Part shown: in pieces, positions 1-32,637 of the stretch | How the letters are laid out: each line of letters begins with the position of its first letter | How positions within the stretch are numbered: position 1 is the stretch's first letter | UHGV virus genome: UHGV-1394707 | Direction: 5' to 3' (one strand) | Length of the DNA: 32,637 bases | From: a virus | Position numbers and translations under genes: made by a program | The notes under the pieces: generated by a model | Told to the model about the DNA's origin: nothing | Seen by the model: the letters and a program-made list of their open reading frames with translations, nothing else | Database searches by the model: none

Positions 1-520
<520 letters not shown>

Positions 521-685
521 CAAAAACACTGCAAATCATTTCAATAACAGCTTCAAAAAACGTTCAAAACCGATAACAACCAGGCTGTAACCAAATGACT
601 CATATCACAAATCAGCTCATGCCGTTTAGGTATGTTACATGTGTGATTATGTGAGGTGAAGTATGTTTTAGCTGGTTCATGGTTG

Positions 686-1294
686 TTATACGGCTTTTTT
701 TACATCTTGTGGTTCTTGTGAAGGAGCTACAAGACCTTCCTGTTCATAAATACCATACTTTGACAAAATCTCTTTACGAGTATCTGTTGGTAATGATTCA
801 AGCATTTTGGCTGTTTGTAAGGTTTGTTGCGAAATACCTTGCAAATTAGCCTGGATGGAATCATCGGAAGAAAAAATCTCAGGCATAAGAGCTTCAAATC
901 CTTTCTTTCTGAACAACTCAATCGCAGAATGCAGTTCCTTGTCCTCTAACAATTCGACAATTGCGATCAGTTTAGTTTTCAATGTGCTGCGGTCAGGTTG
1001 AGGATTTTTATTCTCTTGAGTATTTTTATGCTCAACCATTGGCATGCTCTGACTTTGGATAAACCACTCTATTGGACGCCCTGTTGCGTAGGCTATTTGT
1101 GCTAATCGATCTAAAGACGGGTATGTCTTGCCAGACAGGTAGTTTCTGATAACCCCATCAGAGAGTCCGCACTTAGCTGCAAACGCCCGGCTTGATTCTC
1201 CATTCATTGCCTCTTCAAGGCGTTCCTTGAAACGCATTATTTCAGATGGCATAAAAATGCGCTCTGCATTTTTGCTTTCTTTTTCACCTGTCAT
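686..1294 (-). CDS. c: Prophage repressor (positional equivalent of Mu c) with XRE-type HTH N-terminal domain and Mu-c-like C-terminal region
   Basis: Divergent from ner across an operator region. N-terminus ..SRAFAAKCGLSDGVIRNYLSGKTYPSLDRLAQIAYATGRPIEWF looks like a Cro/C1 HTH; C-terminus ..KEILSKYGIYEQEGLVAPSQEPQDVKKAV resembles the Mu c tail as recalled. Start taken at MTGEKESKN (ATG at 1294, 202 aa); the ORF-track start at 1345 has no RBS. Confidence 0.75.
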   Translation of the reverse strand: MTGEKESKNAERIFMPSEIMRFKERLEEAMNGESSRAFAAKCGLSDGVIRNYLSGKTYPSLDRLAQIAYATGRPIEWFIQSQSMPMVEHKNTQENKNPQPDRSTLKTKLIAIVELLEDKELHSAIELFRKKGFEALMPEIFSSDDSIQANLQGISQQTLQTAKMLESLPTDTRKEILSKYGIYEQEGLVAPSQEPQDVKKAV

Positions 1295-1463
1295 GCTCAA
1301 TCTCTCTGTTATATAAAGAATTTTACAGAATGCTTTGATTTGCATTGGTTAAAATAAAAATGCGCATAGCTCTTGAAATGCGCATTTTTCTGCGCTATCG
1401 TTTTTCCCGATAGCGGTAGCCGGTATCAGTTACCGAAAACGTTAAGAAAGTAAGGATCGCAGA
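1295..1463. promoter_or_regulatory. Operator / divergent early promoter region between repressor and ner
   Basis: 169-bp AT-rich gap between divergent genes; two copies of palindrome ATGCGCAT (~1360-1367, ~1378-1385); inverted repeat GCGCTATCG-N7-CGATAGCG (~1392-1415); CGGTA-N5-TACCG (~1422-1436). Confidence 0.6.
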
Positions 1464-1691
1464 ATGTCAGCAAAAAACCAAGACTGGCACGCAGAGCAGA
1501 TAAAGGCTGCTGTTCGTATGAAGGGGAAGACACTATCTCAATTATCCAGAGAGGCAGGCTTAAAGCCTGACACTATGCGTAACGTATTTCGCTGCCATAT
1601 ACCACGATACGAAGCAATCATTGCTAGATATTTGGATATGGAACCAGCCCAGATTTGGCCTTCTCGGTATATGGAGAAAACATCATGTTAA
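1464..1691 (+). CDS. ner: Ner-like DNA-binding early regulator
   Basis: 75 aa, first gene of the early operon, RBS AAGGA; ..[32 protein letters not shown] resembles Mu Ner (..WPSRY tail) as recalled. Confidence 0.8.
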
Positions 1692-3682
1692 CCCATTGGG
1701 TAACAGCGCAAGAATGCGTAGGAATGTCATGCTTTCCTAAACATGAGGTGAGTATTCGCCGCAATCTTGAAAAGCTTGCAGCCAATCATCCAGAACTACG
1801 TCGCAAGCGTACGGGTTCAAAGGCTTTGGAATTTCATATATCAGTTCTGCCAGCGGCAGCACGTGCTGAGTTGTTATTAAAATCTGAGCAAATAGAAACA
1901 AGCCAGGGGTATTTTGAAATCGCCCGCCCCACGCTGGAAGCCCATGATTATGATCGTGAGGTGCTGTGGAGCAAATGGGATAACGCCAGCGATTCCCAGC
2001 GCAGACTTGCTGAAAAATGGTTGCCTGCGGTTCAGGCTGCAGACGAAATGCTGAACCAGGGGATTTCAACAAAAACGGCTTTTGCGACCGTTGCAGGGCA
2101 TTACCAGGTCAGCGCATCCACTTTGCGGGACAAGTATTACCAGGTACAGAAGTTTGCGAAGCCTGACTGGGCGGCTGCGCTTGTTGATGGACGTGGTGCA
2201 TCCCGTCGCAACGTTCACAAAAGTGAATTTGACGAGGATGCCTGGCAGTTTCTGATTGCAGATTATCTGCGACCGGAAAAACCCGCCTTCCGCAAATGTT
2301 ATGAGCGTCTGGAACTGGCAGCCCGCGAGCATGGCTGGAGTATTCCCTCCCGTGCCACGGCCTTTCGCCGGATTCAGCAACTGGACGAGGCAATGGTTGT
2401 TGCCTGTCGTGAAGGTGAACATGCACTGATGCATCTGATACCGGCACAGCAGCGAACTGTGGAACACCTGGACGCCATGCAGTGGATCAACGGCGACGGT
2501 TATCTGCATAACGTCTTTGTACGCTGGTTTAACGGTGATGTGATCCGTCCGAAAACATGGTTCTGGCAGGATGTGAAAACCCGAAAAATTCTGGGCTGGC
2601 GCTGCGATGTGAGCGAGAACATTGATTCAATTCGCCTCTCGTTCATGGATGTTGTGACTCGCTACGGTATCCCGGAGGATTTTCACATCACCATTGATAA
2701 CACCCGTGGTGCTGCGAATAAATGGCTGACGGGAGGCGCGCCCAATCGCTACCGCTTTAAGGTAAAAGAGGACGATCCAAAAGGACTGTTTTTACTGATG
2801 GGGGCGAAAATGCACTGGACAAGCGTTGTTGCCGGTAAAGGCTGGGGCCAGGCAAAACCTGTTGAACGTGCTTTCGGTGTTGGTGGGCTTGAGGAATACG
2901 TTGATAAGCATCCGGCACTGGCTGGCGCATATACGGGGCCTAATCCGCAGGCAAAACCTGATAACTATGGCGACCGCGCTGTTGATGCAGAGCTGTTTCT
3001 GAAAACCCTTGCCGAAGGTGTGGCGATGTTCAATGCCAGAACAGGCCGTGAAACAGAAATGTGCGGAGGCAAACTTTCGTTTGATGACGTTTTTGAGCGT
3101 GAATACGCCAGAACGATTGTGCGTAAGCCTACCGAAGAGCAAAAACGGATGCTGTTACTGCCTGCCGAGGCAGTGAACGTTTCACGTAAAGGCGAGTTCG
3201 CGCTTAAAGTTGGTGGCTCCCTTAAAGGTGCGAAAAACGTTTATTACAACATGGCGTTAATGAATGCCGGAGTGAAAAAAGTTGTGGTCAGATTTGATCC
3301 ACAGCAGTTACACAGCACGGTTTATTGCTACACCCTGGACGGTCGGTTTATCTGTGAAGCGGAATGTCTGGCACCTGTTGCGTTTAATGATGCTGCGGCA
3401 GGCCGTGAATATCGCCGCCGCCAGAAACAACTGAAATCTGCGACGAAAGCAGCAATTAAGGCACAGAAACAAATGGATGCACTGGAAGTGGCAGAGCTGC
3501 TGCCGCAGATAGCCGAACCTGAAGCACCAGAATCACGAATTGTCGGCATTTTCCGGCCTTCCGGTAATACGGAACGAGTGAAGAATCAGGAGCGTGATGA
3601 TGAATACGAAACTGAGCGTGATGAATATCTGAATCATTCGCTGGATATTCTGGAACAGAACAGACGTAAAAAAGCCATTTAA
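1685..3682 (+). CDS. A: DDE transposase, MuA type
   Basis: 665 aa from ATG 1685 (overlaps ner stop, ATGTTAA); the ORF-track frame opens at TTG 1655. Body matches Mu A as recalled; candidate DDE residues in WINGDGY / TIDNTRG / VERAFG; MuA-type N-terminal winged-helix region. Confidence 0.92.
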
Positions 3683-3720
3683 TTAACGTTTAAACAAAAT
3701 TTAATTACGAGGTTATTCAG

Positions 3721-4659
3721 ATGAATATTTCCGATATTCGCGCAGGACTGCGCACGCTTGTAGAAAATGAAGAAACCACCTTTAAACAAATTGCTCTTGA
3801 GAGCGGACTTTCTACCGGAACTATCAGTAGTTTTATCAATGATAAGTACAACGGGGATAACGAGCGTGTTTCACAAATTCTGCAACGCTGGCTGGAAAAA
3901 TATCATGCAGTTGCAGAACTACCTGAACCGCCCCGCTTTGTGGAAACGCAGACGGTAAAACAAATCTGGACAAGTATGCGTTTTGCCAGCCTGACTGAAA
4001 GTATTGCTGTTGTATGTGGCAATCCTGGTGTGGGCAAAACCGAAGCTGCCCGTGAATATCGCCGCACCAATAACAATGTCTGGATGATCACCATTACGCC
4101 ATCCTGTGCCAGCGTTCTGGAATGTCTTACTGAACTGGCGTTTGAGCTGGGAATGAATGACGCACCACGCCGTAAAGGGCCGCTCTCCCGCGCCCTGCGA
4201 CGTCGCCTTGAAGGTACACAAGGGCTGGTTATCATCGACGAAGCTGATCATCTTGGTGCCGAAGTTCTGGAAGAACTCCGCCTGTTACAGGAATCAACCC
4301 GTATTGGCCTTGTGCTGATGGGAAATCACCGGGTTTATTCAAATATGACGGGGGGTAACAGAACGGTTGAATTTGCCCGTCTGTTTTCCCGTATTGCAAA
4401 GCGCACTGCAATTAATAAAACCAAAAAAGCCGATGTAAAAGCTATTGCGGATGCCTGGCAGATTAACGGCGAAAAAGAACTGGAGTTATTACAGCAGATT
4501 GCGCAGAAACCAGGTGCGCTTCGCATTCTGAATCATTCACTTCGCCTTGCCGCCATGACGGCTCACGGTAAAGGTGAGCGTGTTAACGAAGATTATCTGC
4601 GTCAGGCTTTCCGTGAATTAGACCTGGACGTTGATATTTCAACGCTGCTGCGTAATTAA
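3721..4659 (+). CDS. B: Transposition target-DNA activator ATPase, MuB type
   Basis: 312 aa immediately after A; Walker A GNPGVGKT, Walker B LVIIDEADHL. Confidence 0.9.
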   Translation: MNISDIRAGLRTLVENEETTFKQIALESGLSTGTISSFINDKYNGDNERVSQILQRWLEKYHAVAELPEPPRFVETQTVKQIWTSMRFASLTESIAVVCGNPGVGKTEAAREYRRTNNNVWMITITPSCASVLECLTELAFELGMNDAPRRKGPLSRALRRRLEGTQGLVIIDEADHLGAEVLEELRLLQESTRIGLVLMGNHRVYSNMTGGNRTVEFARLFSRIAKRTAINKTKKADVKAIADAWQINGEKELELLQQIAQKPGALRILNHSLRLAAMTAHGKGERVNEDYLRQAFRELDLDVDISTLLRN

Positions 4660-4674
4660 GAAGGAGAAGAAATT

Positions 4675-4902
4675 ATGATGGCCCGAAATATAAAAATGGC
4701 AACGGATGCGCAGAACTGGTTACAGGCGCGCGGGAGTCATGTAAATGAATCATATCTCGGCGTGGCGCGTCCGATTCTTGAAATCACTTACCCACCGGTG
4801 GAACTGGTAAAAAACGCGGTCAGAATTATGGAGCATAAGTCCGGGGTGGCCCGTTCTGTATGGACGGCCCGTCTTAATGGTTGCCAGATTATCTGGAGAT
4901 AA
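4675..4902 (+). CDS. Small early protein, positional equivalent of Mu kil (gp5)
   Basis: 75 aa, RBS GGAG, first gene after B; identity to kil not verifiable from sequence alone. Confidence 0.5.
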
Positions 4903-4904
4903 CG

Positions 4905-5135
4905 ATGTGTACTAAAGCTGAAAAATATATTGAATGGGTTAAACGGGTACAGAATAACAATGTGGCTTTGACTGCATTTAATTGCCCCAAATGCAAAGAG
5001 CAAATTATGACGCAATGCTCACCAGAAAATGAAGTATGGGACTCCTTTGCATGTTGTCCGTGGTGCAGCGCGGTTTTCTTTAAGCAGGTAAAAGGCGCGA
5101 AGGTAAAAGCCAGCGCAGTTATTCAGAATCAATAA
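4905..5135 (+). CDS. Small zinc-ribbon early protein
   Basis: 76 aa from ATG 4905 (RBS GGAG); CPKC..(24)..CCPWC four-Cys motif; low GC. Confidence 0.55.
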   Translation: MCTKAEKYIEWVKRVQNNNVALTAFNCPKCKEQIMTQCSPENEVWDSFACCPWCSAVFFKQVKGAKVKASAVIQNQ

Positions 5136-5146
5136 GGAGACGCAAA

Positions 5147-5416
5147 ATGGCAAAAGTTATCTTTGAGTTTACATGGCTGGAAAGTAGTGAAGGTTGCAAT
5201 GGGCGCAGAGAAGTTCTGGATGCAAAAGCATGTCTTGCAGATATCTCGCCAACGGAAAATACCGGACCTCATGATTTACTGGCAAATATCGTCCTGACTA
5301 TGGCTCCTGAAATTATTAAAAAGGCCAAAGATGAGATGCTGACCACTATGAAGAAAGTGGGTATGGAGGCTGAATGTGATTTAGTACCACATCCGGTGAA
5401 TGCGGTTAAACATTAA
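5147..5416 (+). CDS. Hypothetical early protein
   Basis: 89 aa, RBS AAGGAG, tightly packed in the early operon. Confidence 0.55.
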   Translation: MAKVIFEFTWLESSEGCNGRREVLDAKACLADISPTENTGPHDLLANIVLTMAPEIIKKAKDEMLTTMKKVGMEAECDLVPHPVNAVKH

Positions 5417-5436
5417 TTCGCAAAGGAACGCTGACA

Positions 5437-5856
5437 ATGAACGTCAAAATCCGAAATGAAATTCAGGCATTAATCCGAATTCAGGAACGCAATAACAACG
5501 GTGGTGAATTACGCGAGTTTATTTGCGCCCGGAAAGTTGATGATTGTGGTGAAAAGACTTACCTGATTGCTTTCGACCATTACAGCATCTGTGCACGTTA
5601 TTGCGGCGAAAGCATATCCCACGCCATTGCATTTGGCGGTGCGTTCAACGTGGATTTATGGGAGTACGTCATGGACCGGGAATACATCTGCGCATCAGAC
5701 CCTGAAGCCCGTGAAATGTGGCAGCGTATCTGGCGCGATTACCGGTTAATGGCAAAAGGCTGGGCGCGCTGCTGTTATTCCTCGCTTGCCCTGAAAGCGG
5801 TTCAGTTATCGCTGCGGCATATTCCGGCATCACTGCGCGAGCCTCTGCTGTACTGA
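5437..5856 (+). CDS. Hypothetical early protein
   Basis: 139 aa, RBS AAAGGA, Cys-rich (..DDCGEKT..CARYCGES..). Confidence 0.55.
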   Translation: MNVKIRNEIQALIRIQERNNNGGELREFICARKVDDCGEKTYLIAFDHYSICARYCGESISHAIAFGGAFNVDLWEYVMDREYICASDPEAREMWQRIWRDYRLMAKGWARCCYSSLALKAVQLSLRHIPASLREPLLY

Positions 5857-6156
5857 ATGGTGGCTGACATGAAGTGTAATCGTAAGCGCTGGTCACGCGA
5901 AGACCGGGAATTTATCGAAGCCAACGTCGGGAAAATGACCGTTGAAGAAATGGCGGAAAAACTGAAAGTCGCCACAACCGCCCTCCGGGCACATGCCAGA
6001 AGGCACGGAATATCATTGTGTGTATACCGAATCAGTGAACACGACAAATATTTATGTCGTGAACTTTATAAAGAAGGACTGGATATTCATGTCATTGCCC
6101 GAAAGATGGAATTAAGCAATCGAGCTGTATCCAGCATTGTATACAGCGGATATTAA
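5857..6156 (+). CDS. Hypothetical early protein with possible HTH
   Basis: 99 aa; ..MTVEEMAEKLKVATTALRAHARRHGIS.. looks like a helix-turn-helix; start ambiguous (ATG 5857 or 5869). Confidence 0.5.
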   Translation: MVADMKCNRKRWSREDREFIEANVGKMTVEEMAEKLKVATTALRAHARRHGISLCVYRISEHDKYLCRELYKEGLDIHVIARKMELSNRAVSSIVYSGY

Positions 6157-6175
6157 TTAACAGGAGCTTTAATTT

Positions 6176-6700
6176 ATGGCTAAACCAGCAAAACGTATCA
6201 AAAGCGCCGCAGCGGCTTATGTGCCACAAAACCGCGATGCGGTGATTACCGATATTAAACGCATCGGGGATTTACAGCGCGAAGCATCACGTCTGGAAAC
6301 GGAAATGAATGATGCCATCGCGGAAATTACGGAGAAATTTGCGGCCCGGATTGCACCGATTAAAACCGATATTGAAACCCTTTCAAAAGGCGTTCAGGGA
6401 TGGTGTGAAGCGAACCGCGACGAACTGACGAGCGGCGGCAAAGTGAAGACGGCGAATCTTGTCACCGGTGATGTATCGTGGCGGGTCCGTCCACCATCAG
6501 TAAGTATTCGTGGTATGGATGCAGTGATGGAAACGCTGGAGCGTCTTGGCCTGCAACGCTTTATTCGCACGAAGCAGGAAATCAACAAGGAGGCGATTTT
6601 ACTGGAACCAAAAGCCGTCGCAGGTGTTGCCGGAATTACGGTTAAATCGGGAATTGAAGATTTTTCCATTATTCCGTTTGAACAGGAAGCCGGTATTTAA
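6176..6700 (+). CDS. gam: Gam-like host-nuclease inhibitor (DNA-end binding)
   Basis: 174 aa, same length and position as Mu Gam; RBS AGGAG. Confidence 0.8.
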   Translation: MAKPAKRIKSAAAAYVPQNRDAVITDIKRIGDLQREASRLETEMNDAIAEITEKFAARIAPIKTDIETLSKGVQGWCEANRDELTSGGKVKTANLVTGDVSWRVRPPSVSIRGMDAVMETLERLGLQRFIRTKQEINKEAILLEPKAVAGVAGITVKSGIEDFSIIPFEQEAGI

Positions 6701-6798
6701 TACCACCATTAATATTTAATTAATTCACATTCTTTTAATTATGGCGCGATGCGTCAGGGGATTGCTCGCGCCTGAAACAGATTACTGAGGAATAAAAC

Positions 6799-7329
6799 AT
6801 GGTTGATGCAAAAATTCTGAATGGTGTCAGCGCATTATTACGGGCTTACGGACGCCTGACCTGCGGGGTTCTGGCTGAAAAAATGAATATGCTGCCCTCG
6901 TCAATGGTGTATTTCCTGCGTGATGCGGTTGATGCCGGAGTGCTCACCGAATGCAACGGATTTTATGACGTTCCGCGCCCGCGTCCGACGCCGCCTGTAA
7001 GACGAAACGCAACTGAGCAGCCTGCTGTTGATGATGCGGTGTGGTGTAACTGGCGTCGCTCATTACCCTGGGTGGAAGGTAATACCATCCCCGCGCTGGC
7101 AAAAGAGTTTGCGACGGGCGTGCTGACCTGTGAGTCAGTCCACATTGTTGCTGAGGTGGATAACAGAATGTGCGAACAGGGAATGCCCCGTTTTGTGATG
7201 GCTTATATCGATATCCGGCTGGGGCGTTTTATTTGCAGTTCAAGCGCCTGGAATATCACCGACCATGTACTGCGTTATCTCATTCTTGATTGTTCTCCGG
7301 CTCCCGCAGCGGTGCAGGAGGTGGCGTGA
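6799..7329 (+). CDS. Hypothetical early protein
   Basis: 176 aa, RBS GAGGAA; N-terminus may be a winged helix. Confidence 0.5.
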   Translation: MVDAKILNGVSALLRAYGRLTCGVLAEKMNMLPSSMVYFLRDAVDAGVLTECNGFYDVPRPRPTPPVRRNATEQPAVDDAVWCNWRRSLPWVEGNTIPALAKEFATGVLTCESVHIVAEVDNRMCEQGMPRFVMAYIDIRLGRFICSSSAWNITDHVLRYLILDCSPAPAAVQEVA

Positions 7330-7859
7330 TGTTTTTTAAAACGTCAAATCCCGCAGCACTGCTGGCGTGGGACCAGTTTATGGCGAACTGTCTGAAACTA
7401 CGCGAAGAAGCCCGCCATCTTGATAAGGTTCTGGGTTGTGGTTGCCGGTCAGTATTCAGCACAGGTATTGGTGGGCGTCATTTTCATGGCGTGAATTTTC
7501 CGGGGAATGAGCGCCCCTTCTCGCGGGAGCTGTGGACCGTACAACGGCCCGCATCAGGTAACAGTTGCAGGCCCAGAACTTCGCGAATACCTGCTCATCT
7601 CAGGGAGCAGGCAAGAGAGCTGGCGAAAATATGGCAGGAGAATATTCCGGTCACTTACGCCCGCACAGACGCTCTTTTACCCGCACTGGGACTGGATTTC
7701 AGCGCAACAATATTCGGGCCGCTCCAGTGGTTCCGTGTTGGTGATGTGATTTACGTCATGACGGGGATGACACCCGCGCAAGGCCGCATGACTGAAATCC
7801 TTTCTGACGAATTTATCCGGGCGCAAAAACAGGCGGAGGTAAACAATGGAAAACAATGA
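7329..7859 (+). CDS. Hypothetical early protein
   Basis: 176 aa from ATG 7329 (overlaps upstream stop, TGATG); the ORF-track frame opens at 7290. Confidence 0.45.
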   Translation: MFFKTSNPAALLAWDQFMANCLKLREEARHLDKVLGCGCRSVFSTGIGGRHFHGVNFPGNERPFSRELWTVQRPASGNSCRPRTSRIPAHLREQARELAKIWQENIPVTYARTDALLPALGLDFSATIFGPLQWFRVGDVIYVMTGMTPAQGRMTEILSDEFIRAQKQAEVNNGKQ

Positions 7860-8028
7860 AACATCGTATTCGTGGCTGGGGAAATTTACCACGGTGAAAC
7901 AGGAATGCCCGACCTGCGGTAATGAATCCCCTGAATATCTGAAAGAGTGCCCTCATTGTGGCGGGCAGAAATGCAACCACTGCGATATGGGCGATGACAC
8001 GGCGTGCATGAATTGTGAAGGTGAATAA
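7846..8028 (+). CDS. Cys-rich small protein (two tandem zinc-ribbon-like CxxC pairs)
   Basis: 60 aa, RBS GGAGG; CPTCG..(10)..CPHCGGQKCNHC..(6)..CMNC; low GC. Confidence 0.55.
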   Translation: MENNETSYSWLGKFTTVKQECPTCGNESPEYLKECPHCGGQKCNHCDMGDDTACMNCEGE

Positions 8029-8029
8029 T

Positions 8030-8320
8030 ATGAATAATGAAACTAAATTTACGCCTAAAGACCTGGATGAAGAACTGGTGAAAGCTAAGATGCTTGAGCG
8101 TATGCGCGATGTTATTGAGACTGCAATCAGTAAAGGCTTTTCTGCGAGAGAGGCCCTTGAAATTATGACACGGGAAATTCATCTCATACGCGACGAAGTT
8201 TTGTTGCATAACAAAAAAGCCCACAACAATATTGTTTGTCGTGAGCTTGGCGTTGATGATTCAGCGGTTATTCCACAGCGTCAGTATCTGTGTGCTCTGA
8301 TGAGAGGTTCCCGGCATTAA
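8030..8320 (+). CDS. Hypothetical early protein
   Basis: 96 aa from ATG 8030 (RBS AGGTGA; ORF track opens at GTG 8015); helical-looking N-terminal 60 aa; C-terminal tail overlaps a convergent - strand ORF. Confidence 0.5.
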   Translation: MNNETKFTPKDLDEELVKAKMLERMRDVIETAISKGFSAREALEIMTREIHLIRDEVLLHNKKAHNNIVCRELGVDDSAVIPQRQYLCALMRGSRH

Positions 8321-8627
8321 CAATATCCTGCCTTGAAGCCCAGAGCTTATTGAGCAGCAGATCAACATACTCATCGGCCTCAAAATCCAGTTCTTCGAAC
8401 GTTTTTCGGTTCTTATAGCTGGCCTGTGTATTTCTGATGATGTCATAAGCATCGTGCATGTTGATAACACCGTTTTCAATCAGCTTAATCATCAGATTAC
8501 CGACCAGCATAAAACCGGTTATACCAAAGAATTTATCCTGGTTATTAACAGGGGTGTCTTTCTGGTTTGTTTCGAAATCTGGGTTTTGTTCATCATCCGA
8601 CACTGTATGTTGTTCTTGTTCAGCCAT
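8268..8627 (-). CDS. Acidic hypothetical protein on the opposite strand (candidate acquired accessory gene)
   Basis: 119 aa with RBS AAAGGA 6 nt before the ATG; about 24 Asp/Glu vs 9 Lys/Arg; GC clearly below the prophage average; the + strand frames across this region look non-coding. Confidence 0.55.
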   Translation of the reverse strand: MAEQEQHTVSDDEQNPDFETNQKDTPVNNQDKFFGITGFMLVGNLMIKLIENGVINMHDAYDIIRNTQASYKNRKTFEELDFEADEYVDLLLNKLWASRQDIVNAGNLSSEHTDTDAVE

Positions 8628-8696
8628 AATATTTCCTTTTATGTTATTACTGAATATGGCGGTGTTGCAGCACCGCCTCTTTCCGGAGGTACGATC

Positions 8697-9248
8697 ATGA
8701 GTCGCACATCCCTGATTAAATTAATCCATGTCGCCCGTCGGGAGCTACAACTCGACGACGACACTTACCGCGCTTTTCTGATGCAGAAAACGGGCAAAAT
8801 CAGTTGCCGCGAGCTTACGGTTACGCAACTGGAACAGGTGCTCGATGCCATGAAAGAACGCGGCTTTAAGAAGCTGAATAAATACCCCCGTCGCCGCTTT
8901 AAGGAACATGTCACACCCCGCGAGAAGGTGTATAAAATCTGGCAGCAGATGGCAGAAGACGGTTTTATTACCGATGGCGGTGATGTGGCGCTGGATAAAT
9001 ATGTTCAGCGCCTGACCGCGAAACGCAACGGCGGACAGGGCGTTTCCACACTGGCGTGGTGTCATGGCGACACGCTGCTGACAGTCCTCGAAACACTCAA
9101 GCAGTGGCACATCCGCTGTATTCGTGAAGCCTTTTCCCGTCACGGGCTTCCATTGCCGGTCAGTCCGTCCGGTCGTGAACTGCGCGGCTATGATGCCATG
9201 ACGGCGGCTTATGCCCATGCCAGAAAGACACGGAGGATGGCACAATGA
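8697..9248 (+). CDS. gemA: GemA-like early protein
   Basis: 183 aa from ATG 8697 (RBS GGAGG), directly upstream of and overlapping mor (ATGA); same size and position as Mu GemA. The ORF-track extension to 8454 is rejected. Confidence 0.75.
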   Translation: MSRTSLIKLIHVARRELQLDDDTYRAFLMQKTGKISCRELTVTQLEQVLDAMKERGFKKLNKYPRRRFKEHVTPREKVYKIWQQMAEDGFITDGGDVALDKYVQRLTAKRNGGQGVSTLAWCHGDTLLTVLETLKQWHIRCIREAFSRHGLPLPVSPSGRELRGYDAMTAAYAHARKTRRMAQ

Positions 9249-9634
9249 CGGAAGATTTATTTGGTGATTTGCAGGATGACACCATCCTGGCACATCTTGA
9301 CAATCCCGCAGAGGATGCGTCACGCTTTCCGGCACTGCTGGCGGAGCTGAACGATTTACTGCGCGGGGAATTGTCCCGGTTAGGTGTTGATCCGGCCCAT
9401 TCACTGGAGATTGTTGTGGCTATCTGTAAGCATCTGGGCGGCGGTCAGGTCTACATTCCACGCGGTCAGGTTCTGGATTCGCTGATTCGGGATTTGCGTA
9501 TCTGGAATGATTTCAACGGTCGCAATGTTCACGAACTGGCAATCCGTCATGGTGTGACATTTAACACAGTCTATAAAGCCATCCGACGAATGCGGCGTAT
9601 AAAGTATCGTCAGTATTCCCCCCCTTTGTTTTAA
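9245..9634 (+). CDS. mor: Mor, middle operon regulator (Mor/C family activator)
   Basis: 129 aa; MTEDLFGDLQDDTILAHLDNPAED.. and ..FNGRN..TFNTVYKAIRRMRR.. match Mu Mor as recalled; last gene of the early operon. Confidence 0.88.
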   Translation: MTEDLFGDLQDDTILAHLDNPAEDASRFPALLAELNDLLRGELSRLGVDPAHSLEIVVAICKHLGGGQVYIPRGQVLDSLIRDLRIWNDFNGRNVHELAIRHGVTFNTVYKAIRRMRRIKYRQYSPPLF

Positions 9635-9641
9635 ACAGTAA

Positions 9642-9665
9642 AGCCGGTTAATCCGGCTTTTTTTA
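9642..9665 (+). terminator. Intrinsic terminator at the end of the early operon
   Basis: AGCCGG-TTAAT-CCGGCT hairpin followed by TTTTTTT, 8 nt after the mor stop. Confidence 0.75.
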
Positions 9666-9716
9666 CGCCCTCAATATTCTGTTGTGACGATAAAACGTTC
9701 ATGACAGGAGGGCAAC
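9666..9716 (+). promoter_or_regulatory. Candidate Mor-dependent middle promoter region
   Basis: Only non-coding stretch between the early terminator and the first middle-operon gene; -10-like GATAAA near 9688; an activator site would overlap the terminator dyad. Confidence 0.35.
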
Positions 9717-10277
9717 ATGCCTGAGTTTTCCCCTGCATTCCTTCATTCGCTGAATTTCGTTATACGCCCTGATGTTGAAGGTGGCTATGTTAATGATCCT
9801 GCCGACCGTGGCGGCGAAACGAAATACGGTATTTCTGACCGTCGCGACGGTGTTATTGATGGCAAAACCGATGTTAACGGTGACGGAAAACCTGATACCC
9901 GCATTAAGGATTTAACCCGCGAGCAGGCGGCGCAGATCTACTGGCGTGATTACTGGCTGGCGGCAAAGTGTAACGAATGGCCTGATGGCGTTTCCTTATT
10001 CGTTTTTGATGCTGCCGTTCAGCACGGTGTTAAACGCGCGATTCAGATCCTCCAGGCGGCAGCAGGTGTTGATGATGATGGCATCGTCGGTAAAAACACA
10101 CGCGCAGCCGTTCTGCGTGCCGATACTGACTGGCTGCTGTTGCAGTGCTTCCTGCGTCGTTCCCGCTATTACGCAGGGATTATCAAATCCAGTGCCTCGC
10201 AGGGGAAATATCTGAATGGCTGGTTTAACCGTCTGGATCTGCTCGCCAGCGCCTGTCGGGAGGTTCTGCATGGGTAA
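9717..10277 (+). CDS. GH108-family muramidase with C-terminal peptidoglycan-binding domain
   Basis: 186 aa, RBS AGGAGGG; ..VEGGYVNDPADRGGETKYGI.. and ..EQAAQIYWRDYW..FDAAVQHG..DDGIVGKNTRAAV.. are typical of Glyco_hydro_108 + PG_binding_3 proteins. Confidence 0.7.
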   Translation: MPEFSPAFLHSLNFVIRPDVEGGYVNDPADRGGETKYGISDRRDGVIDGKTDVNGDGKPDTRIKDLTREQAAQIYWRDYWLAAKCNEWPDGVSLFVFDAAVQHGVKRAIQILQAAAGVDDDGIVGKNTRAAVLRADTDWLLLQCFLRRSRYYAGIIKSSASQGKYLNGWFNRLDLLASACREVLHG

Positions 10278-10500
10278 AGGGTGGGATGCGTCCTTTCAGT
10301 TCGGCAGGCGTGAACGTTTACGACAGGAGGTATTACATCGGGAGGCCGGAGGCCCGCCACCAAAGCCAATGGATTACACAGGGCACGATGGCACCCACGG
10401 AAGTTATTACATGAAAGGCTGGCAGTCCGTTGATATGCCAGAAATTATCCACCATTGCCGGCGCTACAGAGAAAAATACCATGTACAGAAAATTCAGTGA
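10270..10500 (+). CDS. Small hypothetical protein in the middle operon
   Basis: 76 aa from ATG 10270 (RBS GGGAGG; overlaps upstream stop); His/Tyr-rich, no transmembrane segment. Confidence 0.45.
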   Translation: MGKGWDASFQFGRRERLRQEVLHREAGGPPPKPMDYTGHDGTHGSYYMKGWQSVDMPEIIHHCRRYREKYHVQKIQ

Positions 10501-10612
10501 TGAATGTTTCGGGCCGTCCACGCTGATTAGTGCGATAAAAGTGATTGCCCCTGTGGTTCTGATAACCATCAGTGCAGTGGTGTATCTTTCTGTCTGTTAA
10601 CCGGGGGAAAAT

Positions 10613-11035
10613 ATGCAGCATGATTTATTTGAACACGATCCGGCAATTCGCCAGTTAATCGGACATATTGATAACATCCCGGCCCCGGAACTGGAATCAC
10701 GCTGGCCCCGTTCGGTGGTTGATCTGATTGATGTTCTGGAAAACGAACTGAAACGCCAGAACGTCAGCAATCCCCGTGAGCTTGCCCGTAAACAGGCCGT
10801 TGCCCTGTCCTGTTTTCTGGGTGGACGGCAGTTTTACATCCCCTGCGGCGATACGATCCTGACCGCGTTACGCGACGATTTGCTTTACTGCCAGTTCAAT
10901 GGTCGTAACATGGAAGAACTGCGTCGCCAGTATCGCCTGTCCCAGCCGCAGATCTACCAGATTATTGCCAGCCAGAGAAAGCTGCATACACGACGTCATC
11001 AGCCTGATCTGTTCTCACCTGAAAGCCAGAAATAA
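10613..11035 (+). CDS. C: C, late transcription activator (Mor/C family)
   Basis: 140 aa, same length as Mu C; paralogous to the Mor ORF (shared ..FNGRN.. core); RBS GGGGGAAAA. Confidence 0.85.
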   Translation: MQHDLFEHDPAIRQLIGHIDNIPAPELESRWPRSVVDLIDVLENELKRQNVSNPRELARKQAVALSCFLGGRQFYIPCGDTILTALRDDLLYCQFNGRNMEELRRQYRLSQPQIYQIIASQRKLHTRRHQPDLFSPESQK

Positions 11036-11056
11036 CCGGCATCCTGCCGGTTATTT
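11030..11056. terminator. Perfect 12-3-12 palindrome overlapping the C stop codon; candidate middle-transcript terminator
   Basis: AAATAACCGGCA-TCC-TGCCGGTTATTT, then TTATTTCC on the + strand; symmetric, so could act in both directions. Confidence 0.5.
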
Positions 11057-11126
11057 CCTGTCACCATAATCCCGCACCTGCCATCTGATTTTTTAGACTG
11101 CCATCAGAGCATTTTTTCAGGGAAGC
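11057..11126 (+). promoter_or_regulatory. Candidate C-dependent late promoter upstream of lys
   Basis: Intergenic; CATAAT-CCCGCACCT (~11065-11079) lies 56 bp upstream of the lys ATG; the same CCCGCA core recurs upstream of two other late genes. Confidence 0.5.
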
Positions 11127-11645
11127 ATGATGGCGGGGATACCAAAAAAACTGAAAGCCGCACTGCTGGCGGCAACGATTGCCGGTGGCGGTGTGGGTGG
11201 TTATCAGGAAATGACCCGTCAGTCTCTGATCCACCTGGAAAATATCGCTTATATGCCTTACCGCGATATTGCCGGTGTGCTTACGGTCTGTGTGGGACAT
11301 ACCGGGCCGGATATCGAAATGCGCCGTTACAGCCATGCGGAGTGTATGGCTCTCCTCGACAGTGATTTAAAACCGGTTTATGCGGCAATCGATCGTCTTG
11401 TCAGGGTGCCGCTGACGCCATATCAGAAAACGGCGCTGGCAACGTTTATTTTCAACACCGGTGTTACCGCATTCAGTAAATCAACGCTGCTGAAAAAACT
11501 CAATGCCGGTGATTACGCCGGAGCGCGTGACCAGATGGCCCGCTGGGTGTTTGCCGCAGGCCATAAATGGAAAGGACTGATGAACCGTCGCGAAGTGGAA
11601 ATGGCAATCTGGAATATCAGGGGGGCGGATGACCTTCGCCAGTAA
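11127..11645 (+). CDS. lys: Endolysin, GH24/T4-lysozyme type with N-terminal SAR-like segment
   Basis: 172 aa; E-8-D-5-T catalytic spacing in ENIAYMPYRDIAGVLT; N-terminal Ala/Gly-rich weakly hydrophobic stretch KLKAALLAATIAGGGVGGY; same size and position as Mu lys. Confidence 0.85.
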   Translation: MMAGIPKKLKAALLAATIAGGGVGGYQEMTRQSLIHLENIAYMPYRDIAGVLTVCVGHTGPDIEMRRYSHAECMALLDSDLKPVYAAIDRLVRVPLTPYQKTALATFIFNTGVTAFSKSTLLKKLNAGDYAGARDQMARWVFAAGHKWKGLMNRREVEMAIWNIRGADDLRQ

Positions 11646-12015
11646 AAGTTTACTGATGGCAGCCGTGTTTACCGCCGTTCTGTCCGGGGTGTTGTGGCAC
11701 AGGCTGGACAGCACCCGCCACGATAACCAGACGCTGCGCCGTGAATTACAGACGGAGCAACAGGCCCGCCACACTGCTGAATGGTTGTTACACGGTCAGG
11801 AACAGACGATGCAGGTATTTTCCGCTATCCGTGCCGCAAATCGTGCCGCACGGCTGGCAGATGAGACAGAACATCATGATGCAAAAGAAAAAATTACAAC
11901 CGCCATTACTGGTGACAATTGCAGCACTCGTCCTGTGCCTGCCGTTGCTGCTGACAGGTTGCGGGAACTCGAAAAACGCACCCGTGCCATCGGTGGTGAT
12001 CCTGCCCGAAACTGA
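11629..12015 (+). CDS. i-spanin (Rz-like)
   Basis: 128 aa; N-terminal TM helix LLMAAVFTAVLSGVLW, charged coiled-coil-like remainder; overlaps lys 3' end. Confidence 0.7.
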   Translation: MTFASKSLLMAAVFTAVLSGVLWHRLDSTRHDNQTLRRELQTEQQARHTAEWLLHGQEQTMQVFSAIRAANRAARLADETEHHDAKEKITTAITGDNCSTRPVPAVAADRLRELEKRTRAIGGDPARN

Positions 12016-12217
12016 TACAGAACTGACGGAAGCAACGCCCGTTCCGCCCATGCCACAGCCCCTGACGTGGGGAGCATCCCTTCTCTGGAATGCTGACCTG
12101 TTGATGGCGCTCGGGCAGTGCAACCGCGACAAGGCATCAGTCCGGGAACAGGAGATCCGAAGGAAAGAAATTTATGAACGAAGACCAGAACCGGGCGGTG
12201 GCGCTGCTGCTCGCTGA
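11876..12217 (+). CDS. o-spanin (Rz1-like lipoprotein), overlapped arrangement
   Basis: Alternate frame starting inside the i-spanin gene at MMQKKK; lipobox LLTGC; Pro-rich mature region; runs past the Rz stop. Confidence 0.6.
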   Translation: MMQKKKLQPPLLVTIAALVLCLPLLLTGCGNSKNAPVPSVVILPETDTELTEATPVPPMPQPLTWGASLLWNADLLMALGQCNRDKASVREQEIRRKEIYERRPEPGGGAAAR

Positions 12218-12368
12218 ACTCTGGCAGGGGGATACCCGTGATATTCCCCGCCCGGCGGCGTATGACCCGCCTGTATTGTGTGCCGGTTGCGGTCGTGAGC
12301 TGCGGCCTGATGTGCTGAGACAGCAGCCGATGGCGAACTACTGCCACTGGTGCCGTGGAGCAGAATAA
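12174..12368 (+). CDS. Small C4 zinc-finger protein (TraR/DksA-like)
   Basis: 64 aa, RBS AGGAAAG; CAGCG..(17)..CHWC. Confidence 0.6.
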   Translation: MNEDQNRAVALLLAELWQGDTRDIPRPAAYDPPVLCAGCGRELRPDVLRQQPMANYCHWCRGAE

Positions 12369-12667
12369 TGGATTTGATTTCAGTTTTAGCGTTATGGCCT
12401 TACCTGTTGCCTGTTGTGGCCGGTGGGGCCGTCTGGGCGATGCGTCGTAGTTTTGCCAGCACCGAGCGTGTGGAGCGTCTTGAAAACCGGATGACCGAAA
12501 TGGAAACCCGCTACGCCAGCATCCCTGGCACAGAAGATGTACACGAAATGCGCCTGCGAATTGCAGAGCTGTCCGGCGATATCCGGGTGCTGTCCCAGCG
12601 GGTGCAGTCATTTTCCCATCAACTGGAGCTGCTGCTTGAAAACGCAGTAAACCGGAGTAATTCATGA
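12368..12667 (+). CDS. Membrane-anchored coiled-coil protein, positional equivalent of Mu gp25 (reported as a releasin for the SAR endolysin)
   Basis: 100 aa from ATG 12368; single N-terminal TM LISVLALWPYLLPVVAGGAVWAM then helical charged region; sits in the lysis cassette. Confidence 0.6.
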   Translation: MDLISVLALWPYLLPVVAGGAVWAMRRSFASTERVERLENRMTEMETRYASIPGTEDVHEMRLRIAELSGDIRVLSQRVQSFSHQLELLLENAVNRSNS

Positions 12668-12954
12668 TTAACGATATTCTGACCGAAGACCGTCGTCTGG
12701 TCATCCTGCGTTCCCTGATGGACTGCAATAACGAAGCAAACGAATCCATCCTTCAGGACTGTCTGGATGCATACGGACACAACGTTTCCCGCGATGTGGT
12801 TCGCGGCCAGATTGACTGGCTGGCAGAGCAGCAACTGGTCACCGTGGAAAACCTGCGCGGCTTTTATGTCGTAACGCTGACCTCCCGAGGTCAGGATGTG
12901 GCAGAAGGTCGTGCCCGCGTTGCCGGTGTCAAGCGTCCTCGTCCCCGTGCATGA
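12664..12954 (+). CDS. Hypothetical protein, positional equivalent of Mu gp26
   Basis: 96 aa, RBS GGAG, overlaps neighbours on both sides. Confidence 0.6.
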   Translation: MINDILTEDRRLVILRSLMDCNNEANESILQDCLDAYGHNVSRDVVRGQIDWLAEQQLVTVENLRGFYVVTLTSRGQDVAEGRARVAGVKRPRPRA

Positions 12955-12965
12955 CAGGAGGCGTG

Positions 12966-13541
12966 ATGGACAGGAAAACACGGGGCCGGGCTTCAAAAGT
13001 GGATTTATTGCCGGAAAACGTACGTAAAACGCTGCATGAAATGCTGCGTGATAAAGCGATCCCACAGGCCCGCATTCTGGAAGAAATTAACGCACTGATT
13101 GAAGACGCTGGCCTGCCGGATGAGATGAAACTCTCCCGTTCCGGTCTGAACCGTTACGCGACGAACGTCGAGCAGGTAGGCCATAACCTGCGACAGATGC
13201 GTGAAATGACGTCAGCACTGACCGCAGAACTTGGCGACAAGCCAATGGGAGAAACCACAAAGCTGATTCTGGAAATGGCCCGCAGCCAGCTTTTTAAGGC
13301 CATGATGCGGCAAATCGAAAACCCGGAATCTGACGTGGATATTGACCTGCTGAAAAATGCCATGCTGGCGGCACAGCGTCTGGAATCCACGGCAATGTCC
13401 AGCCACCGGCGCGAGAAAGAAATCCGCCAGGCATTCGCAGAAGAAGCGGCAAACGCCGTCAGTGAAGAACTGCGCGGGCAGGATGGCATCAGCGAAGAGC
13501 TGGAGCAGCGTATCCGTGATGTGCTGCTGGGTAAGGCATGA
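12966..13541 (+). CDS. Probable small terminase subunit, positional equivalent of Mu gp27
   Basis: 191 aa from ATG 12966 (RBS AGGAGG); immediately precedes the large terminase; helical, basic N-terminus. Confidence 0.65.
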   Translation: MDRKTRGRASKVDLLPENVRKTLHEMLRDKAIPQARILEEINALIEDAGLPDEMKLSRSGLNRYATNVEQVGHNLRQMREMTSALTAELGDKPMGETTKLILEMARSQLFKAMMRQIENPESDVDIDLLKNAMLAAQRLESTAMSSHRREKEIRQAFAEEAANAVSEELRGQDGISEELEQRIRDVLLGKA

Positions 13542-13548
13542 GAGGGTT

Positions 13549-15204
13549 ATGAACACCAGAGAAAACAACCTTAAAGCCCTTCATGCGCCCCGCAAAATCA
13601 ACCTGCGTGAGGAAGCCGAACTGCTCGGCGTGAATATCGTGACCGATATCGGTGAAGCACAGCCCCGCAATGAACCGGTTTTCCTGGGTTATCAGCGCCG
13701 CTGGTTTGAGGATGAAAGCCAGATTTGCATCGCTGAAAAATCCCGTCGTACCGGTCTGACATGGGCCGAAGCGGGCCGCAATGTCATGACGGCAGCAAAG
13801 CCGCGCCGCCGTGGCGGTCGCAACGTCTTTTATGTGGGTTCCCGTCAGGAAATGGCGCTGGAATATATCGCCGCCTGTGCCCTGTTTGCCCGCGCCTTTA
13901 ACCAGCTGGCAAAGGCTGATGTCTGGGAGCAGACCTTCTGGGACAGCGACAAAAAAGAAGAAATCCTCACTTATATGATCCGTTTCCCTAACAGCGGATT
14001 TAAGGTGCAGGCGCTGTCAAGCCGTCCGTCTAACCTGCGTGGTTTGCAGGGGGACGTGGTGATTGATGAGGCGGCATTTCATGAAGCCCTGGACGAACTC
14101 CTGAAAGCGGCCTTTGCTCTCACCATGTGGGGTGCCCGCGTGCGGATCATATCGACACATAACGGCGTCGATAACCTGTTTAACCAGTACATTCAGGATG
14201 CGCGCGAGGGGCGCAAGGATTACAGCGTTCACCGCATCACGCTGGATGATGCCATCGCTGACGGGTTGTACCGACGTATCTGTTACGTCACGAATCAGCC
14301 GTGGTCGCCGGAAGCGGAAAAAGCCTGGCGTGATGGCCTGTACCGGAATGCGCCGAATAAAGAGAGTGCCGACGAGGAATACGGCTGCATTCCTAAAAAA
14401 TCCGGGGGCGCTTATCTGTCACGCGTGCTGATTGAAGCCGCCATGACGCCAGCGCGGGATATCCCGATTCTGCGTTTTGAAGCCCCGGACGATTTTGAAT
14501 CGCTGACACCACAAATGCGCCACGGCATCGTTCAGGACTGGTGTGAACAGGAGCTGCTCCCGTTGCTCGATGCGCTGTCGCCGCTCAATAAACACGTACT
14601 GGGCGAAGACTTTGCACGCCGTGGCGACCTGACGGTGTTTGTTCCGCTTGCCATCACTCCTGACTTACGCAAACGCGAATGTTTCCGCGTGGAGCTGCGT
14701 AATGTGACCTATGACCAGCAGCGACAAATCCTTTTATTCATTCTGTCCCGTTTGCCCCGTTTTACCGGCGCTGCATTTGATGCCACCGGTAACGGCGGTT
14801 ATCTGGCAGAAGCCGCCCGTCTGATTTATGGCCCGGAGATGATCGACTGTGTGAATCTGACCGCATCCTGGTATCAGGAGTGGATGCCAAAACTGAAAGG
14901 CGAGTTTGAAGCGCAGAACATCACGATTGCCCGGCACCAGACCACTCTTGATGACCTGCTCCACATCAAGGTGGACAAAGGTATTCCGCAGATTGATAAG
15001 GGGCGCACAAAAGATGAAGGTGGTAAAGGCCGACGGCATGGCGACTTTGCCGTGGCGCTCTGTATGGCTGTCAGGGCGTCTTATATGAATGGTTTTGTTA
15101 TCGACGAGGACAGCATACAGGCGCTGCCACCACGCCACCGTGGTGATGATGTTGATAACGATGATTTTGATGATTATCACCAGTTTGAACGAGGGGGCTG
15201 GTAA
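13549..15204 (+). CDS. Terminase large subunit, positional equivalent of Mu gp28
   Basis: 551 aa from ATG 13549; size and position before the portal; the ORF-track extension to 13357 overlaps the previous gene and is rejected. Confidence 0.8.
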   Translation: MNTRENNLKALHAPRKINLREEAELLGVNIVTDIGEAQPRNEPVFLGYQRRWFEDESQICIAEKSRRTGLTWAEAGRNVMTAAKPRRRGGRNVFYVGSRQEMALEYIAACALFARAFNQLAKADVWEQTFWDSDKKEEILTYMIRFPNSGFKVQALSSRPSNLRGLQGDVVIDEAAFHEALDELLKAAFALTMWGARVRIISTHNGVDNLFNQYIQDAREGRKDYSVHRITLDDAIADGLYRRICYVTNQPWSPEAEKAWRDGLYRNAPNKESADEEYGCIPKKSGGAYLSRVLIEAAMTPARDIPILRFEAPDDFESLTPQMRHGIVQDWCEQELLPLLDALSPLNKHVLGEDFARRGDLTVFVPLAITPDLRKRECFRVELRNVTYDQQRQILLFILSRLPRFTGAAFDATGNGGYLAEAARLIYGPEMIDCVNLTASWYQEWMPKLKGEFEAQNITIARHQTTLDDLLHIKVDKGIPQIDKGRTKDEGGKGRRHGDFAVALCMAVRASYMNGFVIDEDSIQALPPRHRGDDVDNDDFDDYHQFERGGW

Positions 15205-16742
15205 TGGGCCGTATTCTGGATATTTCCGGGCAGCCGTTTGATTTTGACGATGAAATGCAGACCCGCAGCGATGAGCTGGCAATGGTCATGAAGCGTACGC
15301 AGGAGCATCCTTCCAGTGGTGTGACGCCGAACCGGGCCGCGCAGATGCTGCGTGATGCCGAACGCGGTGATCTGACCGCACAGGCTGACCTGGCCTTTGA
15401 TATGGAAGAAAAGGACACCCACCTTTTTTCCGAACTGAGCAAGCGCCGCCTTGCCATTCAGGCGCTGGAATGGCGCATCGCTCCGGCACGTGATGCCAGC
15501 GCACAGGAGAAAAAAGACGCCGACATGCTGAATGAATATCTGCATGATGCGGCGTGGTTTGAAGATGCCCTGTTTGATGCCGGTGATGCCATTCTCAAGG
15601 GTTATTCCATGCAGGAGATTGAATGGGGCTGGCTGGGCAAAATGCGCGTGCCGGTGGCGCTGCATCATCGCGATCCGGCGCTGTTTTGTGCGAACCCCGA
15701 CAATCTGAACGAATTACGCCTGCGTGATGCGTCTTATCACGGGCTGGAGCTGCAACCGTTCGGCTGGTTTATGCACCGGGCCAAATCCCGCACCGGGTAT
15801 GTCGGCACCAATGGCCTTGTGCGCACGCTTATCTGGCCTTTTATTTTTAAAAACTATTCCGTGCGTGATTTTGCAGAGTTTCTGGAAATTTACGGACTCC
15901 CCATGCGCGTTGGTAAATATCCGACCGGCTCAACGAACCGCGAGAAAGCCACGCTGATGCAGGCCGTGATGGATATCGGGCGACGTGCCGGTGGCATTAT
16001 TCCGATGGGGATGACGCTGGATTTTCAGAGCGCCGCAGATGGTCAGTCAGACCCTTTTATGGCGATGGTTGGCTGGGCAGAAAAAGCGATTTCAAAAGCC
16101 ATTCTGGGCGGCACCCTGACCACAGAGGCTGGCGATAAAGGTGCGCGGTCGCTGGGTGAAGTGCATGATGAGGTTCGCCGGGAAATCCGTAACGCGGATG
16201 TGGGCCAGCTTGCCCGCAGTATTAACCGTGACCTGATTTATCCCCTGCTGGCACTGAACAGTGACAGCACCATTGATATTAACCGCCTGCCGGGCATTGT
16301 ATTTGATACCAGTGAAGCGGGTGATATTACGGCACTGTCTGACGCCATTCCGAAACTGGCGGCGGGAATGCGTATTCCGGTCTCCTGGATACAGGAAAAA
16401 CTTCATATTCCACAGCCGGTCGGTGATGAAGCCGTGTTTACTGCTCAACCGGTTGTCCCGGATAACGGTCCGCAGAAAGAGGCCGCATTATCCGCTGAAG
16501 ATATCCCGCAGGAGGATGATATCGACCGGATGGGCGTCTCACCGGAAGACTGGCAGCGTTCGGTTGATCCCCTGCTGAAACCCGTCATTTTTTCTGTGCT
16601 GAAAGATGGCCCGGAAGCCGCCATGAACAAAGCTGCTTCATTATATCCGCAGATGGATGATGCAGAACTTATCGACATGCTGACCCGTGCCATTTTTGTT
16701 GCCGATATATGGGGGCGTCTGGATGCCGCAGCAGACCATTGA
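15204..16742 (+). CDS. Portal protein, positional equivalent of Mu gp29
   Basis: 512 aa, RBS GAGGGGG, start overlaps terminase stop (TAATG); follows the terminase. Confidence 0.8.
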   Translation: MGRILDISGQPFDFDDEMQTRSDELAMVMKRTQEHPSSGVTPNRAAQMLRDAERGDLTAQADLAFDMEEKDTHLFSELSKRRLAIQALEWRIAPARDASAQEKKDADMLNEYLHDAAWFEDALFDAGDAILKGYSMQEIEWGWLGKMRVPVALHHRDPALFCANPDNLNELRLRDASYHGLELQPFGWFMHRAKSRTGYVGTNGLVRTLIWPFIFKNYSVRDFAEFLEIYGLPMRVGKYPTGSTNREKATLMQAVMDIGRRAGGIIPMGMTLDFQSAADGQSDPFMAMVGWAEKAISKAILGGTLTTEAGDKGARSLGEVHDEVRREIRNADVGQLARSINRDLIYPLLALNSDSTIDINRLPGIVFDTSEAGDITALSDAIPKLAAGMRIPVSWIQEKLHIPQPVGDEAVFTAQPVVPDNGPQKEAALSAEDIPQEDDIDRMGVSPEDWQRSVDPLLKPVIFSVLKDGPEAAMNKAASLYPQMDDAELIDMLTRAIFVADIWGRLDAAADH

Positions 16743-18042
16743 TCTGGCGTATGCCGCACGCCTCCCGCCAAAGGAGGCTGTCGCGTATTTCCGCGCCAAA
16801 GGCTACAACATCACCTGGAACTGGTACGAACAACTGGCAGACGCGCACGCCCGCGCCTTTACCGTTGCCAAAGCCACCCGGATGGATGTCCTGACCACAA
16901 TCCGTGAGGAAGTGGAGCGGGCTGTCAGTGAAGGCATCACCCGTGAGGAATTTACCCGCACACTGGCCCCCCGGCTGCAAAAACTCGGATGGTGGGGAAA
17001 ACAAATCATCGTGGATGCAGACGGAAACGCGAAGGTAATCGAGCTGGGCAGTCCGCGTCGTCTGGCAACCATTTATAACGTCAATACCCGTACGGCGTAT
17101 GGGGCAGGACGTTATGCGCAGATGATGAATACCGCCGATTTGTACCCGTACTGGCAGTACGTTGCCGTTATGGATGGCAGAACACGCCCGGAACATGCGC
17201 GGCTGCACAATATGGTTTTCCGGTATGACGACATTTTCTGGCAGACGCATTACCCGCCCAATGGCTGGAACTGCCGCTGTCGCGTCCGGGCGCTGTCTGC
17301 GGCCCGCATGAAAGAACTGGGGCTACAGGTCAGTTATGGTGCGTCATTCATGAATACCCGCGAAGTGGATGCCGGTACGGATGAAAGCACCGGAGAGATT
17401 TTCCGCACATCGTCAACCACGTTTGACAACGGTCGGGTAAAAATGACGCCGGATGTAGGCTGGTCATATAACCCTGGTTCGGCGGCATTTGGTACGGATC
17501 AGGCACTGATTCGAAAACTGGTGGAAATTCGCGACGCGCAGTTGCGTGAGCAGGTTGTTCAGACGCTGAATAACAGCCGGGAGCGTCAGCTTGCTTTTTC
17601 CCTCTGGCTTAAACGCCTAGCAGGATCACGTCAGACCGGTCATGAAATCCGGGCACTGGGTTTTATGACGGAATCGGTAGCTGAAGCCGTACATCAGCGC
17701 ACCGGGAATATGCCAGCCCGTCTGCTTGTGATGAACGGGAAAAGTCTGGCGACCACTGCTGATGCCGCCCTGAAACCGGAGGATTTACAGCATCTGCCGT
17801 CGCTGATGGCAAAACCACAGGCAGTATTGTGGGACAGGGAGAACCACCAGTTGCTGTATGTTGTGGCAACCCGTGACGGCATGGCCCGGATTGTGGTCAG
17901 AACATCACAGACAGTCGGCAGGCAGAATGACCGTGCGGATGTGCTGGTCAGTATCAGCCGCGTATCTGCACAGTCGCTTGAAACCGCGATTGCTGACAGG
18001 ATGATTGACGTACTGGAGGGGCATGTGGAGGTGAATAAGTGA
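16723..18042 (+). CDS. F: Head morphogenesis protein (Mu F-like)
   Basis: About 440 aa; follows the portal as Mu F does; start ambiguous between 16687 and ATG 16723. Confidence 0.75.
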   Translation: MPQQTIDLAYAARLPPKEAVAYFRAKGYNITWNWYEQLADAHARAFTVAKATRMDVLTTIREEVERAVSEGITREEFTRTLAPRLQKLGWWGKQIIVDADGNAKVIELGSPRRLATIYNVNTRTAYGAGRYAQMMNTADLYPYWQYVAVMDGRTRPEHARLHNMVFRYDDIFWQTHYPPNGWNCRCRVRALSAARMKELGLQVSYGASFMNTREVDAGTDESTGEIFRTSSTTFDNGRVKMTPDVGWSYNPGSAAFGTDQALIRKLVEIRDAQLREQVVQTLNNSRERQLAFSLWLKRLAGSRQTGHEIRALGFMTESVAEAVHQRTGNMPARLLVMNGKSLATTADAALKPEDLQHLPSLMAKPQAVLWDRENHQLLYVVATRDGMARIVVRTSQTVGRQNDRADVLVSISRVSAQSLETAIADRMIDVLEGHVEVNK

Positions 18043-18509
18043 GTCTTGATATGAACGTTGCCGTGGATGTGCGACGTATTCAGCTTGCACTGGATGAACT
18101 GGGAACCGTTACACGTGACCGCGCCATTCCCCGTGTGATGGCTGCGGCGCTGCTGTCATCCACGGAACAGGCATTTGAACGGCAGGCAGACCCGGATACA
18201 GGGAAAGGCTGGGAAGCGTGGAGCGATTCGTGGCAGGCATGGCGTCAGGATCATGGTTTTGTTCCGGGCAGTATCCTTACCCTGCATGGCGATCTGGCAC
18301 GCAGCATTACCACCGATTATGGACAGGATTATGCCCTGATTGGTTCGCCAAAAATTTATGCTGCCATTCATCAGTGGGGCGGTACACCCGATATGGCACC
18401 CCGCCCGGCAGGCGTTCCTGCGCGTCCTTATATGGGGCTGGATAAGACCGGGGAACAGGAAATTTTTGATGCCATCAGAAAACGCGTCAGCGCCGCTCTG
18501 AGGCAATAA
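18039..18509 (+). CDS. Virion morphogenesis protein, positional equivalent of Mu G (gp31)
   Basis: 156 aa; GTG start 6 nt after GGAGGTG and overlapping the F stop (GTGA). Confidence 0.7.
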   Translation: MSLDMNVAVDVRRIQLALDELGTVTRDRAIPRVMAAALLSSTEQAFERQADPDTGKGWEAWSDSWQAWRQDHGFVPGSILTLHGDLARSITTDYGQDYALIGSPKIYAAIHQWGGTPDMAPRPAGVPARPYMGLDKTGEQEIFDAIRKRVSAALRQ

Positions 18510-18640
18510 ACTGAATCAGACATGAAATCAGCCGCACAGATTTTTTAAAACGCGCCACGGGATTTTTAAACCGGTATTTAACGGTGTATGAATCCCGTTT
18601 TATCTTCCTTCCACTTTCTTTCTCCATTACTCAAATAGCA
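18510..18640. other. Candidate strong gyrase site (central non-coding region between G and I)
   Basis: 196-bp gap about 18.2 kb from the left end, i.e. near the centre of a ~37 kb Mu genome, where the Mu strong gyrase site maps (between G and I). Confidence 0.4.
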
Positions 18641-18705
18641 TAACCCCAGATTTTCCCGCACCTCCCGCAAACTGACTGCTCACAAACCATGATGAGCAGC
18701 AGGAC
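18641..18705 (+). promoter_or_regulatory. Candidate C-dependent late promoter upstream of I
   Basis: CATAACCCCAGATTTT-CCCGCACCT-CCCGCAAA (~18639-18671); CCCGCA core 51 bp upstream of the I ATG. Confidence 0.5.
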
Positions 18706-19791
18706 ATGAAAAAACACGCGATTGGCATTGCCGCACTGAGTGCGCTGTCCATTGACGATGACGGCTGGTGCCAGCTATTGCCTGCCGGTCATTTCAGTGC
18801 CCGTGATGGTCGTCCGTTTGATGTGACAGGCGGTCAGGGGTGGTTCATCGACGGTGAGATTGCCGGGCGTCTGGTTGAAGGCGTTCGCGCGCTCAACCAA
18901 GACGTGCTGATTGATTACGAGCATAACCAGCTACGTAAGGACAAAGGATTACCCCCGGAACAACTCGTCGCGGCTGGCTGGTTTAACGCCGATGAAATGC
19001 AGTGGCGTGAAGGTGAAGGGTTATTTATCCACCCACGCTGGACGGCGGCGGCCCAGCAGCGCATCGATGACGGCGAATTTGGTTATCTCTCTGCGGTTTT
19101 TCCGTATGACACCGCCACCGGTGCAGTGCTGCAAATCCGCCTTGCTGCGCTGACCAATGACCCCGGTGCCACCGGCATGAAAAAGCTGACCGCACTGGCG
19201 GCAGACCTTCCCGACATCCTTCAACAGGAGAACAAACCCATGAATGAAACGCTGCGCAAGCTGCTTGCGCGTCTTGGGGTGACTGTCCCCGAAAATGCAG
19301 ACATCACCGATGAACAGGCAACAGCGGCACTGACCGCGCTGGACACGCTGGAAATTAATGCCGGGAAAGTGGCGGCGTTGTCTGCCGAACTGGAAAAGGC
19401 ACAGAAAGCCGCCGTTGACCTGACGAAATACGTCCCGGTGGAAAGCTACAACGCCCTGCGTGATGAACTGGCACAGGCGACTGCACAAAGCGCCACAGCC
19501 AGCCTGAGCGCCGTTCTGGACAAGGCGGAACAGGAAGGCCGCATTTTCAAAAGCGAACGTACCTATCTGGAACAGCTTGGCGGTCAGATTGGCGTGGCGG
19601 CACTGTCGGCACAGCTTGAGAAAAAACAGCCTATCGCTGCGTTATCTGCCATGCAGACCACCACAGCGAAAATCCCGTCGCAAGAAAAAACGGCGGTGGC
19701 GGTGCTGTCTGCTGATGAACAGGCAGCAGTGAAGGCGCTCGGCATTACAGAGGCTGAGTATCTGAAAATGAAACAGGAACAAGAAAAATGA
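18706..19791 (+). CDS. I: Head maturation protease / scaffold (Mu I-like)
   Basis: 361 aa, same length as Mu I; directly precedes the major head gene; Ala/Gln-rich helical C-terminal half consistent with a scaffold domain. Confidence 0.8.
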   Translation: MKKHAIGIAALSALSIDDDGWCQLLPAGHFSARDGRPFDVTGGQGWFIDGEIAGRLVEGVRALNQDVLIDYEHNQLRKDKGLPPEQLVAAGWFNADEMQWREGEGLFIHPRWTAAAQQRIDDGEFGYLSAVFPYDTATGAVLQIRLAALTNDPGATGMKKLTALAADLPDILQQENKPMNETLRKLLARLGVTVPENADITDEQATAALTALDTLEINAGKVAALSAELEKAQKAAVDLTKYVPVESYNALRDELAQATAQSATASLSAVLDKAEQEGRIFKSERTYLEQLGGQIGVAALSAQLEKKQPIAALSAMQTTTAKIPSQEKTAVAVLSADEQAAVKALGITEAEYLKMKQEQEK

Positions 19792-20705
19792 TTGTCACCC
19801 CGGCATCCATTAAAGCCCTGATGACCTCCTGGCGTAAGGATTTTCAGGGCGGTCTTGAAGACGCCCCGTCGCAGTACAACAAAATTGCAATGGTGGTGAA
19901 CTCTTCCACCCGCAGTAATACCTATGGCTGGCTGGGTAAATTCCCGACCCTGAAAGAATGGGTGGGTAAGCGAACCATTCAGCAAATGGAAGCGCATGGC
20001 TACTCCATCGCCAATAAAACGTTTGAAGGCACCGTGGGTATTTCCCGTGATGACTTCGAGGATGACAATCTGGGTATTTATGCGCCGATTTTTCAGGAGA
20101 TGGGCCGTTCTGCGGCAGTTCAGCCGGATGAGCTGATTTTTAAACTTCTGAAAGATGGCTTTACCCAGCCCTGCTATGACGGTCAGAACTTCTTCGACAA
20201 GGAGCATCCGGTATATCCGAATGTGGATGGCACGGGCAGCGCGGTTAATACCTCCAACATCGTTGAGCAGGACAGCTTCAGCGGTCTGCCATTCTATCTG
20301 CTGGACTGCTCCCGCGCAGTCAAACCGCTGATTTTCCAGGAGCGCCGCAAACCGGAACTGGTCGCACGTACCCGTATCGATGACGACCACGTTTTTATGG
20401 ATAACGAGTTCCTGTTTGGTGCCAGCGCCCGGCGTGCTGCCGGTTACGGCTTCTGGCAGATGGCTGTCGCGGTAAAAGGCGATCTGACGCTGGATAACCT
20501 CTGGAAGGGCTGGCAACTGATGCGCTCTTTTGAAGGTGATGGCGGTAAGAAACTGGGCCTGAAGCCGACGCATATCGTTGTACCGGTCGGGCTGGAAAAA
20601 GCCGCAGAGCAACTGCTTAACCGTGAACTGTTCGCGGATGGCAATACCACCGTCTCCAACGAGATGAAGGGCAAGCTGCAACTGGTTGTCGCTGACTACC
20701 TGTAA
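19788..20705 (+). CDS. T: Major head subunit (Mu T-like)
   Basis: 305 aa, same length as Mu T; start overlaps I stop (ATGA); followed by a strong terminator hairpin. Confidence 0.85.
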   Translation: MIVTPASIKALMTSWRKDFQGGLEDAPSQYNKIAMVVNSSTRSNTYGWLGKFPTLKEWVGKRTIQQMEAHGYSIANKTFEGTVGISRDDFEDDNLGIYAPIFQEMGRSAAVQPDELIFKLLKDGFTQPCYDGQNFFDKEHPVYPNVDGTGSAVNTSNIVEQDSFSGLPFYLLDCSRAVKPLIFQERRKPELVARTRIDDDHVFMDNEFLFGASARRAAGYGFWQMAVAVKGDLTLDNLWKGWQLMRSFEGDGGKKLGLKPTHIVVPVGLEKAAEQLLNRELFADGNTTVSNEMKGKLQLVVADYL

Positions 20706-20713
20706 CTGTCATT

Positions 20714-20737
20714 AAAAGGCGGTTCAGACCGCCTTTT
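20714..20737 (+). terminator. Intrinsic terminator/attenuator after the major head gene
   Basis: AAAAGGCGG-TTCAGA-CCGCCTTTT hairpin followed by T-run, 9 nt after the stop. Confidence 0.7.
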
Positions 20738-20771
20738 AATCTGATTTAAAGGAAAAGGAGGAGCATGTGTT

Positions 20772-21182
20772 ATGTCAGGCACTTCGCTTAATTCACAACG
20801 GCTGGACACTTCTCGCATCACTTGCACGGCGATTATTAAATGCCTTCGTCCGGTCTACCGCCGCGCCGGAATCGCCTTTACACGTGGCGAAAACACCGTG
20901 GAAGTCACCGAAGAACAACTGGCGATCATTCGTGCCGACAGCGTGCTGTCTGTGGTATCTGCATCGTCAGCAGAAACGCTCGCTGAGGCTGGGGGGCTGG
21001 ACGTTCTGGGTGTGGGCGATCTGAATACCCGTATCCGTGCGACCGTTGCCGGTCTGGATAAGGCAAACCCGGAGCACTTTACCGCAGGGGGAGAACCCAA
21101 AGTGAAAGCCGTCAGTGCGGCGCTGGGGGAACCGGTGAGCAGTGCGCAAATCAAAGCGGCGCTGGCTGAGGCGGATGCATGA
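20772..21182 (+). CDS. Hypothetical head-region protein, positional equivalent of Mu gp35
   Basis: 136 aa, RBS AAGGAGGAG. Confidence 0.6.
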   Translation: MSGTSLNSQRLDTSRITCTAIIKCLRPVYRRAGIAFTRGENTVEVTEEQLAIIRADSVLSVVSASSAETLAEAGGLDVLGVGDLNTRIRATVAGLDKANPEHFTAGGEPKVKAVSAALGEPVSSAQIKAALAEADA

Positions 21183-21604
21183 ATTACGCGACGGTAAATG
21201 ACCTGTGCGCCCGCTATACACGTACGCGGCTGGATATTCTCACCCGCCCTAAAACAGCGGACGGGCAGCCGGATGATGCCGTGGCAGAACAGGCACTGGC
21301 AGATGCTTCGGCCTTTATTGATGGCTATCTCGCCGCGCGCTTTGTTCTGCCGCTTACCGTCGTCCCCTCACTGCTGAAACGGCAGTGTTGCGTGGTGGCC
21401 TGGTTTTATCTGAATGAATCACAACCCACCGAGCAGATCACCGCTGCCTACAGGGACACAGTGCGCTGGCTGGAACAGGTGCGCGATGGCAAAACAGATC
21501 CCGGCGTGGAAAGCAGGACGGCAGCCTCGCCGGATGGTGAAAACCTTGTGCAGGTGCAGTCTGACGCGCCGGTCTTCTCACGAAAACAGAAGGGGTTTAT
21601 CTGA
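21179..21604 (+). CDS. Probable head completion / head-tail joining protein, positional equivalent of Mu gp36
   Basis: 141 aa, start overlaps upstream stop (ATGA). Confidence 0.65.
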   Translation: MNYATVNDLCARYTRTRLDILTRPKTADGQPDDAVAEQALADASAFIDGYLAARFVLPLTVVPSLLKRQCCVVAWFYLNESQPTEQITAAYRDTVRWLEQVRDGKTDPGVESRTAASPDGENLVQVQSDAPVFSRKQKGFI

Positions 21605-22152
21605 TGCTGGAAGAAACCGAAGCCGCACTGCTGGCGCGCGTTCGTGAGTTGTTTGGGGCAACCCTGCGGCAGGTGGAACCCCTTACCGGCACATGGACTA
21701 ACGAGGATGTGCACCGTCTCTTTCTGGCCCCGCCATCGGTATTTCTGGCATGGATGGGCTGTGGTGAGGGGCGTACGCGTCGGGAAGTTGAAAGTCGCTG
21801 GGCATTTTTTGTCGTGGCGGAGTTGCTGAACGGGGAACCGGTAAACCGGCCCGGTATTTATCAGATTGTGGAGCGACTGATTGCCGGTGTTAACGGTCAG
21901 ACGTTTGGCCCGACCACCGGGATGAGACTGACGCAGGTCAGAAATCTTTGTGACGACAACCGTATCAATGCAGGTGTGGTGCTTTACGGCGTTCTGTTCA
22001 GTGGCACTACCCCGCTGCCGTCCGTGGTGGACATGGATTCGCTGGATGATTACGAGCGTCACTGGCAGACCTGGAAATTCCCGGACGAAACCCCGGAATT
22101 TGCCGCACATATCAATGTGAATCAGGAAAAGGATCATGATGCTGAAAATTAA
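21604..22152 (+). CDS. Probable neck/tail completion protein, positional equivalent of Mu gp37
   Basis: 182 aa, start overlaps upstream stop (TGATG). Confidence 0.65.
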   Translation: MLEETEAALLARVRELFGATLRQVEPLTGTWTNEDVHRLFLAPPSVFLAWMGCGEGRTRREVESRWAFFVVAELLNGEPVNRPGIYQIVERLIAGVNGQTFGPTTGMRLTQVRNLCDDNRINAGVVLYGVLFSGTTPLPSVVDMDSLDDYERHWQTWKFPDETPEFAAHINVNQEKDHDAEN

Positions 22153-22342
22153 ACCCGCAGCGGGAAAAGCCATCCGTGACCCGCTCACGATGAAATTACT
22201 GGCGTCTGAAGGAGAAGAAAAGCCCCGTAACAGTTTCTGGATACGTCGCCTTGCAGCCGGTGATGTGGTTGAAGTCGGGAGCACCGAAAACACGTCGGAT
22301 GATACCGACACTGCGCCGAAAAAACGGAGTAAATCGAAATGA
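22136..22342 (+). CDS. Small hypothetical protein, positional equivalent of Mu gp38
   Basis: 68 aa, overlaps both neighbours. Confidence 0.55.
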
Positions 22343-23826
22343 GCGATATTTCATTTAACGCGATCCCGTCAGATGTTCGCGTTCCTCTGACGTATATCGA
22401 ATTTGATAACAGTAATGCCGTCAGCGGAACACCGGCACCCCGTCAGCGCGTGCTGATGTTCGGGCAAAGCGGAAGTAAAGCCAGTGCGGCACCAAACGTG
22501 CCTGTCCGTATCCGTTCCGGCTCACAGGCCAGTGCGGCGTTTGGTCAGGGTTCCATGCTGGCACTGATGGCAGATGCATTCCTGAACGCTAACCGCGTGG
22601 CGGAGCTGTGGTGTATTCCGCAGGGGAACGGCACCGGTAATGCTGCTGTCGGTGAAATTTCACTGTCAGGAACGGCAGGCGAAAACGGCTCGCTTGTGAC
22701 TTACATTGCCGGTCAGCGACTGGCGGTATCTGTCGCAGCAGGTGCAACGGGAGCGGCGCTGGCTGACCTGCTGGTTGCCCGAATCAAAGGCCAGCCTGAT
22801 TTACCGGTGACGGCAGAAGTTCGCGCAGACAGCGGGGATGATGACACCCATGCAGATGTGGTTCTGAGTGCAAAATTTACGGGTGCATTATCTGCCGTGG
22901 ATGTGCGCTGGAACTATTACGCGGGTGAAACCACCCCTTACGGGATTATCACGGCATTCAAAGCCGCCTCCGGGAAAAATGGCAACCCGGATATCAGCGC
23001 AAGTATCGCGGGAATGGGCGATCTGCAATACAAATATATTGTGATGCCCTATACCGATGAACCGAACCTGAATCTGTTACGCACTGAATTGCAGGAACGC
23101 TGGGGACCGGTCAATCAGGCTGATGGCTTTGCCGTGACAGTGCTGTCCGGCACGTATGGGGATATTTCCACGTTTGGTGTCAGTCGTAATGACCATCTGA
23201 TCTCCTGTATGGGGATTGCCGGTGCACCGGAACCGTCATACCTGTACGCCGCCACACTGTGTGCCGTTGCCAGCCAGGCGCTTTCCATCGACCCGGCGCG
23301 TCCTCTCCAGACGCTGACGTTGCCCGGAAGAATGCCGCCTGCGGTGGGGGATCGTTTCACCTGGTCAGAACGTAATGCGCTGCTGTTTGACGGCATCTCC
23401 ACGTTTAACGTGAATGATGGTGGTGAAATGCAGATTGAACGCATGATCACGATGTACCGCACAAACAAGTACGGTGACAGTGATCCGTCTTATCTGAACG
23501 TGAATACTATCGCCACGCTGAGTTATCTGCGTTATTCGCTGCGAACCCGCATCACGCAGAAATTCCCGAACTATAAGCTGGCAAGTGATGGCACCCGCTT
23601 TGCCACCGGTCAGGCCGTGGTGACGCCATCCGTGATCAAAACGGAGCTGCTGGCACTGTTTGAAGAATGGGAAAACGCCGGACTGGTCGAGGATTTCGAC
23701 ACGTTCAAAGAGGAGCTGTATGTAGCACGTAACAAGGACGACAAAGACCGTCTTGATGTGCTGTGCGGCCCGAATCTGATTAACCAGTTCCGCATTTTCG
23801 CGGCACAAGTTCAGTTCATTCTGTAA
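22339..23826 (+). CDS. L: Contractile tail sheath protein (Mu L-like)
   Basis: 495 aa, same length as Mu L; RBS GGAG; followed by the tube gene. Confidence 0.85.
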
Positions 23827-23835
23827 GGAGCATTT

Positions 23836-24192
23836 ATGGCTGGAAATCAGCGTCAGGGGGTGGCGTTCATCCGTGTCAATGGCATGGAGCTTGAAACGAT
23901 GGAAGGGGCCTCCTTCACGCCTTCCGGCATCACCCGTGAAGAAGTGACCGGCTCGCGGGTTTATGGCTGGAAAGGTAAACCACGTGCCGCAAAGCTGGAA
24001 TGCAAAATTCCGGGCGGTGGTGATATCGGTCTGGATGAAATCATCGGCTGGGAAAACATCACGGCAGAGTTTCAGGCAGACACCGGTGAAACCTGGATGA
24101 TGGCGAATGCCTGGCAGGCAGATGAACCGAAAAACGACGGCGGCGAAATTTCGCTGGTACTGATGGCAAAACAAAGCAAACGCATTGCATAA
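23836..24192 (+). CDS. M: Tail tube protein (Mu M-like)
   Basis: 118 aa, same length as Mu M; RBS AAGGAG. Confidence 0.8.
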   Translation: MAGNQRQGVAFIRVNGMELETMEGASFTPSGITREEVTGSRVYGWKGKPRAAKLECKIPGGGDIGLDEIIGWENITAEFQADTGETWMMANAWQADEPKNDGGEISLVLMAKQSKRIA

Positions 24193-24201
24193 GGGGAAAC
24201 A

Positions 24202-24636
24202 ATGGACGAAATGAATTTAAGTCCTGAAGCACAGGAACTGCATGACAGCATTGTGGCTGAGCTTCAGTCCGGTGGTCTGAAACTGAAAGACGGCCTGCCG
24301 TTCGGCACCGGTGACGAGACTGAAATGCAGTATGACGTGACACTGCGTGAACTGACCGCAGGCGATCTGATTGATGCCCAGGCGGCTGCTGAAAAGCTGG
24401 TAATGAGCAAGGAAGGCCCGGTGCTGGTCAGTTCCCCGTCCCGGATGGGACTGGAAATGCTGCGCCGACAGATTGCCAGCGTGGGTTGCATCAAAGGCCC
24501 GTTATCGCTGGCGCTGATGCGCAAGCTGTCTGTTGATGACTTCCAGCGTCTGTCGCTGGCTACAGAGATGCACGACATGGCTGTGGCGGCATCGCTGACG
24601 CAAGAACGGGGGCGAGTGGCTGCGGTGCCGGAATGA
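24202..24636 (+). CDS. Probable tail assembly chaperone, positional equivalent of Mu gp41
   Basis: 144 aa between tube and tape measure genes; RBS AAGGGGA. Confidence 0.65.
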   Translation: MDEMNLSPEAQELHDSIVAELQSGGLKLKDGLPFGTGDETEMQYDVTLRELTAGDLIDAQAAAEKLVMSKEGPVLVSSPSRMGLEMLRRQIASVGCIKGPLSLALMRKLSVDDFQRLSLATEMHDMAVAASLTQERGRVAAVPE

Positions 24637-24780
24637 TATTGAGAAAGCGGCGACAGCGATTGGCGTTATTCTGAAAAGTGGCCCGGAATGGGCCTTGTCT
24701 CTCCCGCTGTCCCGCTTTTTCCGGCACTGCCAGCAGGCGAAAACCCTCTCTCAATATCACCGTTAAATCAGGAAATCTCT

Positions 24781-26853
24781 ATGACCGGGAAACGCTTAAA
24801 GGCGTCTGTCATTATTGATCTTAATGGCAATCTTTCCCGGCGTTCCCGCCAGTATTCGAACCAGATAAACGCCCTGTCCCGTAGCGGGCAAAGTTCCCTT
24901 CGTGCCCTGCGTATGGAGGTTGTGCGCGTTTCTGGTGCCATTGACAGAATGGGTTCTCTGTCAACCCGTACATTCCGAATGCTGTCAGCCGGGGCGCTGG
25001 GTATCGCTGGCGTGGGTTACACCGCCAATAAACTGTTTATTGGTGCAGCCGCCCAGCGTGAGCAACAGATTATCGCCATGAACTCGCTGTATCACGGCGA
25101 TAAGGTCAGAGCGCAGGCCATGATGGCCTGGGCAAAGCAGAACGCGAAGGACACCACGTGGGGGCTGAGTGGTGTTCTGGATGAGATCCGTTCGTCAAAA
25201 GGCTTCGGCATGACGGATGAACAGACGAAACAGTTCATCACCATGTTGCAGGATCAGGGGGCCATGCACGGCTGGGATTTACCCACTGCACAGGGTGCCT
25301 CACTGCAACTGAAACAGATGTTTGCCCGCCAGCAAATCACAGCGGCGGATGCCAACCTGCTGACCGGTTACGGTATTAACGTTTACCAGACGCTGGCGGA
25401 TGCACTGGGTAAAGACGTTAAGGATATCCGCAAACAAGGTGAAAAAGGCAAGCTGGGCCTGAAATCCATTCTGACGGTATTCAGAACGCTGTCAGAACAG
25501 TCAAAAGGTGCACAGGCCAGTGCGATGAACTCCTGGGACGGGATGTTCGCCCAGATGGAAGCTAACCTGCTTGAATTTCGCATAAAGGTGGCAAACAGCG
25601 GCCCCTTTGAAGAAATCAAGAACGAGATGCGCCGGGTGCTTAACTGGCACGACATGGCGGATAAATCCGGGGAACTTGATGCACTGGCAGAAAACATTGG
25701 TCAGAAATTTCTGACCACGTTCAGAACGGTAAAAATCGCGGCACAGGAATTATGGCGCTGGCTGAAACCGGGTAAAGATGCGCTGGCATGGGTTGACCAG
25801 AATATTGTCAGCCTGAAAAAACTGGCTGCTGTTCTGGTGTCTGTCTGGCTTGCCAATAAAGCCCTGAGAGCAGGCTGGGCCGTGGCAAAACCCTCATGGC
25901 AGGTTGCCAGTTATCCGTTTAAAACCGGGCGTCGTATGTGGCGCTGGATGCGAAACCGCAAACGTGGGCAGGCAGGTCTGCCGGTCCCGGATGCCATGAC
26001 GTCTGAGACGCTGTTGCAGGGTATCGGCATTCAGCGTGTGTTTGTCATCAACTGGCCCCGTGGATTTGGTGGCTACAGGAGTGGCGGCGGTCGTCGCGTA
26101 CGGAGCGGCGGAAGAATGGCCCCGCTGTTACCCCGCCAGCCGTTATTGCTGTCCGGGCCACAGCCGCTGGCATTACCTGCACCACGCCCTGTACTGGCAT
26201 TACCCCCACCCGGCGTACCGGTAACGGCACGGCCTGCACCATTACCTTTACCCGGTAAATCCGGTCTTCTGAGCAGGCTTGCAGGCAGTGCTGCCGGGCA
26301 ACTGGTTACGGGAACGGTCGGAAAGCTGGCTGATGCCGGGCGTGCTGTTGGCGGGTGGTTTTCCGGTATCGGAAACAAACTTTCAGGCAGTGTGATCGGT
26401 CGGGTTGTGACGAAAGGTGCCGGGGCGCTGGGCTGGATGGGGAAAGGTGCCGGTCGTGCGTTGTCACGTCTGGGTGGCCCGGTAATGGGGGCACTACAGC
26501 TTGCCCCCGTCCTGATGGATGAGCAGGCGTCAACCCATGAAAAAGCAGGCGCAATTGGCAGTACAGCCGGTGCATGGCTCGGCGGTGCCGTTGGCAGCCT
26601 TGCCGGACCGCTGGGTACGGTTGCCGGTGCCACGCTGGGCAGTGTCGCCGGGGAGTATCTGGGCGGTTTTGTAACCGACCTGTATCAGAAATGGACGGCC
26701 CCGGATAAGGAGCCGCAGGAGCAAAAAGTGAATGCGGAAGCCTCGCTGCGCGTCGAACTTGGCGAGGGGTTACGTCTGACCAGTTCCCGCGTCACCGAGG
26801 ACGGTATGGGGCTGAATATTTACGCGGGCGATAACTACATTACGGGCTGGTAA
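24781..26853 (+). CDS. Tail tape measure protein, positional equivalent of Mu gp42
   Basis: 690 aa from ATG 24781 (RBS AGGAAA); helical N-terminal two-thirds, then a long Gly/Pro/Ala-rich low-complexity C-terminal region; ORF-track extension to 24688 rejected. Confidence 0.8.
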
Positions 26854-26857
26854 AACC

Positions 26858-28345
26858 ATGTTTGAAGATGCTTTAAATGCCGTTAATGCTGTCCGGGATA
26901 AAACCGGTGGAGGCAGGAAAACAACCGGCAAAGGCACGTTCCGTAACGTGCCGTTTCTCGTCATCGAGGAGCAAAAACAGGCTGGCGGACGTCGCCTGGT
27001 TAAACGCGAGTACCCGTTACGTGATACCGGCGGCGTCAATGACCTGGGGAAAAAGCTTCGCTCCCGTACATTCAGCGCCTGCATTCTGAACAGCAACGCA
27101 GAAACAGCCAGAGATGAAGCGGGTGCGCTGATGGATGCTCTTGATGCTCCGGGTAGCGGTGAGCTGGTACATCCTGATTTCGGCACTGTGGACGTCATGG
27201 TGGATTCATGGGAATGCCGCACTAAAGCGGATGAACTGAATTATTACGCGTTCACCGTTACCGTTTATCCGTCGTTGCAGGATACAGCCCCGGACGCAGA
27301 GACAGACACCAGTGCAGCCGTACCGGCACAGGCCGTTGCTGTAACCGGTTCTCTGGGAGATACGCTGTCCTCTGTCTGGCAGACTGTAAAAGATGGCACT
27401 GCGGCGGCAACCGCCGTGATGGAAGCTGTAACCGGTGTCATCGATGATATCAGTGATGCGGTGGACAATCTGGGGGTTACGCAGACTGTCAGCGGTCTGA
27501 TGGGATCGCTTTCTGCGATGAAAGGCTCTGTGACCAGCCTGATTAACCAGCCTGCCATGCTGGCCTCCTCGCTGATGGGGGCGCTGTCCGGCGTTTCATC
27601 GTTATGCGATACCCGGACAGCATTTTCCACATGGAACCGTCTGGCGCAGCGATTCGAACGTCGCCATGCCGCCACCGCAGGCAGACAGGGGACAATCACA
27701 ACCTCGTACAACAGTCCGGTTGCAGAAAAAAATATTGCCACACTGAACTACGTCATGCTGGCAGCGGCGCAGACATACCGGGCAGAAGCTGCCAGCCAGG
27801 CACTGACTGCGGCACTGGATTTCAGTCGCCGGATGGATAATGCCGCCCGTGCACCTGTACTGGATGCCCCGTCCACCACAACCGGCACAGCCAGCGGGGC
27901 CAGCAGCACATCTGCTACCGTCACACAGGGACAGTTACAGTTAACTGCCATAACCCCGGACGGCGGCTTTTCACAGGTATCCTTTTCAGACAGTGGTACA
28001 GCCACGCCCCCGGTATTTGAAAGTGTGTCCGATATCGGAAAAACAGCCGCCATGCTGGGGGCTGCACTGGATACCGTCATTCTGACGGCATCTGAGCAGG
28101 GCTTTTCGACAGACAGCGTTCAGCTTACGCAACTGCGTCTGCTGGTTGTTGCCGACCTGGAAAAACGCGGGCTGCAACTGGCGGGCAGTGAAATGCACCG
28201 CCTGCCGGAGACGATGCCTGCAATGGTGGCCCTGTACCGTTACACAGGAAACAGCCGGAACTGGCAACGGCTGGCCCGCAGGAACGGTATCAGCAACCCG
28301 TTGTTTGTTCCCGGTGGCGTCAGTATTGAGGTGATTAATGAGTAA
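26858..28345 (+). CDS. N: DNA circularization protein N-like tail/baseplate protein
   Basis: 495 aa immediately after the tape measure gene, where Mu N sits. Confidence 0.7.
28260..28337 (+). promoter_or_regulatory. Candidate C-dependent late promoter embedded in the 3' end of the N-like gene
   Basis: GGCTGG-CCCGCA-GGAA (~28271-28283); CCCGCA core 59 bp upstream of the next gene's ATG, matching the spacing upstream of lys and I. Confidence 0.35.
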
Positions 28346-29477
28346 TACCGTCACGCTGCGAACGGATGGCAGGCTTTTTACCGGCTGGACGTCAGTCTCT
28401 GTCACCCGCTCGATTGAATCCGTAGCCGGATATTTTGAGCTGGGGGTGAACGTGCCACCGGGCACGGATTTATCCGGGCTGGCACCGGGGAAGAAGTTCA
28501 CGCTCGAAATCGAGGGGCAGATTGTCTGCACCGGTTATATCGATTCACGGCGACGCCAGATGACCGCTGACAGCATGAAAATCACTGTCGCCGGACGTGA
28601 CAAAACGGCTGACCTGATTGACTGTGCTGCCGTTTACAGTGGCGGACAGTGGAAAAACCGCACACTGGAGCAGATTGCGCGTGACCTGAGCGCCCCTTAT
28701 GGCGTTACCGTTCGCTGGGAGCTTTCCGATAAGGAAAGTTCGGCAGCTTTTCCCGGCTTCACGCTGGACCATTCAGAAACCGTTTATGAGGCGCTGGTGC
28801 GTGCCTCCCGCGCACGCGGTGTACTGATGACCAGCAATGCCGCAGGAGAGCTGGTATTCAGCCGGGCTGCCAGCACAGCAACTGATGAGCTGGTTCTCGG
28901 AGAAAATCTGCTGACACTGGATTTTGAGGAAGACTTCCGCGACCGGTTCAGCGAATACACCGTCAAGGGGTATGCCCGCGCAAACGGTGCTGAGGGTGAC
29001 GATATTGATGCGAAAAGTATCGTCTCCCGGAAAGGGACCGCCACTGACAGTGATGTGACCCGTTACAGACCGATGATCATCATTGCCGACAGCAAAATTA
29101 CGGCGAAGGATGCACAGGCCCGCGCCCTGCGTGAGCAACGCCGCAGACTGGCAAAATCCATCACCTTTGAGGCAGAAATTGACGGATGGACACGCAAGGA
29201 CGGGCAACTCTGGATGCCGAACCTGCTGGTCACTATTGATGCCTCGAAATATGCCATCAAAACCACGGAATTACTGGTCAGCAAAGTCACCCTGATACTG
29301 AATGACCAGGACGGGCTGAAAACCCGCGTCAGCCTTGCACCACGCGAAGGCTTTCTGGTGCCGGTTGAAAGCGACCGTAAAAACAGGAAAGGCGGCGACA
29401 GTAACGGCGGTATTGATGCGCTGGTTGAAGATTATTATCGCAGACACCCGGAGAAAACGCCGCCGTGGAAAGAGTAA
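28338..29477 (+). CDS. P: Baseplate hub protein, positional equivalent of Mu P (gp44)
   Basis: 379 aa, start overlaps upstream stop. Confidence 0.7.
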
Positions 29478-29488
29478 ATGATTCCGCC

Positions 29489-30058
29489 ATGAACCGCCTG
29501 CTGACACCGCTGATGCGTCGTGTGCGTCTGATGCTTGCGCGTGCCGTTGTTAACGTGATTAACGACGGGCGAAAGGTTCAGAACCTGCAGGTCGGTCTGC
29601 TGGATGATGAGGAATCTGATGAAGTGGAGCGCCTGCAAAATTACGGGCATTTCAGCGTTCCTCTGCCGGGCGCAGAGGCGCTGATTGCCTGTGTGGGTGC
29701 ACAACGTGATCAGGGGATTGCCGTTGTGGTGGAAGACCGCCGCTACCGCCCGACAAATCTTGAACCGGGTGATGCAGGCATTTACCACCACGAGGGGCAT
29801 CGTATCAGGCTGACAAAGGACGGGCGCTGCATCATTACCTGTAAAACGGTTGAGATTTACGCTGATGAAAGCATGACCGTTGATACACCCAGAACCACGT
29901 TTACCGGCGACGTTGAGATCCAGAAAGGTCTGGGCGTTAAAGGTAAAAGCCAGTTCGACAGCAATATTACTGCCCCGGATGCCATCATCAATGGCAAATC
30001 GACGGATAAGCATATCCACCGCGGCGACAGCGGCGGAACCACGGGGCCGATGCAATGA
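29489..30058 (+). CDS. Baseplate central spike protein, positional equivalent of Mu gp45
   Basis: About 190 aa from the first in-frame ATG; the ORF-track frame opens 24 nt earlier at a GTG (29465). Confidence 0.65.
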   Translation: MNRLLTPLMRRVRLMLARAVVNVINDGRKVQNLQVGLLDDEESDEVERLQNYGHFSVPLPGAEALIACVGAQRDQGIAVVVEDRRYRPTNLEPGDAGIYHHEGHRIRLTKDGRCIITCKTVEIYADESMTVDTPRTTFTGDVEIQKGLGVKGKSQFDSNITAPDAIINGKSTDKHIHRGDSGGTTGPMQ

Positions 30059-30492
30059 CCGATTTAGCCATTATCTGGACGAACGGACGCGGCGATATTG
30101 CACAGGATGGCATTGATATGCTGACCGACGACAGTCTGACGACCGATGTGACAATCTCCCTGTTTACCGACCGGCGCGCGCTGGATTCTGACACGCTGCC
30201 GGATGGTTCAGATGATCGCCGTGGATGGTGGGGTGACAGTTACCGCGACCGCCCCATCGGTTCGCGGTTGTGGCTGTTATCACGTGAAAAAGCCACACCG
30301 GATACGCTGGAACGCGCCAGAGGGTATGCCGAAGAGGCGCTGGAATGGCTGAAAACAGCGGGCCGGGTAAGTGCGATTAACGTCAGAGCGGAACAGTTAC
30401 ATCAGGGCTGGTTATACCTCTACATTGCACTGACATTACCGGATGGTTCCGTTATTCCTTATGAGTTTAAAGCAGCATTTAACGGGGTTTAA
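30055..30492 (+). CDS. Baseplate protein, positional equivalent of Mu gp46
   Basis: 145 aa, start overlaps upstream stop (ATGA). Confidence 0.65.
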   Translation: MTDLAIIWTNGRGDIAQDGIDMLTDDSLTTDVTISLFTDRRALDSDTLPDGSDDRRGWWGDSYRDRPIGSRLWLLSREKATPDTLERARGYAEEALEWLKTAGRVSAINVRAEQLHQGWLYLYIALTLPDGSVIPYEFKAAFNGV

Positions 30493-31575
30493 ATGGCTTA
30501 TTCACCACCGACATTATCATCGCTGATTGCCCGTACAGAACAGAATATTGAACAGCGCCTGCCGGGTAGCTGGCCTCAGGCCCGTGAAAAAACGCTGAGT
30601 GCCATTGCTTATGCTCAGGCAGGCCTTGCTGCCGGTTGTCACGAGCATATTTCATGGGTTGGACGGCAGATTATCCCGTCGACAGCAGATGAAGATGAGT
30701 TGCTGGAGCACTGCCGGTTCTGGGGCGTGCGCCGCAAACAGGCGACAGCCGCCAGCGGCCCGCTGACTGTTACCACATCGGCAGCGACCACCATTCCTGC
30801 CGGTACACGCTGGCAGCGTGCTGATGGTGTGGTTTACAGCCTGGCTGATGCCATTGTGATTGACCGTGCAGGAACGACGGAAATTACCGTTACCGCACTG
30901 GCTGCCGGTGAAGCAGGAAATACCGGTGAGAATACCCTTTTAACGTTGATCACCCCGGTTGCCTGTGTTGTTTCCGATGCCATCACTGTAAAAGGGTTTT
31001 CCGGTGGGGCTGATATTGAGAGTGCAGCGGAGCTGCTGTCACGGCTGGAATATCGTGTCCAGTATCCTCCGTTCGGCGGTAATCAGTTTGATTATGTTCG
31101 CTGGGCGCGTGAAGTCAGCGGCGTTACCCGTGCCTGGTGTTTTCCGACATGGAAAGGCGGTGGCACAGTCGGGGTGACGTTTGTTATGGATAACCGGAGC
31201 AATATTTTTCCACAACCGGCAGATGTGGAACGTGTGGCAGATTATATCGCCGGTCATACTGACCCGATCACTGGTCTGATTGTCGGACAGCCTGATGGTG
31301 TAAATGTCACGGTATTTGCGCCAAAGGCAAAGCCGGTAAATCCACGGATTTATATATCACCGAAGACAGCCGAACTGAAACAGGCTATTACTCACGCCAT
31401 TAATACCATGTTTTTTAATGAGGTGACGCCGGGCGGCGCACTTGCCCCCTCCCGTATTATCCGTGCGGTGGCAGGTGTTACCGGTCTGGATGATTTTGAA
31501 GTGCGTTTCCCGACAGAGATCCAGCGTTCGGAGAATACGGAACTGTTAACACCGGGGACAATTGAATGGCTGTAA
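30493..31575 (+). CDS. Baseplate J-like wedge protein, positional equivalent of Mu gp47
   Basis: 360 aa, ATG directly after the upstream stop. Confidence 0.7.
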   Translation: MAYSPPTLSSLIARTEQNIEQRLPGSWPQAREKTLSAIAYAQAGLAAGCHEHISWVGRQIIPSTADEDELLEHCRFWGVRRKQATAASGPLTVTTSAATTIPAGTRWQRADGVVYSLADAIVIDRAGTTEITVTALAAGEAGNTGENTLLTLITPVACVVSDAITVKGFSGGADIESAAELLSRLEYRVQYPPFGGNQFDYVRWAREVSGVTRAWCFPTWKGGGTVGVTFVMDNRSNIFPQPADVERVADYIAGHTDPITGLIVGQPDGVNVTVFAPKAKPVNPRIYISPKTAELKQAITHAINTMFFNEVTPGGALAPSRIIRAVAGVTGLDDFEVRFPTEIQRSENTELLTPGTIEWL

Positions 31576-32108
31576 CACCCTATCAGACGGCCTTTCTGCA
31601 ATTACTGCCGTCAGGGCTTGCCTGGAATAAAAGCCCCGACAGCAAATTATCTGCGCTGGCGCAGGCCATCAGCGACGTGATTGCCACTGCGGCGGATGAT
31701 GCGCGGCAAATGCTGCGGGAGCGTTTCCCTTCCACATCCCGCTGGTATCTGGGGGAGTGGGAATCATTTCTGGGGTTGCCGGACTGTACAAGCGAAAACG
31801 GCACCCTGTCCGAACGCCAGCGGGCTGCCGCGAATAAAATGCGTATGACCGGCAATCTGAGTCGGCGCTTTTATGAATGGCTGGCTGCGCAGTACGGTTT
31901 TACCGTCAGGCTGACGGATTCCACAGAAGGCCAGTGGGTTACGCAGGTCAATATTTACGGTATTAAAAATTATCGCAACGCAACGGTGCTGGATAATGTT
32001 CTGACGCCGTTACGTGTTTATGAATCGGGTGCGCTGGAATGTTTACTGGAGAAATATAAACCCGCACATCAGATTTATAAATTTGTTTACCATGACGGAG
32101 ATAACTAA
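31566..32108 (+). CDS. Baseplate/tail protein, positional equivalent of Mu gp48
   Basis: 180 aa, start overlaps upstream gene by 10 nt. Confidence 0.65.
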   Translation: MAVTPYQTAFLQLLPSGLAWNKSPDSKLSALAQAISDVIATAADDARQMLRERFPSTSRWYLGEWESFLGLPDCTSENGTLSERQRAAANKMRMTGNLSRRFYEWLAAQYGFTVRLTDSTEGQWVTQVNIYGIKNYRNATVLDNVLTPLRVYESGALECLLEKYKPAHQIYKFVYHDGDN

Positions 32109-32637
32109 TGTTTTATATTGATAACGACAGCGGCGTAACCGTCATGCCGCCCGTATCCGCCCAGCGTAGTGCTATCGTTCGCTGGTTTTCAGAAGGTGAC
32201 GGGAATAATGTTATCACATGGCCCGGCATGGACTGGTTTAATATTGTGCAGGCGGAGTTATTAAACACGCTGGAAGAAGCCGGTATTCAACCGGATAAAA
32301 CAAAATTAAACCAGCTTGCACTGTCCATTAAAGCCATCATGAACAAGAACGCGCTTCTGATAAAAAATAACCTCAGCGAAATTAAAACTGCCGGGGCATC
32401 AGCACAGCGTACAGCACGTGAAAATCTGGATATCTATGATGCCAGCCTGAACAAAAAAGGACTCGTTCAGCTAACCAGTGCCACTGACAGCCCCAGTGAA
32501 ACGCTGGCAGCCACCGCAAAAGCGGTGAAAATTGCGATGGATAATGCCAATGCCCGTCTGGCAAAAGAGCGGAACGGAGCAGATATTCCCAATAAGCCGC
32601 TGTTTATCCAAAACCTCGGTTTACAGGAAACGGTAAA
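32108..32637 (+). CDS. S: Tail fibre protein, N-terminal part (runs off the window end)
   Basis: ATG at 32108 overlapping the upstream stop (TAATG); open to the window end (>176 codons, MFYIDNDSGVTVMPPVSAQRSAIVRWFSEG..); sits where Mu S does. Absent from the ORF track only because no stop falls in the window. Confidence 0.6.
   Translation, partial: MFYIDNDSGVTVMPPVSAQRSAIVRWFSEGDGNNVITWPGMDWFNIVQAELLNTLEEAGIQPDKTKLNQLALSIKAIMNKNALLIKNNLSEIKTAGASAQRTARENLDIYDASLNKKGLVQLTSATDSPSETLAATAKAVKIAMDNANARLAKERNGADIPNKPLFIQNLGLQETV

Follow-up and report, generated by a model that had tools for sequence, protein, structure and literature searches.

An XRE-type DNA-binding head in the c repressor of a Mu-type prophage of Escherichia coli, unrelated to the N-terminal domain of its transposase

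In phage Mu the repressor and the transposase share a DNA-binding domain, so that immunity acts in two ways, by shutting down the early promoter and by a direct block of the transposition enhancer (Harshey 1985, PMC391396, and Mizuuchi 1986, PMC339817, both cited in PMC3820752; review, PMC3145075). The head of the Mu and D108 repressors (c) is a winged helix paralogous to sub-domain I-alpha of the MuA transposase, and their operators are arrays of CTTTT-type repeats. The C-terminal tail of the Mu repressor is a ClpXP-sensitive regulatory tail. The transposable phages of Pseudomonas, in contrast, as a rule have a CI-like repressor with no relation to their transposase (PMC9936078). Examples are the repressors of Casadabanvirus and RepC of the B3-like phages. 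Here the left end of a Mu-type prophage of E. coli was analysed (UHGV virus genome UHGV-1394707; the whole stretch of 32,637 nucleotides is referred to as the window). Whereas the repressors of Mu and D108 duplicate the enhancer-binding domain of the transposase, that of this phage does not: its head is an XRE helix-turn-helix, and its candidate operators are AAAAATGCG inverted repeats. A full-text literature search, with subscription journals mostly outside its coverage, returned no description of a Mu c repressor with an XRE head.

The c-type immunity repressor gene (686..1294, minus strand) is an intact open reading frame of 609 nt coding for 202 amino acids. It is the leftmost gene at the Mu left end, adjoins attL and is divergent from ner-A-B, in the same position and orientation as c of Mu, D108, SfMu and PhiR68_1, and the spacer between c and ner has the same length as in Mu (169 bp) when the start of the 196-aa Mu c is used. 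The same 609-nt gene model is given in the RefSeq annotation of E. coli SE11 and N1286, and the repressor homologues start at a methionine equivalent to that at 1294; a longer reading frame from 1345, which would cross the proposed regulatory region, was ruled out on these grounds. The 99%-identical protein cluster of the repressor holds 342 member sequences. No other repressor candidate was found at the left end among the open reading frames of the window.

The N-terminal head of the repressor (residues 16-80; 1055..1249, minus strand) was identified as an XRE/Cro-C1 helix-turn-helix DNA-binding domain by Pfam, AlphaFold2 and Foldseek. HTH_3 (PF01381) matched residues 35-78 with an E-value of 3.1e-7 and 30.8 bits, above the gathering cutoff of 23. 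The AlphaFold2 model of the head has the five helices of a lambda-repressor-like fold (16-30, 35-42, 46-54, 61-71 and 75-79), with mean pLDDT values of 84-91 in blocks of ten residues over residues 21-80, and SDGVIRNYL is the probable recognition helix. Foldseek comparison of the model with the PDB listed solely XRE/lambda-repressor-like domains among its matches, including C.AhdI, SinR-N and P22 c2 (rmsd 1.3-1.5 A) as well as 434 Cro and lambda cI, with rmsd values of 1.3-2.6 A overall and 60-69 aligned residues; structures of the Mu repressor or of MuA I-alpha were absent among the 50 PDB matches listed. A sequence search of the PDB gave only marginal XRE matches (E 0.3-0.8). No S24 peptidase domain was matched in c by Pfam at E up to 1, and none of the NCBIfam-named repressor families scored above its curated cutoff, the sole match being RstR with 20.7 bits vs 80. 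The original prediction, made from the sequence alone, had read this N-terminus as a Cro/C1-type helix-turn-helix and had proposed a profile search and a structure prediction; both bear it out, with HTH_3 above its cutoff for the head, a confident five-helix XRE-type model and matches to XRE folds only.

The N-terminal sub-domain I-alpha of the transposase (residues 1-70; 1685..1894, plus strand; PF02316) is of a subtype distinct from that of Mu and D108, with 34-40% identity to these and 80% to a related locus (L008), and the remainder of A (1895..3682, plus strand) is 98-99% identical at the DNA level to Mu, D108, SfMu and PhiR68_1. HTH_Tnp_Mu_1 (PF02316) matched residues 10-144 of A with an E-value of 2.1e-30, in agreement with the earlier view that this N-terminus is still MuA-like. 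The dN/dS of I-alpha relative to L008 was about 0.06, so that this domain is under purifying selection. BLASTP of c against the N-terminus of its own transposase gave no match (word size 2, E up to 1000), whereas the same test in the four Muvirus controls, Mu, D108, SfMu and PhiR68_1, gave 42-67% identity with E-values of 9e-15 to 1e-26. In hhalign, nine XRE-type c N-termini compared with 15 I-alpha/Mu-type N-termini reached a probability of 0.2%. The predicted failure of the repressor N-terminus to align with the transposase was thus observed, and the head gave no score in the Mu/D108 winged-helix family. The paralogy of repressor and transposase that defines the immunity of Mu and D108 is absent in this phage.

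The head is followed by a linker predicted to be disordered (residues 83-98; 1001..1048, minus strand; AlphaFold2 pLDDT below 50), whose length and sequence vary across the alignment of the repressor family, and by a Mu-c-like helical C-terminal domain (residues 100-184; 743..997, minus strand) recognised by BLASTP, phrog_7148 and the predicted helices at 102-179. The model of this domain is moderately confident, with block pLDDT values of 75-85 (101-140) and 51-76 (141-180) and a pTM of 0.35. Over residues 105-202 the repressor shares 53% identity with Mu c (E 1e-17) and 57% with PhiR68_1 c (E 6e-26), and phrog_7148, which covers the Mu-c-like half alone, matched the C-terminus at E 5.8e-21; the likeness to the Mu c tail noted at the outset is therefore real. 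Over the Mu/D108-type c repressors as a whole the C-terminal half is 39-58% identical, including the VKKAV end. PF02316 fell below threshold on c (18.8 bits vs a gathering threshold of 23.3, compared with 182.7 bits for Mu c) and matched only residues 103-170, which correspond to profile positions 76-133, the columns after the DNA-binding domain in Mu c. Homology of the c C-terminal domain to MuA I-beta, suggested by the span of PF02316 over both, was rejected (hhalign probability 1%; 20 c C-terminal domains vs 12 A segments, residues 63-185). An exhaustive search with the 103 C-terminal residues of c found only 16 representative clusters among 1.84 billion proteins; the domain is rare and, as far as seen, specific to phages and prophages.

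Within this half, residues 100-147 resemble the Citrobacter-type XRE repressors (82% identity to c of L008 over 45 residues), whereas residues from about 160 onward derive from a Mu/PhiR68_1-like lineage. The protein ends in a disordered tail (residues 185-202; 689..742, minus strand; pLDDT below 50). The VKKAV end is common to the repressors of Mu, PhiR68_1, P0016, P0018 and P0019; in other family members the tail ends in KKAG, KKTG or KHIG. Citrobacter-type members lack the terminal sub-domain (the last ~43 residues), which this c gained by recombination from a Mu/PhiR68_1-like c.

The borders of the exchanged DNA could be placed by blastn. The Mu left end (attL region) and the 3' end of c (348..819) are 95-97% identical to Mu and PhiR68_1 (megablast, blastn) and are followed by a heteroimmune cassette of 1.07 kb (820..1891; breakpoints 805/819 and 1891/1892) that contains the first ~160 codons of c, the operator region, ner and the start of A up to about codon 69. 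On the left the crossover falls within c, at about codon 160. The cassette has no blastn match in the left ends of Mu, D108, SfMu or PhiR68_1 and replaces the Mu equivalent. It was carried by 2 of 5426 complete E. coli genomes. The module has inserted at three different sites, lying in ybdK in this window, in yfcI in the case of SE11 and in a PTS IIC gene in that of N1286, and is for this reason regarded as functional in nature. Insertion at three or more chromosomal sites also shows that the paralogy of repressor and transposase is not obligatory for a working Muvirus.

The XRE-headed c is a member of an existing, unstudied family, and its cassette belongs to a second class of Mu-like immunity modules. 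The phage transcriptional repressor family phrog_3037 matched c over its full length (E 1.2e-23; residues 5-191, profile positions 10-184 of 189), and the architecture was present in at least 15 other Mu-like modules, from Citrobacter (e.g. C. portucalensis P0007) and Logan assemblies, Klebsiella phage Kp4866-3, Yersinia phage vB_YpM_5 and prophages of Photorhabdus, Xenorhabdus and Yersinia, the members from the last three genera having a complete Mu-c-like C-terminal region. The original prediction of a chimera holds for the two-part architecture, but by these two observations it is no one-off fusion. The gene order c-ner-A-B-kil(-gam) was kept in all relatives examined. The phrog_3037-type loci share the two-part repressor, the operator layout and the I-alpha subtype with this phage; unlike them, its backbone is 95-99% identical in DNA to Mu and its named close relatives wherever compared.

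Three sister prophages (L018, L020 and L025; P0029, P0030) have a Ner 80-89% identical and an A I-alpha 54-59% identical to those of the window, and the Ner identities to L008, L010, L015, L018, L020 and L025 together span 80-92%. The sister loci share with the window the Ner-type repeats, a homologous early promoter and a repressor C-terminal domain of 38-49% identity, but their repressor head is an I-alpha paralogue, which that of this c is not: their winged-helix N-termini align with the A N-terminus of the window (E 1e-18 to 1e-21) and with their own A (E 1e-21 to 1e-23), whereas the c head of the window gives no alignment. As prophages with an 80-89% identical ner carry a winged-helix repressor, the head was exchanged within one lineage. 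The domain swap proposed originally therefore stands as far as a head exchange is concerned, but what entered this phage was the whole cassette 820-1891 and not a domain alone.

Inverted repeats were found at two places near the start of c. The first of them, candidate operator O_A (AAAAATGCG-ctc-TGCATTTTT; 1253..1273), lies inside the c codons for A-E-R-I-F and is accompanied by a weaker half-site at 1233-1241. Candidate operator O_B (AAAAATGCGCAT-10 nt-ATGCGCATTTTT; 1356..1389) is a perfect 12-nt inverted repeat that brackets the -35 element of a Pe-like early promoter (TTGAAA-17-TATCGT; 1373..1401, plus strand; promoter scan) leading into ner and A, which was found at the same position in L008-L015, L018, L020 and L025. 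There are four copies of AAATGCGC in 1255-1387, and eight in the whole window vs 3.2 expected. Of the 15 XRE-type loci, 12 have the Pe -35 enclosed between arms of 9 nt (at most one mismatch, gap of 15-16 nt). An O_A-like inverted repeat with a 3-bp gap passed the scan threshold at the same place in this window and in L013, L015, L026, L031 and L035, its arms being those that flank the promoter of the same locus; although the arm sequence varies by locus (TGCG, TTCG, TACG, ACCG, CACG), the two sites agree wherever both were found. In L013 the arginine codon is CGA and not CGC, a synonymous change that fits the TTCG arms of this locus. Weaker copies of O_A were seen by eye in L008, L010 and L014. 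The recognition-helix residues do not map one-to-one onto the arm sequences across the family, and the arm spacing is unequal, with 3 nt at O_A vs 10-16 nt at the promoter-flanking cluster. The AAAAATGCG inverted repeats at 1253-1273 and 1356-1389 are likely to be the repressor operators. In Mu and D108, too, the operators form two clusters at a distance of about 100 bp, and one of these lies within the 5' end of c.

Further inverted repeats (CGCTATCG/CGATAGCG and CGGTAGCC...GTTACCG; 1393..1435) lie 3' of the -10 element, ahead of the ner gene (1464..1691, plus strand; 75 aa; HTH_35, Pfam E 1.9e-25), whose product is 42% identical to Ner of Mu and D108. Equivalent inverted repeats, CGGTAnCCG, are present in every locus that has this type of Ner, with either type of repressor, and those at 1393-1435 correspond in position to the CCGTGAGCTAC inverted repeat at D108 996/1015, the Ner site of D108. 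By this analogy they are probably Ner operators. Since the type of Ner and the subtype of I-alpha vary in step over the available loci, co-variation does not assign these repeats to one rather than the other. A strict scan for the IHF consensus WATCARNNNNTTR found none in the window and, among the XRE-type relatives, only that of L013 between the clusters; in Mu the same scan placed it at 947, between the two repeat clusters, in the region where the Mu IHF site lies. The XRE-type loci also lack a Mu-type multi-copy repeat array.

We propose, with a probability of about 0.8, that the c repressor acts as an XRE head joined by a flexible linker to a Mu-c-type helical domain with a lysine-rich tail. 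The heads would bind AAAAATGCG half-sites, arranged as inverted repeats at the two places about 100 bp apart, and the Mu-c-like domain would hold several heads together, so that both clusters are occupied cooperatively; this occupancy would shut off Pe and hence ner, A and B. The unequal spacing of the arms would need a flexible tethering of the heads, which we assume from the disorder predicted for the linker. Since c has no S24 peptidase domain, release would follow the Mu route and not RecA-stimulated self-cleavage, and by analogy would come about by loss or proteolysis of the repressor through its C-terminal tail. Ner would bind the inverted repeats just 3' of the -10. As I-alpha is strongly constrained, a transposition enhancer probably still exists, but repressor and transposase would no longer share it through homologous domains. 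Tentatively, operator and enhancer would in this class of Mu phages have ceased to be a single element recognised by a pair of paralogous domains, and either a convergent overlap or an abandoned competition would have taken the place of this arrangement. The original prediction had also suggested a different coupling of immunity to the enhancer; for this, operators of the repressor can be put forward on good comparative grounds, but binding sites of I-alpha could not be located.

Abandoned competition would mean that the repressor acts on transcription from Pe only and that the enhancer, if there is any, consists of separate sites which it does not occupy. We give this slightly less than an even chance. 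The two DNA-binding domains are without sequence or profile similarity, the XRE-type loci have no Mu-type array and the window no IHF consensus, and repressors unrelated to the transposase are already usual in Pseudomonas transposable phages (PMC9936078). However, a conserved I-alpha (dN/dS about 0.06) must bind something, and strong conservation in the non-coding part of the region is confined to the XRE arms, to Pe and to the Ner-like repeats.

The direction of evolution could also be the reverse, the XRE head being older in gammaproteobacterial Mu-like phages and the winged helix of Mu and D108 a later copy of the 5' end of A; we consider this plausible, if a little short of even odds. Among the species-representative genomes, the 18 loci with the I-alpha subtype of the window comprise ten with XRE and Mu-c-like domains, one with XRE and S24, two of the window's own type with a disrupted c region and two with the winged-helix form, both in one Apirhabdus genome and one of them truncated. 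XRE heads also occur in transposable phages of Vibrio and Pseudomonas. Both head types are nevertheless found within the closest ner lineage, so exchange may have run either way and more than once.

A convergent overlap, in which the I-alpha sites coincide with the XRE half-sites or adjoin them and the repressor excludes the transposase sterically, would retain the coupling of immunity and transposition; we consider it somewhat less likely than not. The Mu O1-O2/enhancer region has a geometry similar to that of the two clusters here, with their distance of about 100 bp and one in the 5' end of c, and the Mu repressor excludes the transposase at O1/O2. A CTTTTG-type element in the Pe spacer of two sisters (L018, L025) occupies the position of the right XRE arm of the window, and the constraint on I-alpha is consistent with such sites as well, although the likeness of the Pe spacers may reflect common descent. 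All three sister loci showed an enrichment of CTTT[TG] repeats (4-5 copies, P 0.005-0.03) and none of the XRE-type loci did (0-3 copies, P 0.1-1.0), a weak negative as the motif was picked by eye from the sisters; placing I-alpha sites by transfer of this motif was dropped. A further reading takes c for a fusion that arose recently by accident, or for a remnant in decay, in place of a working immunity repressor. Its internal crossover might suggest this, as might some Shigella copies that are cut short or contain an insertion sequence, but the reading is largely refuted and highly improbable given the intact reading frame, the 342-member cluster, the three independent insertion sites, the architecture kept across genera with co-varying operators and the lack of another left-end candidate.

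If operator and enhancer are indeed no longer one element, phages of this class are a natural separation-of-function variant in which the action of the Mu repressor on transcription and its direct action against transposition can be tested apart. The phage also offers a ready-made system for weighing direct competition between repressor and transposase, with the winged-helix sister prophages as matched controls. The practical consequence is modest: Mu-based tools gain one more heteroimmune type in addition to those of Mu, D108/SfMu and PhiR68_1.

Across transposable phages, one XRE head is found joined to an S24 domain in some and to a Mu-c-type domain in others. The CI-like repressors of Pseudomonas Casadabanvirus (e.g. 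JBD88a) have a helix-turn-helix head 46% identical to that of c and the same left-end gene position, and a Mu-like prophage of Vibrio cholerae, its repressor gene likewise at the left end, carries this head too, with the Pe -35 again enclosed by AAAAATGCG arms. Whereas c has the Mu-c-type domain, these relatives carry an S24 self-cleaving peptidase (Pfam E about 1e-22 to 1e-25; 6e-25 in the Vibrio relative and 9e-22 in JBD88a).

The leftward repressor gene c (686-1294, minus strand, 202 aa) of this Mu-type prophage encodes an N-terminal DNA-binding domain (head) that matched Pfam HTH_3 above threshold (E 3.1e-7), identifying it as an XRE/Cro-C1 helix-turn-helix. The AlphaFold2 model of c, generated from a 15-sequence alignment, contained five helices in residues 16-79, with block pLDDT means of 84-91 for residues 21-80. 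Foldseek comparison with the PDB matched C.AhdI, SinR-N, DdrO-N, P22 c2, 434 Cro and lambda cI (rmsd 1.3-2.6 Å), and none of the 50 PDB matches listed was a Mu repressor structure or one of I-alpha, the N-terminal sub-domain of MuA. The N-terminus of the window transposase A was MuA-like (PF02316, E 2.1e-30). BLASTP of the c head against its own transposase head gave no match up to E 1000, whereas the same test gave E 9e-15 to 1e-26 in Mu, D108, SfMu and PhiR68_1; profile-profile comparison of the two window heads returned a probability of 0.2%. At the sequence level, the repressor and transposase heads are unrelated. PF02316 left a signal of 18.8 bits in c, under the cutoff, which aligned residues 103-170 with profile positions 76-133, i.e., the columns that follow the DNA-binding domain in Mu c. 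The original prediction of an XRE-type repressor head beside a MuA-like transposase N-terminus was thus borne out: the repressor N-terminus had no above-cutoff score in the Mu/D108 repressor family, and the two heads showed no significant alignment.

The C-terminal half of c was Mu-c-like, as had also been proposed. Residues 105-202 shared 53% identity with Mu c and 57% with PhiR68_1 c, and phrog_7148, which matches this half only, was hit with E 5.8e-21. Judged by these similarities, c is a three-part mosaic composed of the XRE head (residues 1-82), a stretch of Citrobacter-type resemblance (residues 100-147, 82% identity over 45 residues to the related locus L008) and a Mu/PhiR68_1-like part from about residue 160, the DNA of which is 95-97% identical. 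This last part supplies the sub-domain GISQQTLQTAKMLESLP...KEILSKYG plus the tail, both of which are missing from the Citrobacter-type proteins. Since the sub-domain is present in distant XRE-headed members (P0021 of Yersinia similis and the Photorhabdus type), the full architecture is older than the Mu/PhiR68_1-like recombination.

The prophage is inserted in the E. coli gene ybdK, which makes up positions 1-347; of 5426 complete E. coli genomes, 5407 matched this flank, the best of them with an intact ybdK at 99.7% identity. The Mu left end starts at 348. Up to 805/819 the left segment shared 95-97% identity with Mu and PhiR68_1, and identity to Mu, D108, SfMu and PhiR68_1 returned at 1891/1892, inside A at about codon 70, with 98-99% onward. 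The intervening 1.07 kb, which had no blastn match in the left ends of these four phages, comprises the first ~160 codons of c, a 169-bp intergenic region, ner (1464-1691) and the first ~70 codons of A (from 1685). Because this unmatched stretch lies between flanks of high identity to Mu and its relatives, it represents a predicted heteroimmune cassette within a Mu backbone, resembling the classical Mu/D108 difference. Identity was regained at the same nucleotide (1891/1892) for all four phages, at the linker that joins I-alpha to I-beta in A (IETSQG), and this is a recombination junction common to immunity cassettes. Among the 5426 genomes, only SE11 and N1286 carried the cassette. In SE11 the element lies in yfcI and has been described as the "Mu-like" prophage PP_SE11-7 (PMC2608844); in RefSeq its insertion site is a partial Rpn-family gene. 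In N1286 the insertion site is a PTS IIC gene adjoining agaD. The three module copies thus occupy three different chromosomal sites and therefore represent three independent insertions. Gene B of Yersinia phage vB_YpM_5 (L004) was 99% identical in DNA to the window (3590-4159 compared), with no blastn-detectable match to the window c, ner or most of A, which puts a second boundary of the mosaic close to the A/B junction.

When the C-terminal 103 residues of c were searched for exhaustively, only 16 representative clusters were retrieved, including P0029 and P0030. Both have N-terminal winged-helix domains whose subtype is that of the window transposase. Their prophages (L018 and L020) and a third sister prophage (L025) were 80-89% identical to the window in Ner, 54-59% in I-alpha and 38-49% in the C-terminal domain of c, with no similarity in the c N-terminus. 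They also share with the window a homologous early promoter into ner-A (Pe) and the repeats downstream of it. The sister heads matched their own transposases with E 1e-21 to 1e-23 and the window transposase with E 1e-18 to 1e-21. As the sisters match the window in Ner, A and the c C-domain but have unlike heads, both head types occur on a homologous C-terminal domain in one ner/A lineage, which is sequence evidence that the head was exchanged within this lineage, in one direction or the other. Of the proposed domain swap, the exchange therefore stands; a one-off fusion does not, since c is a member of PHROG 3037 (phrog_3037; residues 5-191, E 1.2e-23) with relatives in several genera.

A search of 5.8 billion proteins recovered XRE-headed relatives at 46-73% identity, one from Citrobacter portucalensis and the rest from Logan assemblies; all those whose genomic context was examined occupy the left end of a prophage with the gene order c-ner-A-B-kil(-gam). 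Klebsiella phage Kp4866-3 and vB_YpM_5 have the same arrangement as the window; in the paper on the latter the gene was named "C-repressor" and its type passed over without comment (PMC10434027). Scanning species-representative genomes for the window I-alpha subtype gave 18 loci. Ten, in Photorhabdus, Xenorhabdus or Yersinia prophages, combined the XRE head with a C-domain that is long and Mu-c-like; the same head was joined to an S24 peptidase in one prophage of Vibrio cholerae, and two loci in one Apirhabdus genome had a winged-helix head (one copy truncated). Two more were of the window's own type, one in Shigella flexneri with an IS-disrupted c region and one in E. coli in which no intact c ORF was found. 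The occurrence of both S24 and Mu-c-like versions means that transposable phages join one XRE head to either of two partner domains. S. flexneri SFBU1023 (L022) has a copy of the module that is 99% identical except that an IS3-family element (orfA/orfB, 1168-2324) splits its c-ner region, and the protein database also holds truncated Shigella c fragments (P0004, P0011); these Shigella copies look like decaying prophages. In the XRE-type locus L015, ner and A do not overlap but lie ~530 bp apart, with an additional 153-aa ORF between them on the opposite strand (3142-3603).

The sigma-70-type early promoter (TTGAAA-17-TATCGT, 1373-1401) reads into ner, and its position is kept in all relatives. 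Its -35 is flanked by a perfect 12-nt inverted repeat, AAAAATGCGCAT / ATGCGCATTTTT (1356-1367 and 1378-1389), and a second inverted repeat, AAAAATGCG-ctc-TGCATTTTT (1253-1273), lies inside c in the codons for A-E-R-I-F. AAATGCGC occurs four times in 1255-1387 and eight times in the whole window (3.2 expected). The -35-flanking 9-nt arms (≤1 mismatch, 15-16 nt gap) were found in 12 of 15 XRE-type loci; the in-c repeat with a 3-nt gap reached the scan threshold in 6/15, with weaker copies seen by eye in three more. The arm sequences vary by locus (TGCG, TTCG, TACG, ACCG, CACG) and match between both sites of one locus wherever both were found; in L013 the in-gene site retains the pattern by a silent CGC-to-CGA exchange in the Arg codon. 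This pattern is a signature of protein-binding sites, and we assign 1253-1273 and 1356-1389 to the XRE head as candidate operators. The two clusters lie ~100 bp apart, one in the 5' end of c, a geometry similar to that of Mu O1 and O2; no IHF consensus was found between them in the window. In the Mu-like prophage of V. cholerae ATCC 14035 (L026, 149-1006), the same XRE head with an S24 peptidase C-domain goes with the same AAAAATGCG arms on either side of the -35 of the early promoter. The XRE head and its candidate operators appear to travel jointly, whatever the partner domain. Immediately downstream of the -10 (1393-1435) lie inverted repeats that reappear with this Ner type under either repressor type. 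They hold the position at which D108 has the CCGTGAGCTAC inverted repeat (996/1015), its Ner site; by analogy we take them to be Ner operators.

In Mu, I-alpha reads the enhancer, which partly overlaps the O1-O3 operator region (PMC3145075). Between the window and L008, I-alpha had a dN of 0.12 and a dS of ~1.9 (ratio ~0.06); such strong purifying selection indicates that it still binds something. I-alpha sites were looked for in the window and not found. In the three sister prophages with winged-helix repressors, the control regions are full of CTTT[TG]-type repeats; these were not enriched in any XRE-type locus, a weak test with a motif picked by eye. I-alpha sites may overlap the XRE arms, so that unrelated domains would preserve direct competition, and a T-rich element that both module types have at an equivalent place in their homologous Pe spacers speaks for this; that repression is purely transcriptional is about equally probable.

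By its head, which is not paralogous to I-alpha, c falls outside the Mu/D108 repressor family as defined, resembling it in C-terminal domain and genomic position, and belongs to the XRE-family DNA-binding proteins. Having no S24 domain, it is not a CI/LexA-type self-cleaving repressor. NCBIfam has no model for phrog_3037, a family without a name, and no description of an XRE-headed Mu-c-type repressor was found in the searchable literature. The general idea is not new, because Pseudomonas transposable phages are already known to have CI-like repressors with no relation to the transposase (PMC9936078). The c head is 46% identical to that of the CI-like repressors of Pseudomonas Casadabanviruses, but these carry S24 where the window c has a Mu-c-type C-domain. 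What is new is the hybrid of an XRE head and a Mu c C-terminal domain, in a backbone 95-99% DNA-identical to Mu and close relatives wherever compared, with sister prophages retaining the winged-helix form.

Repressor and transposase C-termini resemble each other in all module types: the repressors end in KKAV, KKAG, KKTG or KHIG (689-700 in the window, and relatives) and the transposases in RRKKAI or KRKNAI (3665-3682, and relatives). In MuA, this tail is known as a recognition signal for ClpX.

Follow-up and report, generated by a model that had tools for sequence, protein, structure and literature searches.

The 32.6-kb stretch of DNA that was analysed, hereafter the window, represents a Mu-family prophage whose insertion site is the ybdK gene of E. 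coli. That gene accounts for bases 1-347, the Mu left end begins at position 348, and positions 348-805 are 95-97% identical to Mu 1-458. Mu homology returns at position 1892 (Mu 1529) and continues from there at 98% identity. The intervening ~1.1 kb (806-1891) is without nucleotide similarity to Mu and constitutes an immunity cassette that has been replaced relative to Mu, a cassette of the same kind as the one that sets D108 apart from Mu. Among 5,426 complete E. coli genomes it was found in two only, SE11 and N1286, where it occupies two additional insertion sites. None of the phage records searched carries the cassette and the phage collection contains no close copy of it; a scan of genome contigs returned near-identical prophages only. 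The genes lie near the left end of the prophage in the order repressor, ner, A and B, and the module is made up of the following parts:

806-1891: immunity cassette, comprising the N-terminal three quarters of the repressor, the 169-bp intergenic region, ner and the first ~69 transposase codons
686-1294, minus strand: repressor gene, 202 aa, protein WP_000145456, with its start as in the PGAP annotation of SE11 and N1286
1451-1466, plus strand: ribosome-binding region and start of ner, TAAGGATCGCAGAATG, nearly invariant in alignment A2
1464-1691, plus strand: ner homologue, 75 aa, protein WP_001274794 (Pfam HTH_35, 1.9e-25)
1685-1891, plus strand: start of the transposase gene (at 1685) and its I-alpha coding part, which belongs to the swapped cassette

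The repressor is of mixed composition. Residues 35-78 match Pfam HTH_3 (XRE; PF01381; E = 3.1e-7, 30.8 bits against a cut-off of 23), and the protein matches phrog_3037 over its full length. Residues 101-198 match phrog_7148, the Mu c repressor family, a match that is limited to the C-terminal half, and the 3' end of the gene is 95-97% identical to Mu DNA. In the alignment, a low-complexity linker of ~25 residues joins the DNA-binding domain to the Mu-c-like helical domain. A PDB sequence search with the repressor returned only marginal matches to HigA-type and other helix-turn-helix proteins (E > 0.2), and there was therefore no solved operator complex to compare. The Ner homologue of the window matched EnrR (7e-16) and Mu Ner (4.5e-13) in the PDB. 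The transposase N-terminus, I-alpha (residues 1-75), is a Pfam HTH_Tnp_Mu_1 winged-helix domain; it has its closest match in the phage collection at 46% identity and is also similar to the N-terminal part of phrog_7148, the Mu-type repressor family (3e-10). No similarity was detected by BLASTP between the N-terminal domain of the repressor and I-alpha of the same prophage.

An operator region with short palindromic repeats had been predicted between the divergent repressor and ner genes from the window alone, and an operator/promoter region in this place, within a Mu-type immunity module that has an XRE repressor, is supported by the present analysis. The repeats described in the original prediction are present. 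The two ATGCGCAT octamers lie at 1360-1367 and 1378-1385 and are the sole copies in 32.6 kb; the CGCTATCG-N7-CGATAGCG repeat has its arms at 1393-1400 and 1408-1415, with an 8-bp stem and with G1392 and G1416 unpaired; and CGGTA-N5-TACCG lies at 1421-1425 and 1431-1435, one base from where it had been placed. Their significance was assessed with 5000 dinucleotide-preserving shuffles of the 169-bp intergenic region. Both octamers fall within the perfect inverted repeat AAAAATGCGCAT-N10-ATGCGCATTTTT (1356-1389), whose arms are 12 nt long, and an inverted repeat of at least 12 nt arose in one of the 5000 shuffles; a self-complementary octamer occurring twice arose in 56 (1.1%). With the loop limited to 10 or less, an 8-nt inverted repeat was obtained in 249 shuffles (5%) and a 5-nt one in 4512 (90%). 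From the window alone, only the ATGCGCAT-containing repeat clearly exceeds chance. The CGGTA element reaches significance through comparison only. It is the inner core of a 22-bp palindrome, and the pattern CGGTAGCCG-N4-CGGCTACCG, with up to three mismatches allowed, has one match in the window, with two mismatches, and none in 100 shuffles.

A protein search with the repressor returned XRE-type relatives at 33-90% identity, and also Mu-type repressors that share the C-terminal half only. The contigs of the relatives were compared together with the unannotated Klebsiella phage Kp4866-3 and with IMG/VR loci. The comparison covered 15 lineages, namely the window, L006, L008, L010, L011, L016, L013, L015, L014, Kp4866-3, L021, L022 (with its near-duplicate L025), L024, L026 and L027. 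The order repressor, ner, A is found in all lineages, and I-alpha of this subtype in all 14 relatives tested but L026, in which I-alpha was sought and none was detected. The related prophages occupy many different chromosomal sites, as is expected for transposing prophages. In L021 and L024 the same DNA-binding domain appears, on inspection of the translations by eye, to be joined to a C-terminal domain of the CI-like S24-peptidase kind.

Positions 600-1800 contain a single sigma-70-like match, TTGAAA-17-TATCGT (1373-1401), and a promoter-like match starts 86-92 nt ahead of the ner ATG in 12 of the 14 lineages scanned. The match in the window was taken as the predicted early promoter, Pe. A minus-strand scan of 14 lineages for the repressor promoter, Pc, gave no consistently placed promoter-like match. 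The predicted elements of Pe are interleaved with the repeat that contains the octamers:

1356-1366, plus strand: left arm, AAAAATGCGCA, which holds most of the first ATGCGCAT and whose position is conserved in all lineages
1373-1378, plus strand: predicted -35 hexamer of Pe, TTGAAA
1379-1389, plus strand: right arm, TGCGCATTTTT, which holds most of the second ATGCGCAT and fills the spacer between -35 and -10
1396-1401, plus strand: predicted -10 hexamer of Pe, TATCGT

The conserved unit is the 34-bp inverted repeat AAAAATGCGCA-N12-TGCGCATTTTT that spans 1356-1389, and the octamers are its inner ends. Each 11-nt arm consists of an A-tract and a core, and the two arms are inverted around the -35 hexamer. 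An A-tract/core inverted repeat is present at the homologous place in 15 of 15 lineages, around the -35 wherever a promoter was called, and its 8-mer arms are separated by 16-20 bp (by 17-18 bp in 12 lineages). The right arm is the best-conserved arm across lineages in alignment A2, and the sequence flanking the repeat is otherwise without conservation. The core differs by lineage, both arms changing symmetrically, and takes the forms TGCGCA, TTCGCA, TACGCA, ACCGA, ACACGA and ATCC. The arms were read as follows:

AAAAATGCGCA: window, L006, L008, L010 and L021
AAAA(A/G)TTCGCA: L011, L016 and L013
ATAA(A/G)TACGC: L014
AAAAAACCG: Kp4866-3, L027 and L026
AAAAACACGA: L022
AAAAATCC: L024

Because the core varies by lineage, and does so symmetrically in both arms, the self-complementarity of ATGCGCAT is incidental.

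The half-sites of the Pe repeat recur within the repressor gene, in a second operator candidate that had been overlooked in the original inventory. This candidate, and a sequence that lies between the two clusters, are:

1253-1273, no strand: distal compact operator candidate, AAAAATGC-gctct-GCATTTTT, a perfect 8-5-8 palindrome of 21 bp
1328-1340, minus strand: IHF-like sequence AATCAAAGCATTC, with one mismatch to WATCARNNNNTTR

The distal palindrome occupies codons 8-14 of the repressor gene, and 14 of the 15 lineages have a homologous palindrome built on their own core, L014 having no clear distal site. The residues encoded at the distal core vary (Ala/Arg, Ser/Arg, Pro/Gly, Arg/Arg and His/Arg among others) and complementarity is retained nonetheless, which argues that the palindrome is selected as DNA and not as peptide. 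The centre-to-centre distance between the distal palindrome and the Pe repeat is 108.5-110.5 bp in 13 of the 15 lineages (109.5 bp in the window) and 100.0 bp in L022. The distance from the distal palindrome to the repressor ATG is variable (16.5-52.5 bp), the length of the intergenic region and that of the N-terminal extension offsetting each other, and the intervening 82 bp are not conserved between lineages. The rigidity of the 110-bp spacing suggests that the two clusters act together, and phased cooperation between them can be inferred. Studies of loop formation in vivo have given a helical repeat near 11 bp, so that 110 and 100 bp would amount to 10 and 9 turns. IHF-like matches are present in some of the relatives (a perfect one in L013), and none was found in L006, L008 or L015; the site in the window is a weak lead to possible IHF binding.

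Measured between their centres, the half-site 8-mers are separated by 13 bp in the distal palindrome and by 26 bp at Pe. The distal 21-bp palindrome is compatible with binding by one helix-turn-helix dimer, and the Pe pair is not; with such different half-site distances, one binding geometry cannot serve both sites. As the domains of the repressor are tethered by a linker of ~25 residues, it may be speculated that the linker-tethered domains of a repressor oligomer could span both arrangements.

Downstream of the right arm, two further repeats were compared between lineages:

1393-1415: 8-bp inverted repeat CGCTATCG-N7-CGATAGCG, lineage-specific
1414-1435, no strand: ner-proximal palindrome CGGTAGCCG-gtat-CAGTTACCG, 22 bp, 7 of 9 positions complementary

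The end of the ner-proximal palindrome lies 28 nt from the ner ATG in nine of the ten lineages scanned, and 29 nt from it in L014. Perfect or near-perfect versions occur in L010, L014 and L013, and four pairs of the palindrome show compensatory changes. It is the probable operator of Ner. The 8-bp repeat is confined to the window and to the >98% identical prophages SE11 and N1286, and relatives read CGCTATTG...CGTAATCG or similar at this place. Its left arm coincides with the -10 region of the promoter, and the repeat is probably fortuitous. A terminator-like hairpin at 1380-1395 was considered separately and rejected; it has 5 pairs, lies within the promoter spacer and is not conserved in the alignment.

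The comparison with 14 related control regions bore out the octamer-containing repeat and the CGGTA element, and did not bear out the 8-bp repeat. As for function, the octamers had been proposed as sites for an XRE-type dimer, and the repeats that contain them are indeed the best candidates for repressor sites, although the octamer is not the conserved unit. The CGGTA element, likewise proposed as an operator, is part of the best candidate for a Ner site. The same proposal for CGCTATCG/CGATAGCG found no backing, the repeat being missing from all relatives except the near-identical prophages.

Other readings of these repeats were weighed against the same data. In the original model each ATGCGCAT octamer alone is the operator for one XRE dimer. 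This would suit the presence of two exact copies that are unique in the window, a twice-present self-complementary octamer being rare in the shuffles (1.1%), but the half-sites of such an operator would be 4 bp apart, which is too near for a helix-turn-helix dimer. In addition, the left octamer of SE11 is broken (ATGCGCAC) and yet its 11-nt arms are intact and perfectly complementary, and the homologous cores of most other lineages (TTCGCA, ACCGA, ACACGA and ATCC) are not self-complementary, making the model highly unlikely. It is also rather improbable that CGCTATCG-N7-CGATAGCG is an extra, lineage-specific operator, for instance a second Ner site overlapping the -10. The perfect 8-bp repeat does overlap the -10, and its CGATAG resembles both the CGATAA half-sites of the ner-proximal palindromes of L022, L026, L027 and Kp4866-3 and the CTATAG core that is bound by EnrR; but its arms are oriented opposite to those of the CGATAA palindromes, 5% of shuffles yield such a repeat, and no relative below 98% identity conserves it. 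The ner-proximal palindrome, for its part, lies inside the predicted transcript, and could instead of a Ner site be a stem-loop of the early-mRNA 5' leader or a site for I-alpha. A 9-pair stem with compensatory changes was obtained with RNAalifold, and some of the mismatches are G-T, which RNA tolerates (L006). Counted from the sequences, however, most mismatches across lineages are not G-U; the RNA hairpin of the window has 5 pairs, the leader is no stabler than its shuffles (z = -0.97), and the sole match of an Rfam search, STnc40, reached 22 bits, short of the gathering score of 45 (E = 0.61), which leaves the leader without an Rfam match. The position and form of the palindrome, moreover, agree with those of the palindromes that immediately precede ner in D108 and Mu. 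A role other than Ner binding is therefore unlikely.

Assignment of sites to proteins by correlation of identity matrices was attempted and dropped. The identities of the repressor domain, Ner and I-alpha intercorrelate across lineages (Spearman 0.58-0.78), and because all three proteins co-vary with phylogeny, only individual lineages (L011 and L021) are informative. L011, together with L016, has a window-like Ner (84% identical) and a window-like ner-proximal palindrome; their arm core (TTCGCA) and the start of their recognition helix (SDT) are both unlike those of the window, where the helix starts SDG. L021 has exactly the arm of the window (AAAAATGCGCA) and an SEG helix, with a different ner-proximal palindrome, and its identity to the window is 57% for the repressor DNA-binding domain, 41% for Ner and 40% for I-alpha. 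These patterns suggest that the arms follow the repressor and that the proximal palindrome follows Ner.

The pairing of helix and core can be followed through the other lineages. Recognition helices with SDG or SEG pair with the core TGCGCA, L021 included; SDT pairs with TTCGCA in L011, L016 and L013, the exceptions being L027 and Kp4866-3, in which SDT occurs with ACCGA; SEA pairs with TACGC or ACACGA, and SDK with ATCC. The Ner recognition helices of L013 and L015 are near-identical and their palindrome half-sites are different. The arm core appears to track the recognition helix of the XRE repressor and not Ner, a correspondence that is supportive only, the lineages being few and related. 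The spacer of a promoter is a classic place for a repressor to bind, in agreement with this assignment.

The best explanation for the anatomy of the region, its conservation, the symmetric covariation of its arms and its promoter-like matches is that 1250-1440 is the lysis/lysogeny switch of a third immunity type, distinct from those of Mu and D108. It would consist of repressor operators and a Ner operator laid out as in Mu, a reading to which a probability of about 0.68 is given. The repressor, composed of an XRE domain, a linker and a Mu-c-like C-terminal domain, would recognise half-sites made of an A-tract and a core (AAAAATGCGCA). At the split repeat that brackets the -35 of Pe, bound repressor would exclude RNA polymerase because the right arm occupies the spacer between -35 and -10. 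It would also bind the 21-bp palindrome ~110 bp upstream, in the first codons of its own gene, and repressor oligomers may bridge both clusters over the bent AT-rich spacer, as at O1 and O2 of Mu. Ner would act at the ner-proximal palindrome, located at about +6 to +27 of the predicted Pe transcript, and lower early transcription from there.

In the textbook examples, Mu and D108, a single stretch of DNA is at once transcriptional operator and transposition enhancer; the repressor of these phages is homologous to the N-terminus of the transposase, and the two recognise common sites. It is conceivable, if doubtful, that the A-tract/core sites of the window are also, or instead, a transposition enhancer, in which case I-alpha would bind both clusters and the repressor would compete with it there. 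In favour of this, the I-alpha coding segment was swapped with the operators as one cassette (806-1891), all 14 relatives tested but L026 have I-alpha of this subtype, and the positions and rigid spacing of the clusters match the description of the Mu enhancer (PMC3145075). As the I-alpha segment travels with the cassette, its target probably lies inside 806-1891, and the structure of the cassette and its two-cluster layout would fit an operator that doubles as an enhancer. Against it, the repressor DNA-binding domain and I-alpha have no detectable homology, I-alpha matching the N-terminus of phrog_7148 and the repressor only the C-terminal half, and no feature distinguishes I-alpha from the repressor as the protein that reads the arms. 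For both to recognise them, one sequence would have to be read by two different folds, and the logic of shared sites that applies to Mu and D108 cannot simply be carried over. A separate conserved motif that might be the I-alpha site was looked for and none was found; the 82-bp spacer between the clusters is not conserved.

A tentative account, held at well below even odds, is that the repressor swapped a winged helix for an XRE domain while the transposase kept I-alpha, and that the two proteins either share sites or have had the enhancer separated from the operator. If the sites are shared, two unrelated folds would read the same A-tract/core sites, and repressor and transposase would still compete. 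If they are separated, repression of transcription and repression of transpososome assembly would be uncoupled. Either outcome, if true, would gauge how far the identity of operator and enhancer depends on shared protein ancestry.

Operator regions placed between a divergent repressor gene and a cro/ner-like gene are commonplace in phages. Of interest here is the Mu layout with an XRE repressor, which separates the ancestry of the repressor from that of the transposase. A Mu backbone and layout combined with an unrelated XRE repressor domain constitute a natural test of the need for homologous proteins, and the comparison yields about six operator specificities with matching repressor variants, along with a sharply conserved 110-bp spacing. 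No characterisation of an XRE-type repressor from a Mu-family phage came up in literature searches that were not directed at such repressors.

The region can be compared with several known switches. The Cro/CI-type proteins of lambdoid phages (lambda, 434 and P22) belong to the same helix-turn-helix superfamily, have palindromic operators that overlap a promoter, and likewise have an operator specificity that tracks the recognition helix. Unlike the 14-18-bp sites of those phages, the promoter operator candidate of the window is split, the half-sites of the palindrome being separated by 26 bp around the -35; the second operator candidate is found at a fixed distance of 110 bp, within the coding sequence of the repressor, and the oligomerisation domain is Mu-c-like. 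For Ner, the closest solved homologue of the window protein (HTH_35) is EnrR, itself a Ner homologue, two monomers of which pack closely together on a compact palindrome (PMC9023278). The EnrR consensus is AT-rich (AATAAATNATTTATT), whereas the palindrome of the window is GC-rich (CGGTAGCCG).

D108 differs from Mu by a cassette exchange that covers the N-terminal part of the repressor, the operators, ner and gene A up to codon ~70. Directly upstream of its ner lies the inverted repeat CCGTGAGCTAC-N8-GTAGCTCACGG, which ends 24 nt before the ATG (28 in the window), and the palindromes upstream of ner in D108 and Mu are the Ner operators of these phages. The repressor is said to resemble the transposase N-terminus in both phages, going by the titles of reports by Harshey in 1985 and Mizuuchi in 1986. 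The D108 repressor is of Mu type and is similar to its own transposase N-terminus; this similarity is absent in the window, and the sequences of the two cassettes are unrelated. The rule of similar repressor and transposase N-termini that applies to Mu and D108 does not hold in the prophage of the window.

The closest correspondence is with Mu, to which the backbone outside the cassette is 95-98% identical. The Mu enhancer has been described as overlapping O1-O3, at ~1 kb from the left end, and as consisting of two clusters of MuA sites with an IHF site between them (PMC3145075). Two differences from Mu concern the repressor and its sites: the DNA-binding domain of the window repressor is XRE-type (HTH_3) and not the winged helix that Mu c has in common with MuA I-alpha, and in place of the CTTTT-type repeats of Mu the half-sites AAAAATGCGCA are arranged in inverted pairs. 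Between the clusters, Mu has a perfect IHF consensus and the window a one-mismatch IHF-like sequence that is not conserved. The layout itself is Mu-like. In both, divergent repressor and ner genes flank the region, which is ~0.9-1.0 kb away from the left end and has two repeat clusters ~105-110 bp apart, the first of which overlaps the 5' coding end of the repressor gene. In the Mu sequence the repeat clusters lie at ~891-926, in the first codons of the 196-aa c frame, and at ~1003-1023; those of the window are at 906-926 and 1009-1042 bp, counted from the left end of the prophage. The second cluster of Mu begins in the Pe spacer, as does the right arm of the window, and the Mu palindrome CTAAGT-N6-ACTTAG lies just downstream of Pe and before ner, where the palindrome of the window is similarly placed.

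The two operator clusters of the window, the palindrome inside the repressor gene (1253-1273) and the inverted repeat that brackets the early promoter (1356-1389), are separated by a distance that is closely maintained among relatives. The centre-to-centre spacing was 108.5-110.5 bp in 13 of the 15 lineages compared (the window included), and was exactly 100.0 bp in another relative, L022. The sequence between the clusters is not conserved across the lineages, and the length of the N-terminal extension of the repressor and that of the intergenic region offset each other. At 1317-1390, Rfam gave a low-scoring hit to STnc40, an sRNA of Salmonella (22 bits, where the gathering score is 45; E = 0.61), which was taken as chance.

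Within 140 bp of the window the motif TGCGC occurs four times, at 1258-1262, 1361-1365, 1379-1383 and 1391-1395. The fourth copy lies directly upstream of the predicted -10 hexamer, is partly kept in relatives (as TGCGCT, TTCGCT or ATGCGA), and could be an additional weak half-site. In the IMG/VR locus L021, the 5' coding region of the repressor gene contains a tandem duplication of the in-gene operator half-site (two copies of AAAAATGCGGA), and the repressor therefore carries the repeated peptide KNADDIM-KNADHIF, which is translated operator DNA.

L021 and a second IMG/VR locus, L024, share the XRE DNA-binding domain and operator architecture of the window. Judged by eye from the translations, an apparent S24-peptidase (lambda CI/LexA-like) C-terminal domain replaces the Mu-c-like one in both; if this assignment is true, exchange has affected the DNA-binding and operator module separately from the induction/oligomerisation domain.

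The mosaic with phage Mu has its junctions at approximately 775-805 and 1892. The left one interrupts the repressor gene, and the last ~40 residues of the repressor, including the VKKAV tail, are therefore Mu-like; the right one follows approximately the first 69 codons of the transposase gene. The Mu-type left end begins at position 348, the prophage having inserted in the host gene ybdK (carboxylate-amine ligase; 1-347). Near-identical prophages occupy an rpn-like gene and a PTS IIC gene beside agaD in the E. coli genomes SE11 and N1286, and these different insertion sites imply recent movement of the element.

The ner and transposase genes overlap in the window, whereas in the related lineage L010 they are separated by an additional 153-aa ORF inserted on the opposite strand (L010 2642-3103).

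Follow-up and report, generated by a model that had tools for sequence, protein, structure and literature searches.

In this genome, the five small genes between B and gam very probably belong to the semi-essential early (SE) region of a Muvirus prophage in ybdK of E. coli, where they form the part nearest the promoter and make up a set of small host-directed accessory genes. Variation in the block is confined to two short segments, codons 1–48 of gp6 and gp7 in full, each of which assorts as a cassette independently of the other in the relatives of Mu. The gp7 slot is occupied by Gnarl2 in Mu and by an apparently unrelated protein in most relatives. In lysogens, Pe drives a low level of transcription of the SE genes, which are largely uncharacterized (PMC3820752). 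The block sharpens the questions posed by a 40-year-old gap, the functions of the Mu semi-essential genes.

The window, defined here as the whole stretch of DNA analyzed, is the 32,637-nucleotide virus genome UHGV-1394707. Judged by its sequence, it is a Mu-family (Muvirus) prophage whose insertion site is E. coli ybdK, the gene found in the host flank. Outside the block, collinearity with Mu runs from the left end, at position 348, up to where the G segment begins. The coordinates of the block, its flanking genes, and its internal segments are given in Table 1.

Table 1. Genes and segments of the block and its flanks (window coordinates).
Feature	Position	Strand	Description	Match or basis
MuB transposition ATPase gene (flank)	3721..4659	+		Pfam Phage-MuB_C, E = 5e-34; 311/312 residues identical to Mu
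Five-gene block (kil, gp6, gp7, gp8, gp9)	4675-6156	+	between B and gam	
kil (Mu gp5)	4675..4902	+	75 aa, basic, pI 10.2	first gene 3’ of B
Variable cassette 1	4900..5049	+	gp6 codons 1–48	sliding identity profile
gp6 (Mu E5)	4905..5135	+	76 aa, four-Cys zinc-ribbon-like motif	PHROG 3786, E = 1.9e-39
Conserved linker	5050..5149	+	gp6 C-terminus and gp7 SD, reaching the first base of the gp7 ATG (5147)	
gp7-slot gene	5147..5416	+	89 aa, acidic, D108/PHROG-2230 type (window sub-type)	PHROG 2230, E = 3e-36, residues 1–89
Variable cassette 2	5150..5420	+	gp7 coding body	sliding identity profile
gp8 (Mu E7)	5437..5856	+	139 aa, seven Cys, no recognized domain	PHROG 3690, E = 1.2e-96, residues 1–139
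gp9 (Mu E8)	5857..6156	+	95–99 aa, basic, tandem helix-turn-helix-like	PHROG 323
Gam host-nuclease inhibitor gene (flank)	6176..6700	+		Pfam Phage_Mu_Gam, E = 4e-42; 173/174 residues as in Mu

By homology the block is already known as the Mu kil-gp9 segment, and public genomes of phages and E. coli already contain identical or near-identical proteins for all five genes. A megablast search with the block returned 14 Mu-family phage records, including vB_YpM_5/6 (99.5% nucleotide identity), PhiR68_1 (99.2%), and Mu (95.5%), and the block was matched in 91 of 5426 complete E. coli genomes. The copies in PhiR68_1 (PV340575.1), vB_YpM_5/6 (MT374853/4), and E. coli FDAARGOS_1059 align over the full length at 99.2–99.5% nucleotide identity. 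These blocks are essentially no different from that of the window, while their immunity regions differ from it; all five PhiR68_1 proteins are 99–100% identical to those of the window. The gene order B-kil-gp6-gp7-gp8-gp9-gam is the same in the Mu, D108, and PhiR68_1 annotations. In Mu, the corresponding genes kil (Mup05), Mup06/E5, Mup07/E6, Mup08/E7, and Mup09/E8 (NC_000929.1, 4315-5781) have the order, spacing, and flanks seen here. The kil to 9 segment of phage D108 (NC_013594.1) also shares this architecture; its Kil and gp9 are 100% and its gp8 is 99% identical to the window proteins, while its gp6 is 74% identical and its gp7, at 42%, is another sub-allele. The initial annotation had placed the block in a Mu-type semi-essential region, and the kil-to-gp9 early genes directly 3’ of B are indeed what is found there. 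All five have Mu orthologues, three at 95–99% amino acid identity (Kil 99%, gp8 95%, and gp9 99%), and near-identical counterparts in deposited phages, which largely amounts to the outcome named in advance as refuting the initial annotation, but only kil and the Mu allele of gp7 are characterized, and gp6 and gp7 vary (78% and 26% identity to Mu).

The description of the block as five tightly packed small ORFs after B was accurate. All lie on the same strand, and the gaps from the B stop to the gam start are 15, 2, 11, 20, 0, and 19 nucleotides. A Shine-Dalgarno-like sequence is present upstream of four of the five genes. Purifying selection acts on each ORF across Mu-like loci (dN/dS 0.09–0.32), which marks all five as real genes. 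No block protein contains a hydrophobic span, and all five are predicted to be soluble. Scans of the five proteins against Pfam, NCBIfam, and PADLOC gave nothing above curated cut-offs, and sequence and profile searches of the PDB with kil, gp6, gp8, and gp9 gave weak matches only, of which 2LVS (gp9) and small zinc-ribbon proteins (gp6) were the best. The block had no match in an Rfam scan. A repeat scan of the block found only two short two-copy direct matches of 14–15 nucleotides, of the type expected by chance.

The GC content of the block is 46.2%, compared with a mean of 53.2% for equal-sized windows of the prophage, which places it in the lowest 4.3%. A lower GC content had been attributed to several of the ORFs. 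This is true of gp6 (40.7%), gp7 (42.2%), and gp9 (45.0%), whereas kil and gp8 stand at 50%. That difference of 46% and 53%, together with the lack of a Pfam family for three of the five products, could indicate a foreign island recently acquired by this prophage, or ORFs that are partly spurious. This explanation is extremely improbable. The same five genes occur in the same order in Mu, D108, SfMu, PhiR68_1, and Yersinia Mu-like phages, so an island unique to this prophage was rejected, and dN/dS well below 1 for all five rules out spurious ORFs. Exchange is also limited to two segments of 150–270 nucleotides, and low GC spans the whole early region (48%, versus 55% for the late region). Synteny with known phages, dN/dS, and cassette-limited exchange together refute it, and since the early region is low in GC throughout, low GC is no special property of the block. 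It characterizes the early region as a whole and the two exchangeable cassettes, and does not in itself point to a foreign block.

Within the SE region as identified here, the first ORF is, by homology, Mu Kil. It was previously said that none of the ORFs could be tied to a named function. This does not hold for ORF1, which is identical to Mu Kil at 74 of 75 residues and to D108 Kil at 75 of 75, and which matches PHROG 2743 over residues 1–75 (E = 2.8e-43). In three loci that encode the exact window gp7 (L053–L055), a gene of equal length at the kil position has a precomputed match to Pfam PF26843 (Kil_protein). The sequence GAAGGAG, which is SD-like, lies upstream of kil, and the dN/dS of the gene is 0.09. 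It is located directly 3’ of B in every surveyed Mu-like locus that spans that junction. A contig search anchored on Kil yielded only 3 loci, in a collection holding one genome per species. The original genetic identification of Mu kil is said to be that of Waggoner and colleagues in 1989 (Virology 173:378, in the reference list of PMC3594737). By analogy with Mu, the window Kil would be a host-killing protein. The PHROG 2743 label, “Kil protein for bacterial septation inhibition”, is a point in common with the lambda and Rac Kil peptides, which are FtsZ inhibitors and otherwise share with Mu Kil the name and the character of a small, early, host-toxic phage protein. The lambda and Rac peptides are not known to be related to Mu Kil, and FtsZ is not known to be the target of Mu Kil. 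For this reason, the label is treated as borrowed and not as a mechanism.

The gp8 protein is 95% identical to that of Mu. All of the homologues that were found lie in Mu-like prophages of Enterobacterales, and gp8 is missing from some E. coli Mu-like prophages. As judged from this distribution, gp8 is a lineage-restricted protein. Residues H48, C52, and C56 are invariant. A sequence-profile search of the PDB gave no match for gp8, and an AF2 model built with 12 homologues was unusable (pLDDT 44).

The gp9 protein is identical to that of Mu at 98 of 99 residues. Its likely start is the ATG at 5869 (M5), which the relatives share; M5 is invariant, and M1 at 5857 is not. A putative helix-turn-helix had been proposed in the block, and for gp9 the proposal is partly supported. 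The protein matches PHROG 323, which carries the annotation label “transcriptional regulator, D5-like” (E = 6.9e-29; a label only), and its PDB profile matches include the tandem-HTH protein 2LVS (E = 0.0034) and KorA (0.8). Pfam HTH families (RWP-RK, HTH_Tnp_1, Sigma70_r4_2, GerE, and others) match in both halves of the protein, but all of these matches, like those to NCBIfam HTH families, fall under the curated cut-offs. It is likely that gp9 is a tandem-HTH DNA-binding protein.

By analogy with published Mu work, the block genes would share one long early transcript, started at Pe, with ner, A, and B. If they are co-transcribed from Pe as in Mu, their products would therefore appear when the lytic cycle is induced and, in small amounts, in the lysogen. 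The same work suggests that the products are small soluble accessory proteins directed at the host and do not serve replication or structural functions. Matches to internal promoter and terminator signals in the block were at or below the shuffle expectation. A literature search for Mup06, Mup08, and Mup09, or their accessions, found no functional study.

The start of gp6 is taken as the ATG at 4905, following the Mu, D108, and PhiR68_1 annotations, and not the TTG at 4881 of the mechanical ORF list. The protein is 78% identical to that of Mu and 100% identical to that of PhiR68_1, and all eight of eight homologues carry a precomputed match to Pfam PF26833 (Phage_Mu_gp6). The motif C27-P-K-C30 ... 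C50-C51-P-W-C54, reported earlier as a zinc ribbon, stands as a motif call: C27, C50, C51, and C54 are invariant in the homologues, and C30 is present in 9 of 10. What gp6 has in common with classical zinc ribbons (Elf1, zf-LITAF-like) is limited to a two-knuckle CxxC...CxxC pattern whose spacer is 20 residues long. Its Pfam scores are under the cut-offs for both zf-LITAF-like (16.4 bits, cut-off 23.8) and Zn_ribbon_Elf1 (14.4 bits, cut-off 29.8). We infer that gp6 is a putative metal-binding mini-protein of about 9 kDa with four cysteines, which most likely binds a host macromolecule.

Differences between the Mu and window gp6 proteins are concentrated in residues 1–48, the segment that makes up cassette 1. 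Mu gp6 has an H14/C15/C17/H18 cluster (HCQCH) where window gp6 has RVQNN. The pN is 0.118 in codons 1–48 versus 0.036 in codons 49–76. At the nucleotide level, cassette 1 is 60–88% identical to Mu, D108, L004, and L014, and 96–100% identical to L011, with flanks at about 100%. In other Mu relatives, the slot contains an unrelated 70-aa ORF or is empty. Cassette 2 shows a different pattern, with 36–60% identity to Mu and L011, 40–72% to D108, and 94–100% to L004 and L014. The linker that separates the two cassettes is 92–100% identical to all five of the loci compared, and is the junction at which differing gp6 and gp7 alleles meet. The cassettes are probably swapped by recombination in their conserved flanking sequences.

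Across 47 surveyed loci spanning the kil-gp8 interval, the gp7 slot holds one of three allele families (n = 20, 16, and 12; the window belongs to the third), and these families pair freely with the gp6 states. Window gp7 is 100% identical to that of PhiR68_1, 42% to that of D108, and 26% to Mu gp7 (Gnarl2) in global alignment. The D108 protein, like that of the window, belongs to PHROG 2230 and has the SPE..GPHD motif. The SP-x4-GP[HQ]D motif of this family is kept in seven of nine retrieved cluster representatives, and two deviate (P0045 and P0044). The exact window gp7 protein is recorded in 2459 blocks of public assemblies. An AF2 model of window gp7 is weak (pLDDT 63), with a beta-hairpin at residues 3–31 and helices at residues 41–70. 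Its best BFVD match is an unnamed 82-aa protein (TM 0.69–0.74), and a fold search of the PDB with the model gave nothing at E ≤ 0.001.

Mu Mup07/E6 is gnarl2, for which an effect on O-antigen was shown in 2025 (Silas et al. 2025, PMC12373910). O-antigen bands were downshifted by Mup07, and ECOR strains were sensitized to T5 by 10^5-6 fold (PMC12373910). The initial annotation tied no translation to a named function, but ORF3 sits in a slot whose Mu occupant, gnarl2/E6, has a phenotype on record (PMC12373910). Gnarl2 (NP_050611.1) and window gp7 share the slot between kil/gp6 and gp8, are 87–89 aa in length, and are both small and soluble. Their N-termini have the first 8–9 residues in common (MAKVI[IF]E[IF]).

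Window gp7 was compared with Gnarl2 by hhalign, using three progressively larger profiles and one run in which the N-terminus was masked. The profiles aligned collinearly with a probability of 57–81%. With the first 9 residues masked, the similarity disappeared (P = 0.11). A pairwise alignment with shuffles, leaving out the first 9 residues of the two proteins, gave p = 0.015. When 1.8 billion representatives were searched with a HMMER profile, the proteins recovered were all of the D108/window type, and none was of the Mu type. Gnarl2 is a member of PHROG 10252, and window gp7, a member of PHROG 2230, has no match to PHROG 10252. Membership of window gp7 in the Gnarl2 family was rejected, as homology past the N-terminus was not established across the four tests. 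The function of Gnarl2 is not transferable to window gp7, because only the first 8–9 residues are in common.

Window gp7 could nonetheless be a functional equivalent of Gnarl2, a stand-alone protein that alters O-antigen or LPS for receptor masking or superinfection exclusion, with the three allele families matching host LPS chemistries or targets. This is possible but doubtful. The slot, size, first 8 residues, C-terminal His, and flanking genes are the same, and Mup07 has its O-antigen and T5 phenotype (PMC12373910). The LPS core or O-antigen is the receptor of Mu-family phages (PMC10434027). In addition to the hhalign values, Mu gp7 weakly matches PHROG 2230 (E = 0.009, residues 1–78). However, residues 1–9 account for the hhalign signal, and both the HMM search and the PHROG assignments separate the two proteins. 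Tentatively, and from its position alone, window gp7 might be a small binder of a host target that is surface-related or belongs to envelope biosynthesis. If the D108/window-type gp7 proves to be O-antigen-active, it would broaden a class of enzyme-free phage seroconversion factors that is still small.

The kil gene and the gp7-slot gene are the conserved core of the B-gam interval, and gp6 and gp8 are optional. Both core genes persist in loci where Kil identity falls to 53–57% and none of gp6, gp8, and gp9 is present (L051, L052, and L056). One E. coli prophage has the arrangement B-kil-gp7-gp9-gam, without gp6 and gp8. A functional pair, in which gp7 modulates or neutralizes Kil or shares an envelope pathway with it, would explain this core. 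Such a pair is quite unlikely. A gp7-family gene does follow kil in every examined spanning locus except L057 and L058, the divergent loci above included, and the two proteins are of opposite charge (pI 10.2 for Kil and 5.3 for gp7). Against this, gp7 alleles are exchanged freely beside a nearly invariant Kil, an exchange that is a poor fit to a co-evolving binding pair; the Gnarl2 phenotype arises without Kil (PMC12373910); and L057 has no gp7-like ORF after kil (ATG start, at least 45 aa).

The block, and above all its gp6 and gp7 cassettes, could instead be an anti-defense island of intracellular immunity inhibitors, with turnover driven by an arms race and not by envelope functions. This is improbable. 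The proteins are small and their genes low in GC, the slots show presence/absence and allele replacement beside a conserved anchor, and dN/dS values are relaxed (0.25–0.32) compared with 0.08–0.09 in B, kil, and gam. The adjoining gam itself encodes a nuclease inhibitor, and Mup07 was selected for the published accessory-gene screen (PMC12373910). In that screen, however, the Mu allele was scored as a surface (O-antigen) modifier and not as an intracellular inhibitor (PMC12373910). PADLOC models gave no match above noise, and no likeness to named inhibitors was found in PHROGs, Pfam, or the PDB.

Equally at low probability, the gp6 and gp7 slots might form a two-position exchangeable module of small envelope or surface modifiers, in which the D108/window-type gp7, the family that widely accompanies kil in divergent elements related to Mu, would be a second, sequence-unrelated class of stand-alone effector acting on LPS/O-antigen or the envelope. 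Under this reading, the gp7 alleles would be tuned to differing host surface chemistries and may share the pathway of Kil.

The window is collinear with phage Mu (NC_000929). Nucleotides 1-347 are E. coli ybdK (99.7% identity), which 5407 of 5426 complete genomes contain. Mu sequence starts with its left end at position 348, and window 348-805 corresponds to Mu 1-458. Matches at 95-98% cover 1892-5166, 5422-8055, 8658-9682, and 10478-32637, and the alignment runs out approximately 21 nucleotides within the G segment, at the window end. The flank and the collinearity mark the window, on sequence grounds, as part of a Mu-family prophage integrated in ybdK, of which it covers the left 32 kb, and the junction at 347/348 indicates that the gene is interrupted by it. 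Early-region genes were called from the ORF list and Pfam.

Features of the early and middle regions, with amino-acid identities, PHROGs families, and dN/dS among Mu-like loci (B and gam as reference)
Feature	Position	Strand	Basis of call	Identity to Mu / D108 / PhiR68_1	PHROG	dN/dS
Repressor	686-1345	-	ORF list/Pfam			
ner	1464-1691		ORF list/Pfam			
Transposase A	1655-3682		ORF list/Pfam			
MuB (B)	3721-4659		Pfam Phage-MuB_C, E=5e-34			0.08
kil (Mup05), ORF1	4675-4902	+	Annotated phage records	99% / 100% / 100%	2743	0.09
gp6/E5, ORF2	4905-5135	+	Annotated phage records	78% / 74% / 100%	3786	0.25
gp7/E6, ORF3	5147-5416	+	Annotated phage records	26% / 42% / 100%	2230	0.31
gp8/E7, ORF4	5437-5856	+	Annotated phage records	95% / 99% / 99%	3690	0.17
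gp9/E8, ORF5	5857-6156	+	Annotated phage records	99% / 100% / 99%	323 ('transcriptional regulator, D5-like')	0.22
Gam	6176-6700		Pfam, E=4e-42			0.09
60-aa Cys-rich ORF (gp13/E14 position)	7846-8028					
gp14/gp15 segment ORF	8015-8320	+				
gp14/gp15 segment ORF	8268-8627	-				
186-aa ORF between mor and C	9717-10277		Glyco_hydro_108 and PG_binding_3 domains			

The initial annotation described five closely packed small ORFs after B, several of them of lower GC, and both points are borne out. All five lie on the + strand; between the B stop and the gam start the successive gaps are 15, 2, 11, 20, 0, and 19 nucleotides. A Shine-Dalgarno-like sequence precedes four of the five. The gp6 start is the ATG at 4905, which the Mu, D108, and PhiR68_1 annotations also use, and not an upstream TTG. 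The gp9 start is ambiguous: the ATG at 5857 adjoins the gp8 stop codon and has no Shine-Dalgarno sequence, and the ATG at 5869, which encodes a methionine (M5) invariant among relatives, is the start in the PhiR68_1 and RefSeq E. coli annotations. Block GC is 46.2%, within the lowest 4.3% of equal-sized prophage windows (mean 53.2%). This is driven by gp6 (40.7%) and gp7 (42.2%), kil and gp8 being at 50%; across the early region as a whole GC is 48%, below the 55% of the late region. The five proteins have masses of 8.5-16 kDa, and none has a hydrophobic span. Purifying selection acts on all five ORFs across Mu-like loci. Within the block, promoter and terminator matches did not exceed shuffle expectation, Rfam gave no match, and the repeat scan returned only two two-copy direct matches of 14-15 nucleotides, likely due to chance.

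The block belongs to a well-known part of a classic phage. Positions 4600-6250 match 14 phage records by megablast, every one Mu-family: Yersinia phages vB_YpM_5/6 at 99.5%, Escherichia phage PhiR68_1 at 99.2%, Mu_3F6 at 96.7%, D108 at 91.2%, and Mu itself at 95.5% across 84% of the query in two pieces. Among 5426 complete E. coli genomes, 91 contain a match to this interval. Each of the five products already has an identical or near-identical counterpart in public genomes, and 2459 blocks of public assemblies contain the exact gp7 sequence. Precomputed newer Pfam assignments, read from genes of identical length at corresponding positions in loci encoding this exact gp7, give Kil_protein (PF26843) for the first product and Phage_Mu_gp6 (PF26833) for the second, with none for gp7, gp8, or gp9. 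The earlier statement that no product could be tied to a named function thus fails for Kil, whose identity is established by sequence. In E. coli FDAARGOS_1059, whose prophage is 99.5% identical, the gp6 gene (6303-6548 of that RefSeq locus) was not annotated by PGAP, and many RefSeq matches list only four hypothetical proteins; this small zinc-motif gene is therefore often overlooked by automatic annotation.

Variation within the block is concentrated in two cassettes. Forty-six IMG/VR loci were retrieved using gp8 as anchor, and genes were placed by tblastn; the kil-gp8 interval is spanned by 47 loci, counting the window, Mu, D108, and PhiR68_1. The sliding identity profile contains two separate divergent segments, 4900-5049 (gp6 codons 1-48) and 5150-5420 (the gp7 body). 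The linker at 5050-5149 is 92-100% conserved, and the outer flanks are approximately 100% identical. The gp6 slot has three states: it contains a zinc-motif gp6 (sub-alleles approximately 76-78% identical), it contains an unrelated 70-aa ORF (MIVINIHDNLG...), or it is empty. Occupants of the gp7 slot fall into three allele families, with proteins of 87 aa in the Mu type (n=20) and of 89 aa in both the D108 type (n=16) and the window type (n=12, with the window counted). States of the two slots occur in shuffled combinations across the 47 loci; the window joins the gp6 allele of one IMG/VR locus (L011) to the gp7 allele of two others (L004/L014). The SfMu paper had earlier given 77% identity for ORF6, and an ORF7 that is less than 50% identical to D108 yet identical to Mu (PMC4406740). 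Exchange of the cassettes would occur through homologous recombination within the linker and the flanks, all of them conserved, and the cassettes' lower GC and higher dN/dS are compatible with a faster-evolving role at the host interface. This two-cassette anatomy is an incremental and unsurprising point, of use for experimental design. The 70-aa ORF (MIVINIHDNLGISKLINLDNV...HVGNHHHAEDVF...) fills the gp6 slot in five Mu-like loci, L012 (986-1198), L019, L025, L026, and L032, and has no Pfam match.

Silas et al. (Nat Commun 2025; PMC12373910) tested the Mu occupant of the gp7 slot (NP_050611.1, E6/Mup07) in wild E. coli and gave it the name gnarl2. Its expression moves O-antigen bands downward in ECOR1 and ECOR22 and raises T5 infection 10^5-6 fold (PMC12373910). 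Window gp7 and Gnarl2 have in common their slot, size, and first eight residues, and these residues may simply lie within a recombination junction. Mu gp7 belongs to PHROG 10252 and meets PHROG 2230, the family of window gp7, at E=0.009 only. The two families align by hhalign with a probability of 31-81% depending on profile depth, and removal of the first 9 columns leaves P=0.11. In pairwise alignment without the first 9 residues, window and Mu gp7 exceed shuffles at p=0.015 only, and D108 and Mu gp7 at p=0.07. In a full HMMER profile search, 1.84 billion representatives yielded 11 clusters. Nine of these were retrieved; every one is D108/window-type rather than Mu-type, and an SP-x4-GP[HQ]D motif is present in most. 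Membership of window gp7 in the Gnarl2 family is unsupported, given the different PHROG, the masked hhalign result, and the lack of a Mu type among the HMMER clusters retrieved. The AF2 model is weak (pLDDT 63), with a beta-hairpin and two helices; it matches solely an unnamed viral protein (TM 0.69-0.74), and a PDB structure search with it returned no match. It is rather unlikely that window gp7 acts in a manner similar to Gnarl2; the idea is plausible because LPS core or O-antigen is the receptor of Mu-family phages (PMC10434027). The gnarl2 slot in most relatives holds a family apparently unrelated to Gnarl2, an incremental result that helps experimental design.

The zinc ribbon called previously in gp6 can be kept as zinc-ribbon-like, and the HTH as a probable tandem HTH in gp9. 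Both labels rest on conserved motifs or profile matches, and neither protein falls within a curated named domain family. In gp6, C27, C50, C51, and C54 are invariant and C30 is present in 9 of 10 sequences, down to 64% identity. The cysteines form a two-knuckle CPxC-x20-CPWC pattern. All matches to named zinc-ribbon families are under cut-off, and the PDB profile search gave only weak zinc-ribbon and zinc-finger matches. The Mu and D108 alleles carry an extra H14-C15-x-C17-H18 cluster, whereas window gp6 has RVQNN there. For gp9, many sub-threshold HTH family matches span both halves, and a seven-sequence profile matches the tandem-HTH protein 2LVS at E=0.0034 and KorA at 0.8. The 60-aa ORF at the gp13/E14 position (CPTCG...CPHCGGQKCNHC...CMNCEGE) has no Pfam match and is probably another small metal-binding early protein.

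Homologues of gp8 are confined to Enterobacterales Mu-like prophages. Full-length homologues have an identity floor of 76%, leaving out one apparently frameshifted 45% match (P0031), and H48, C52, and C56 are invariant. The AF2 prediction failed (pLDDT 44), and PDB sequence and profile searches gave no match. We propose that gp8 is a lineage-restricted, dispensable early protein.

The most distant window/D108-type gp7 relatives (P0047 and P0048) each lie directly after a Kil_protein gene, itself after a MuB-like gene. The P0047 contig, alone long enough to display downstream genes, carries others at that point, DUF3164 among them. An Enterobacteriaceae locus recovered by scanning species-representative genomes with Kil as anchor contains B, kil, a gp7-like gene, a 79-aa ORF, and gam, and E. 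coli prophage RIVM_C019217 reads B-kil-gp7-gp9-gam, without gp6 and gp8. The core of the interval is therefore kil plus the gp7-slot gene, and gp6 and gp8 are optional additions. This point too is incremental and no surprise, and is useful for planning experiments. MuB is mosaic in close relatives (100, 90, 74, 44, or 41% identity to window B), and the adjoining kil stays 84-100% identical (L004, L009, L015, L027, L030-L041).

Kil would provide a host-killing function. Its 'septation inhibition' label in PHROGs and RefSeq was presumably taken over from the Kil proteins of lambda and Rac. Small soluble gp6, gp7, and gp8 are predicted most likely to bind host components, and gp9 probably to bind DNA. 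The Mu semi-essential region, from B to C, belongs to the long Pe early transcript, consists largely of unassigned ORFs, and has low-level transcription in lysogens (PMC4553209, PMC3820752). From identity and synteny with Mu, the same would be expected of the window block.

Other segments of the early and middle region also vary. The immunity region (806-1891; repressor ORF, ner, and A N-terminus) has no alignment to Mu and no megablast match in 50,697 phage records; of 5426 complete E. coli genomes, just two, N1286 and SE11, contain it. The 219-aa repressor ORF has a Pfam HTH_3 domain in its N-terminal half, but its residues 122-219 share 53-57% identity with the Mu and PhiR68_1 repressors over their C-terminal half. 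The pattern suggests a rare immunity type in which the DNA-binding domain has been exchanged. The gp14/gp15 segment (8056-8657) does not align to Mu and is 99.7% identical to D108 and Mu_3F6 gene 14; it is therefore another exchangeable early-region segment. At 9683-10477, between mor and C, the 186-aa ORF takes the place of Mu E18/E19/gp20. The middle region thereby has a peptidoglycan hydrolase-like gene in addition to the normal endolysin gene, which lies further downstream. In FDAARGOS_1059 the interval from mor to C contains an ORF of equal length that carries a GH108 annotation.

Follow-up and report, generated by a model that had tools for sequence, protein, structure and literature searches.

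What is a minus-strand open reading frame of 119 codons doing between gp14 and gemA in a Mu-like phage, and is it a gene at all? The question arises from the virus genome UHGV-1394707, analysed here over its full 32,637 nt (hereafter the window), which is a Mu/D108-like prophage: a minus-strand repressor gene (686-1345) is followed by transposase A, B, kil, gam, gp11-gp14, gemA, mor, C and lys, and then by the structural genes. A first-pass annotation of this DNA had singled out the ORF as an opposite-strand gene in an otherwise rightward early operon, and had suggested that it was a horizontally acquired, DNA-mimicking anti-restriction or anti-defence protein. We find that the ORF is almost certainly a real gene, judging by comparison with its relatives, and that it belongs to the family of Mu gp15, but that it is not an insert and that its presumed role in mimicry finds little backing. 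The features of the locus on which the argument turns are as follows.

8030 to 8320, plus strand: gp14 (96 aa; phrog_6075), convergent with the gp15-like gene, whose coding sequence it overlaps at 8268-8320; present in the D108 and Mu annotations.
8268 to 8627, minus strand: gp15-like coding sequence from the ORF list, ATG start, 119 aa; D108-type allele of Mu gp15 on the reading argued below (PHROG 38610).
8634 to 8639, minus strand: Shine-Dalgarno sequence AAAGGA, 6 nt ahead of the gp15-like ATG.
8658 to 8677, no strand assigned: palindrome GGCGGTG-TTGCAG-CACCGCC, between the gp15-like start and the gemA Shine-Dalgarno sequence, followed by TCTTTCC on the plus strand.
8685 to 8689, plus strand: gemA Shine-Dalgarno sequence GGAGG, with the ATG at 8697.
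8697 to 9248, plus strand: gemA (Pfam PF06252 match, E 3.7e-31), the divergent neighbour in every locus.

The basic description given in the first-pass annotation holds throughout: a minus-strand ORF of 119 aa preceded by AAAGGA, with 24 acidic against nine basic residues (13 Asp and 11 Glu versus six Lys and three Arg, pI 4.28), an overlap of about 53 nt with gp14, and a palindrome upstream. Its GC content is also below average, as had been noted (41.9% versus 52.8% for the whole window), but this does not set the ORF apart, since the convergent gp14, and every allele of both genes, is low in GC too. A ribosome-binding motif of the form AAGGA, AGGAG or GAGAGGA lies at Shine-Dalgarno distance in 10 of 10 distinct intergenic sequences, and the adjoining bases differ. 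The repressor ORF has a PHROG match as well, while none was obtained for the other five long minus-strand ORFs that were scanned downstream of ner.

The ORF can be regarded as more than a chance opening because the same frame is open in all intact relatives and its dN/dS lies below 1, which bears out the earlier suggestion of a true opposite-strand gene. Nei-Gojobori estimates for the minus frame range from 0.15 to 0.45 across alleles (0.15-0.18 among Klebsiella alleles, 0.37 between the window and the 64% identical locus L014, and 0.43 between loci L012 and L026), and near-identical allele pairs differ by synonymous changes only (4:0, 3:0, 2:0 and 1:0). When all six frames are compared, pN/pS is lowest for the annotated minus frame in six of seven pairs; the exception, L012-L026, has one antisense frame slightly below it (0.44 versus 0.47). 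That antisense frame carries stops, and a low value there is expected since the wobble positions are shared. The minus frame is also the sole frame of the six without stops in every intact allele compared.

The opposite view, that the ORF is a chance antisense frame and the true coding sequence lies on the plus strand, is implied by the revised Mu GenBank record AF083977, in which minus-strand gp15 was dropped and a plus-strand ORF, Mu_54, put in its place; that swap indicates that the curators judged the Mu allele differently. In its favour, the D108 records leave the region unannotated, and the codon-aligned antisense frame in the window, which is in phase with gemA, runs for 120 codons without a stop. 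Across the alleles, however, plus-strand openings are anything from 23 to 120 codons long and show no conservation, with stops at differing places and a longest stretch of 51 aa in L012. A plus-strand frame conserved at full length beside a decaying minus frame would have spoken against the gene, and we observe the reverse, as plus-strand frames gain stops and the minus frame stays open. Homologues at 36-64% identity are moreover recovered as proteins, and both the conserved Shine-Dalgarno sequence and a strand-specific terminator (see below) lie on the minus strand. We therefore consider coding on the plus strand very improbable, and the comparative data contradict the choice of Mu_54 in AF083977. 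Mu is a textbook phage, yet its gene 15 is poorly grounded, being omitted from the D108 records and moved to the other strand in the revised Mu record; purifying selection, the conserved Shine-Dalgarno sequence and a strand-specific terminator with compensatory changes together settle the coding strand.

The terminator in question was found by a terminator scan and is supported by covariation, and it lies within the partner gene.

8207 to 8248, minus strand: intrinsic terminator of the leftward cistron, a stem of 13 bp (8248 to 8217) followed by TTTTGTTATG.

It begins 20 nt past the gp15-like stop codon and is antisense to gp14 codons (..NKKAHNNIVCRELG..), and folding of the minus-strand RNA gives a perfect stem. 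All relatives, and Mu too, have an equivalent hairpin and T-tail behind the stop codon. Of the cells in an alignment of 11 distinct loci, 90.9% are paired, as against 30-53% when the 3' partner is slid, and five of the 13 pairs show compensatory changes on both sides; the covariation score was reached by none of 500 shuffles. The pairing is also strand-specific. Eighteen G.U cells would be A.C mismatches on the plus strand, so that pairing drops from 90.9% on the minus strand to 80.4% on the plus strand, and the T-tail (6-9 T of 10 in all 11 loci) is present in the minus-strand direction only. The stem is built from codons for gp14 residues (..NKKAH..CRELG..), and these residues shift with it, as in L012, where AH..RE becomes AR..HK. 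Since the terminator is kept by covariation and with this strand asymmetry, leftward transcription through the gp15-like gene appears to have been selected across the family, and we hold with good confidence that the gene is an autonomous, terminated transcription unit. This defines a testable leftward unit ahead of gemA-mor, and should be useful for annotation as well as for work on Mu early-to-middle regulation and on the semi-essential genes.

To which family does the gene belong? The 119-aa protein is 100% identical in D108, in Mu_3F6 (VUD37876.1) and in E. coli JCKP02 (WP_021526008.1, PGAP annotation). The D108 copy (complement of 7856-8212 in NC_013594/GQ357916) falls in what its records leave as a 376-bp gap between gp14 and gemA. 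The allele is rare, occurring in one of 5,426 complete E. coli genomes. Over 7800-9300 the window is 98-99% identical throughout to D108 and Mu_3F6, while only the flanks of this region match Mu, SfMu and the Yersinia Mu-like phages; megablast against Mu covers 60% of it in two pieces at 98.4% identity. A four-way alignment delimits the exchanged segment.

About 8053 to 8657, no strand assigned: mosaic cassette that takes in the whole gp15-like gene and the greater part of gp14.

Within this cassette, whose right edge is the palindrome at 8658-8677, the D108-type and Mu-type DNA are too diverged for reliable alignment, whereas the flanks are about 98% identical. The Mu counterpart is gp15 (Mup15, NP_050619.1; 88 aa), which occupies the same slot on the minus strand between gp14 and gemA, overlaps the 3' end of gp14 by 62 nt (53 nt for the D108 type), and shares the upstream palindrome and an equivalent downstream terminator hairpin inside gp14. 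BLASTP between Mu gp15 and the D108 allele gave no significant pairwise similarity. The link emerges from profile comparisons: the 119-aa protein matches phrog_38610 (E 8e-83) and phrog_32893 (E 5.4e-7), and Mu gp15 matches the latter (E 5.9e-4); an hhalign comparison of the family with Mu gp15 scores E 2.7e-4 with a probability of 42% over the core helix-hairpin (residues 32-68 versus 6-42); and the two types can be aligned end to end with MAFFT. Both share the helix-hairpin (F/Y)D(I/V)AG(F/Y)...L...LV.K..I. The D108-type allele is 31 aa longer than Mu gp15, with an additional N-terminal tail and a longer C-terminal tail, and differs greatly in net charge (-15 versus -1). Taken together, the slot, the flanking signals and the profiles make it highly likely that the two are homologous. 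The ORF thus belongs to an existing, unstudied family, for which our literature searches returned neither a dedicated paper nor strand-specific RNA results, and reveals no new kind of system.

An exhaustive phmmer search against 1.84 billion representatives, followed by a profile search, recovered relatives at 36-64% identity in Mu-like prophages of Klebsiella/Raoultella, Citrobacter, Salmonella and E. coli, with the Klebsiella homologue present in 753 blocks of the assembly collection. As scans of metagenomes, genomes and viral contigs added few further lineages, the family looks confined to enterobacterial Mu-like prophages. In every locus fetched with its context, Mu, SfMu and D108 included, the slot is identical: the gene is divergent from gemA and tail-to-tail with a gp14 homologue. 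These partner genes, Mu's among them, encode about 96-121 aa, overlap the gp15-like gene by 36-74 nt and share the motif GMLERIR...REI.LI...KA.D.LVRRELGVDD. In nearly all loci, GC content is 40-47% for gp14 and the gp15-like gene, compared with 52-56% for gemA. Low GC would then be an old property of the two-gene module, and is therefore no mark of a recent acquisition here. The proposal of a horizontally acquired insert fails on the same evidence, since relatives always sit at the same slot, Mu has gp15 there and the low GC is module-wide; presence and absence among Mu-like prophages, which had been put forward as a check, likewise show a long-standing module that is missing in some phages. 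As far as these genomes reach, gp14 and the gp15-like gene are a conserved, low-GC, overlapping pair upstream of gemA-mor in the Mu-like phages of Enterobacteriaceae.

The phages in which the gene is missing or broken show that it is accessory. In the Yersinia phage vB_YpM_3 the gene has been cleanly removed: the lost stretch starts at the gp14 stop codon and ends shortly ahead of the palindrome, with a CTGAT microhomology at the junction. gp14 is intact in this phage, which still forms plaques. In PhiR68_1, gp13-gp15 are absent and two unrelated plus-strand genes stand at the module's place, and in a Salmonella lineage the gp15-like gene is cut short by a stop after 43 codons. From this deletion, absence and truncation in natural genomes, the gene is evidently non-essential.

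What kind of protein, then, is encoded? In the conserved core, a hydrophobic helix is joined by a turn to a second helix, from which a variable linker leads to a third. The first two elements of this core read FDIAGFLLAGNIMIKLVEKGVID, the helix-hairpin being F-D-I-A-G-F-L-L-A-G-N...L-V-E-K-G-V-I-D, and the third helix reads ..YIDxLFxKLW; F39, L41, G43, N44, L49, E51, V54, I55, T67, A84, L91, L95 and W96 are invariant. AlphaFold models of this allele and of an 84-aa Klebsiella homologue each contain three helices, with a mean pLDDT of 55 for the former (residues 1-32 and 102-119 below 50) and of 67 for the latter (helices 1-2 at 73-86). Searches with gp15, gp14 and their relatives yielded no significant match in Pfam, NCBIfam or PADLOC, and in PHROGs only families without an assigned function; a PDB search with the family profile returned nothing below E 0.05, and fold searches with these low- to moderate-confidence models gave no informative match.

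The proposal that the protein is a DNA mimic, in which an acidic surface imitates DNA and titrates a host restriction or defence enzyme, took its appeal from the acidity of the ORF, and that part stands. The D108-type protein, with its net charge of -15 and its low pI, is small, very acidic and encoded in a phage early accessory region, much like T7 Ocr, ArdA, T4 Arn and T7 gp5.9; its gene lies in the semi-essential early region that also holds Gam, and varies between phages, as counter-defence genes often do. Unlike in those mimics, however, acidity is not conserved in the gp15 family: net charge is 0 to -7 in relatives, and the N-terminal extension, which is confined to the D108-type allele and L014, has a net charge of -7 in the former and 0 in the latter. 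It also evolves faster than the core (pN/pS 0.53 versus 0.28). Examination of structure and charge distribution, which had been recommended, places 19 of the 24 acidic residues outside the central segment 33-80, mostly in tails that are predicted to be flexible (pLDDT below 50) in a model that is itself of low confidence. The strong acidity is thus specific to this allele and located mostly in these low-confidence tails. The sequence and fold searches also returned no similarity to known mimics, and the idea loses most of its support; we regard mimicry as improbable.

The explanation that we favour, with somewhat better than even confidence, is that we are dealing with a genuine accessory gene, translated but not essential: a D108-type allele of the Mu gp15 family, which forms a self-contained leftward cistron and whose product acts via protein contacts. 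The cistron has its own Shine-Dalgarno sequence and its own terminator, antisense in gp14 codons, and would therefore have to be transcribed independently of, and head-on against, the rightward early operon. Its product would be a small cytoplasmic three-helix protein in which, going by the character of the sequence, the helix-hairpin core and the third helix may act by binding another protein or by self-association, the acidic N- and C-terminal tails of the D108-type allele being probable lineage-specific appendages. We put action through protein-protein contacts rather than DNA mimicry at about an even chance, and our best guess for the protein is a small, helical, protein-binding accessory factor. 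As the gene points towards the early promoter Pe, its product may be made in a moron-like manner while Pe is silent, in the prophage; that it is expressed mainly from the repressed prophage is a tentative suggestion, which we rate as less likely than not. Speculatively, convergent early transcription upon induction would shut the gp15-like gene off, and gp15-like transcription may in turn hinder read-through into gemA-mor. The resemblance to prophage morons (lambda bor/lom, HK97) lies in the small size, the accessory nature, the deviant GC, the own terminator, the dispensability for lytic growth and an orientation that rules out membership in the flanking operon. Unlike morons, however, the gp15-like gene is a long-standing allelic module at a fixed slot rather than a sporadic insertion, it overlaps the coding sequence of its neighbour, and promoter scans gave weak candidates only.

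The region between the gp15-like start and gemA deserves separate attention, as the first-pass annotation had placed a hairpin upstream of the ORF and just before the gemA Shine-Dalgarno sequence. Its position is confirmed, but its assignment changes. The palindrome is present in PhiR68_1, which has no gp13-gp15, and in vB_YpM_3, where gp15 is deleted; being retained in phages without gp15, it is not a gp15 expression signal and goes with gemA. Over 10 distinct loci, 97% of its cells are paired, and the stem is nearly invariant, with a variable or flipped loop and two compensatory pairs in the Citrobacter type (GGCGGCT..AGCCGCC). A short T-rich run comes after the palindrome on the gemA side: TCTTTCC in the window, TCTTTTTT in L012 and CATTTTTT in L014. 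A terminator scan calls the palindrome on both strands in L012, and leaves it uncalled in the window and in PhiR68_1. The best reading is a putative leaky terminator or RNA hairpin of the gemA leader, which may double as a recombination boundary of the cassette. We reject it as a site for Mor or C, as the Pm dyad (AAAGCCGGTTAATCCGGCTTT, 9641-9661) is unrelated in sequence and, from the coordinates, the spacing to either start codon is unlike that of a -43.5 activator site. Nor does it look like a repeated operator, given a single further loose match to GGCGG-N8-CCGCC in the window, as by chance. Rfam gave no match within 7800-9300. For the minus strand, a consensus sigma-70 scan and a position-weight scan over 20 loci returned weak, poorly conserved promoter candidates only, one of them a CAyAwT motif right beside the palindrome. 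In the Mu record, a rightward promoter labelled "semi-early" is annotated upstream of gemA, overlapping the gp15 start and the palindrome, and the gem operon is described, in a passage of PMC3820752 citing Paolozzi and Ghelardini (1992), as expressed in lysogens; for these two reasons, the gp15-gemA intergenic region is probably a divergent control region.

This arrangement invites the alternative that the unit acts mainly in cis or as RNA, with convergent transcription or antisense RNA gating Pe read-through into gemA-mor and the protein secondary. In this view the unit would lock or time the middle and late cascade by gating leaky or induced Pe transcripts. In all loci, the unit does stand precisely where the long early operon gives way to gemA-mor, its predicted leftward RNA would be the complement of the early transcript along its entire length, about 110 nt at the 3' end of gp14 included, and the adjoining palindrome is terminator-like in the early direction; the annotated Mu promoter upstream of gemA and the expression of gem in lysogens, as mentioned in PMC3820752, fit as well. 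However, the amino-acid sequence is under purifying selection and the Shine-Dalgarno sequence is conserved, which argues that the protein itself matters. In addition, the palindrome persists without the gp15-like gene, phages without the unit are viable, and the scans yielded no convincing minus-strand promoter. We consider such a role unlikely. A broader version combines both levels: the gp14/gp15 pair and the palindrome would form a head-on gate that blocks leaky early transcripts from Mor, and the protein would also target a host DNA-binding or defence factor. The leftward cistron would then be active in the prophage, with its terminator in the partner's codons, and acidic disordered tails would arm the D108-type protein. 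If this were true, gp15 would be a lysogeny-stabilising or anti-defence element overlooked in four decades of Mu genetics, but we think it a long shot.

The constant company of gp14 raises a further alternative to an accessory factor with its own leftward cistron, namely that the gp15-like protein is devoted to gp14, as its antagonist, antitoxin or chaperone, and that the pair is inherited and exchanged together through their interaction. gp14 accompanies the gp15-like gene in every locus that carries the latter, the Mu/D108 mosaic cassette exchanges the two jointly, and low GC is common to both. Yet the overlap of the genes and the position of the gp15 terminator inside gp14 already explain their joint inheritance, and a dedicated partnership seems rather unlikely to us. 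It follows from vB_YpM_3, which keeps gp14 intact, deletes gp15 and still plaques, that gp14 is not a toxin in need of gp15, and the Salmonella lineage, too, has truncated its gp15-like gene.

The records of D108 and Mu conflict over the strand that codes at this locus. The ORF in D108 that corresponds to the gp15-like gene, a 119-aa minus-strand CDS and D108-type allele of Mu gp15, carries no annotation in the D108 records (the unannotated gap is NC_013594, 7906-8281), and the revised Mu record (AF083977, 7960-8127) substitutes a + strand ORF, Mu_54, for minus-strand gp15. Sequence comparison favours the minus strand rather than the + strand as the coding strand here. In the window, the frame of gemA, the divergent + strand neighbour, is open for about 120 codons 5' of the gemA ATG; this open stretch runs antisense to the gp15-like gene with the codons of the two in register. 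It gives rise to a spurious 264-aa ORF with a GTG start (8454-9248), and the extension is interrupted by stops in relatives. A dual-coded stretch (8207-8248) lies within gp14, the convergent + strand gene (8030-8320), where the codons for ..NKKAH..CRELG.. build the stem and T-tail of a minus-strand terminator, and compensatory stem changes in relatives are accompanied by changes in gp14 residues.

Other phages have lost or replaced the gp15 region. Compared with L002 (3530-3790), a related locus, the Yersinia phage vB_YpM_3 (MT374852, 1000-1062) shows a natural, clean deletion of Mu-type gp15, which spans from the gp14 stop to the palindrome ahead of gemA (GGCGGTG-N6-CACCGCC in the window) with CTGAT microhomology at the junction; this plaque-forming phage retains an intact gp14 and the hairpin despite the deletion. 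Escherichia phage PhiR68_1 (PV340575, 725-1800) has two unrelated + strand ORFs of 222 and 113 aa, neither with a Pfam match, in place of the gp13-gp15 region. It also retains the hairpin ahead of gemA (AAGCGGTG-TGAT-AGCACCGCTT, then TTTAAAGG), and its record places the gemA start upstream, reading across it. A Salmonella-type allele stops early, after 43 codons (IMG/VR UViG_2757320581, L027 1492-1623; proteins P0016 and P0017); it is carried by 64-76 contigs and is extended upstream across the palindrome by some gene callers. One family member is plasmid-borne, not chromosomal (Klebsiella sp. WOUb02 plasmid unnamed6, NZ_CP170106, about 774-775 kb), with the usual arrangement of gemA start, palindrome and gp14 homologue.

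Leftward genes may recur in the neighbourhood of gemA. One sub-lineage carries a further ORF on the opposite strand, 134-142 aa long and with no Pfam match, between gemA and mor at four related loci (local coordinates):

L012, 4950-5378
L013, 4981-5385
L014 and L015, 4964-5386

Three other genes of the window are as follows:

7846-8028, gp13, a 60-aa Cys-rich zinc-ribbon protein
9717-10277, a 186-aa GH108 + PG_binding_3 muramidase, between mor and C
11127-11645, a Mu-type lys ORF

The likeness of gp13 to Lar-like restriction-alleviation families is faint and not significant (E 0.3-0.5). The mor-C position of the muramidase gene is occupied by gp18/gp19 in Mu and D108. Since this gene is present alongside the Mu-type lys ORF, the prophage appears to encode two cell-wall hydrolases.

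Follow-up and report, generated by a model that had tools for sequence, protein, structure and literature searches.

To our knowledge, no tailed phage other than Mu has been reported to be without a holin. Its lysis genes encode a SAR endolysin (gp22), the spanins gp23/23.1 and the releasin gp25, and no GH108 enzyme is found among them. The releasin function of gp25 has been described, gp19 and gp20 have been shown not to be holins, and lysis proceeds without genes 19 and 20 (PMC9239132). Other Mu-like phages carry an endolysin that joins a GH108 muramidase domain to a PG_binding_3 domain, namely the Vibrio 1.028.O group (Chamblee et al. 2022), Shewanella phage vB_SspM_MuM16-2, Pseudoalteromonas phage HS6 and prophages of Enterobacterales. 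Table S1 of Chamblee et al. (2022) already assigns such an endolysin to nine Vibrio Mu-like phages, and this table was the only place where our literature search found Mu-like phages paired with GH108. In these phages the enzyme is the sole lysin, has no secretion signal, and is encoded 3′ of mor and directly 5′ of a gp18-like gene, accompanied by a gene for a holin-like protein with three transmembrane segments (3TM) and by TraR, with DUF2730 and the terminase further on.

The same two-domain family includes the Acinetobacter phage endolysins ElyA1 and ElyA2, for which muralytic activity has been demonstrated (PMC7188820); each is the sole endolysin of an unrelated, non-transposable phage. 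The best structural and sequence matches to the protein described here are Brucella abortus SagA (PDB 7DNP), which works for a type IV secretion system and not for a phage, and Neisseria NMB1012 (PDB 2IKB). Salmonella TtsA and Sen1395 (PDB 6V40, 6V3Z), the muramidases of type 10 secretion, belong to the same fold family and likewise have no signal sequence and need a holin-type route; they differ in belonging to a toxin-secretion locus with no functional phage and in having a non-lytic role.

Here we describe a GH108 gene in the virus genome UHGV-1394707, a stretch of 32,637 nucleotides that we call the window and that constitutes a complete Mu-type genome. As the original prediction held, the gene lies between mor and C, both flanking ORFs being of the Mor family, and is distinct from that of the GH24 SAR endolysin (Table 1). 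It stands 5′ of an intact Mu-type set of SAR endolysin, spanin and releasin genes. Thus, where the Mu-like phages above have holin-like and TraR genes, the window has C, the SAR endolysin and the spanins, and GH108 is a second lysin without a holin.

Table 1. Features of the middle operon and lysis region, numbered from the first nucleotide of the window
Feature	Position	Strand	Size	Basis or remark
mor, transcription activator switching on the promoter ahead of GH108	9245..9634	+		Pfam Mor E=5.9e-30; 92% identity to Mu Mor
Pm-homologous region	9627..9686	+		aligns with Mu 9163-9233
Segment with GH108 ribosome-binding site and nearly whole ORF	9684..10262	+	~580 nt	three-way alignment of window, Mu and SfMu
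GH108 + PG_binding_3 muramidase gene	9717..10277	+	186 aa	Pfam, PHROG, PDB-sequence and Foldseek matches
Catalytic loop, codons Glu21 (9777-9779), Asp30 (9804-9806), Thr35 (9819-9821)	9777..9821	+		SagA alignment
Asp/Gly-rich loop D41-D60	9837..9896	+		nearly invariant across the Enterobacterales clade
PG_binding_3 (PF09374), peptidoglycan-binding domain, residues 107-173	10035..10235	+		Pfam E=6.8e-14
gp18-like gene	10270..10500	+	76 aa	83% identity to Mu gp18
gp20-like gene, one transmembrane segment	10481..10600	+	39 aa	95% identity to Mu gp20; phrog_19823; hydropathy 2.48
C, late-gene activator, last gene of the middle operon	10613..11035	+		Pfam Mor E=8.2e-33; 98% identity to Mu C
GH24 SAR endolysin, gp22 homologue, primary lysin	11127..11645	+		Phage_lysozyme E=1e-37; 99.4% identity to Mu gp22
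Spanin genes	11629..12217	+		coordinates transferred from Mu annotation
Rz-like i-spanin	11629-12015	+		98% identity to Mu gp23
o-spanin, embedded	11876-12217	+		placed by homology to Mu annotation
DUF2730 releasin, gp25 homologue	12368..12667	+		100% identity to Mu gp25

The ORF begins with ATG and is preceded by an AGGAGGG ribosome-binding site at 9706–9712. It had been predicted to carry a GH108 N-terminal signature and a PG_binding_3-like C-terminal half, and profile searches against Pfam recovered both domains well above cutoff, Glyco_hydro_108 (PF05838) over residues 20–104 with 87.4 bits against a cutoff of 21.2 (E=9.3e-25) and PG_binding_3 with 52.3 bits against 24.6. The ORF also matches PHROG 315, "endolysin," at 1.4e-51, and the sequence motifs quoted in the prediction are present, EGGYVNDPADRGGETKYGI as residues 21–39 and DRRDGVIDGKTDVNGDGKPDTR as residues 41–62. 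The AF2 model of the protein (pLDDT 96, pTM 0.91) predicts a two-lobed, all-helical fold like that of SagA, NMB1012 and TtsA. The top Foldseek match of this model is SagA (TM 0.76/0.81), with NMB1012, Sen1395 and TtsA as further matches, all at probability 1.00, and the homologues found among PDB sequences are NMB1012, SagA and Sen1395. Identity is 28–32% to SagA and NMB1012 in structural alignments, 21–25% to TtsA and Sen1395, and 39–41% to the Acinetobacter phage homologues.

The catalytic residues of SagA, named as Glu17, Asp26 and Thr31 (PMC8334348), align with E21, D30 and T35 of the window protein. E21 is the Glu of an EGGY motif, and the Glu, Asp and Thr sit in the loop after helix 1, as is the rule for the GH108 family; all three are invariant in our protein alignment and kept in 130 of 131 representatives. 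In addition to this triad, the Ile/Tyr/Tyr/His/Trp positions that contact peptidoglycan are conserved with SagA and NMB1012, and among them H103 and W169 are the equivalents of SagA His92 and Trp155 (PMC8334348). A hydropathy scan found no signal peptide, SAR domain or transmembrane segment in the protein, the maximum over 19 residues being 0.93 and no segment reaching 1.6. We also considered whether the protein could itself be a SAR endolysin and rejected this, because its N terminus, MPEFSPAFLHSLNFVIRPDVEGGY, contains no weakly hydrophobic segment and the SAR endolysin of the phage is encoded by a separate gene. Judged by these sequence features, the product would be a soluble and intact N-acetylmuramidase in which GH108 is paired with PG_binding_3.

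The GH108 domain contains an Asp/Gly-rich stretch whose core, DVNGDGKPD (D52–D60, nucleotides 9870–9896), fits the pattern D-x-[DN]-x-[DN]-G-x-x-D and is an exact fit to DxNxDGxxD. The stretch is about 12 residues longer than in the solved homologue NMB1012; both SagA and NMB1012 have a shorter loop after the Thr, without the DxDxDG motif, and the Shewanella and Pseudoalteromonas enzymes have a short loop of 16 aa and no Asp/Gly loop. The AF2 model gives pLDDT values of 93–95 across it. When the loop peptide was compared with Pfam, the top match was the FG-GAP calcium loop (E=0.02, 15.2 bits, below the cutoff of 22.1), and EF-hand_5 matched at E=1.7; a search of PDB sequences with the same peptide returned nothing meaningful, only a match to a designed protein. 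The loop thus seems to resemble an FG-GAP calcium loop, and we claim resemblance only. Because the motif fits exactly and FG-GAP heads the Pfam matches, though below threshold, calcium binding is plausible. The loop had been described as a calcium-binding-like insertion, and of this description the calcium-like motif stands; the notion of a particular insertion does not, since the loop is found in 37 of the 131 nearest 50%-identity representatives and is the hallmark of a large GH108 subfamily rather than an idiosyncrasy of this protein.

Upstream of the gene, the Pm-homologous region contains a dyad, AGCCGGTTAATCCGGCT, at 9642–9658, followed by a T-run to 9665 and a −10-like CAATAT at 9672–9677, and its aligned counterpart in Mu is annotated as "middle promoter, activated by Mor." The Mor-binding dyad lies 75–102 nucleotides 5′ of the GH108 start codon in 13 of 13 loci examined. 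A consensus promoter scan missed the Pm dyad and is uninformative for a Mor-dependent promoter; the accompanying terminator scan turned up nothing convincing between GH108 and C. From this homology, GH108 is probably transcribed from Pm. In Mu a Mor-dependent promoter is the middle tier; relatives that possess just one Mor-family activator appear to use it as their lysis/late tier. The start of the gp18-like gene overlaps the GH108 stop (ATGGGTAA), and the gene, which carries the label PF26867 Phage_Mu_gp18 in precomputed annotations, is the conserved partner 3′ of the endolysin slot. Its product matches positions 3–75 of phrog_2121, and a 202-aa holin-like protein of the relatives described below matches positions 91–273 of the same family. 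Farther downstream, the GH24 endolysin shows the E-x8-D-x5-T triad and a KK motif.

The middle operon of Mu (Pm-gp18-gp19-gp20-C) provides the closest comparison, since mor, Pm, gp18, gp20, C, lys, Rz and the releasin are all shared with the window, and the proteins of the shared middle-operon and lysis genes are 83–100% identical. It differs in having the 4TM protein gp19, which the window lacks, and in lacking GH108. We compared the mor–C interval with that of Mu, as had been suggested, and the ~580-nucleotide GH108 segment is absent from Mu, D108 and SfMu, about 25 nucleotides holding its place in Mu. GH108 is therefore not a standard constituent of all Mu-family middle operons. We looked for the mark of a precise deletion in Mu, a 5′ UTR shared by Mu gp18 and window GH108, and did not see it; the Mu gp18 5′ UTR aligns with the window GH108 5′ UTR at a score of 4.5 compared with a shuffle mean of 3.9, and 35% of shuffles reach 4.5. 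With a junction alignment no better than shuffles, the direction of loss or gain is a matter for comparative arguments. Two other correspondences were rejected: gp20 has no similarity to the holin-like protein at E≤1e-5, as a remnant of it would, and Mu gp24 matches the TraR of the sister lineage by BLASTP at E=0.01 over 28 residues, with only a weak NinF match in Pfam, so that a TraR/DksA homologue is not indicated.

To see what occupies this position in related phages, we took the best-scoring 80 of 149 IMG/VR viral contigs, chosen solely by their gp18-like gene, a sample that is biased toward Enterobacterales. GH108 lies immediately 5′ of gp18 in 67 of these 80 loci, and in 57 of the 80 it is the sole lysin, together with a holin-like gene and with neither C nor GH24. 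The gene order in the 57 single-lysin loci is GH108, gp18, a 4TM protein, a putative 3TM holin, TraR and DUF2730, after which come the terminase genes. Shewanella MuM16-2 and Pseudoalteromonas HS6 share this order, and in them the gene on the 3′ side passes the Pfam threshold for GTA_holin_3TM. The 202-aa GTA_holin_3TM-like protein is encoded in all 64 single-lysin loci and in none of the 13 two-lysin loci, and a search of the whole window for a homologue found none. Loci with GH108 have a gp18 allele of their own, and all four combinations of presence and absence of GH108 and gp19 occur in Mu-type backbones.

By this synteny, GH108 occupies the slot in which Mu-like phages usually keep their endolysin. 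The earlier view saw no obvious part for a middle-phase muramidase in lysis of the host. It is superseded, since the slot holds the only endolysin of most Mu-like relatives in the sample and also of the Shewanella and Pseudoalteromonas Mu-like phages. GH108 is neither a constituent of Mu, D108 and SfMu nor an oddity, but an endolysin of the ordinary kind whose location is informative, and the puzzle of its middle-phase position is historical, not functional. The middle operon of Mu, for its part, looks like the remains of a canonical lysis cassette.

We consider it likely that GH108 is a canonical cytoplasmic endolysin in the Mu-like slot, kept in this phage as an auxiliary or back-up lysin. 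Of the components of such an endolysin cassette, the soluble muralytic domain is present and the cognate holin gene is missing. The slot is the home of the only endolysin in most Enterobacterales Mu-like phages and in some Shewanella and Pseudoalteromonas ones. In the Mu lineage, the holin-like and TraR genes would have been replaced by a module of C, the SAR GH24 endolysin and the spanins, and Mu, D108 and SfMu would additionally have lost GH108 while the window phage kept it; we infer loss in Mu rather than gain here. As the first gene transcribed from Mor-activated Pm, GH108 would be made one regulatory tier ahead of the real lysis genes and, lacking both an export signal and its cognate holin, would pile up harmlessly in the cytoplasm. 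It would reach the wall only after the inner membrane is breached, and its most likely role would then be that of an auxiliary lysin that speeds or completes breakdown of the sacculus. A soluble lysin would need some route to the wall, and with neither the phage nor the cassette supplying a holin, the argument for a contribution to lysis is one from selection.

The gene could instead be a relic of the ancestral cassette or a recently recombined passenger, idle beside the SAR endolysin, the releasin and the spanins. This would fit with the missing holin-like gene, with the ability of Mu, D108 and SfMu to manage without GH108, with Mu genes 19 and 20 not being needed for lysis (PMC9239132), and with the count in complete E. 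coli genomes, where the GH108 gene (at least 95% identity) is found in 8 compared with 41 for the Mu-type C gene. However, none of the 13 two-lysin copies, which represent nine haplotypes, is disrupted; 30 codons vary among these copies by synonymous changes only and 6 with an amino-acid change, and one copy differs at 14 nucleotides without a single amino-acid change. With dN/dS at 0.023 between the window and SE11, the gene is under strong purifying selection. In addition, the SE11-type protein is listed in 158 blocks of an assembly collection, and four of five SE11-type places among those listed have the two-lysin context, the fifth being a prophage remnant. Idleness is thus improbable. The dS of GH108 between the window and SE11 is 0.21, lower than the 0.54–0.63 of the flanking genes, which argues that the cassette moves by recombination, and therefore part of the signal of purifying selection could stem from another genetic background. 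The same difference, along with the four GH108/gp19 combinations in Mu-type backbones, would be accounted for if a GH108-gp18 block had recently recombined from a single-lysin Mu-like prophage into a Mu-type genome, an alternative that concerns origin only and leaves the function the same. We regard this as possible but rather unlikely, because there is no candidate donor above 74% identity (none at 74%–98% among 5.8 billion proteins), because the window gp18 allele is nearer to Mu gp18 (83–86%) than to single-lysin gp18 (62–73%), and because the divergence of GH108 from the single-lysin phages (65–75%) is in line with that of mor (55–65%) and gp18.

Other roles that do not depend on a back-up function were weighed in the same way. 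Delivery of GH108 without a holin, through the DUF2730 releasin and perhaps gp18 or gp20, with the DxDxDGxxD loop as a Ca2+-dependent switch, is a speculative proposal to which we give little weight; the enzyme would then stay inactive until it left the low-calcium cytoplasm. DUF2730 is conserved beside the soluble GH108 endolysins of single-lysin relatives, and if the proposal were true, DUF2730 proteins would act generally in releasing endolysins, and their role beside non-SAR endolysins, a question from Chamblee et al., could be tested by Mu genetics in E. coli. Non-lytic wall remodelling, in which GH108 would open local gaps in the peptidoglycan in the middle phase, as TtsA does for typhoid toxin secretion and SagA for the Brucella type IV system, is brought to mind by SagA, Sen1395 and TtsA being the nearest structural and sequence neighbors, by expression ahead of the lysis genes, and by TtsA likewise lacking a signal sequence and depending on an unidentified holin (PMC13284979). 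It is very improbable here, since the orthologue is the sole lysin in those 57 of 80 loci (best 80 of 149), beside a holin-like gene and before the terminase genes, and since the neighborhood contains neither cargo nor genes of a secretion system, and the window phage offers no export route. For a type 10 secretion muramidase of the TtsA/ChiX kind in particular, the position of GH108 inside a complete Mu-type genome and the holin-like and terminase genes that follow its orthologues led us to reject the assignment. Muramidases do occur in the virions of some phages, and a packaged GH108 with its peptidoglycan-binding domain could aid DNA injection through the wall; yet the gene is in the regulatory/lysis region and not among head or tail genes, the protein is a small two-domain one with no structural-protein fusion, and Mu, SfMu and Yersinia phages vB_YpM_3/23 infect without it, making an entry lysin the least credible of these roles.

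Taking GH108 as an endolysin retained in an auxiliary capacity, the window phage bears on how Mu came to do without a holin. It unites the full SAR endolysin/releasin/spanin system of Mu with the soluble GH108 that, in most relatives, is the first gene of a cassette containing a holin, and is in this respect a natural intermediate. The comparison suggests that gp18, gp19 and gp20 of Mu are the remains of a canonical holin-endolysin cassette that was displaced by the C/SAR endolysin/spanin module. Cultured phages that differ at this gene are available for testing a soluble endolysin without a holin, because Yersinia phages vB_YpM_5/6 are identical to the window phage at the GH108 gene and vB_YpM_3/23 lack it; E. 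coli lysogens offer another setting for such a test. The paper on the vB_YpM phages reports neither burst size nor latent period, and the GH108 gene goes unmentioned in it. The "hypothetical protein" vBYpM5_00026 of vB_YpM_5 and its counterpart in vB_YpM_6 can accordingly be annotated as a GH108 muramidase.

The ORF in question had been predicted to encode a GH108 muramidase with a PG_binding_3-like C-terminal half, and the Pfam profile search bears this out, with Glyco_hydro_108 at residues 20–104 (E = 9.3e-25) and PG_binding_3 at residues 107–173 (E = 6.8e-14), both far over the curated cut-offs; its PHROGs family is 315, "endolysin". Its sequence matches among solved structures are NMB1012 (2IKB, E = 1.4e-20), Brucella SagA (7DNP, E = 2.1e-17), the P. 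gingivalis "secretion activator" 2NR7, and the TtsA relatives Sen1395 and TtsA (6V3Z, 6V40). SagA uses Glu17, Asp26, and Thr31 for catalysis (PMC8334348); their aligned counterparts in the window protein are Glu21, Asp30, and Thr35, which do not vary in an alignment of 124 sequences and occur in 130 of the 131 nearest representatives. Conservation extends to the peptidoglycan-contacting residues Ile35, Tyr65, Tyr69, His92, and Trp155 of SagA, whose equivalents here are I39, Y75, Y79, H103, and W169. AlphaFold2 models the protein with very high confidence (pLDDT 96, pTM 0.91), and the model matches SagA best (TM 0.76/0.81), followed by NMB1012, Sen1395, and TtsA. The protein contains no hydrophobic segment (maximum 19-residue hydropathy 0.93 vs. 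1.9–2.5 for the releasin and gp20), from which we infer that it is a soluble, cytoplasmic enzyme as made. Within this well-known endolysin family the protein is unremarkable. In E. coli, RefSeq already carries it as "glycoside hydrolase family 108 protein", and Mu-like phages with GH108 endolysins have been recorded (Chamblee et al., Table S1).

The proposed position between mor and C and the proposed separate GH24 SAR-type endolysin are both upheld by the close identity of these neighbors to Mu Mor, C, and gp22 (see table). Homologues of the spanin, gp24, and DUF2730 releasin genes, 98–100% identical to Mu, follow the GH24 endolysin. Yersinia phages vB_YpM_5 and vB_YpM_6 are ~99% identical to the window over 2.5 kb and encode a 100% identical GH108 protein annotated as "hypothetical", and the gene is absent from Mu, D108, SfMu, PhiR68_1, vB_YpM_3, vB_YpM_23, and vB_YpM_Tongde. 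In a three-way alignment of the window, Mu, and SfMu, the Mor-binding dyad and −10 region of Pm, the Mor-activated middle promoter, are conserved to ~9683; ~580 nt with an RBS and the GH108 ORF then stand where Mu has ~25 nt, and homology to Mu returns just 5′ of the gp18 homologue, whose ATG overlaps the GH108 stop (ATGGGTAA). GH108 thus stands first in the predicted middle operon, and it does not belong to Mu itself; the ~580-nt segment is missing from the Mu mor–C interval, so it is not a constituent of all Mu-family middle operons. The 4TM gp19 of Mu is missing from both the window and SfMu, and gp20 is present. Farther upstream, a 119-aa minus-strand ORF sits amid early genes of the plus strand, immediately 5′ of gemA; a shorter minus-strand CDS is annotated at this place in SfMu and vB_YpM_5, and SE11 has a DUF2513 gene at the equivalent place.

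Coordinates of the GH108 gene, its neighbors, and features of related loci
Feature	Sequence	Position	Strand	Description
119-aa ORF	window	8268-8627	-	
mor	window	9245-9634		Mor family (Pfam), 92% identical to Mu Mor
GH108 gene	window	9717-10277	+	186 aa, ATG start, AGGAGGG RBS at 9706-9712
gp18-like gene	window	10270-10500		3′ of endolysin slot
C	window	10613-11035		Mor family (Pfam), 98% identical to Mu C
GH24 SAR endolysin	window	11127-11645		99.4% identical to Mu gp22
gp24 homologue	window	12174-12368		CxxC...CxxC pattern
GH108 gene	L004 (E. coli SE11 prophage)	3534-4094		
142-aa GH24	L004	5324-5752		lipobox-like N-terminus (..LAACGG..)
GH108 gene	L005 (PSS-15 type)	5968-6564		EGGY motif variant
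Region with gp18-like gene	L005	6566-7783		3′ of endolysin slot
Extra ORF	L006	6536-6886		between mor and dyad
Extra ORF	L009	6381-6890		between mor and dyad
Region with gp18-like gene	L017	3001-3854		3′ of endolysin slot
Region with gp18-like gene	L019	3001-3839		3′ of endolysin slot
Prophage remnant	L103	4001-5476		GH108 abuts tail genes

The GH108 gene (at least 95% identity) occurs in 8 of 5,426 complete E. coli genomes and the Mu-type C gene in 41. A more distant copy lies in a Mu-like prophage of different layout in E. coli PSS-15, in the order gemA, one Mor-family gene, GH108, gp18-like, a 136-aa multi-TM protein, a 202-aa protein with a sub-threshold GTA_holin_3TM match (here called holin-like), TraR/DksA, DUF2730, gp26, and the terminase genes; this locus has no C, GH24, or Rz. 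Every full-length locus obtained from Klebsiella, Raoultella, Kluyvera, Brenneria, and Serratia shares this layout (GH108 65–73% identical), as does a truncated Trabulsiella contig. In every such locus a dyad, AGCCGGT(T/A)AATCCGGC, and a T-run lie 75–102 nt upstream of the GH108 start, and this position is held even where a variable extra ORF separates mor from the dyad. These extra ORFs (L006–L012, L014, L016) encode a ~118-aa membrane protein or a ~170-aa lipoprotein-like protein and look like morons.

We also typed 80 IMG/VR contigs picked by the gp18-like protein alone (the best 80 of 149, Enterobacterales-biased). Single-lysin loci, with GH108 and the holin-like gene and no C/GH24, account for 57; two-lysin loci with GH108, C, and GH24 for 10 (7 window-like, 1 Mu-with-gp19, 2 SE11-type); and the Mu/SfMu type without GH108 for 13. 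In 67 of these best 80, GH108 immediately precedes gp18. Shewanella phage MuM16-2 and Pseudoalteromonas phage HS6 carry, in this order, GH108+PG_binding_3, gp18-like, holin-like, DksA-like, and DUF2730 genes, and the HS6 holin-like gene is over the Pfam GTA_holin_3TM threshold at 43.5 bits. Vibrio phage Martha keeps this order, its endolysin slot being occupied by a DUF5675 protein, and nine Vibrio Mu-like phages pair a GH108+PG_binding_3 endolysin with DUF2730 (Chamblee et al., Table S1). The gp18-like gene is always 3′ of the endolysin slot. The gp24 homologue of the window occupies the slot of the TraR/DksA zinc-finger genes of single-lysin relatives, with marginal similarity to them (BLASTP E = 0.01). 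SE11-type two-lysin prophages (L004, L100–L102, L104) have a different GH24, which DUF2730 follows directly with no Rz/Rz1 spanin genes between.

Judged by gene order, the position 3′ of the Mor-dependent promoter and 5′ of gp18 is the usual endolysin slot in this Mu-like group. In relatives that encode only one activator of the Mor family, the putative Mor-dependent promoter would head a lysis cassette running toward the terminase genes, and in the Mu lineage C, its late promoter, the SAR GH24 endolysin, and the spanins sit where those relatives have the holin-like and TraR genes. The slot is empty in Mu, D108, and SfMu, and the window phage has both lysins. The original prediction saw no obvious lysis role for a middle-phase muramidase, but this does not stand, as the enzyme occupies the lysis slot of its relatives; its place in a "middle" operon would reflect a change of the regulatory tier around it. 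Tblastn typing of the window, L001–L012, L016, and L020–L099 found no locus with the C+GH24 (± Rz) and holin-like+TraR modules together, and this mutual exclusion indicates a likely module replacement at the holin-like/TraR position. Because a single profile, phrog_2121, joins a gp18-like segment (positions 3–75) to a segment resembling the 202-aa holin-like protein (positions 91–273), gp18 may be a separated or regulatory portion of a putative holin. The comparison implies that gp18–gp20 of Mu are the remainder of a canonical lysis cassette. In the literature searched we found neither this reading of the Mu middle operon as a holin–endolysin cassette remnant nor a GH108 lysin coexisting with the Mu SAR-endolysin system.

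In the window, the muramidase gene, intact and coding for a soluble enzyme, follows a Pm-type promoter; a complete Mu-type lysis system adjoins it, and there is no holin-like gene. Probably, the enzyme would be made from Pm once Mor appears, build up in the cytoplasm, where it would have no substrate, and reach the peptidoglycan only once the inner membrane gives way in SAR endolysin and spanin lysis, then acting as an auxiliary or back-up lysin; for the auxiliary lytic role itself we see the chances as about evenly balanced. That the gene is a functionless relic beside this complete system is unlikely: all 13 GH108 copies from genomes with two lysins are intact, and across their 9 nucleotide haplotypes 30 codons show synonymous variation alone and 6 change the amino acid. 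Window and SE11 copies differ by 24 synonymous and 2 non-synonymous changes (dN/dS 0.023), and the L029 copy differs from that of the window at 14 nucleotides and no amino acids. Non-lytic wall remodelling, as by the structural matches TtsA or SagA, seems very improbable for a gene in an endolysin slot, and we give still less weight to a virion lysin.

A recent gain by the window lineage, which concerns origin only, we consider rather doubtful; the junction sequences do not distinguish such a gain from gene loss in Mu. No protein 74–98% identical to the window GH108 was found among 5.8 billion sequences, and the gp18 allele of GH108-positive Mu-type genomes is 93–100% identical to that of the window vs. 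82–86% in GH108-negative ones. Together with the intact copies and low dN/dS, these observations point to a gene that has long resided in the two-lysin background under purifying selection. A caveat to this reading is that synonymous divergence between window and SE11 is lower in GH108 (0.21) than in gemA, mor, and gp18 (0.54–0.63), so the cassette is exchanged by recombination, in a mosaic manner, among Mu-type prophages. The SE11-type protein occurs in 158 blocks of the assembly collection, with a two-lysin context in four of the five places shown; the fifth is a prophage remnant, with GH108 fused directly onto tail genes (Phage_Mu_Gp48, fibre) and the whole gp18–baseplate stretch deleted.

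The GH108 domain also carries an Asp/Gly-rich loop. DxDxDGxxD is the calcium-site motif of FG-GAP and EF-hand-like loops, and residues 52–60 (DVNGDGKPD) match it; the top Pfam match of the loop peptide is the FG-GAP calcium loop, sub-threshold at E = 0.02. The loop is modeled at pLDDT 93–95 and is nearly invariant in an Enterobacterales clade whose members are otherwise 65–74% identical to the window protein. Among the 131 nearest 50%-identity representatives, the Gly38–Thr67 segment has three length classes, of 16 aa (34 representatives), 25 aa (37), and 30 aa (37), and 37 carry the motif, so the loop is not unique to the window. Mu-like phages of Shewanella and Pseudoalteromonas encode enzymes of the short form, and the long form is absent from all matched solved structures. 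Calcium binding by the loop is plausible on this motif. Elsewhere in the protein, the EGGY motif varies among orthologues (L005, L009, L013, L014), with EGVY in the PSS-15 type (cluster P0002, 520 member sequences), EGGH in L009, and ERGY in Trabulsiella, where one copy (L015) is frameshifted; the catalytic Glu is kept in all variants.

Follow-up and report, generated by a model that had tools for sequence, protein, structure and literature searches.

Four late promoters of phage Mu are described in the literature (PMC2582627, PMC12867686), and the curated Mu record (AF083977) carries four 67-bp late promoter features citing Margolin, Rao & Howe 1989 (PMID 2522923). In Mu, initiation at Plys and Pmom is known to depend on the activator C; its binding site is a 16-bp imperfect dyad with its centre at -43.5, the C footprint spans about -30 to -55, Plys needs positions -52 to -34 plus the -10 region, and activation also depends on bases directly downstream of the dyad (PMC2582627). 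The consensus of the C site has been given as TTAT-N5-6-ATAA, and C activity has been linked to the beta sliding clamp (PMC12867686, 2026). At Plys, PI and PP, RNA polymerase can bind without C, which acts at isomerisation to a productive open complex, whereas at Pmom the step it promotes is not isomerisation: there it brings in the polymerase and assists promoter escape (PMC4461284). According to a 2025 preprint, C binds as a tetramer and contacts the alpha-CTD, sigma region 4 and the beta flap-tip helix.

The DNA analysed here is a 32,637-nt viral stretch (UHGV-1394707, hereafter the window), which by sequence comparison is a Mu-type prophage ~98% identical to phage Mu. Its first 25 kb align to Mu at 98.0% identity with 87% of the length covered, Mu position 1 corresponding to window position 348. 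Around the interval 11057-11126, which a sequence-only reading had singled out for the hexamer CCCGCA ahead of lys, identity is 98.5% to Mu and 98.3-99.0% to the remaining close relatives listed (D108, SfMu and PhiR68_1 among them). Throughout the late region a window position equals the Mu position + 650, and at this offset all of the Mu late-gene start codons (29/29) were recovered. At the left end the offset is 347, and its rise to 650 by window position 10500 implies that the early region carries insertions. The left-end immunity region (348-1890) matches Mu and PhiR68_1, while the match of D108, Mu_3F6 and SfMu to the window begins only at ~1891; an ORF at 686-1345 on the minus strand (219 aa), which we take from its position to be the repressor gene, is longer than the Mu repressor gene c (339-929).

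The relevant features, in window coordinates, are as follows; transcription starts (+1) are predictions good to ~2 nt, derived from the -10 hexamers together with the published centre of the C site.

10613-11035, + strand: gene C, late-transcription activator of the Mor/C family (Pfam PF08765 Mor, E = 8e-33)
11029-11057, + strand: terminator hairpin of the middle (C) transcript (13-bp stem, -19.3 kcal/mol, z = -7.3)
11053-11119, + strand: Plys, 65/67 identical to Mu 10403-10469 ('Late promoter activated by C, PMID 2522923')
11055-11070 (-51 to -36), + strand: Plys C dyad site, register from the published site centre
11065-11079, + strand: CATAATCCCGCACCT, the lys site with the hexamer within it
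11065-11073, + strand: Plys conserved box CATAATCCC
11094-11099, + strand: Plys -10 hexamer TAGACT, predicted +1 at ~11106
11127-11645: lys, phage lysozyme gene
18557-18598, + strand: hairpin terminator between gene G and PI (-19.8 kcal/mol, z = -3.5); UUUUAUCUU follows it
18627-18693, + strand: PI, 66/67 identical to the Mu late promoter at 17977-18043
18629-18644, + strand: PI C dyad site, with box CATAACCCC at 18639-18647
18655-18660 and 18664-18669, + strand: two copies of CCCGCA upstream of I
18668-18673, + strand: PI -10 hexamer CAAACT, predicted +1 at ~18680
18706-19791: Mu I protease gene
~24703-24716: CCCGC-TGT-CCCGC in the tail-chaperone frameshift region, coding, C box absent
~26785: CCCGCG at the end of the tape-measure gene, coding, C box absent
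26858-28345: N, DNA circularisation protein gene
27937-28003, + strand: PP, promoter of the P (tail/baseplate) transcript, 67/67 identical to Mu 27287-27353
27939-27954, + strand: PP C dyad site GTTA-N7-TAAC, with box CATAACCCC at 27949-27957
27978-27983, + strand: PP -10 hexamer TATCCT, predicted +1 at ~27990
28275-28280, + strand: CCCGCA in the codons GCC-CGC-AGG (Ala-Arg-Arg), near the C-terminus of N
28338-29477: P, baseplate hub protein gene

The identity to Mu and the PF08765 match bore out the earlier proposal of a Mu-type phage encoding a Mor/C-family activator; the naming of lys and the identities of I, N and P were likewise confirmed.

Judged by its sequence, the interval 11057-11126 is Mu's known C-dependent promoter Plys. 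With a probability of roughly 0.93, we read it as Plys of a Mu-type prophage and one of three C-dependent sigma-70 promoters (Plys, PI and PP), in which CCCGCA is not the recognition element. By their near-identity to the Mu features, all three are orthologues of promoters that were mapped by experiment in Mu. The suggestion of a C-dependent promoter ahead of lys thus held, as the site coincides with Mu-annotated Plys. Two substitutions separate it from the Mu sequence, a spacer change at -15 and a change at +12, within the transcribed region, and the box and -10 hexamer are unchanged. The hexamer itself (11071-11076) occupies -35 to -30, the slot of a -35 hexamer, where it abuts the dyad; only its CCC lies within the conserved box. 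PI differs from Mu by a single substitution at its upstream edge, again with box and -10 hexamer unchanged. Folding revealed hairpins upstream of both Plys and PI that a simple terminator scan had missed; the former lies directly upstream of Plys and is equivalent to a terminator annotated in Mu at 10383-10406, the latter matches the Mu terminator at 17908-17953, and U-rich tracts follow both. Strong terminators ahead of these two promoters mean that transcription must start afresh there.

The register was fixed from the Pmom dyad TTAT-N6-ATAA: centring it at -43.5 sets column 1 of the annotated features to -53, which places ATAA at -40 to -37 and the -10 hexamers at -12 to -7. An ungapped alignment of Mu's four late promoters contains an invariant A-T-A-A-n-C-n-C in one register, and at Plys, PI and PP the distance from the first A of ATAA to the start of the -10 hexamer is 28 bp. 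The signal common to the late promoters, as read from these alignments, is the box CATAAYCCC (ccATAAyCCC) and not CCCGCA, and the C site is predicted to be the imperfect dyad at -51 to -36, whose right half ATAA is extended as ATAAyCCC. CATAAYCCC has exactly three matches in the window, all on the + strand (11065, 18639 and 27949), and these are Plys, PI and PP; 0.47 matches were expected, and three were reached in 1 of 100 shuffles. When the box was combined with an NAnnnT hexamer at the fixed spacing, Plys, PI and PP alone were retrieved, against a shuffle mean of 0.17 and with three matches reached in 0/200 shuffles. Dyad and box together occupy 11055-11073, 18629-18647 and 27939-27957; they were found neither at 28275 nor at 24703 or 26786. 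A generic scan found no canonical sigma-70 promoter at Plys, PI or PP, which fits activator-dependent promoters lacking a -35 hexamer.

The picture upstream of I is mixed: the site does lie within a C-dependent promoter, as had been suggested, but the CCCGCA copies proposed as its C signal are shifted by 10 and 19 bp against the one in Plys, the first falling in the spacer (-25 to -20) and the second reaching two bases into the -10 hexamer (-16 to -11). PI-type spacers in the window (18655-18668) and in relatives are C-rich and usually have CG right before the -10 hexamer, the rest not being conserved; the spacer/-10 junctions read CCCG-CAAACT, CCCG-CACACT, ACCG-CAAAAT and GCG-TAAAAA. For P, the third site (28275) had been put forward as the promoter, which it is not: annotated PP lies ~340 bp further upstream, within gene N and ~348 nt upstream of the P ATG. 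In relatives whose P protein is 67-71% identical, CCATAACC[A/C]C is kept as the PP box, -388/-391 relative to the P ATG, and the first A of ATAA is followed at a distance of exactly 28 bp by TAATAT or TAGTCT, the surrounding coding sequence having diverged.

Our promoter alignment comprises 21 different sequences of Plys, PI, PP and Pmom, taken from phages with C, I or P proteins 54-100% identical to those of the window; a search of genome contigs with C as the query had yielded one relative only (Erwinia), and the diversity came from IMG/VR viral contigs. As the alignment was anchored on the box, columns -40 to -33 are conserved by construction and only the other columns are independent; among these, -11A and -7T are invariant (2.0 bits) at a fixed distance from the box in all 21 promoters, -51, -49 and -47 (1.5-1.7 bits) and -42 and -41 (1.3 bits) are conserved, and columns -32 to -13 hold 0.1-0.9 bits. 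In phages with C, I or P proteins 54-77% identical, box and spacing are kept but CCCGCA is not: the positions after CCC in Plys relatives are GCA, CGA or CGC, and the PI spacer is unrelated between lineages in which box and spacing are conserved.

Where C is of the Erwinia type (66% identical), the phages have the box altered to CCGGAATCCCC at Plys as well as PI; at these loci (L003 2450-2500; L025-L027; L053-L058 around 715-760) CAGATACCGGAATC[C/A]CC replaces ccATAAyCCC in the lys and I promoters at an unchanged distance to the -10 hexamer. The recognition-helix region of this C type differs at P112T and Q117D, and activator and box may have changed specificity together in this lineage. In the Erwinia tracheiphila Mu-like prophage (L003 2527-2610) the endolysin gene starts with tandem 9-bp CCCAAAAGC repeats encoding Pro-Lys-Ser, the copy number of which varies among the related contigs L025-L027.

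The sequence-only reading had taken CCCGCA for the C recognition motif, set at a fixed distance from lys, I and P and thereby marking the late promoters. The hexamer is indeed present at every coordinate given for the three sites, and it lies 42-63 bp upstream of 4/29 late gene starts (lys, I, P and S), which gives P = 0.002 in a positional test of the 40-65 bp interval; this interval was tuned post hoc, the significance is limited to it, and a neutral interval of 1-100 bp gives P = 0.18. Plys and PI also share the exact 10-mer TCCCGCACCT. Against this, the window holds 29 copies of CCCGCA on both strands versus 28.7 ± 5.5 expected from dinucleotide-preserving shuffles, so that the motif is not commoner than chance, an outcome that the reading had itself named as refuting. 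The 'fixed' spacing is only roughly so: the first lys ATG (11127) is 56 bp away (59 bp for the Mu-annotated ATG at 11130) and the I ATG (18706) 51 bp, as had been stated, but the distance to the P ATG (28338) is 63 bp instead of 59. Distance to a start codon is also no measure of position within a promoter: counted from the predicted transcription starts, the hexamers occupy different places in Plys and PI. Relative to the promoters, the copies stand at -35, -25 and -16, and the third site has annotated PP 340 bp upstream of it. The hexamer is unconserved at any site in relatives, in which ATAAyCCC is conserved, and the published C site has a different sequence (TTAT-N5-6-ATAA). We conclude that the near-equal distances from the three start codons are a coincidence, and a role of CCCGCA as the recognition motif is scarcely credible. 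The related CCCGC tandems reported near 24702-24715 and ~26786 exist as sequences, but their supposed relation to late promoters does not hold, both lying in coding sequence without a C box; the pattern CCCGC-N4-CCCGC is confined to the PI copy and is matched by 15% of shuffles.

Two further readings would leave the hexamer some function alongside the box. The shared 10-mer TCCCGCACCT, a 10-bp match between Plys and PI already noted in PMC4461284, might be a second functional element, be it the site of a downstream (promoter-proximal) C dimer, a sigma region 4 contact or a matter of spacer geometry: it sits at -36 to -27 in Plys and at -26 to -17 in PI, an offset of 10 bp or one helical turn, an exact 10-mer is calculated to occur by chance ~0.003 times in two 67-bp regions, bases just downstream of the dyad are reported to matter (PMC2582627), and the spacers of PI relatives stay C-rich, usually ending in CG before the -10 hexamer. 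However, PI relatives carry the unrelated TCTCCCGTTC, ATATCCGCTG, GGTTTACCTC and TTTCTTCCCC there, with box and -10 hexamer fixed, Plys relatives read TCCCCGATAC or TCCCCGCCAG in the equivalent stretch, the 0.1-0.9 bits of columns -32 to -13 point the same way, and the published Plys requirement comprises -52 to -34 plus the -10 region (PMC2582627); we regard such an element as very unlikely. Even less probable is a separate, unmapped promoter with a CCCGCA-type element upstream of P (28275) or S (32056). In its favour, ATAAACCCGCAC (32056-32067) shares 11/12 positions with the Plys box ATAATCCCGCAC and is found 52 bp upstream of the ATG of the tail-fibre gene S, and CCCGCA stands 63 bp upstream of the P ATG. 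At 28275, however, ATAA is absent upstream, CCGTTG occupies the would-be -10 position and a scan found no promoter-like site; the equivalent in relatives (P 64-67% identical) reads TCGCGCAGA, GCACGTCGT or GCGCGCCGT, so that the peptide is largely kept (Ala-Arg-Arg; Ser-Arg-Arg in one) while the DNA drifts and no longer contains the hexamer. These sequence features and the synonymous drift led us to reject a cryptic promoter at 28275. The look-alike upstream of S was rejected for its poor -10 hexamer at the right spacing (TGTTTA) and its lack of conservation: CCCGCG stands there in 19/22 close relatives, and CTAAACCGGCAC or ATAAGCCCGCAC in ~70% identical ones. An 11/12 match to a given 12-mer is calculated to occur ~0.14 times in the window, the Mu literature gives four late promoters, and the look-alike is probably due to chance. 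ATAAACCCGCAC lies inside gp48 codons.

Reading the three sites as Plys, PI and PP, C-dependent initiation in the window would be transferred from Mu by near-identity. C would be made from the middle transcript, its gene lying just upstream of Plys; at each late promoter the -10 hexamer would be recognisable and a usable -35 hexamer missing, and C, bound to the dyad just upstream of the -35 region, would let the host RNA polymerase form a productive open complex. The C protein of the window is 97.9% identical to Mu C, and its residue 120 (10970-10972, AGC) is Ser where Mu and 21/21 close IMG/VR relatives have Arg, as does the 66%-identical Erwinia-type C. A cryo-EM preprint places R120 among the helix-turn-helix residues of C inserted into the DNA major groove. 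The late activator may be weakened here by this private R120S in the recognition helix and the promoters less well activated; that R120S makes it defective or alters its specificity is quite improbable, as is, separately, a secondary role for TCCCGCACCT. Across 5426 complete E. coli genomes, the best match to 10900-11130 has 99.6% identity and no genome reaches 100%.

The interval 11057-11126 is therefore real, functionally important and already known, and it was the motif that had been misassigned. As these are textbook Mu late promoters, the discovery value is small and the use lies in annotation corrections. For searches of Mu-like prophages, the signal is ccATAAyCCC plus a -10 hexamer whose first base lies 28 bp downstream of the initial A of ATAA; the P-operon promoter, ~350 nt upstream of P and inside N, is missed by looking just upstream of the start codon. 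The comparative data add that box and spacing persist at 54-77% protein identity and that one lineage has changed ATAA to GGAA in both promoters examined.

Compared with known systems, the window and Mu have identical flanking genes at the late promoters (C-lys, G-I and N-P). Mu Pmom (Mu 35693-35759) lies beyond the window, which ends near the G-segment boundary; it shares the box register (TTAT-N6-ATAA at -50 to -37) and the distance to the -10 hexamer. The middle promoter of Mu, Pm, is the counterpart served by Mor, a paralogue of C (PF08765): the Mor dyad site likewise lies just upstream of a poor -35 region, and binding as a tetramer is given in the preprint, but Pm differs from the late promoters in recognition sequence and activator and is located upstream of the C operon.

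Follow-up and report, generated by a model that had tools for sequence, protein, structure and literature searches.

The locus between the late genes G and I of this Mu-like genome raises the question of what its non-coding stretch contains, and whether a strong gyrase site (SGS) of the kind known from phage Mu lies there together with a late promoter, as had been suggested in a preliminary description of the DNA. In the window, by which we mean the whole 32,637-nt stretch of DNA that was analyzed, the G-I gap occupies 18510-18705 and is exactly 196 bp long, bounded by the stop of the G ORF at 18509 and the start of the I ORF at 18706. The upstream gene (18039..18509, + strand) encodes a 156-aa virion morphogenesis/neck protein homologous to Mu gp31/G (Pfam PF05069 Phage_tail_S, E = 1.6e-42), and the downstream gene (18706..19791, + strand), which is the first of the PI operon, encodes a 361-aa head maturation protease/scaffold (Pfam PF10123 Mu-like_Pro, E = 2.3e-98). 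Both the ORF ends and the Pfam identities of G and I agree with the 196-bp gap given previously. The GC content of the gap is 43.9%, compared with 52.8% for the whole window, and an Rfam search of positions 18300-18900 returned no match at E <= 1.

By alignment, the window represents a Mu-type prophage (Muvirus) of E. coli and the left junction of that prophage, because it is collinear with Mu from position 348 onward and carries E. coli sequence in positions 1-347. Mu coordinate 1, i.e., the phage left end, aligned to window position 348, and the flank in 1-347 was matched in 5,407 of the 5,426 E. coli genomes of the collection. Over its first 25 kb the window runs collinear with both Mu and D108, at an identity of about 98%, and identity to Mu, D108, Mu_3F6, and SfMu is 96-98% across most of the window. 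The 600 bases around the gap matched 13 phage records at 98.8-99.7% identity, among them Mu, D108, Mu_3F6, SfMu, PhiR68_1, and several Yersinia Mu-like phages, and the gap itself is identical to that of Mu at 191 of its 196 positions (97.4%). From the phage left end it is 18,163 bp to the start of the gap and 18,183 bp to the position homologous to the Mu gyrase cut, in keeping with the distance of about 18.2 kb stated earlier. The last base of the window corresponds to Mu coordinate 31987, and the right end of the prophage falls outside the window, so that the centrality of the site rests on the length of its relatives: extrapolating from the approximately 4.73 kb of Mu that follow coordinate 31987 gives an estimated prophage of about 37.0 kb, with the cut at about 49% of it. 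Central placement of the SGS is needed in Mu for optimal replication and for the pairing of ends within the prophage domain (PMC10052514, PMC3820752).

In two Mu records of GenBank, the corresponding G-I gap is annotated with a gyrase cut, a terminator, the late promoter PI, and a ribosome-binding site, followed by gene I. With a local offset of +650, the gyrase cut of Mu (17879/17880) maps to 18529/18530 of the window, the terminator predicted by TransTermHP (17908-17953; AF083977) maps to 18558-18603, and the late promoter PI (17977-18043, for which the record cites PMID 2522923) maps to 18627-18693. Five positions within 18480-18730 distinguish the window from Mu, namely 18512, 18520, 18524, 18611, and 18627. 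On the strength of this homology we consider it very probable that the G-I gap holds an overlapping gyrase site, terminator hairpin, and promoter PI, all applying as they do in Mu. These features are already known and are textbook Mu biology; we infer that the hairpin functions as a terminator and that the functions described for Mu carry over to this prophage.

The proposal of a strong gyrase site between G and I is borne out by homology to the experimentally characterized Mu site and by the GenBank cut annotation in the same gap. Alignment with the Mu site, which had been put forward as a check of that proposal, was done with the 133-bp fragment of the Mu SGS that served in gyrase gel shifts and supercoiling assays (PMC6379681 supplement), and its equivalent in the window, 18462..18594, is identical at 129 of 133 positions without a gap. 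The fragment matches GenBank Mu at 132/133 positions and the window matches GenBank Mu at 130/133 over the same span; one of the four mismatches between fragment and window is thus a difference between the fragment and GenBank Mu. Because the fragment maps to 18462-18594, the SGS begins inside the 3′ end of G and outside the coordinates first given for it, which hold for the part of the site in the gap and fail in confining it there, the left arm starting from about 18462 within G. The predicted gyrase cleavage site is at 18529..18534, with a top-strand cut between C18529 and A18530 taken from the Mu annotation at +650; a standard 4-bp stagger is assumed for the bottom-strand cut and for the AGCC overhang (18530-18533). 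Judged by its identity to Mu from 18525 to 18610, a stretch in which the 4-bp cleavage core and all of the right arm lie, this prophage would be expected to be cleaved by gyrase at 18529/18530.

The right arm of the site (18534..18606) is identical to that of Mu and is made up of phased A/T tracts, comprising T6A4 at 18541-18550, T5A3 at 18563-18570, T3A2 at 18577-18581, and A/T-rich steps near 18591 and 18601. The tracts are spaced by about 10.5-11 bp and lie at about +17, +38, +50, +62, and +72 from the cut. In a Fourier scan, the A/T periodicity of the right arm at 10.5-11 bp ranked in the top 0.1-2% of the window, depending on the parameters, and was below the window maximum; this periodicity is supportive of the predicted gyrase site without deciding for it. 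A crude score against the published 133-bp gyrase consensus ranked the site 1905th among 65,010 by strong/weak pattern and 540th when exact matches were counted, and is uninformative here because that consensus is 69% GC. With the published gyrase position weight matrix (Sutormin 2019, table DS10), Mu has a score of 14.3. Previous work on Mu showed preferential gyrase cleavage and processive supercoiling at the SGS (PMC6379681), and deletion of the SGS revealed a requirement for it in timely replicative transposition and end synapsis (PMC10052514, PMC3820752). In Mu lacking the SGS, the delay after induction is reported as about 100 min. The Mu site's right arm is reported to be essential, wrapping the C-terminal domain (CTD) of GyrA and presenting the T-segment (PMC10052514, PMC11626157, PMC13284261), and the left arm is reported as dispensable (PMC10052514, PMC13284261). 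At window position 18531 (Mu 17881), the oligonucleotide of PMC6379681 has a C, and both GenBank Mu and the window have a G. This position falls inside the 4-bp cleavage stagger. The C of the oligonucleotide might be one of the nu up-mutations carried by Pato's plasmids.

The site thus shares with the Mu SGS the same G-I locus and an identical cleavage core and right arm, is estimated to be similarly central, and differs from it by T18512, A18520, and G18524. All three of these differences from wild-type Mu lie on the left side, at -18, -10, and -6 from the cut, and all three bases are present in the viable phage D108. The G-I region of D108 agrees with the window at every base between about 18450 and 18626, these left-side variants included, and differs from it at two promoter positions, 18627 and 18654; our literature search found no characterization of D108's own SGS. 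Three of the five differences from Mu therefore cluster 6-18 bp left of the cut, which could be taken to mean that the gap is an ordinary operon boundary, a terminator followed by a promoter, whose gyrase site has decayed through substitutions next to the cleavage site. We regard this as very improbable: the same bases are carried by D108, a transposable phage that is viable, the essential right arm and the 4-bp core are those of Mu, and the left arm, where the substitutions fall, is the one reported to be dispensable (PMC10052514, PMC13284261). In addition, left-side positions vary freely in the Mu clade and the right arm is nearly invariant, since in a set of 13 distinct Mu-clade sequences variation was seen at 6 of the 20 positions immediately left of the cut, compared with 1 of the 67 right-arm positions (Fisher p = 4.6e-4). 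The bases changed at -6, -10, and -18 are nevertheless inside the approximately 35-bp G-segment region, and their substitution could in principle alter the efficiency of cleavage.

More distant relatives were collected by a search with protein I, which yielded 42 loci, including prophages of Kluyvera, Erwinia, Apirhabdus, Edwardsiella, and uncultured Enterobacteriaceae (MGYG) as well as IMG/VR contigs, the I proteins of these named groups being 50-77% identical. Wherever the stop codon of G could be located, the gap to I measured 196-254 bp; it could not be located in the Edwardsiella locus (L010/L043). Three phased TTTAAAC tracts, free of indels between them, were present in almost every divergent lineage, and their flanks had diverged. 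The tract consensus across lineages is TTTAAACGC, then TTTAAAC about 21 bp on, and then TTTAAACG 11-12 bp further. In loci L006-L047 the tracts lie about 130-210 bp upstream of gene I and align to window positions 18540-18585. From their sequence and spacing, the phased TTTAAAC tracts may mark candidate SGS right arms in these divergent prophages. Most heterologous sites reportedly fail to replace the Mu SGS (PMC10052514). The cross-lineage alignment gives a compact picture of natural variation that agrees with the published genetics, in that the left side is free and the phasing of the right arm is fixed.

The same alignment bears on whether the gap encodes a small protein instead. Small CDSs are annotated here in two related records, D108 (the "31.5" ORF, + strand) and Mu_3F6 (a 46-aa ORF on the minus strand), and the 46-aa minus-strand ORF does exist in the window at 18487-18627. 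However, Mu and D108 lack this ORF, whose ATG depends on the window-specific T18627, no canonical start in the + strand frame would yield 20 aa or more, and no ORF of the gap is conserved across lineages, the conserved columns fitting DNA-level motifs and not a reading frame. A protein-coding gap is accordingly scarcely credible to us. The small ORFs of D108 and Mu_3F6 were rejected as genes because they are unconserved even within the Mu clade, and the "hypothetical protein" at 18487-18627 probably represents an artefact of annotation on top of the SGS.

An inverted repeat in the gap had also been pointed out, and it was found where ACGGGATT (18557-18564) pairs with AATCCCGT (18591-18598), the spacer being 26 nt and not 27 nt as first described. 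Since perfect inverted repeats of at least 8 bp with a loop of at most 40 nt occurred in 6.6% of dinucleotide shuffles of the gap, the 8-bp repeat by itself is weak evidence. The full hairpin at 18557-18598, with a 9-bp outer stem (18557-18565/18590-18598) and a 4-bp inner stem (18570-18573/18582-18585), folds at -19.8 kcal/mol (z = -2.8) and was matched by 2 of 200 shuffles. Its stem is interrupted and it is followed by a short U-tract (UUUAUCUU). On the basis of the RNA fold and of the TransTermHP entry in the Mu record AF083977, 18557..18607 (+ strand), with TTTATCTTC as the tail, is a predicted intrinsic terminator of the lys-G late operon, and the hairpin with its U-rich tail most likely ends the lys-G late transcript in this model. 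A simple terminator scan of the gap did not report the hairpin, because of the loop limit of the scan, and a literature search found no experimentally mapped terminator between G and I. The position of the Mu-clade hairpin was not conserved in the divergent Mu-like prophages, several of which have other GC-rich hairpins nearby with T-runs after them, and we claim no covariation support for the terminator for this reason.

The gyrase cut at 18529/30 lies 28 bp upstream of the inverted repeat, and the repeat falls inside the right arm of the SGS. This location inside a functionally essential arm, together with the fact that the terminator function is a prediction, lends some appeal to the reading of ACGGGATT/AATCCCGT as a DNA-level element, a cruciform or a protein-binding palindrome that aids gyrase recognition, rather than as an RNA terminator. 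That reading is nevertheless quite unlikely, because divergent lineages keep the A/T tracts and not the position of the repeat, several having other GC-rich hairpins with T-runs after them in its stead, gyrase wraps duplex DNA around its CTD (PMC11626157) in a manner incompatible with cruciform extrusion, and a T-rich tail comes after the hairpin, as it would in a terminator. Since the position of the hairpin is unconserved while the phased A/T tracts persist, the inverted repeat is best read, from these comparisons, as a terminator-like hairpin lying over the right arm, and as neither the cleavage site nor a determinant of gyrase action.

The late promoter expected in the gap is present at 18627..18693 (+ strand), where the window is identical at 66 of 67 positions to the PI annotated in Mu as "late promoter, PMID 2522923." Promoters of this class have a -10 hexamer without a -35 element, and the activator C binds a 16-bp imperfect dyad centered at -43.5 with the consensus TTAT-N5-6-ATAA (PMC2582627, PMC12867686). 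The window encodes the activator as gene C (10613..11035, + strand), a late transcription activator acting at PI that belongs to the Mor family (Pfam PF08765, E = 8e-33) and is the positional homologue of Mu gp21/C. When the four annotated Mu late promoters were set side by side, CATAAyCCC at feature positions 13-21 was common to all, as was a -10-like hexamer at positions 42-47, which reads TAGACT in Plys, CAAACT in PI, TATCCT in PP, and TAAGAT in Pmom; the window copies of Plys (11053-11119), PI, and PP (27937-28003) retain both shared elements. In the PI of the window, the C-binding element lies at about 18629-18644, the conserved CATAACCCC at 18639-18647, a TCCCGCA direct repeat at 18654-18669 in the spacer, and the -10 hexamer CAAACT at 18668-18673. 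The CATAAyCCC element at 18639-18647 is the right half of the C-binding site, and its half-site ATAAC is in register with those of the other three late promoters, the left half-site being poor, as it is in Mu PI. A sigma-70 scan of the gap found no -35/-10 promoter. The window resembles Mu PI, Plys, PP, and Pmom in the CATAAyCCC half-site, in a -10 element in the same register, and in lacking a -35 element. The one base by which it departs from Mu PI is a T (G in Mu) at 18627, where the C-footprint region has its outer edge (about -53). Both the -10 hexamer of PI and the C-box CATAAC are likewise kept in the divergent lineages (I 50-77% identical). The 10-bp match between lys and I, TCCCGCACCT, was already noted in PMC4461284, and the PI fragment used in vitro in that study covers the PI sequence of the window. 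Judged from the positions of ATAA (18640-18643) and of the -10 hexamer (18668-18673), which point to the same place, PI of this prophage is expected to start at about 18680. The start of PI in Mu is said to have been mapped with S1 by Margolin, Rao, and Howe in 1989.

The preliminary description had taken CCCGCA as the promoter motif, and this did not hold up. The gap contains two copies, at 18655 and 18664, which form the TCCCGCA direct repeat, but with 25 copies on the window's + strand the motif is not promoter-specific, and it does not belong to the elements common to the late promoters. Its place at PI is the spacer, where it also overlaps the -10 hexamer. Across the whole window CCCGCA is strand-biased, with 25 copies on the + strand and 4 on the minus strand; this asymmetry is probably due to the codon usage of genes that are uniformly on the + strand, rather than to a regulatory motif.

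Between the -10 hexamer and the start codon of I, the RNA can fold into a further stem-loop at 18672..18702 (+ strand; CUG.CUGCUCACA ... UG.UGAGCAGCAG), which covers the Shine-Dalgarno region. It starts 2-3 nt past the -10 hexamer of PI and ends 3 nt ahead of the I start codon, and its predicted energy is -14.7 kcal/mol (z = -4.7), a value reached in 0 of 200 shuffles. An RNA beginning at 18680 is unable to form it (-1.5 kcal/mol); because the left arm of the stem overlaps the predicted transcription start, the stem-loop would be possible only on read-through RNA. In other Mu-like lineages a stem occupies the equivalent place and shows compensatory changes (ATGGCC/GGCCAT, ATGACCT/AGGTCAT, and ATGGTCCG/CGGACCAT), with double changes in 3 of the 7 consensus pairs, and in these lineages the AUG itself is paired. 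A speculative reading, to which we give a minor chance, is that the stem-loop acts as a conserved translational insulator, which would bury the Shine-Dalgarno sequence of I on lys-G read-through RNA and leave PI transcripts to be translated freely. We did not find such an insulator described in the literature consulted.

Taken as in Mu, for which others have established the steps that involve gyrase, synapsis, and C, these elements would act as follows. Host gyrase would bind with its cleavage center at 18529/30, and the right arm would wrap one GyrA CTD and present the T-segment; the wrapped arm would in turn allow fast and processive negative supercoiling from the midpoint of the genome. A plectoneme extruded from the SGS would align both arms of the prophage and join attL and attR for transpososome assembly, bringing the Mu ends together because the SGS would sit at about the midpoint of the estimated ~37-kb genome, and end synapsis would permit the prompt start of replicative transposition after induction. 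The SGS would also help to keep the prophage a separate chromosomal domain. On the RNA, the hairpin inside the right arm would terminate the lys-G transcript. Late in infection C would activate PI, 100-150 bp downstream of the gyrase cut, with binding of a C dimer around -43.5 switching on this sigma-70 promoter without a -35 element and thereby expression of the head genes I, Z, and T.

Among sequences that recruit host gyrase to organize the DNA of a mobile element, the Mu SGS is the reference case, and it is the standard substrate in structural and single-molecule work on gyrase. The strong gyrase sites of pSC101 and pBR322 and the Topo-Seq motif are elements of the type to which the site described here would belong, with a cleavage core between arms that have an A/T-G/C periodicity of about 10.75 bp and wrap the GyrA CTDs (PMC6379681). 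They show no sequence homology to it, and the plasmid sites were unable to replace the Mu SGS in Mu replication (PMC10052514). Going by the alignments, this prophage appears to carry an intact SGS allele of the D108 type. The result is of modest value for annotation, and the SGS, the terminator, and PI are absent from most prophage annotations.

Two further observations concern the ends of the prophage. At the right, the window ends (32616-32637) about 20 bp inside the invertible G segment, which has its left boundary at Mu 31966, and the tail-fiber variable region, gin, mom, and the right end all lie beyond its last base. At the left, the immunity/left-end region at 348-1890 is unlike that of D108 and Mu_3F6, whose matches begin at about 1891, and Mu matches it piecemeal, whereas the same region is 99% identical to prophages of E. 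coli N1286 and SE11; it looks like a third immunity type on an otherwise Mu/D108-like backbone.
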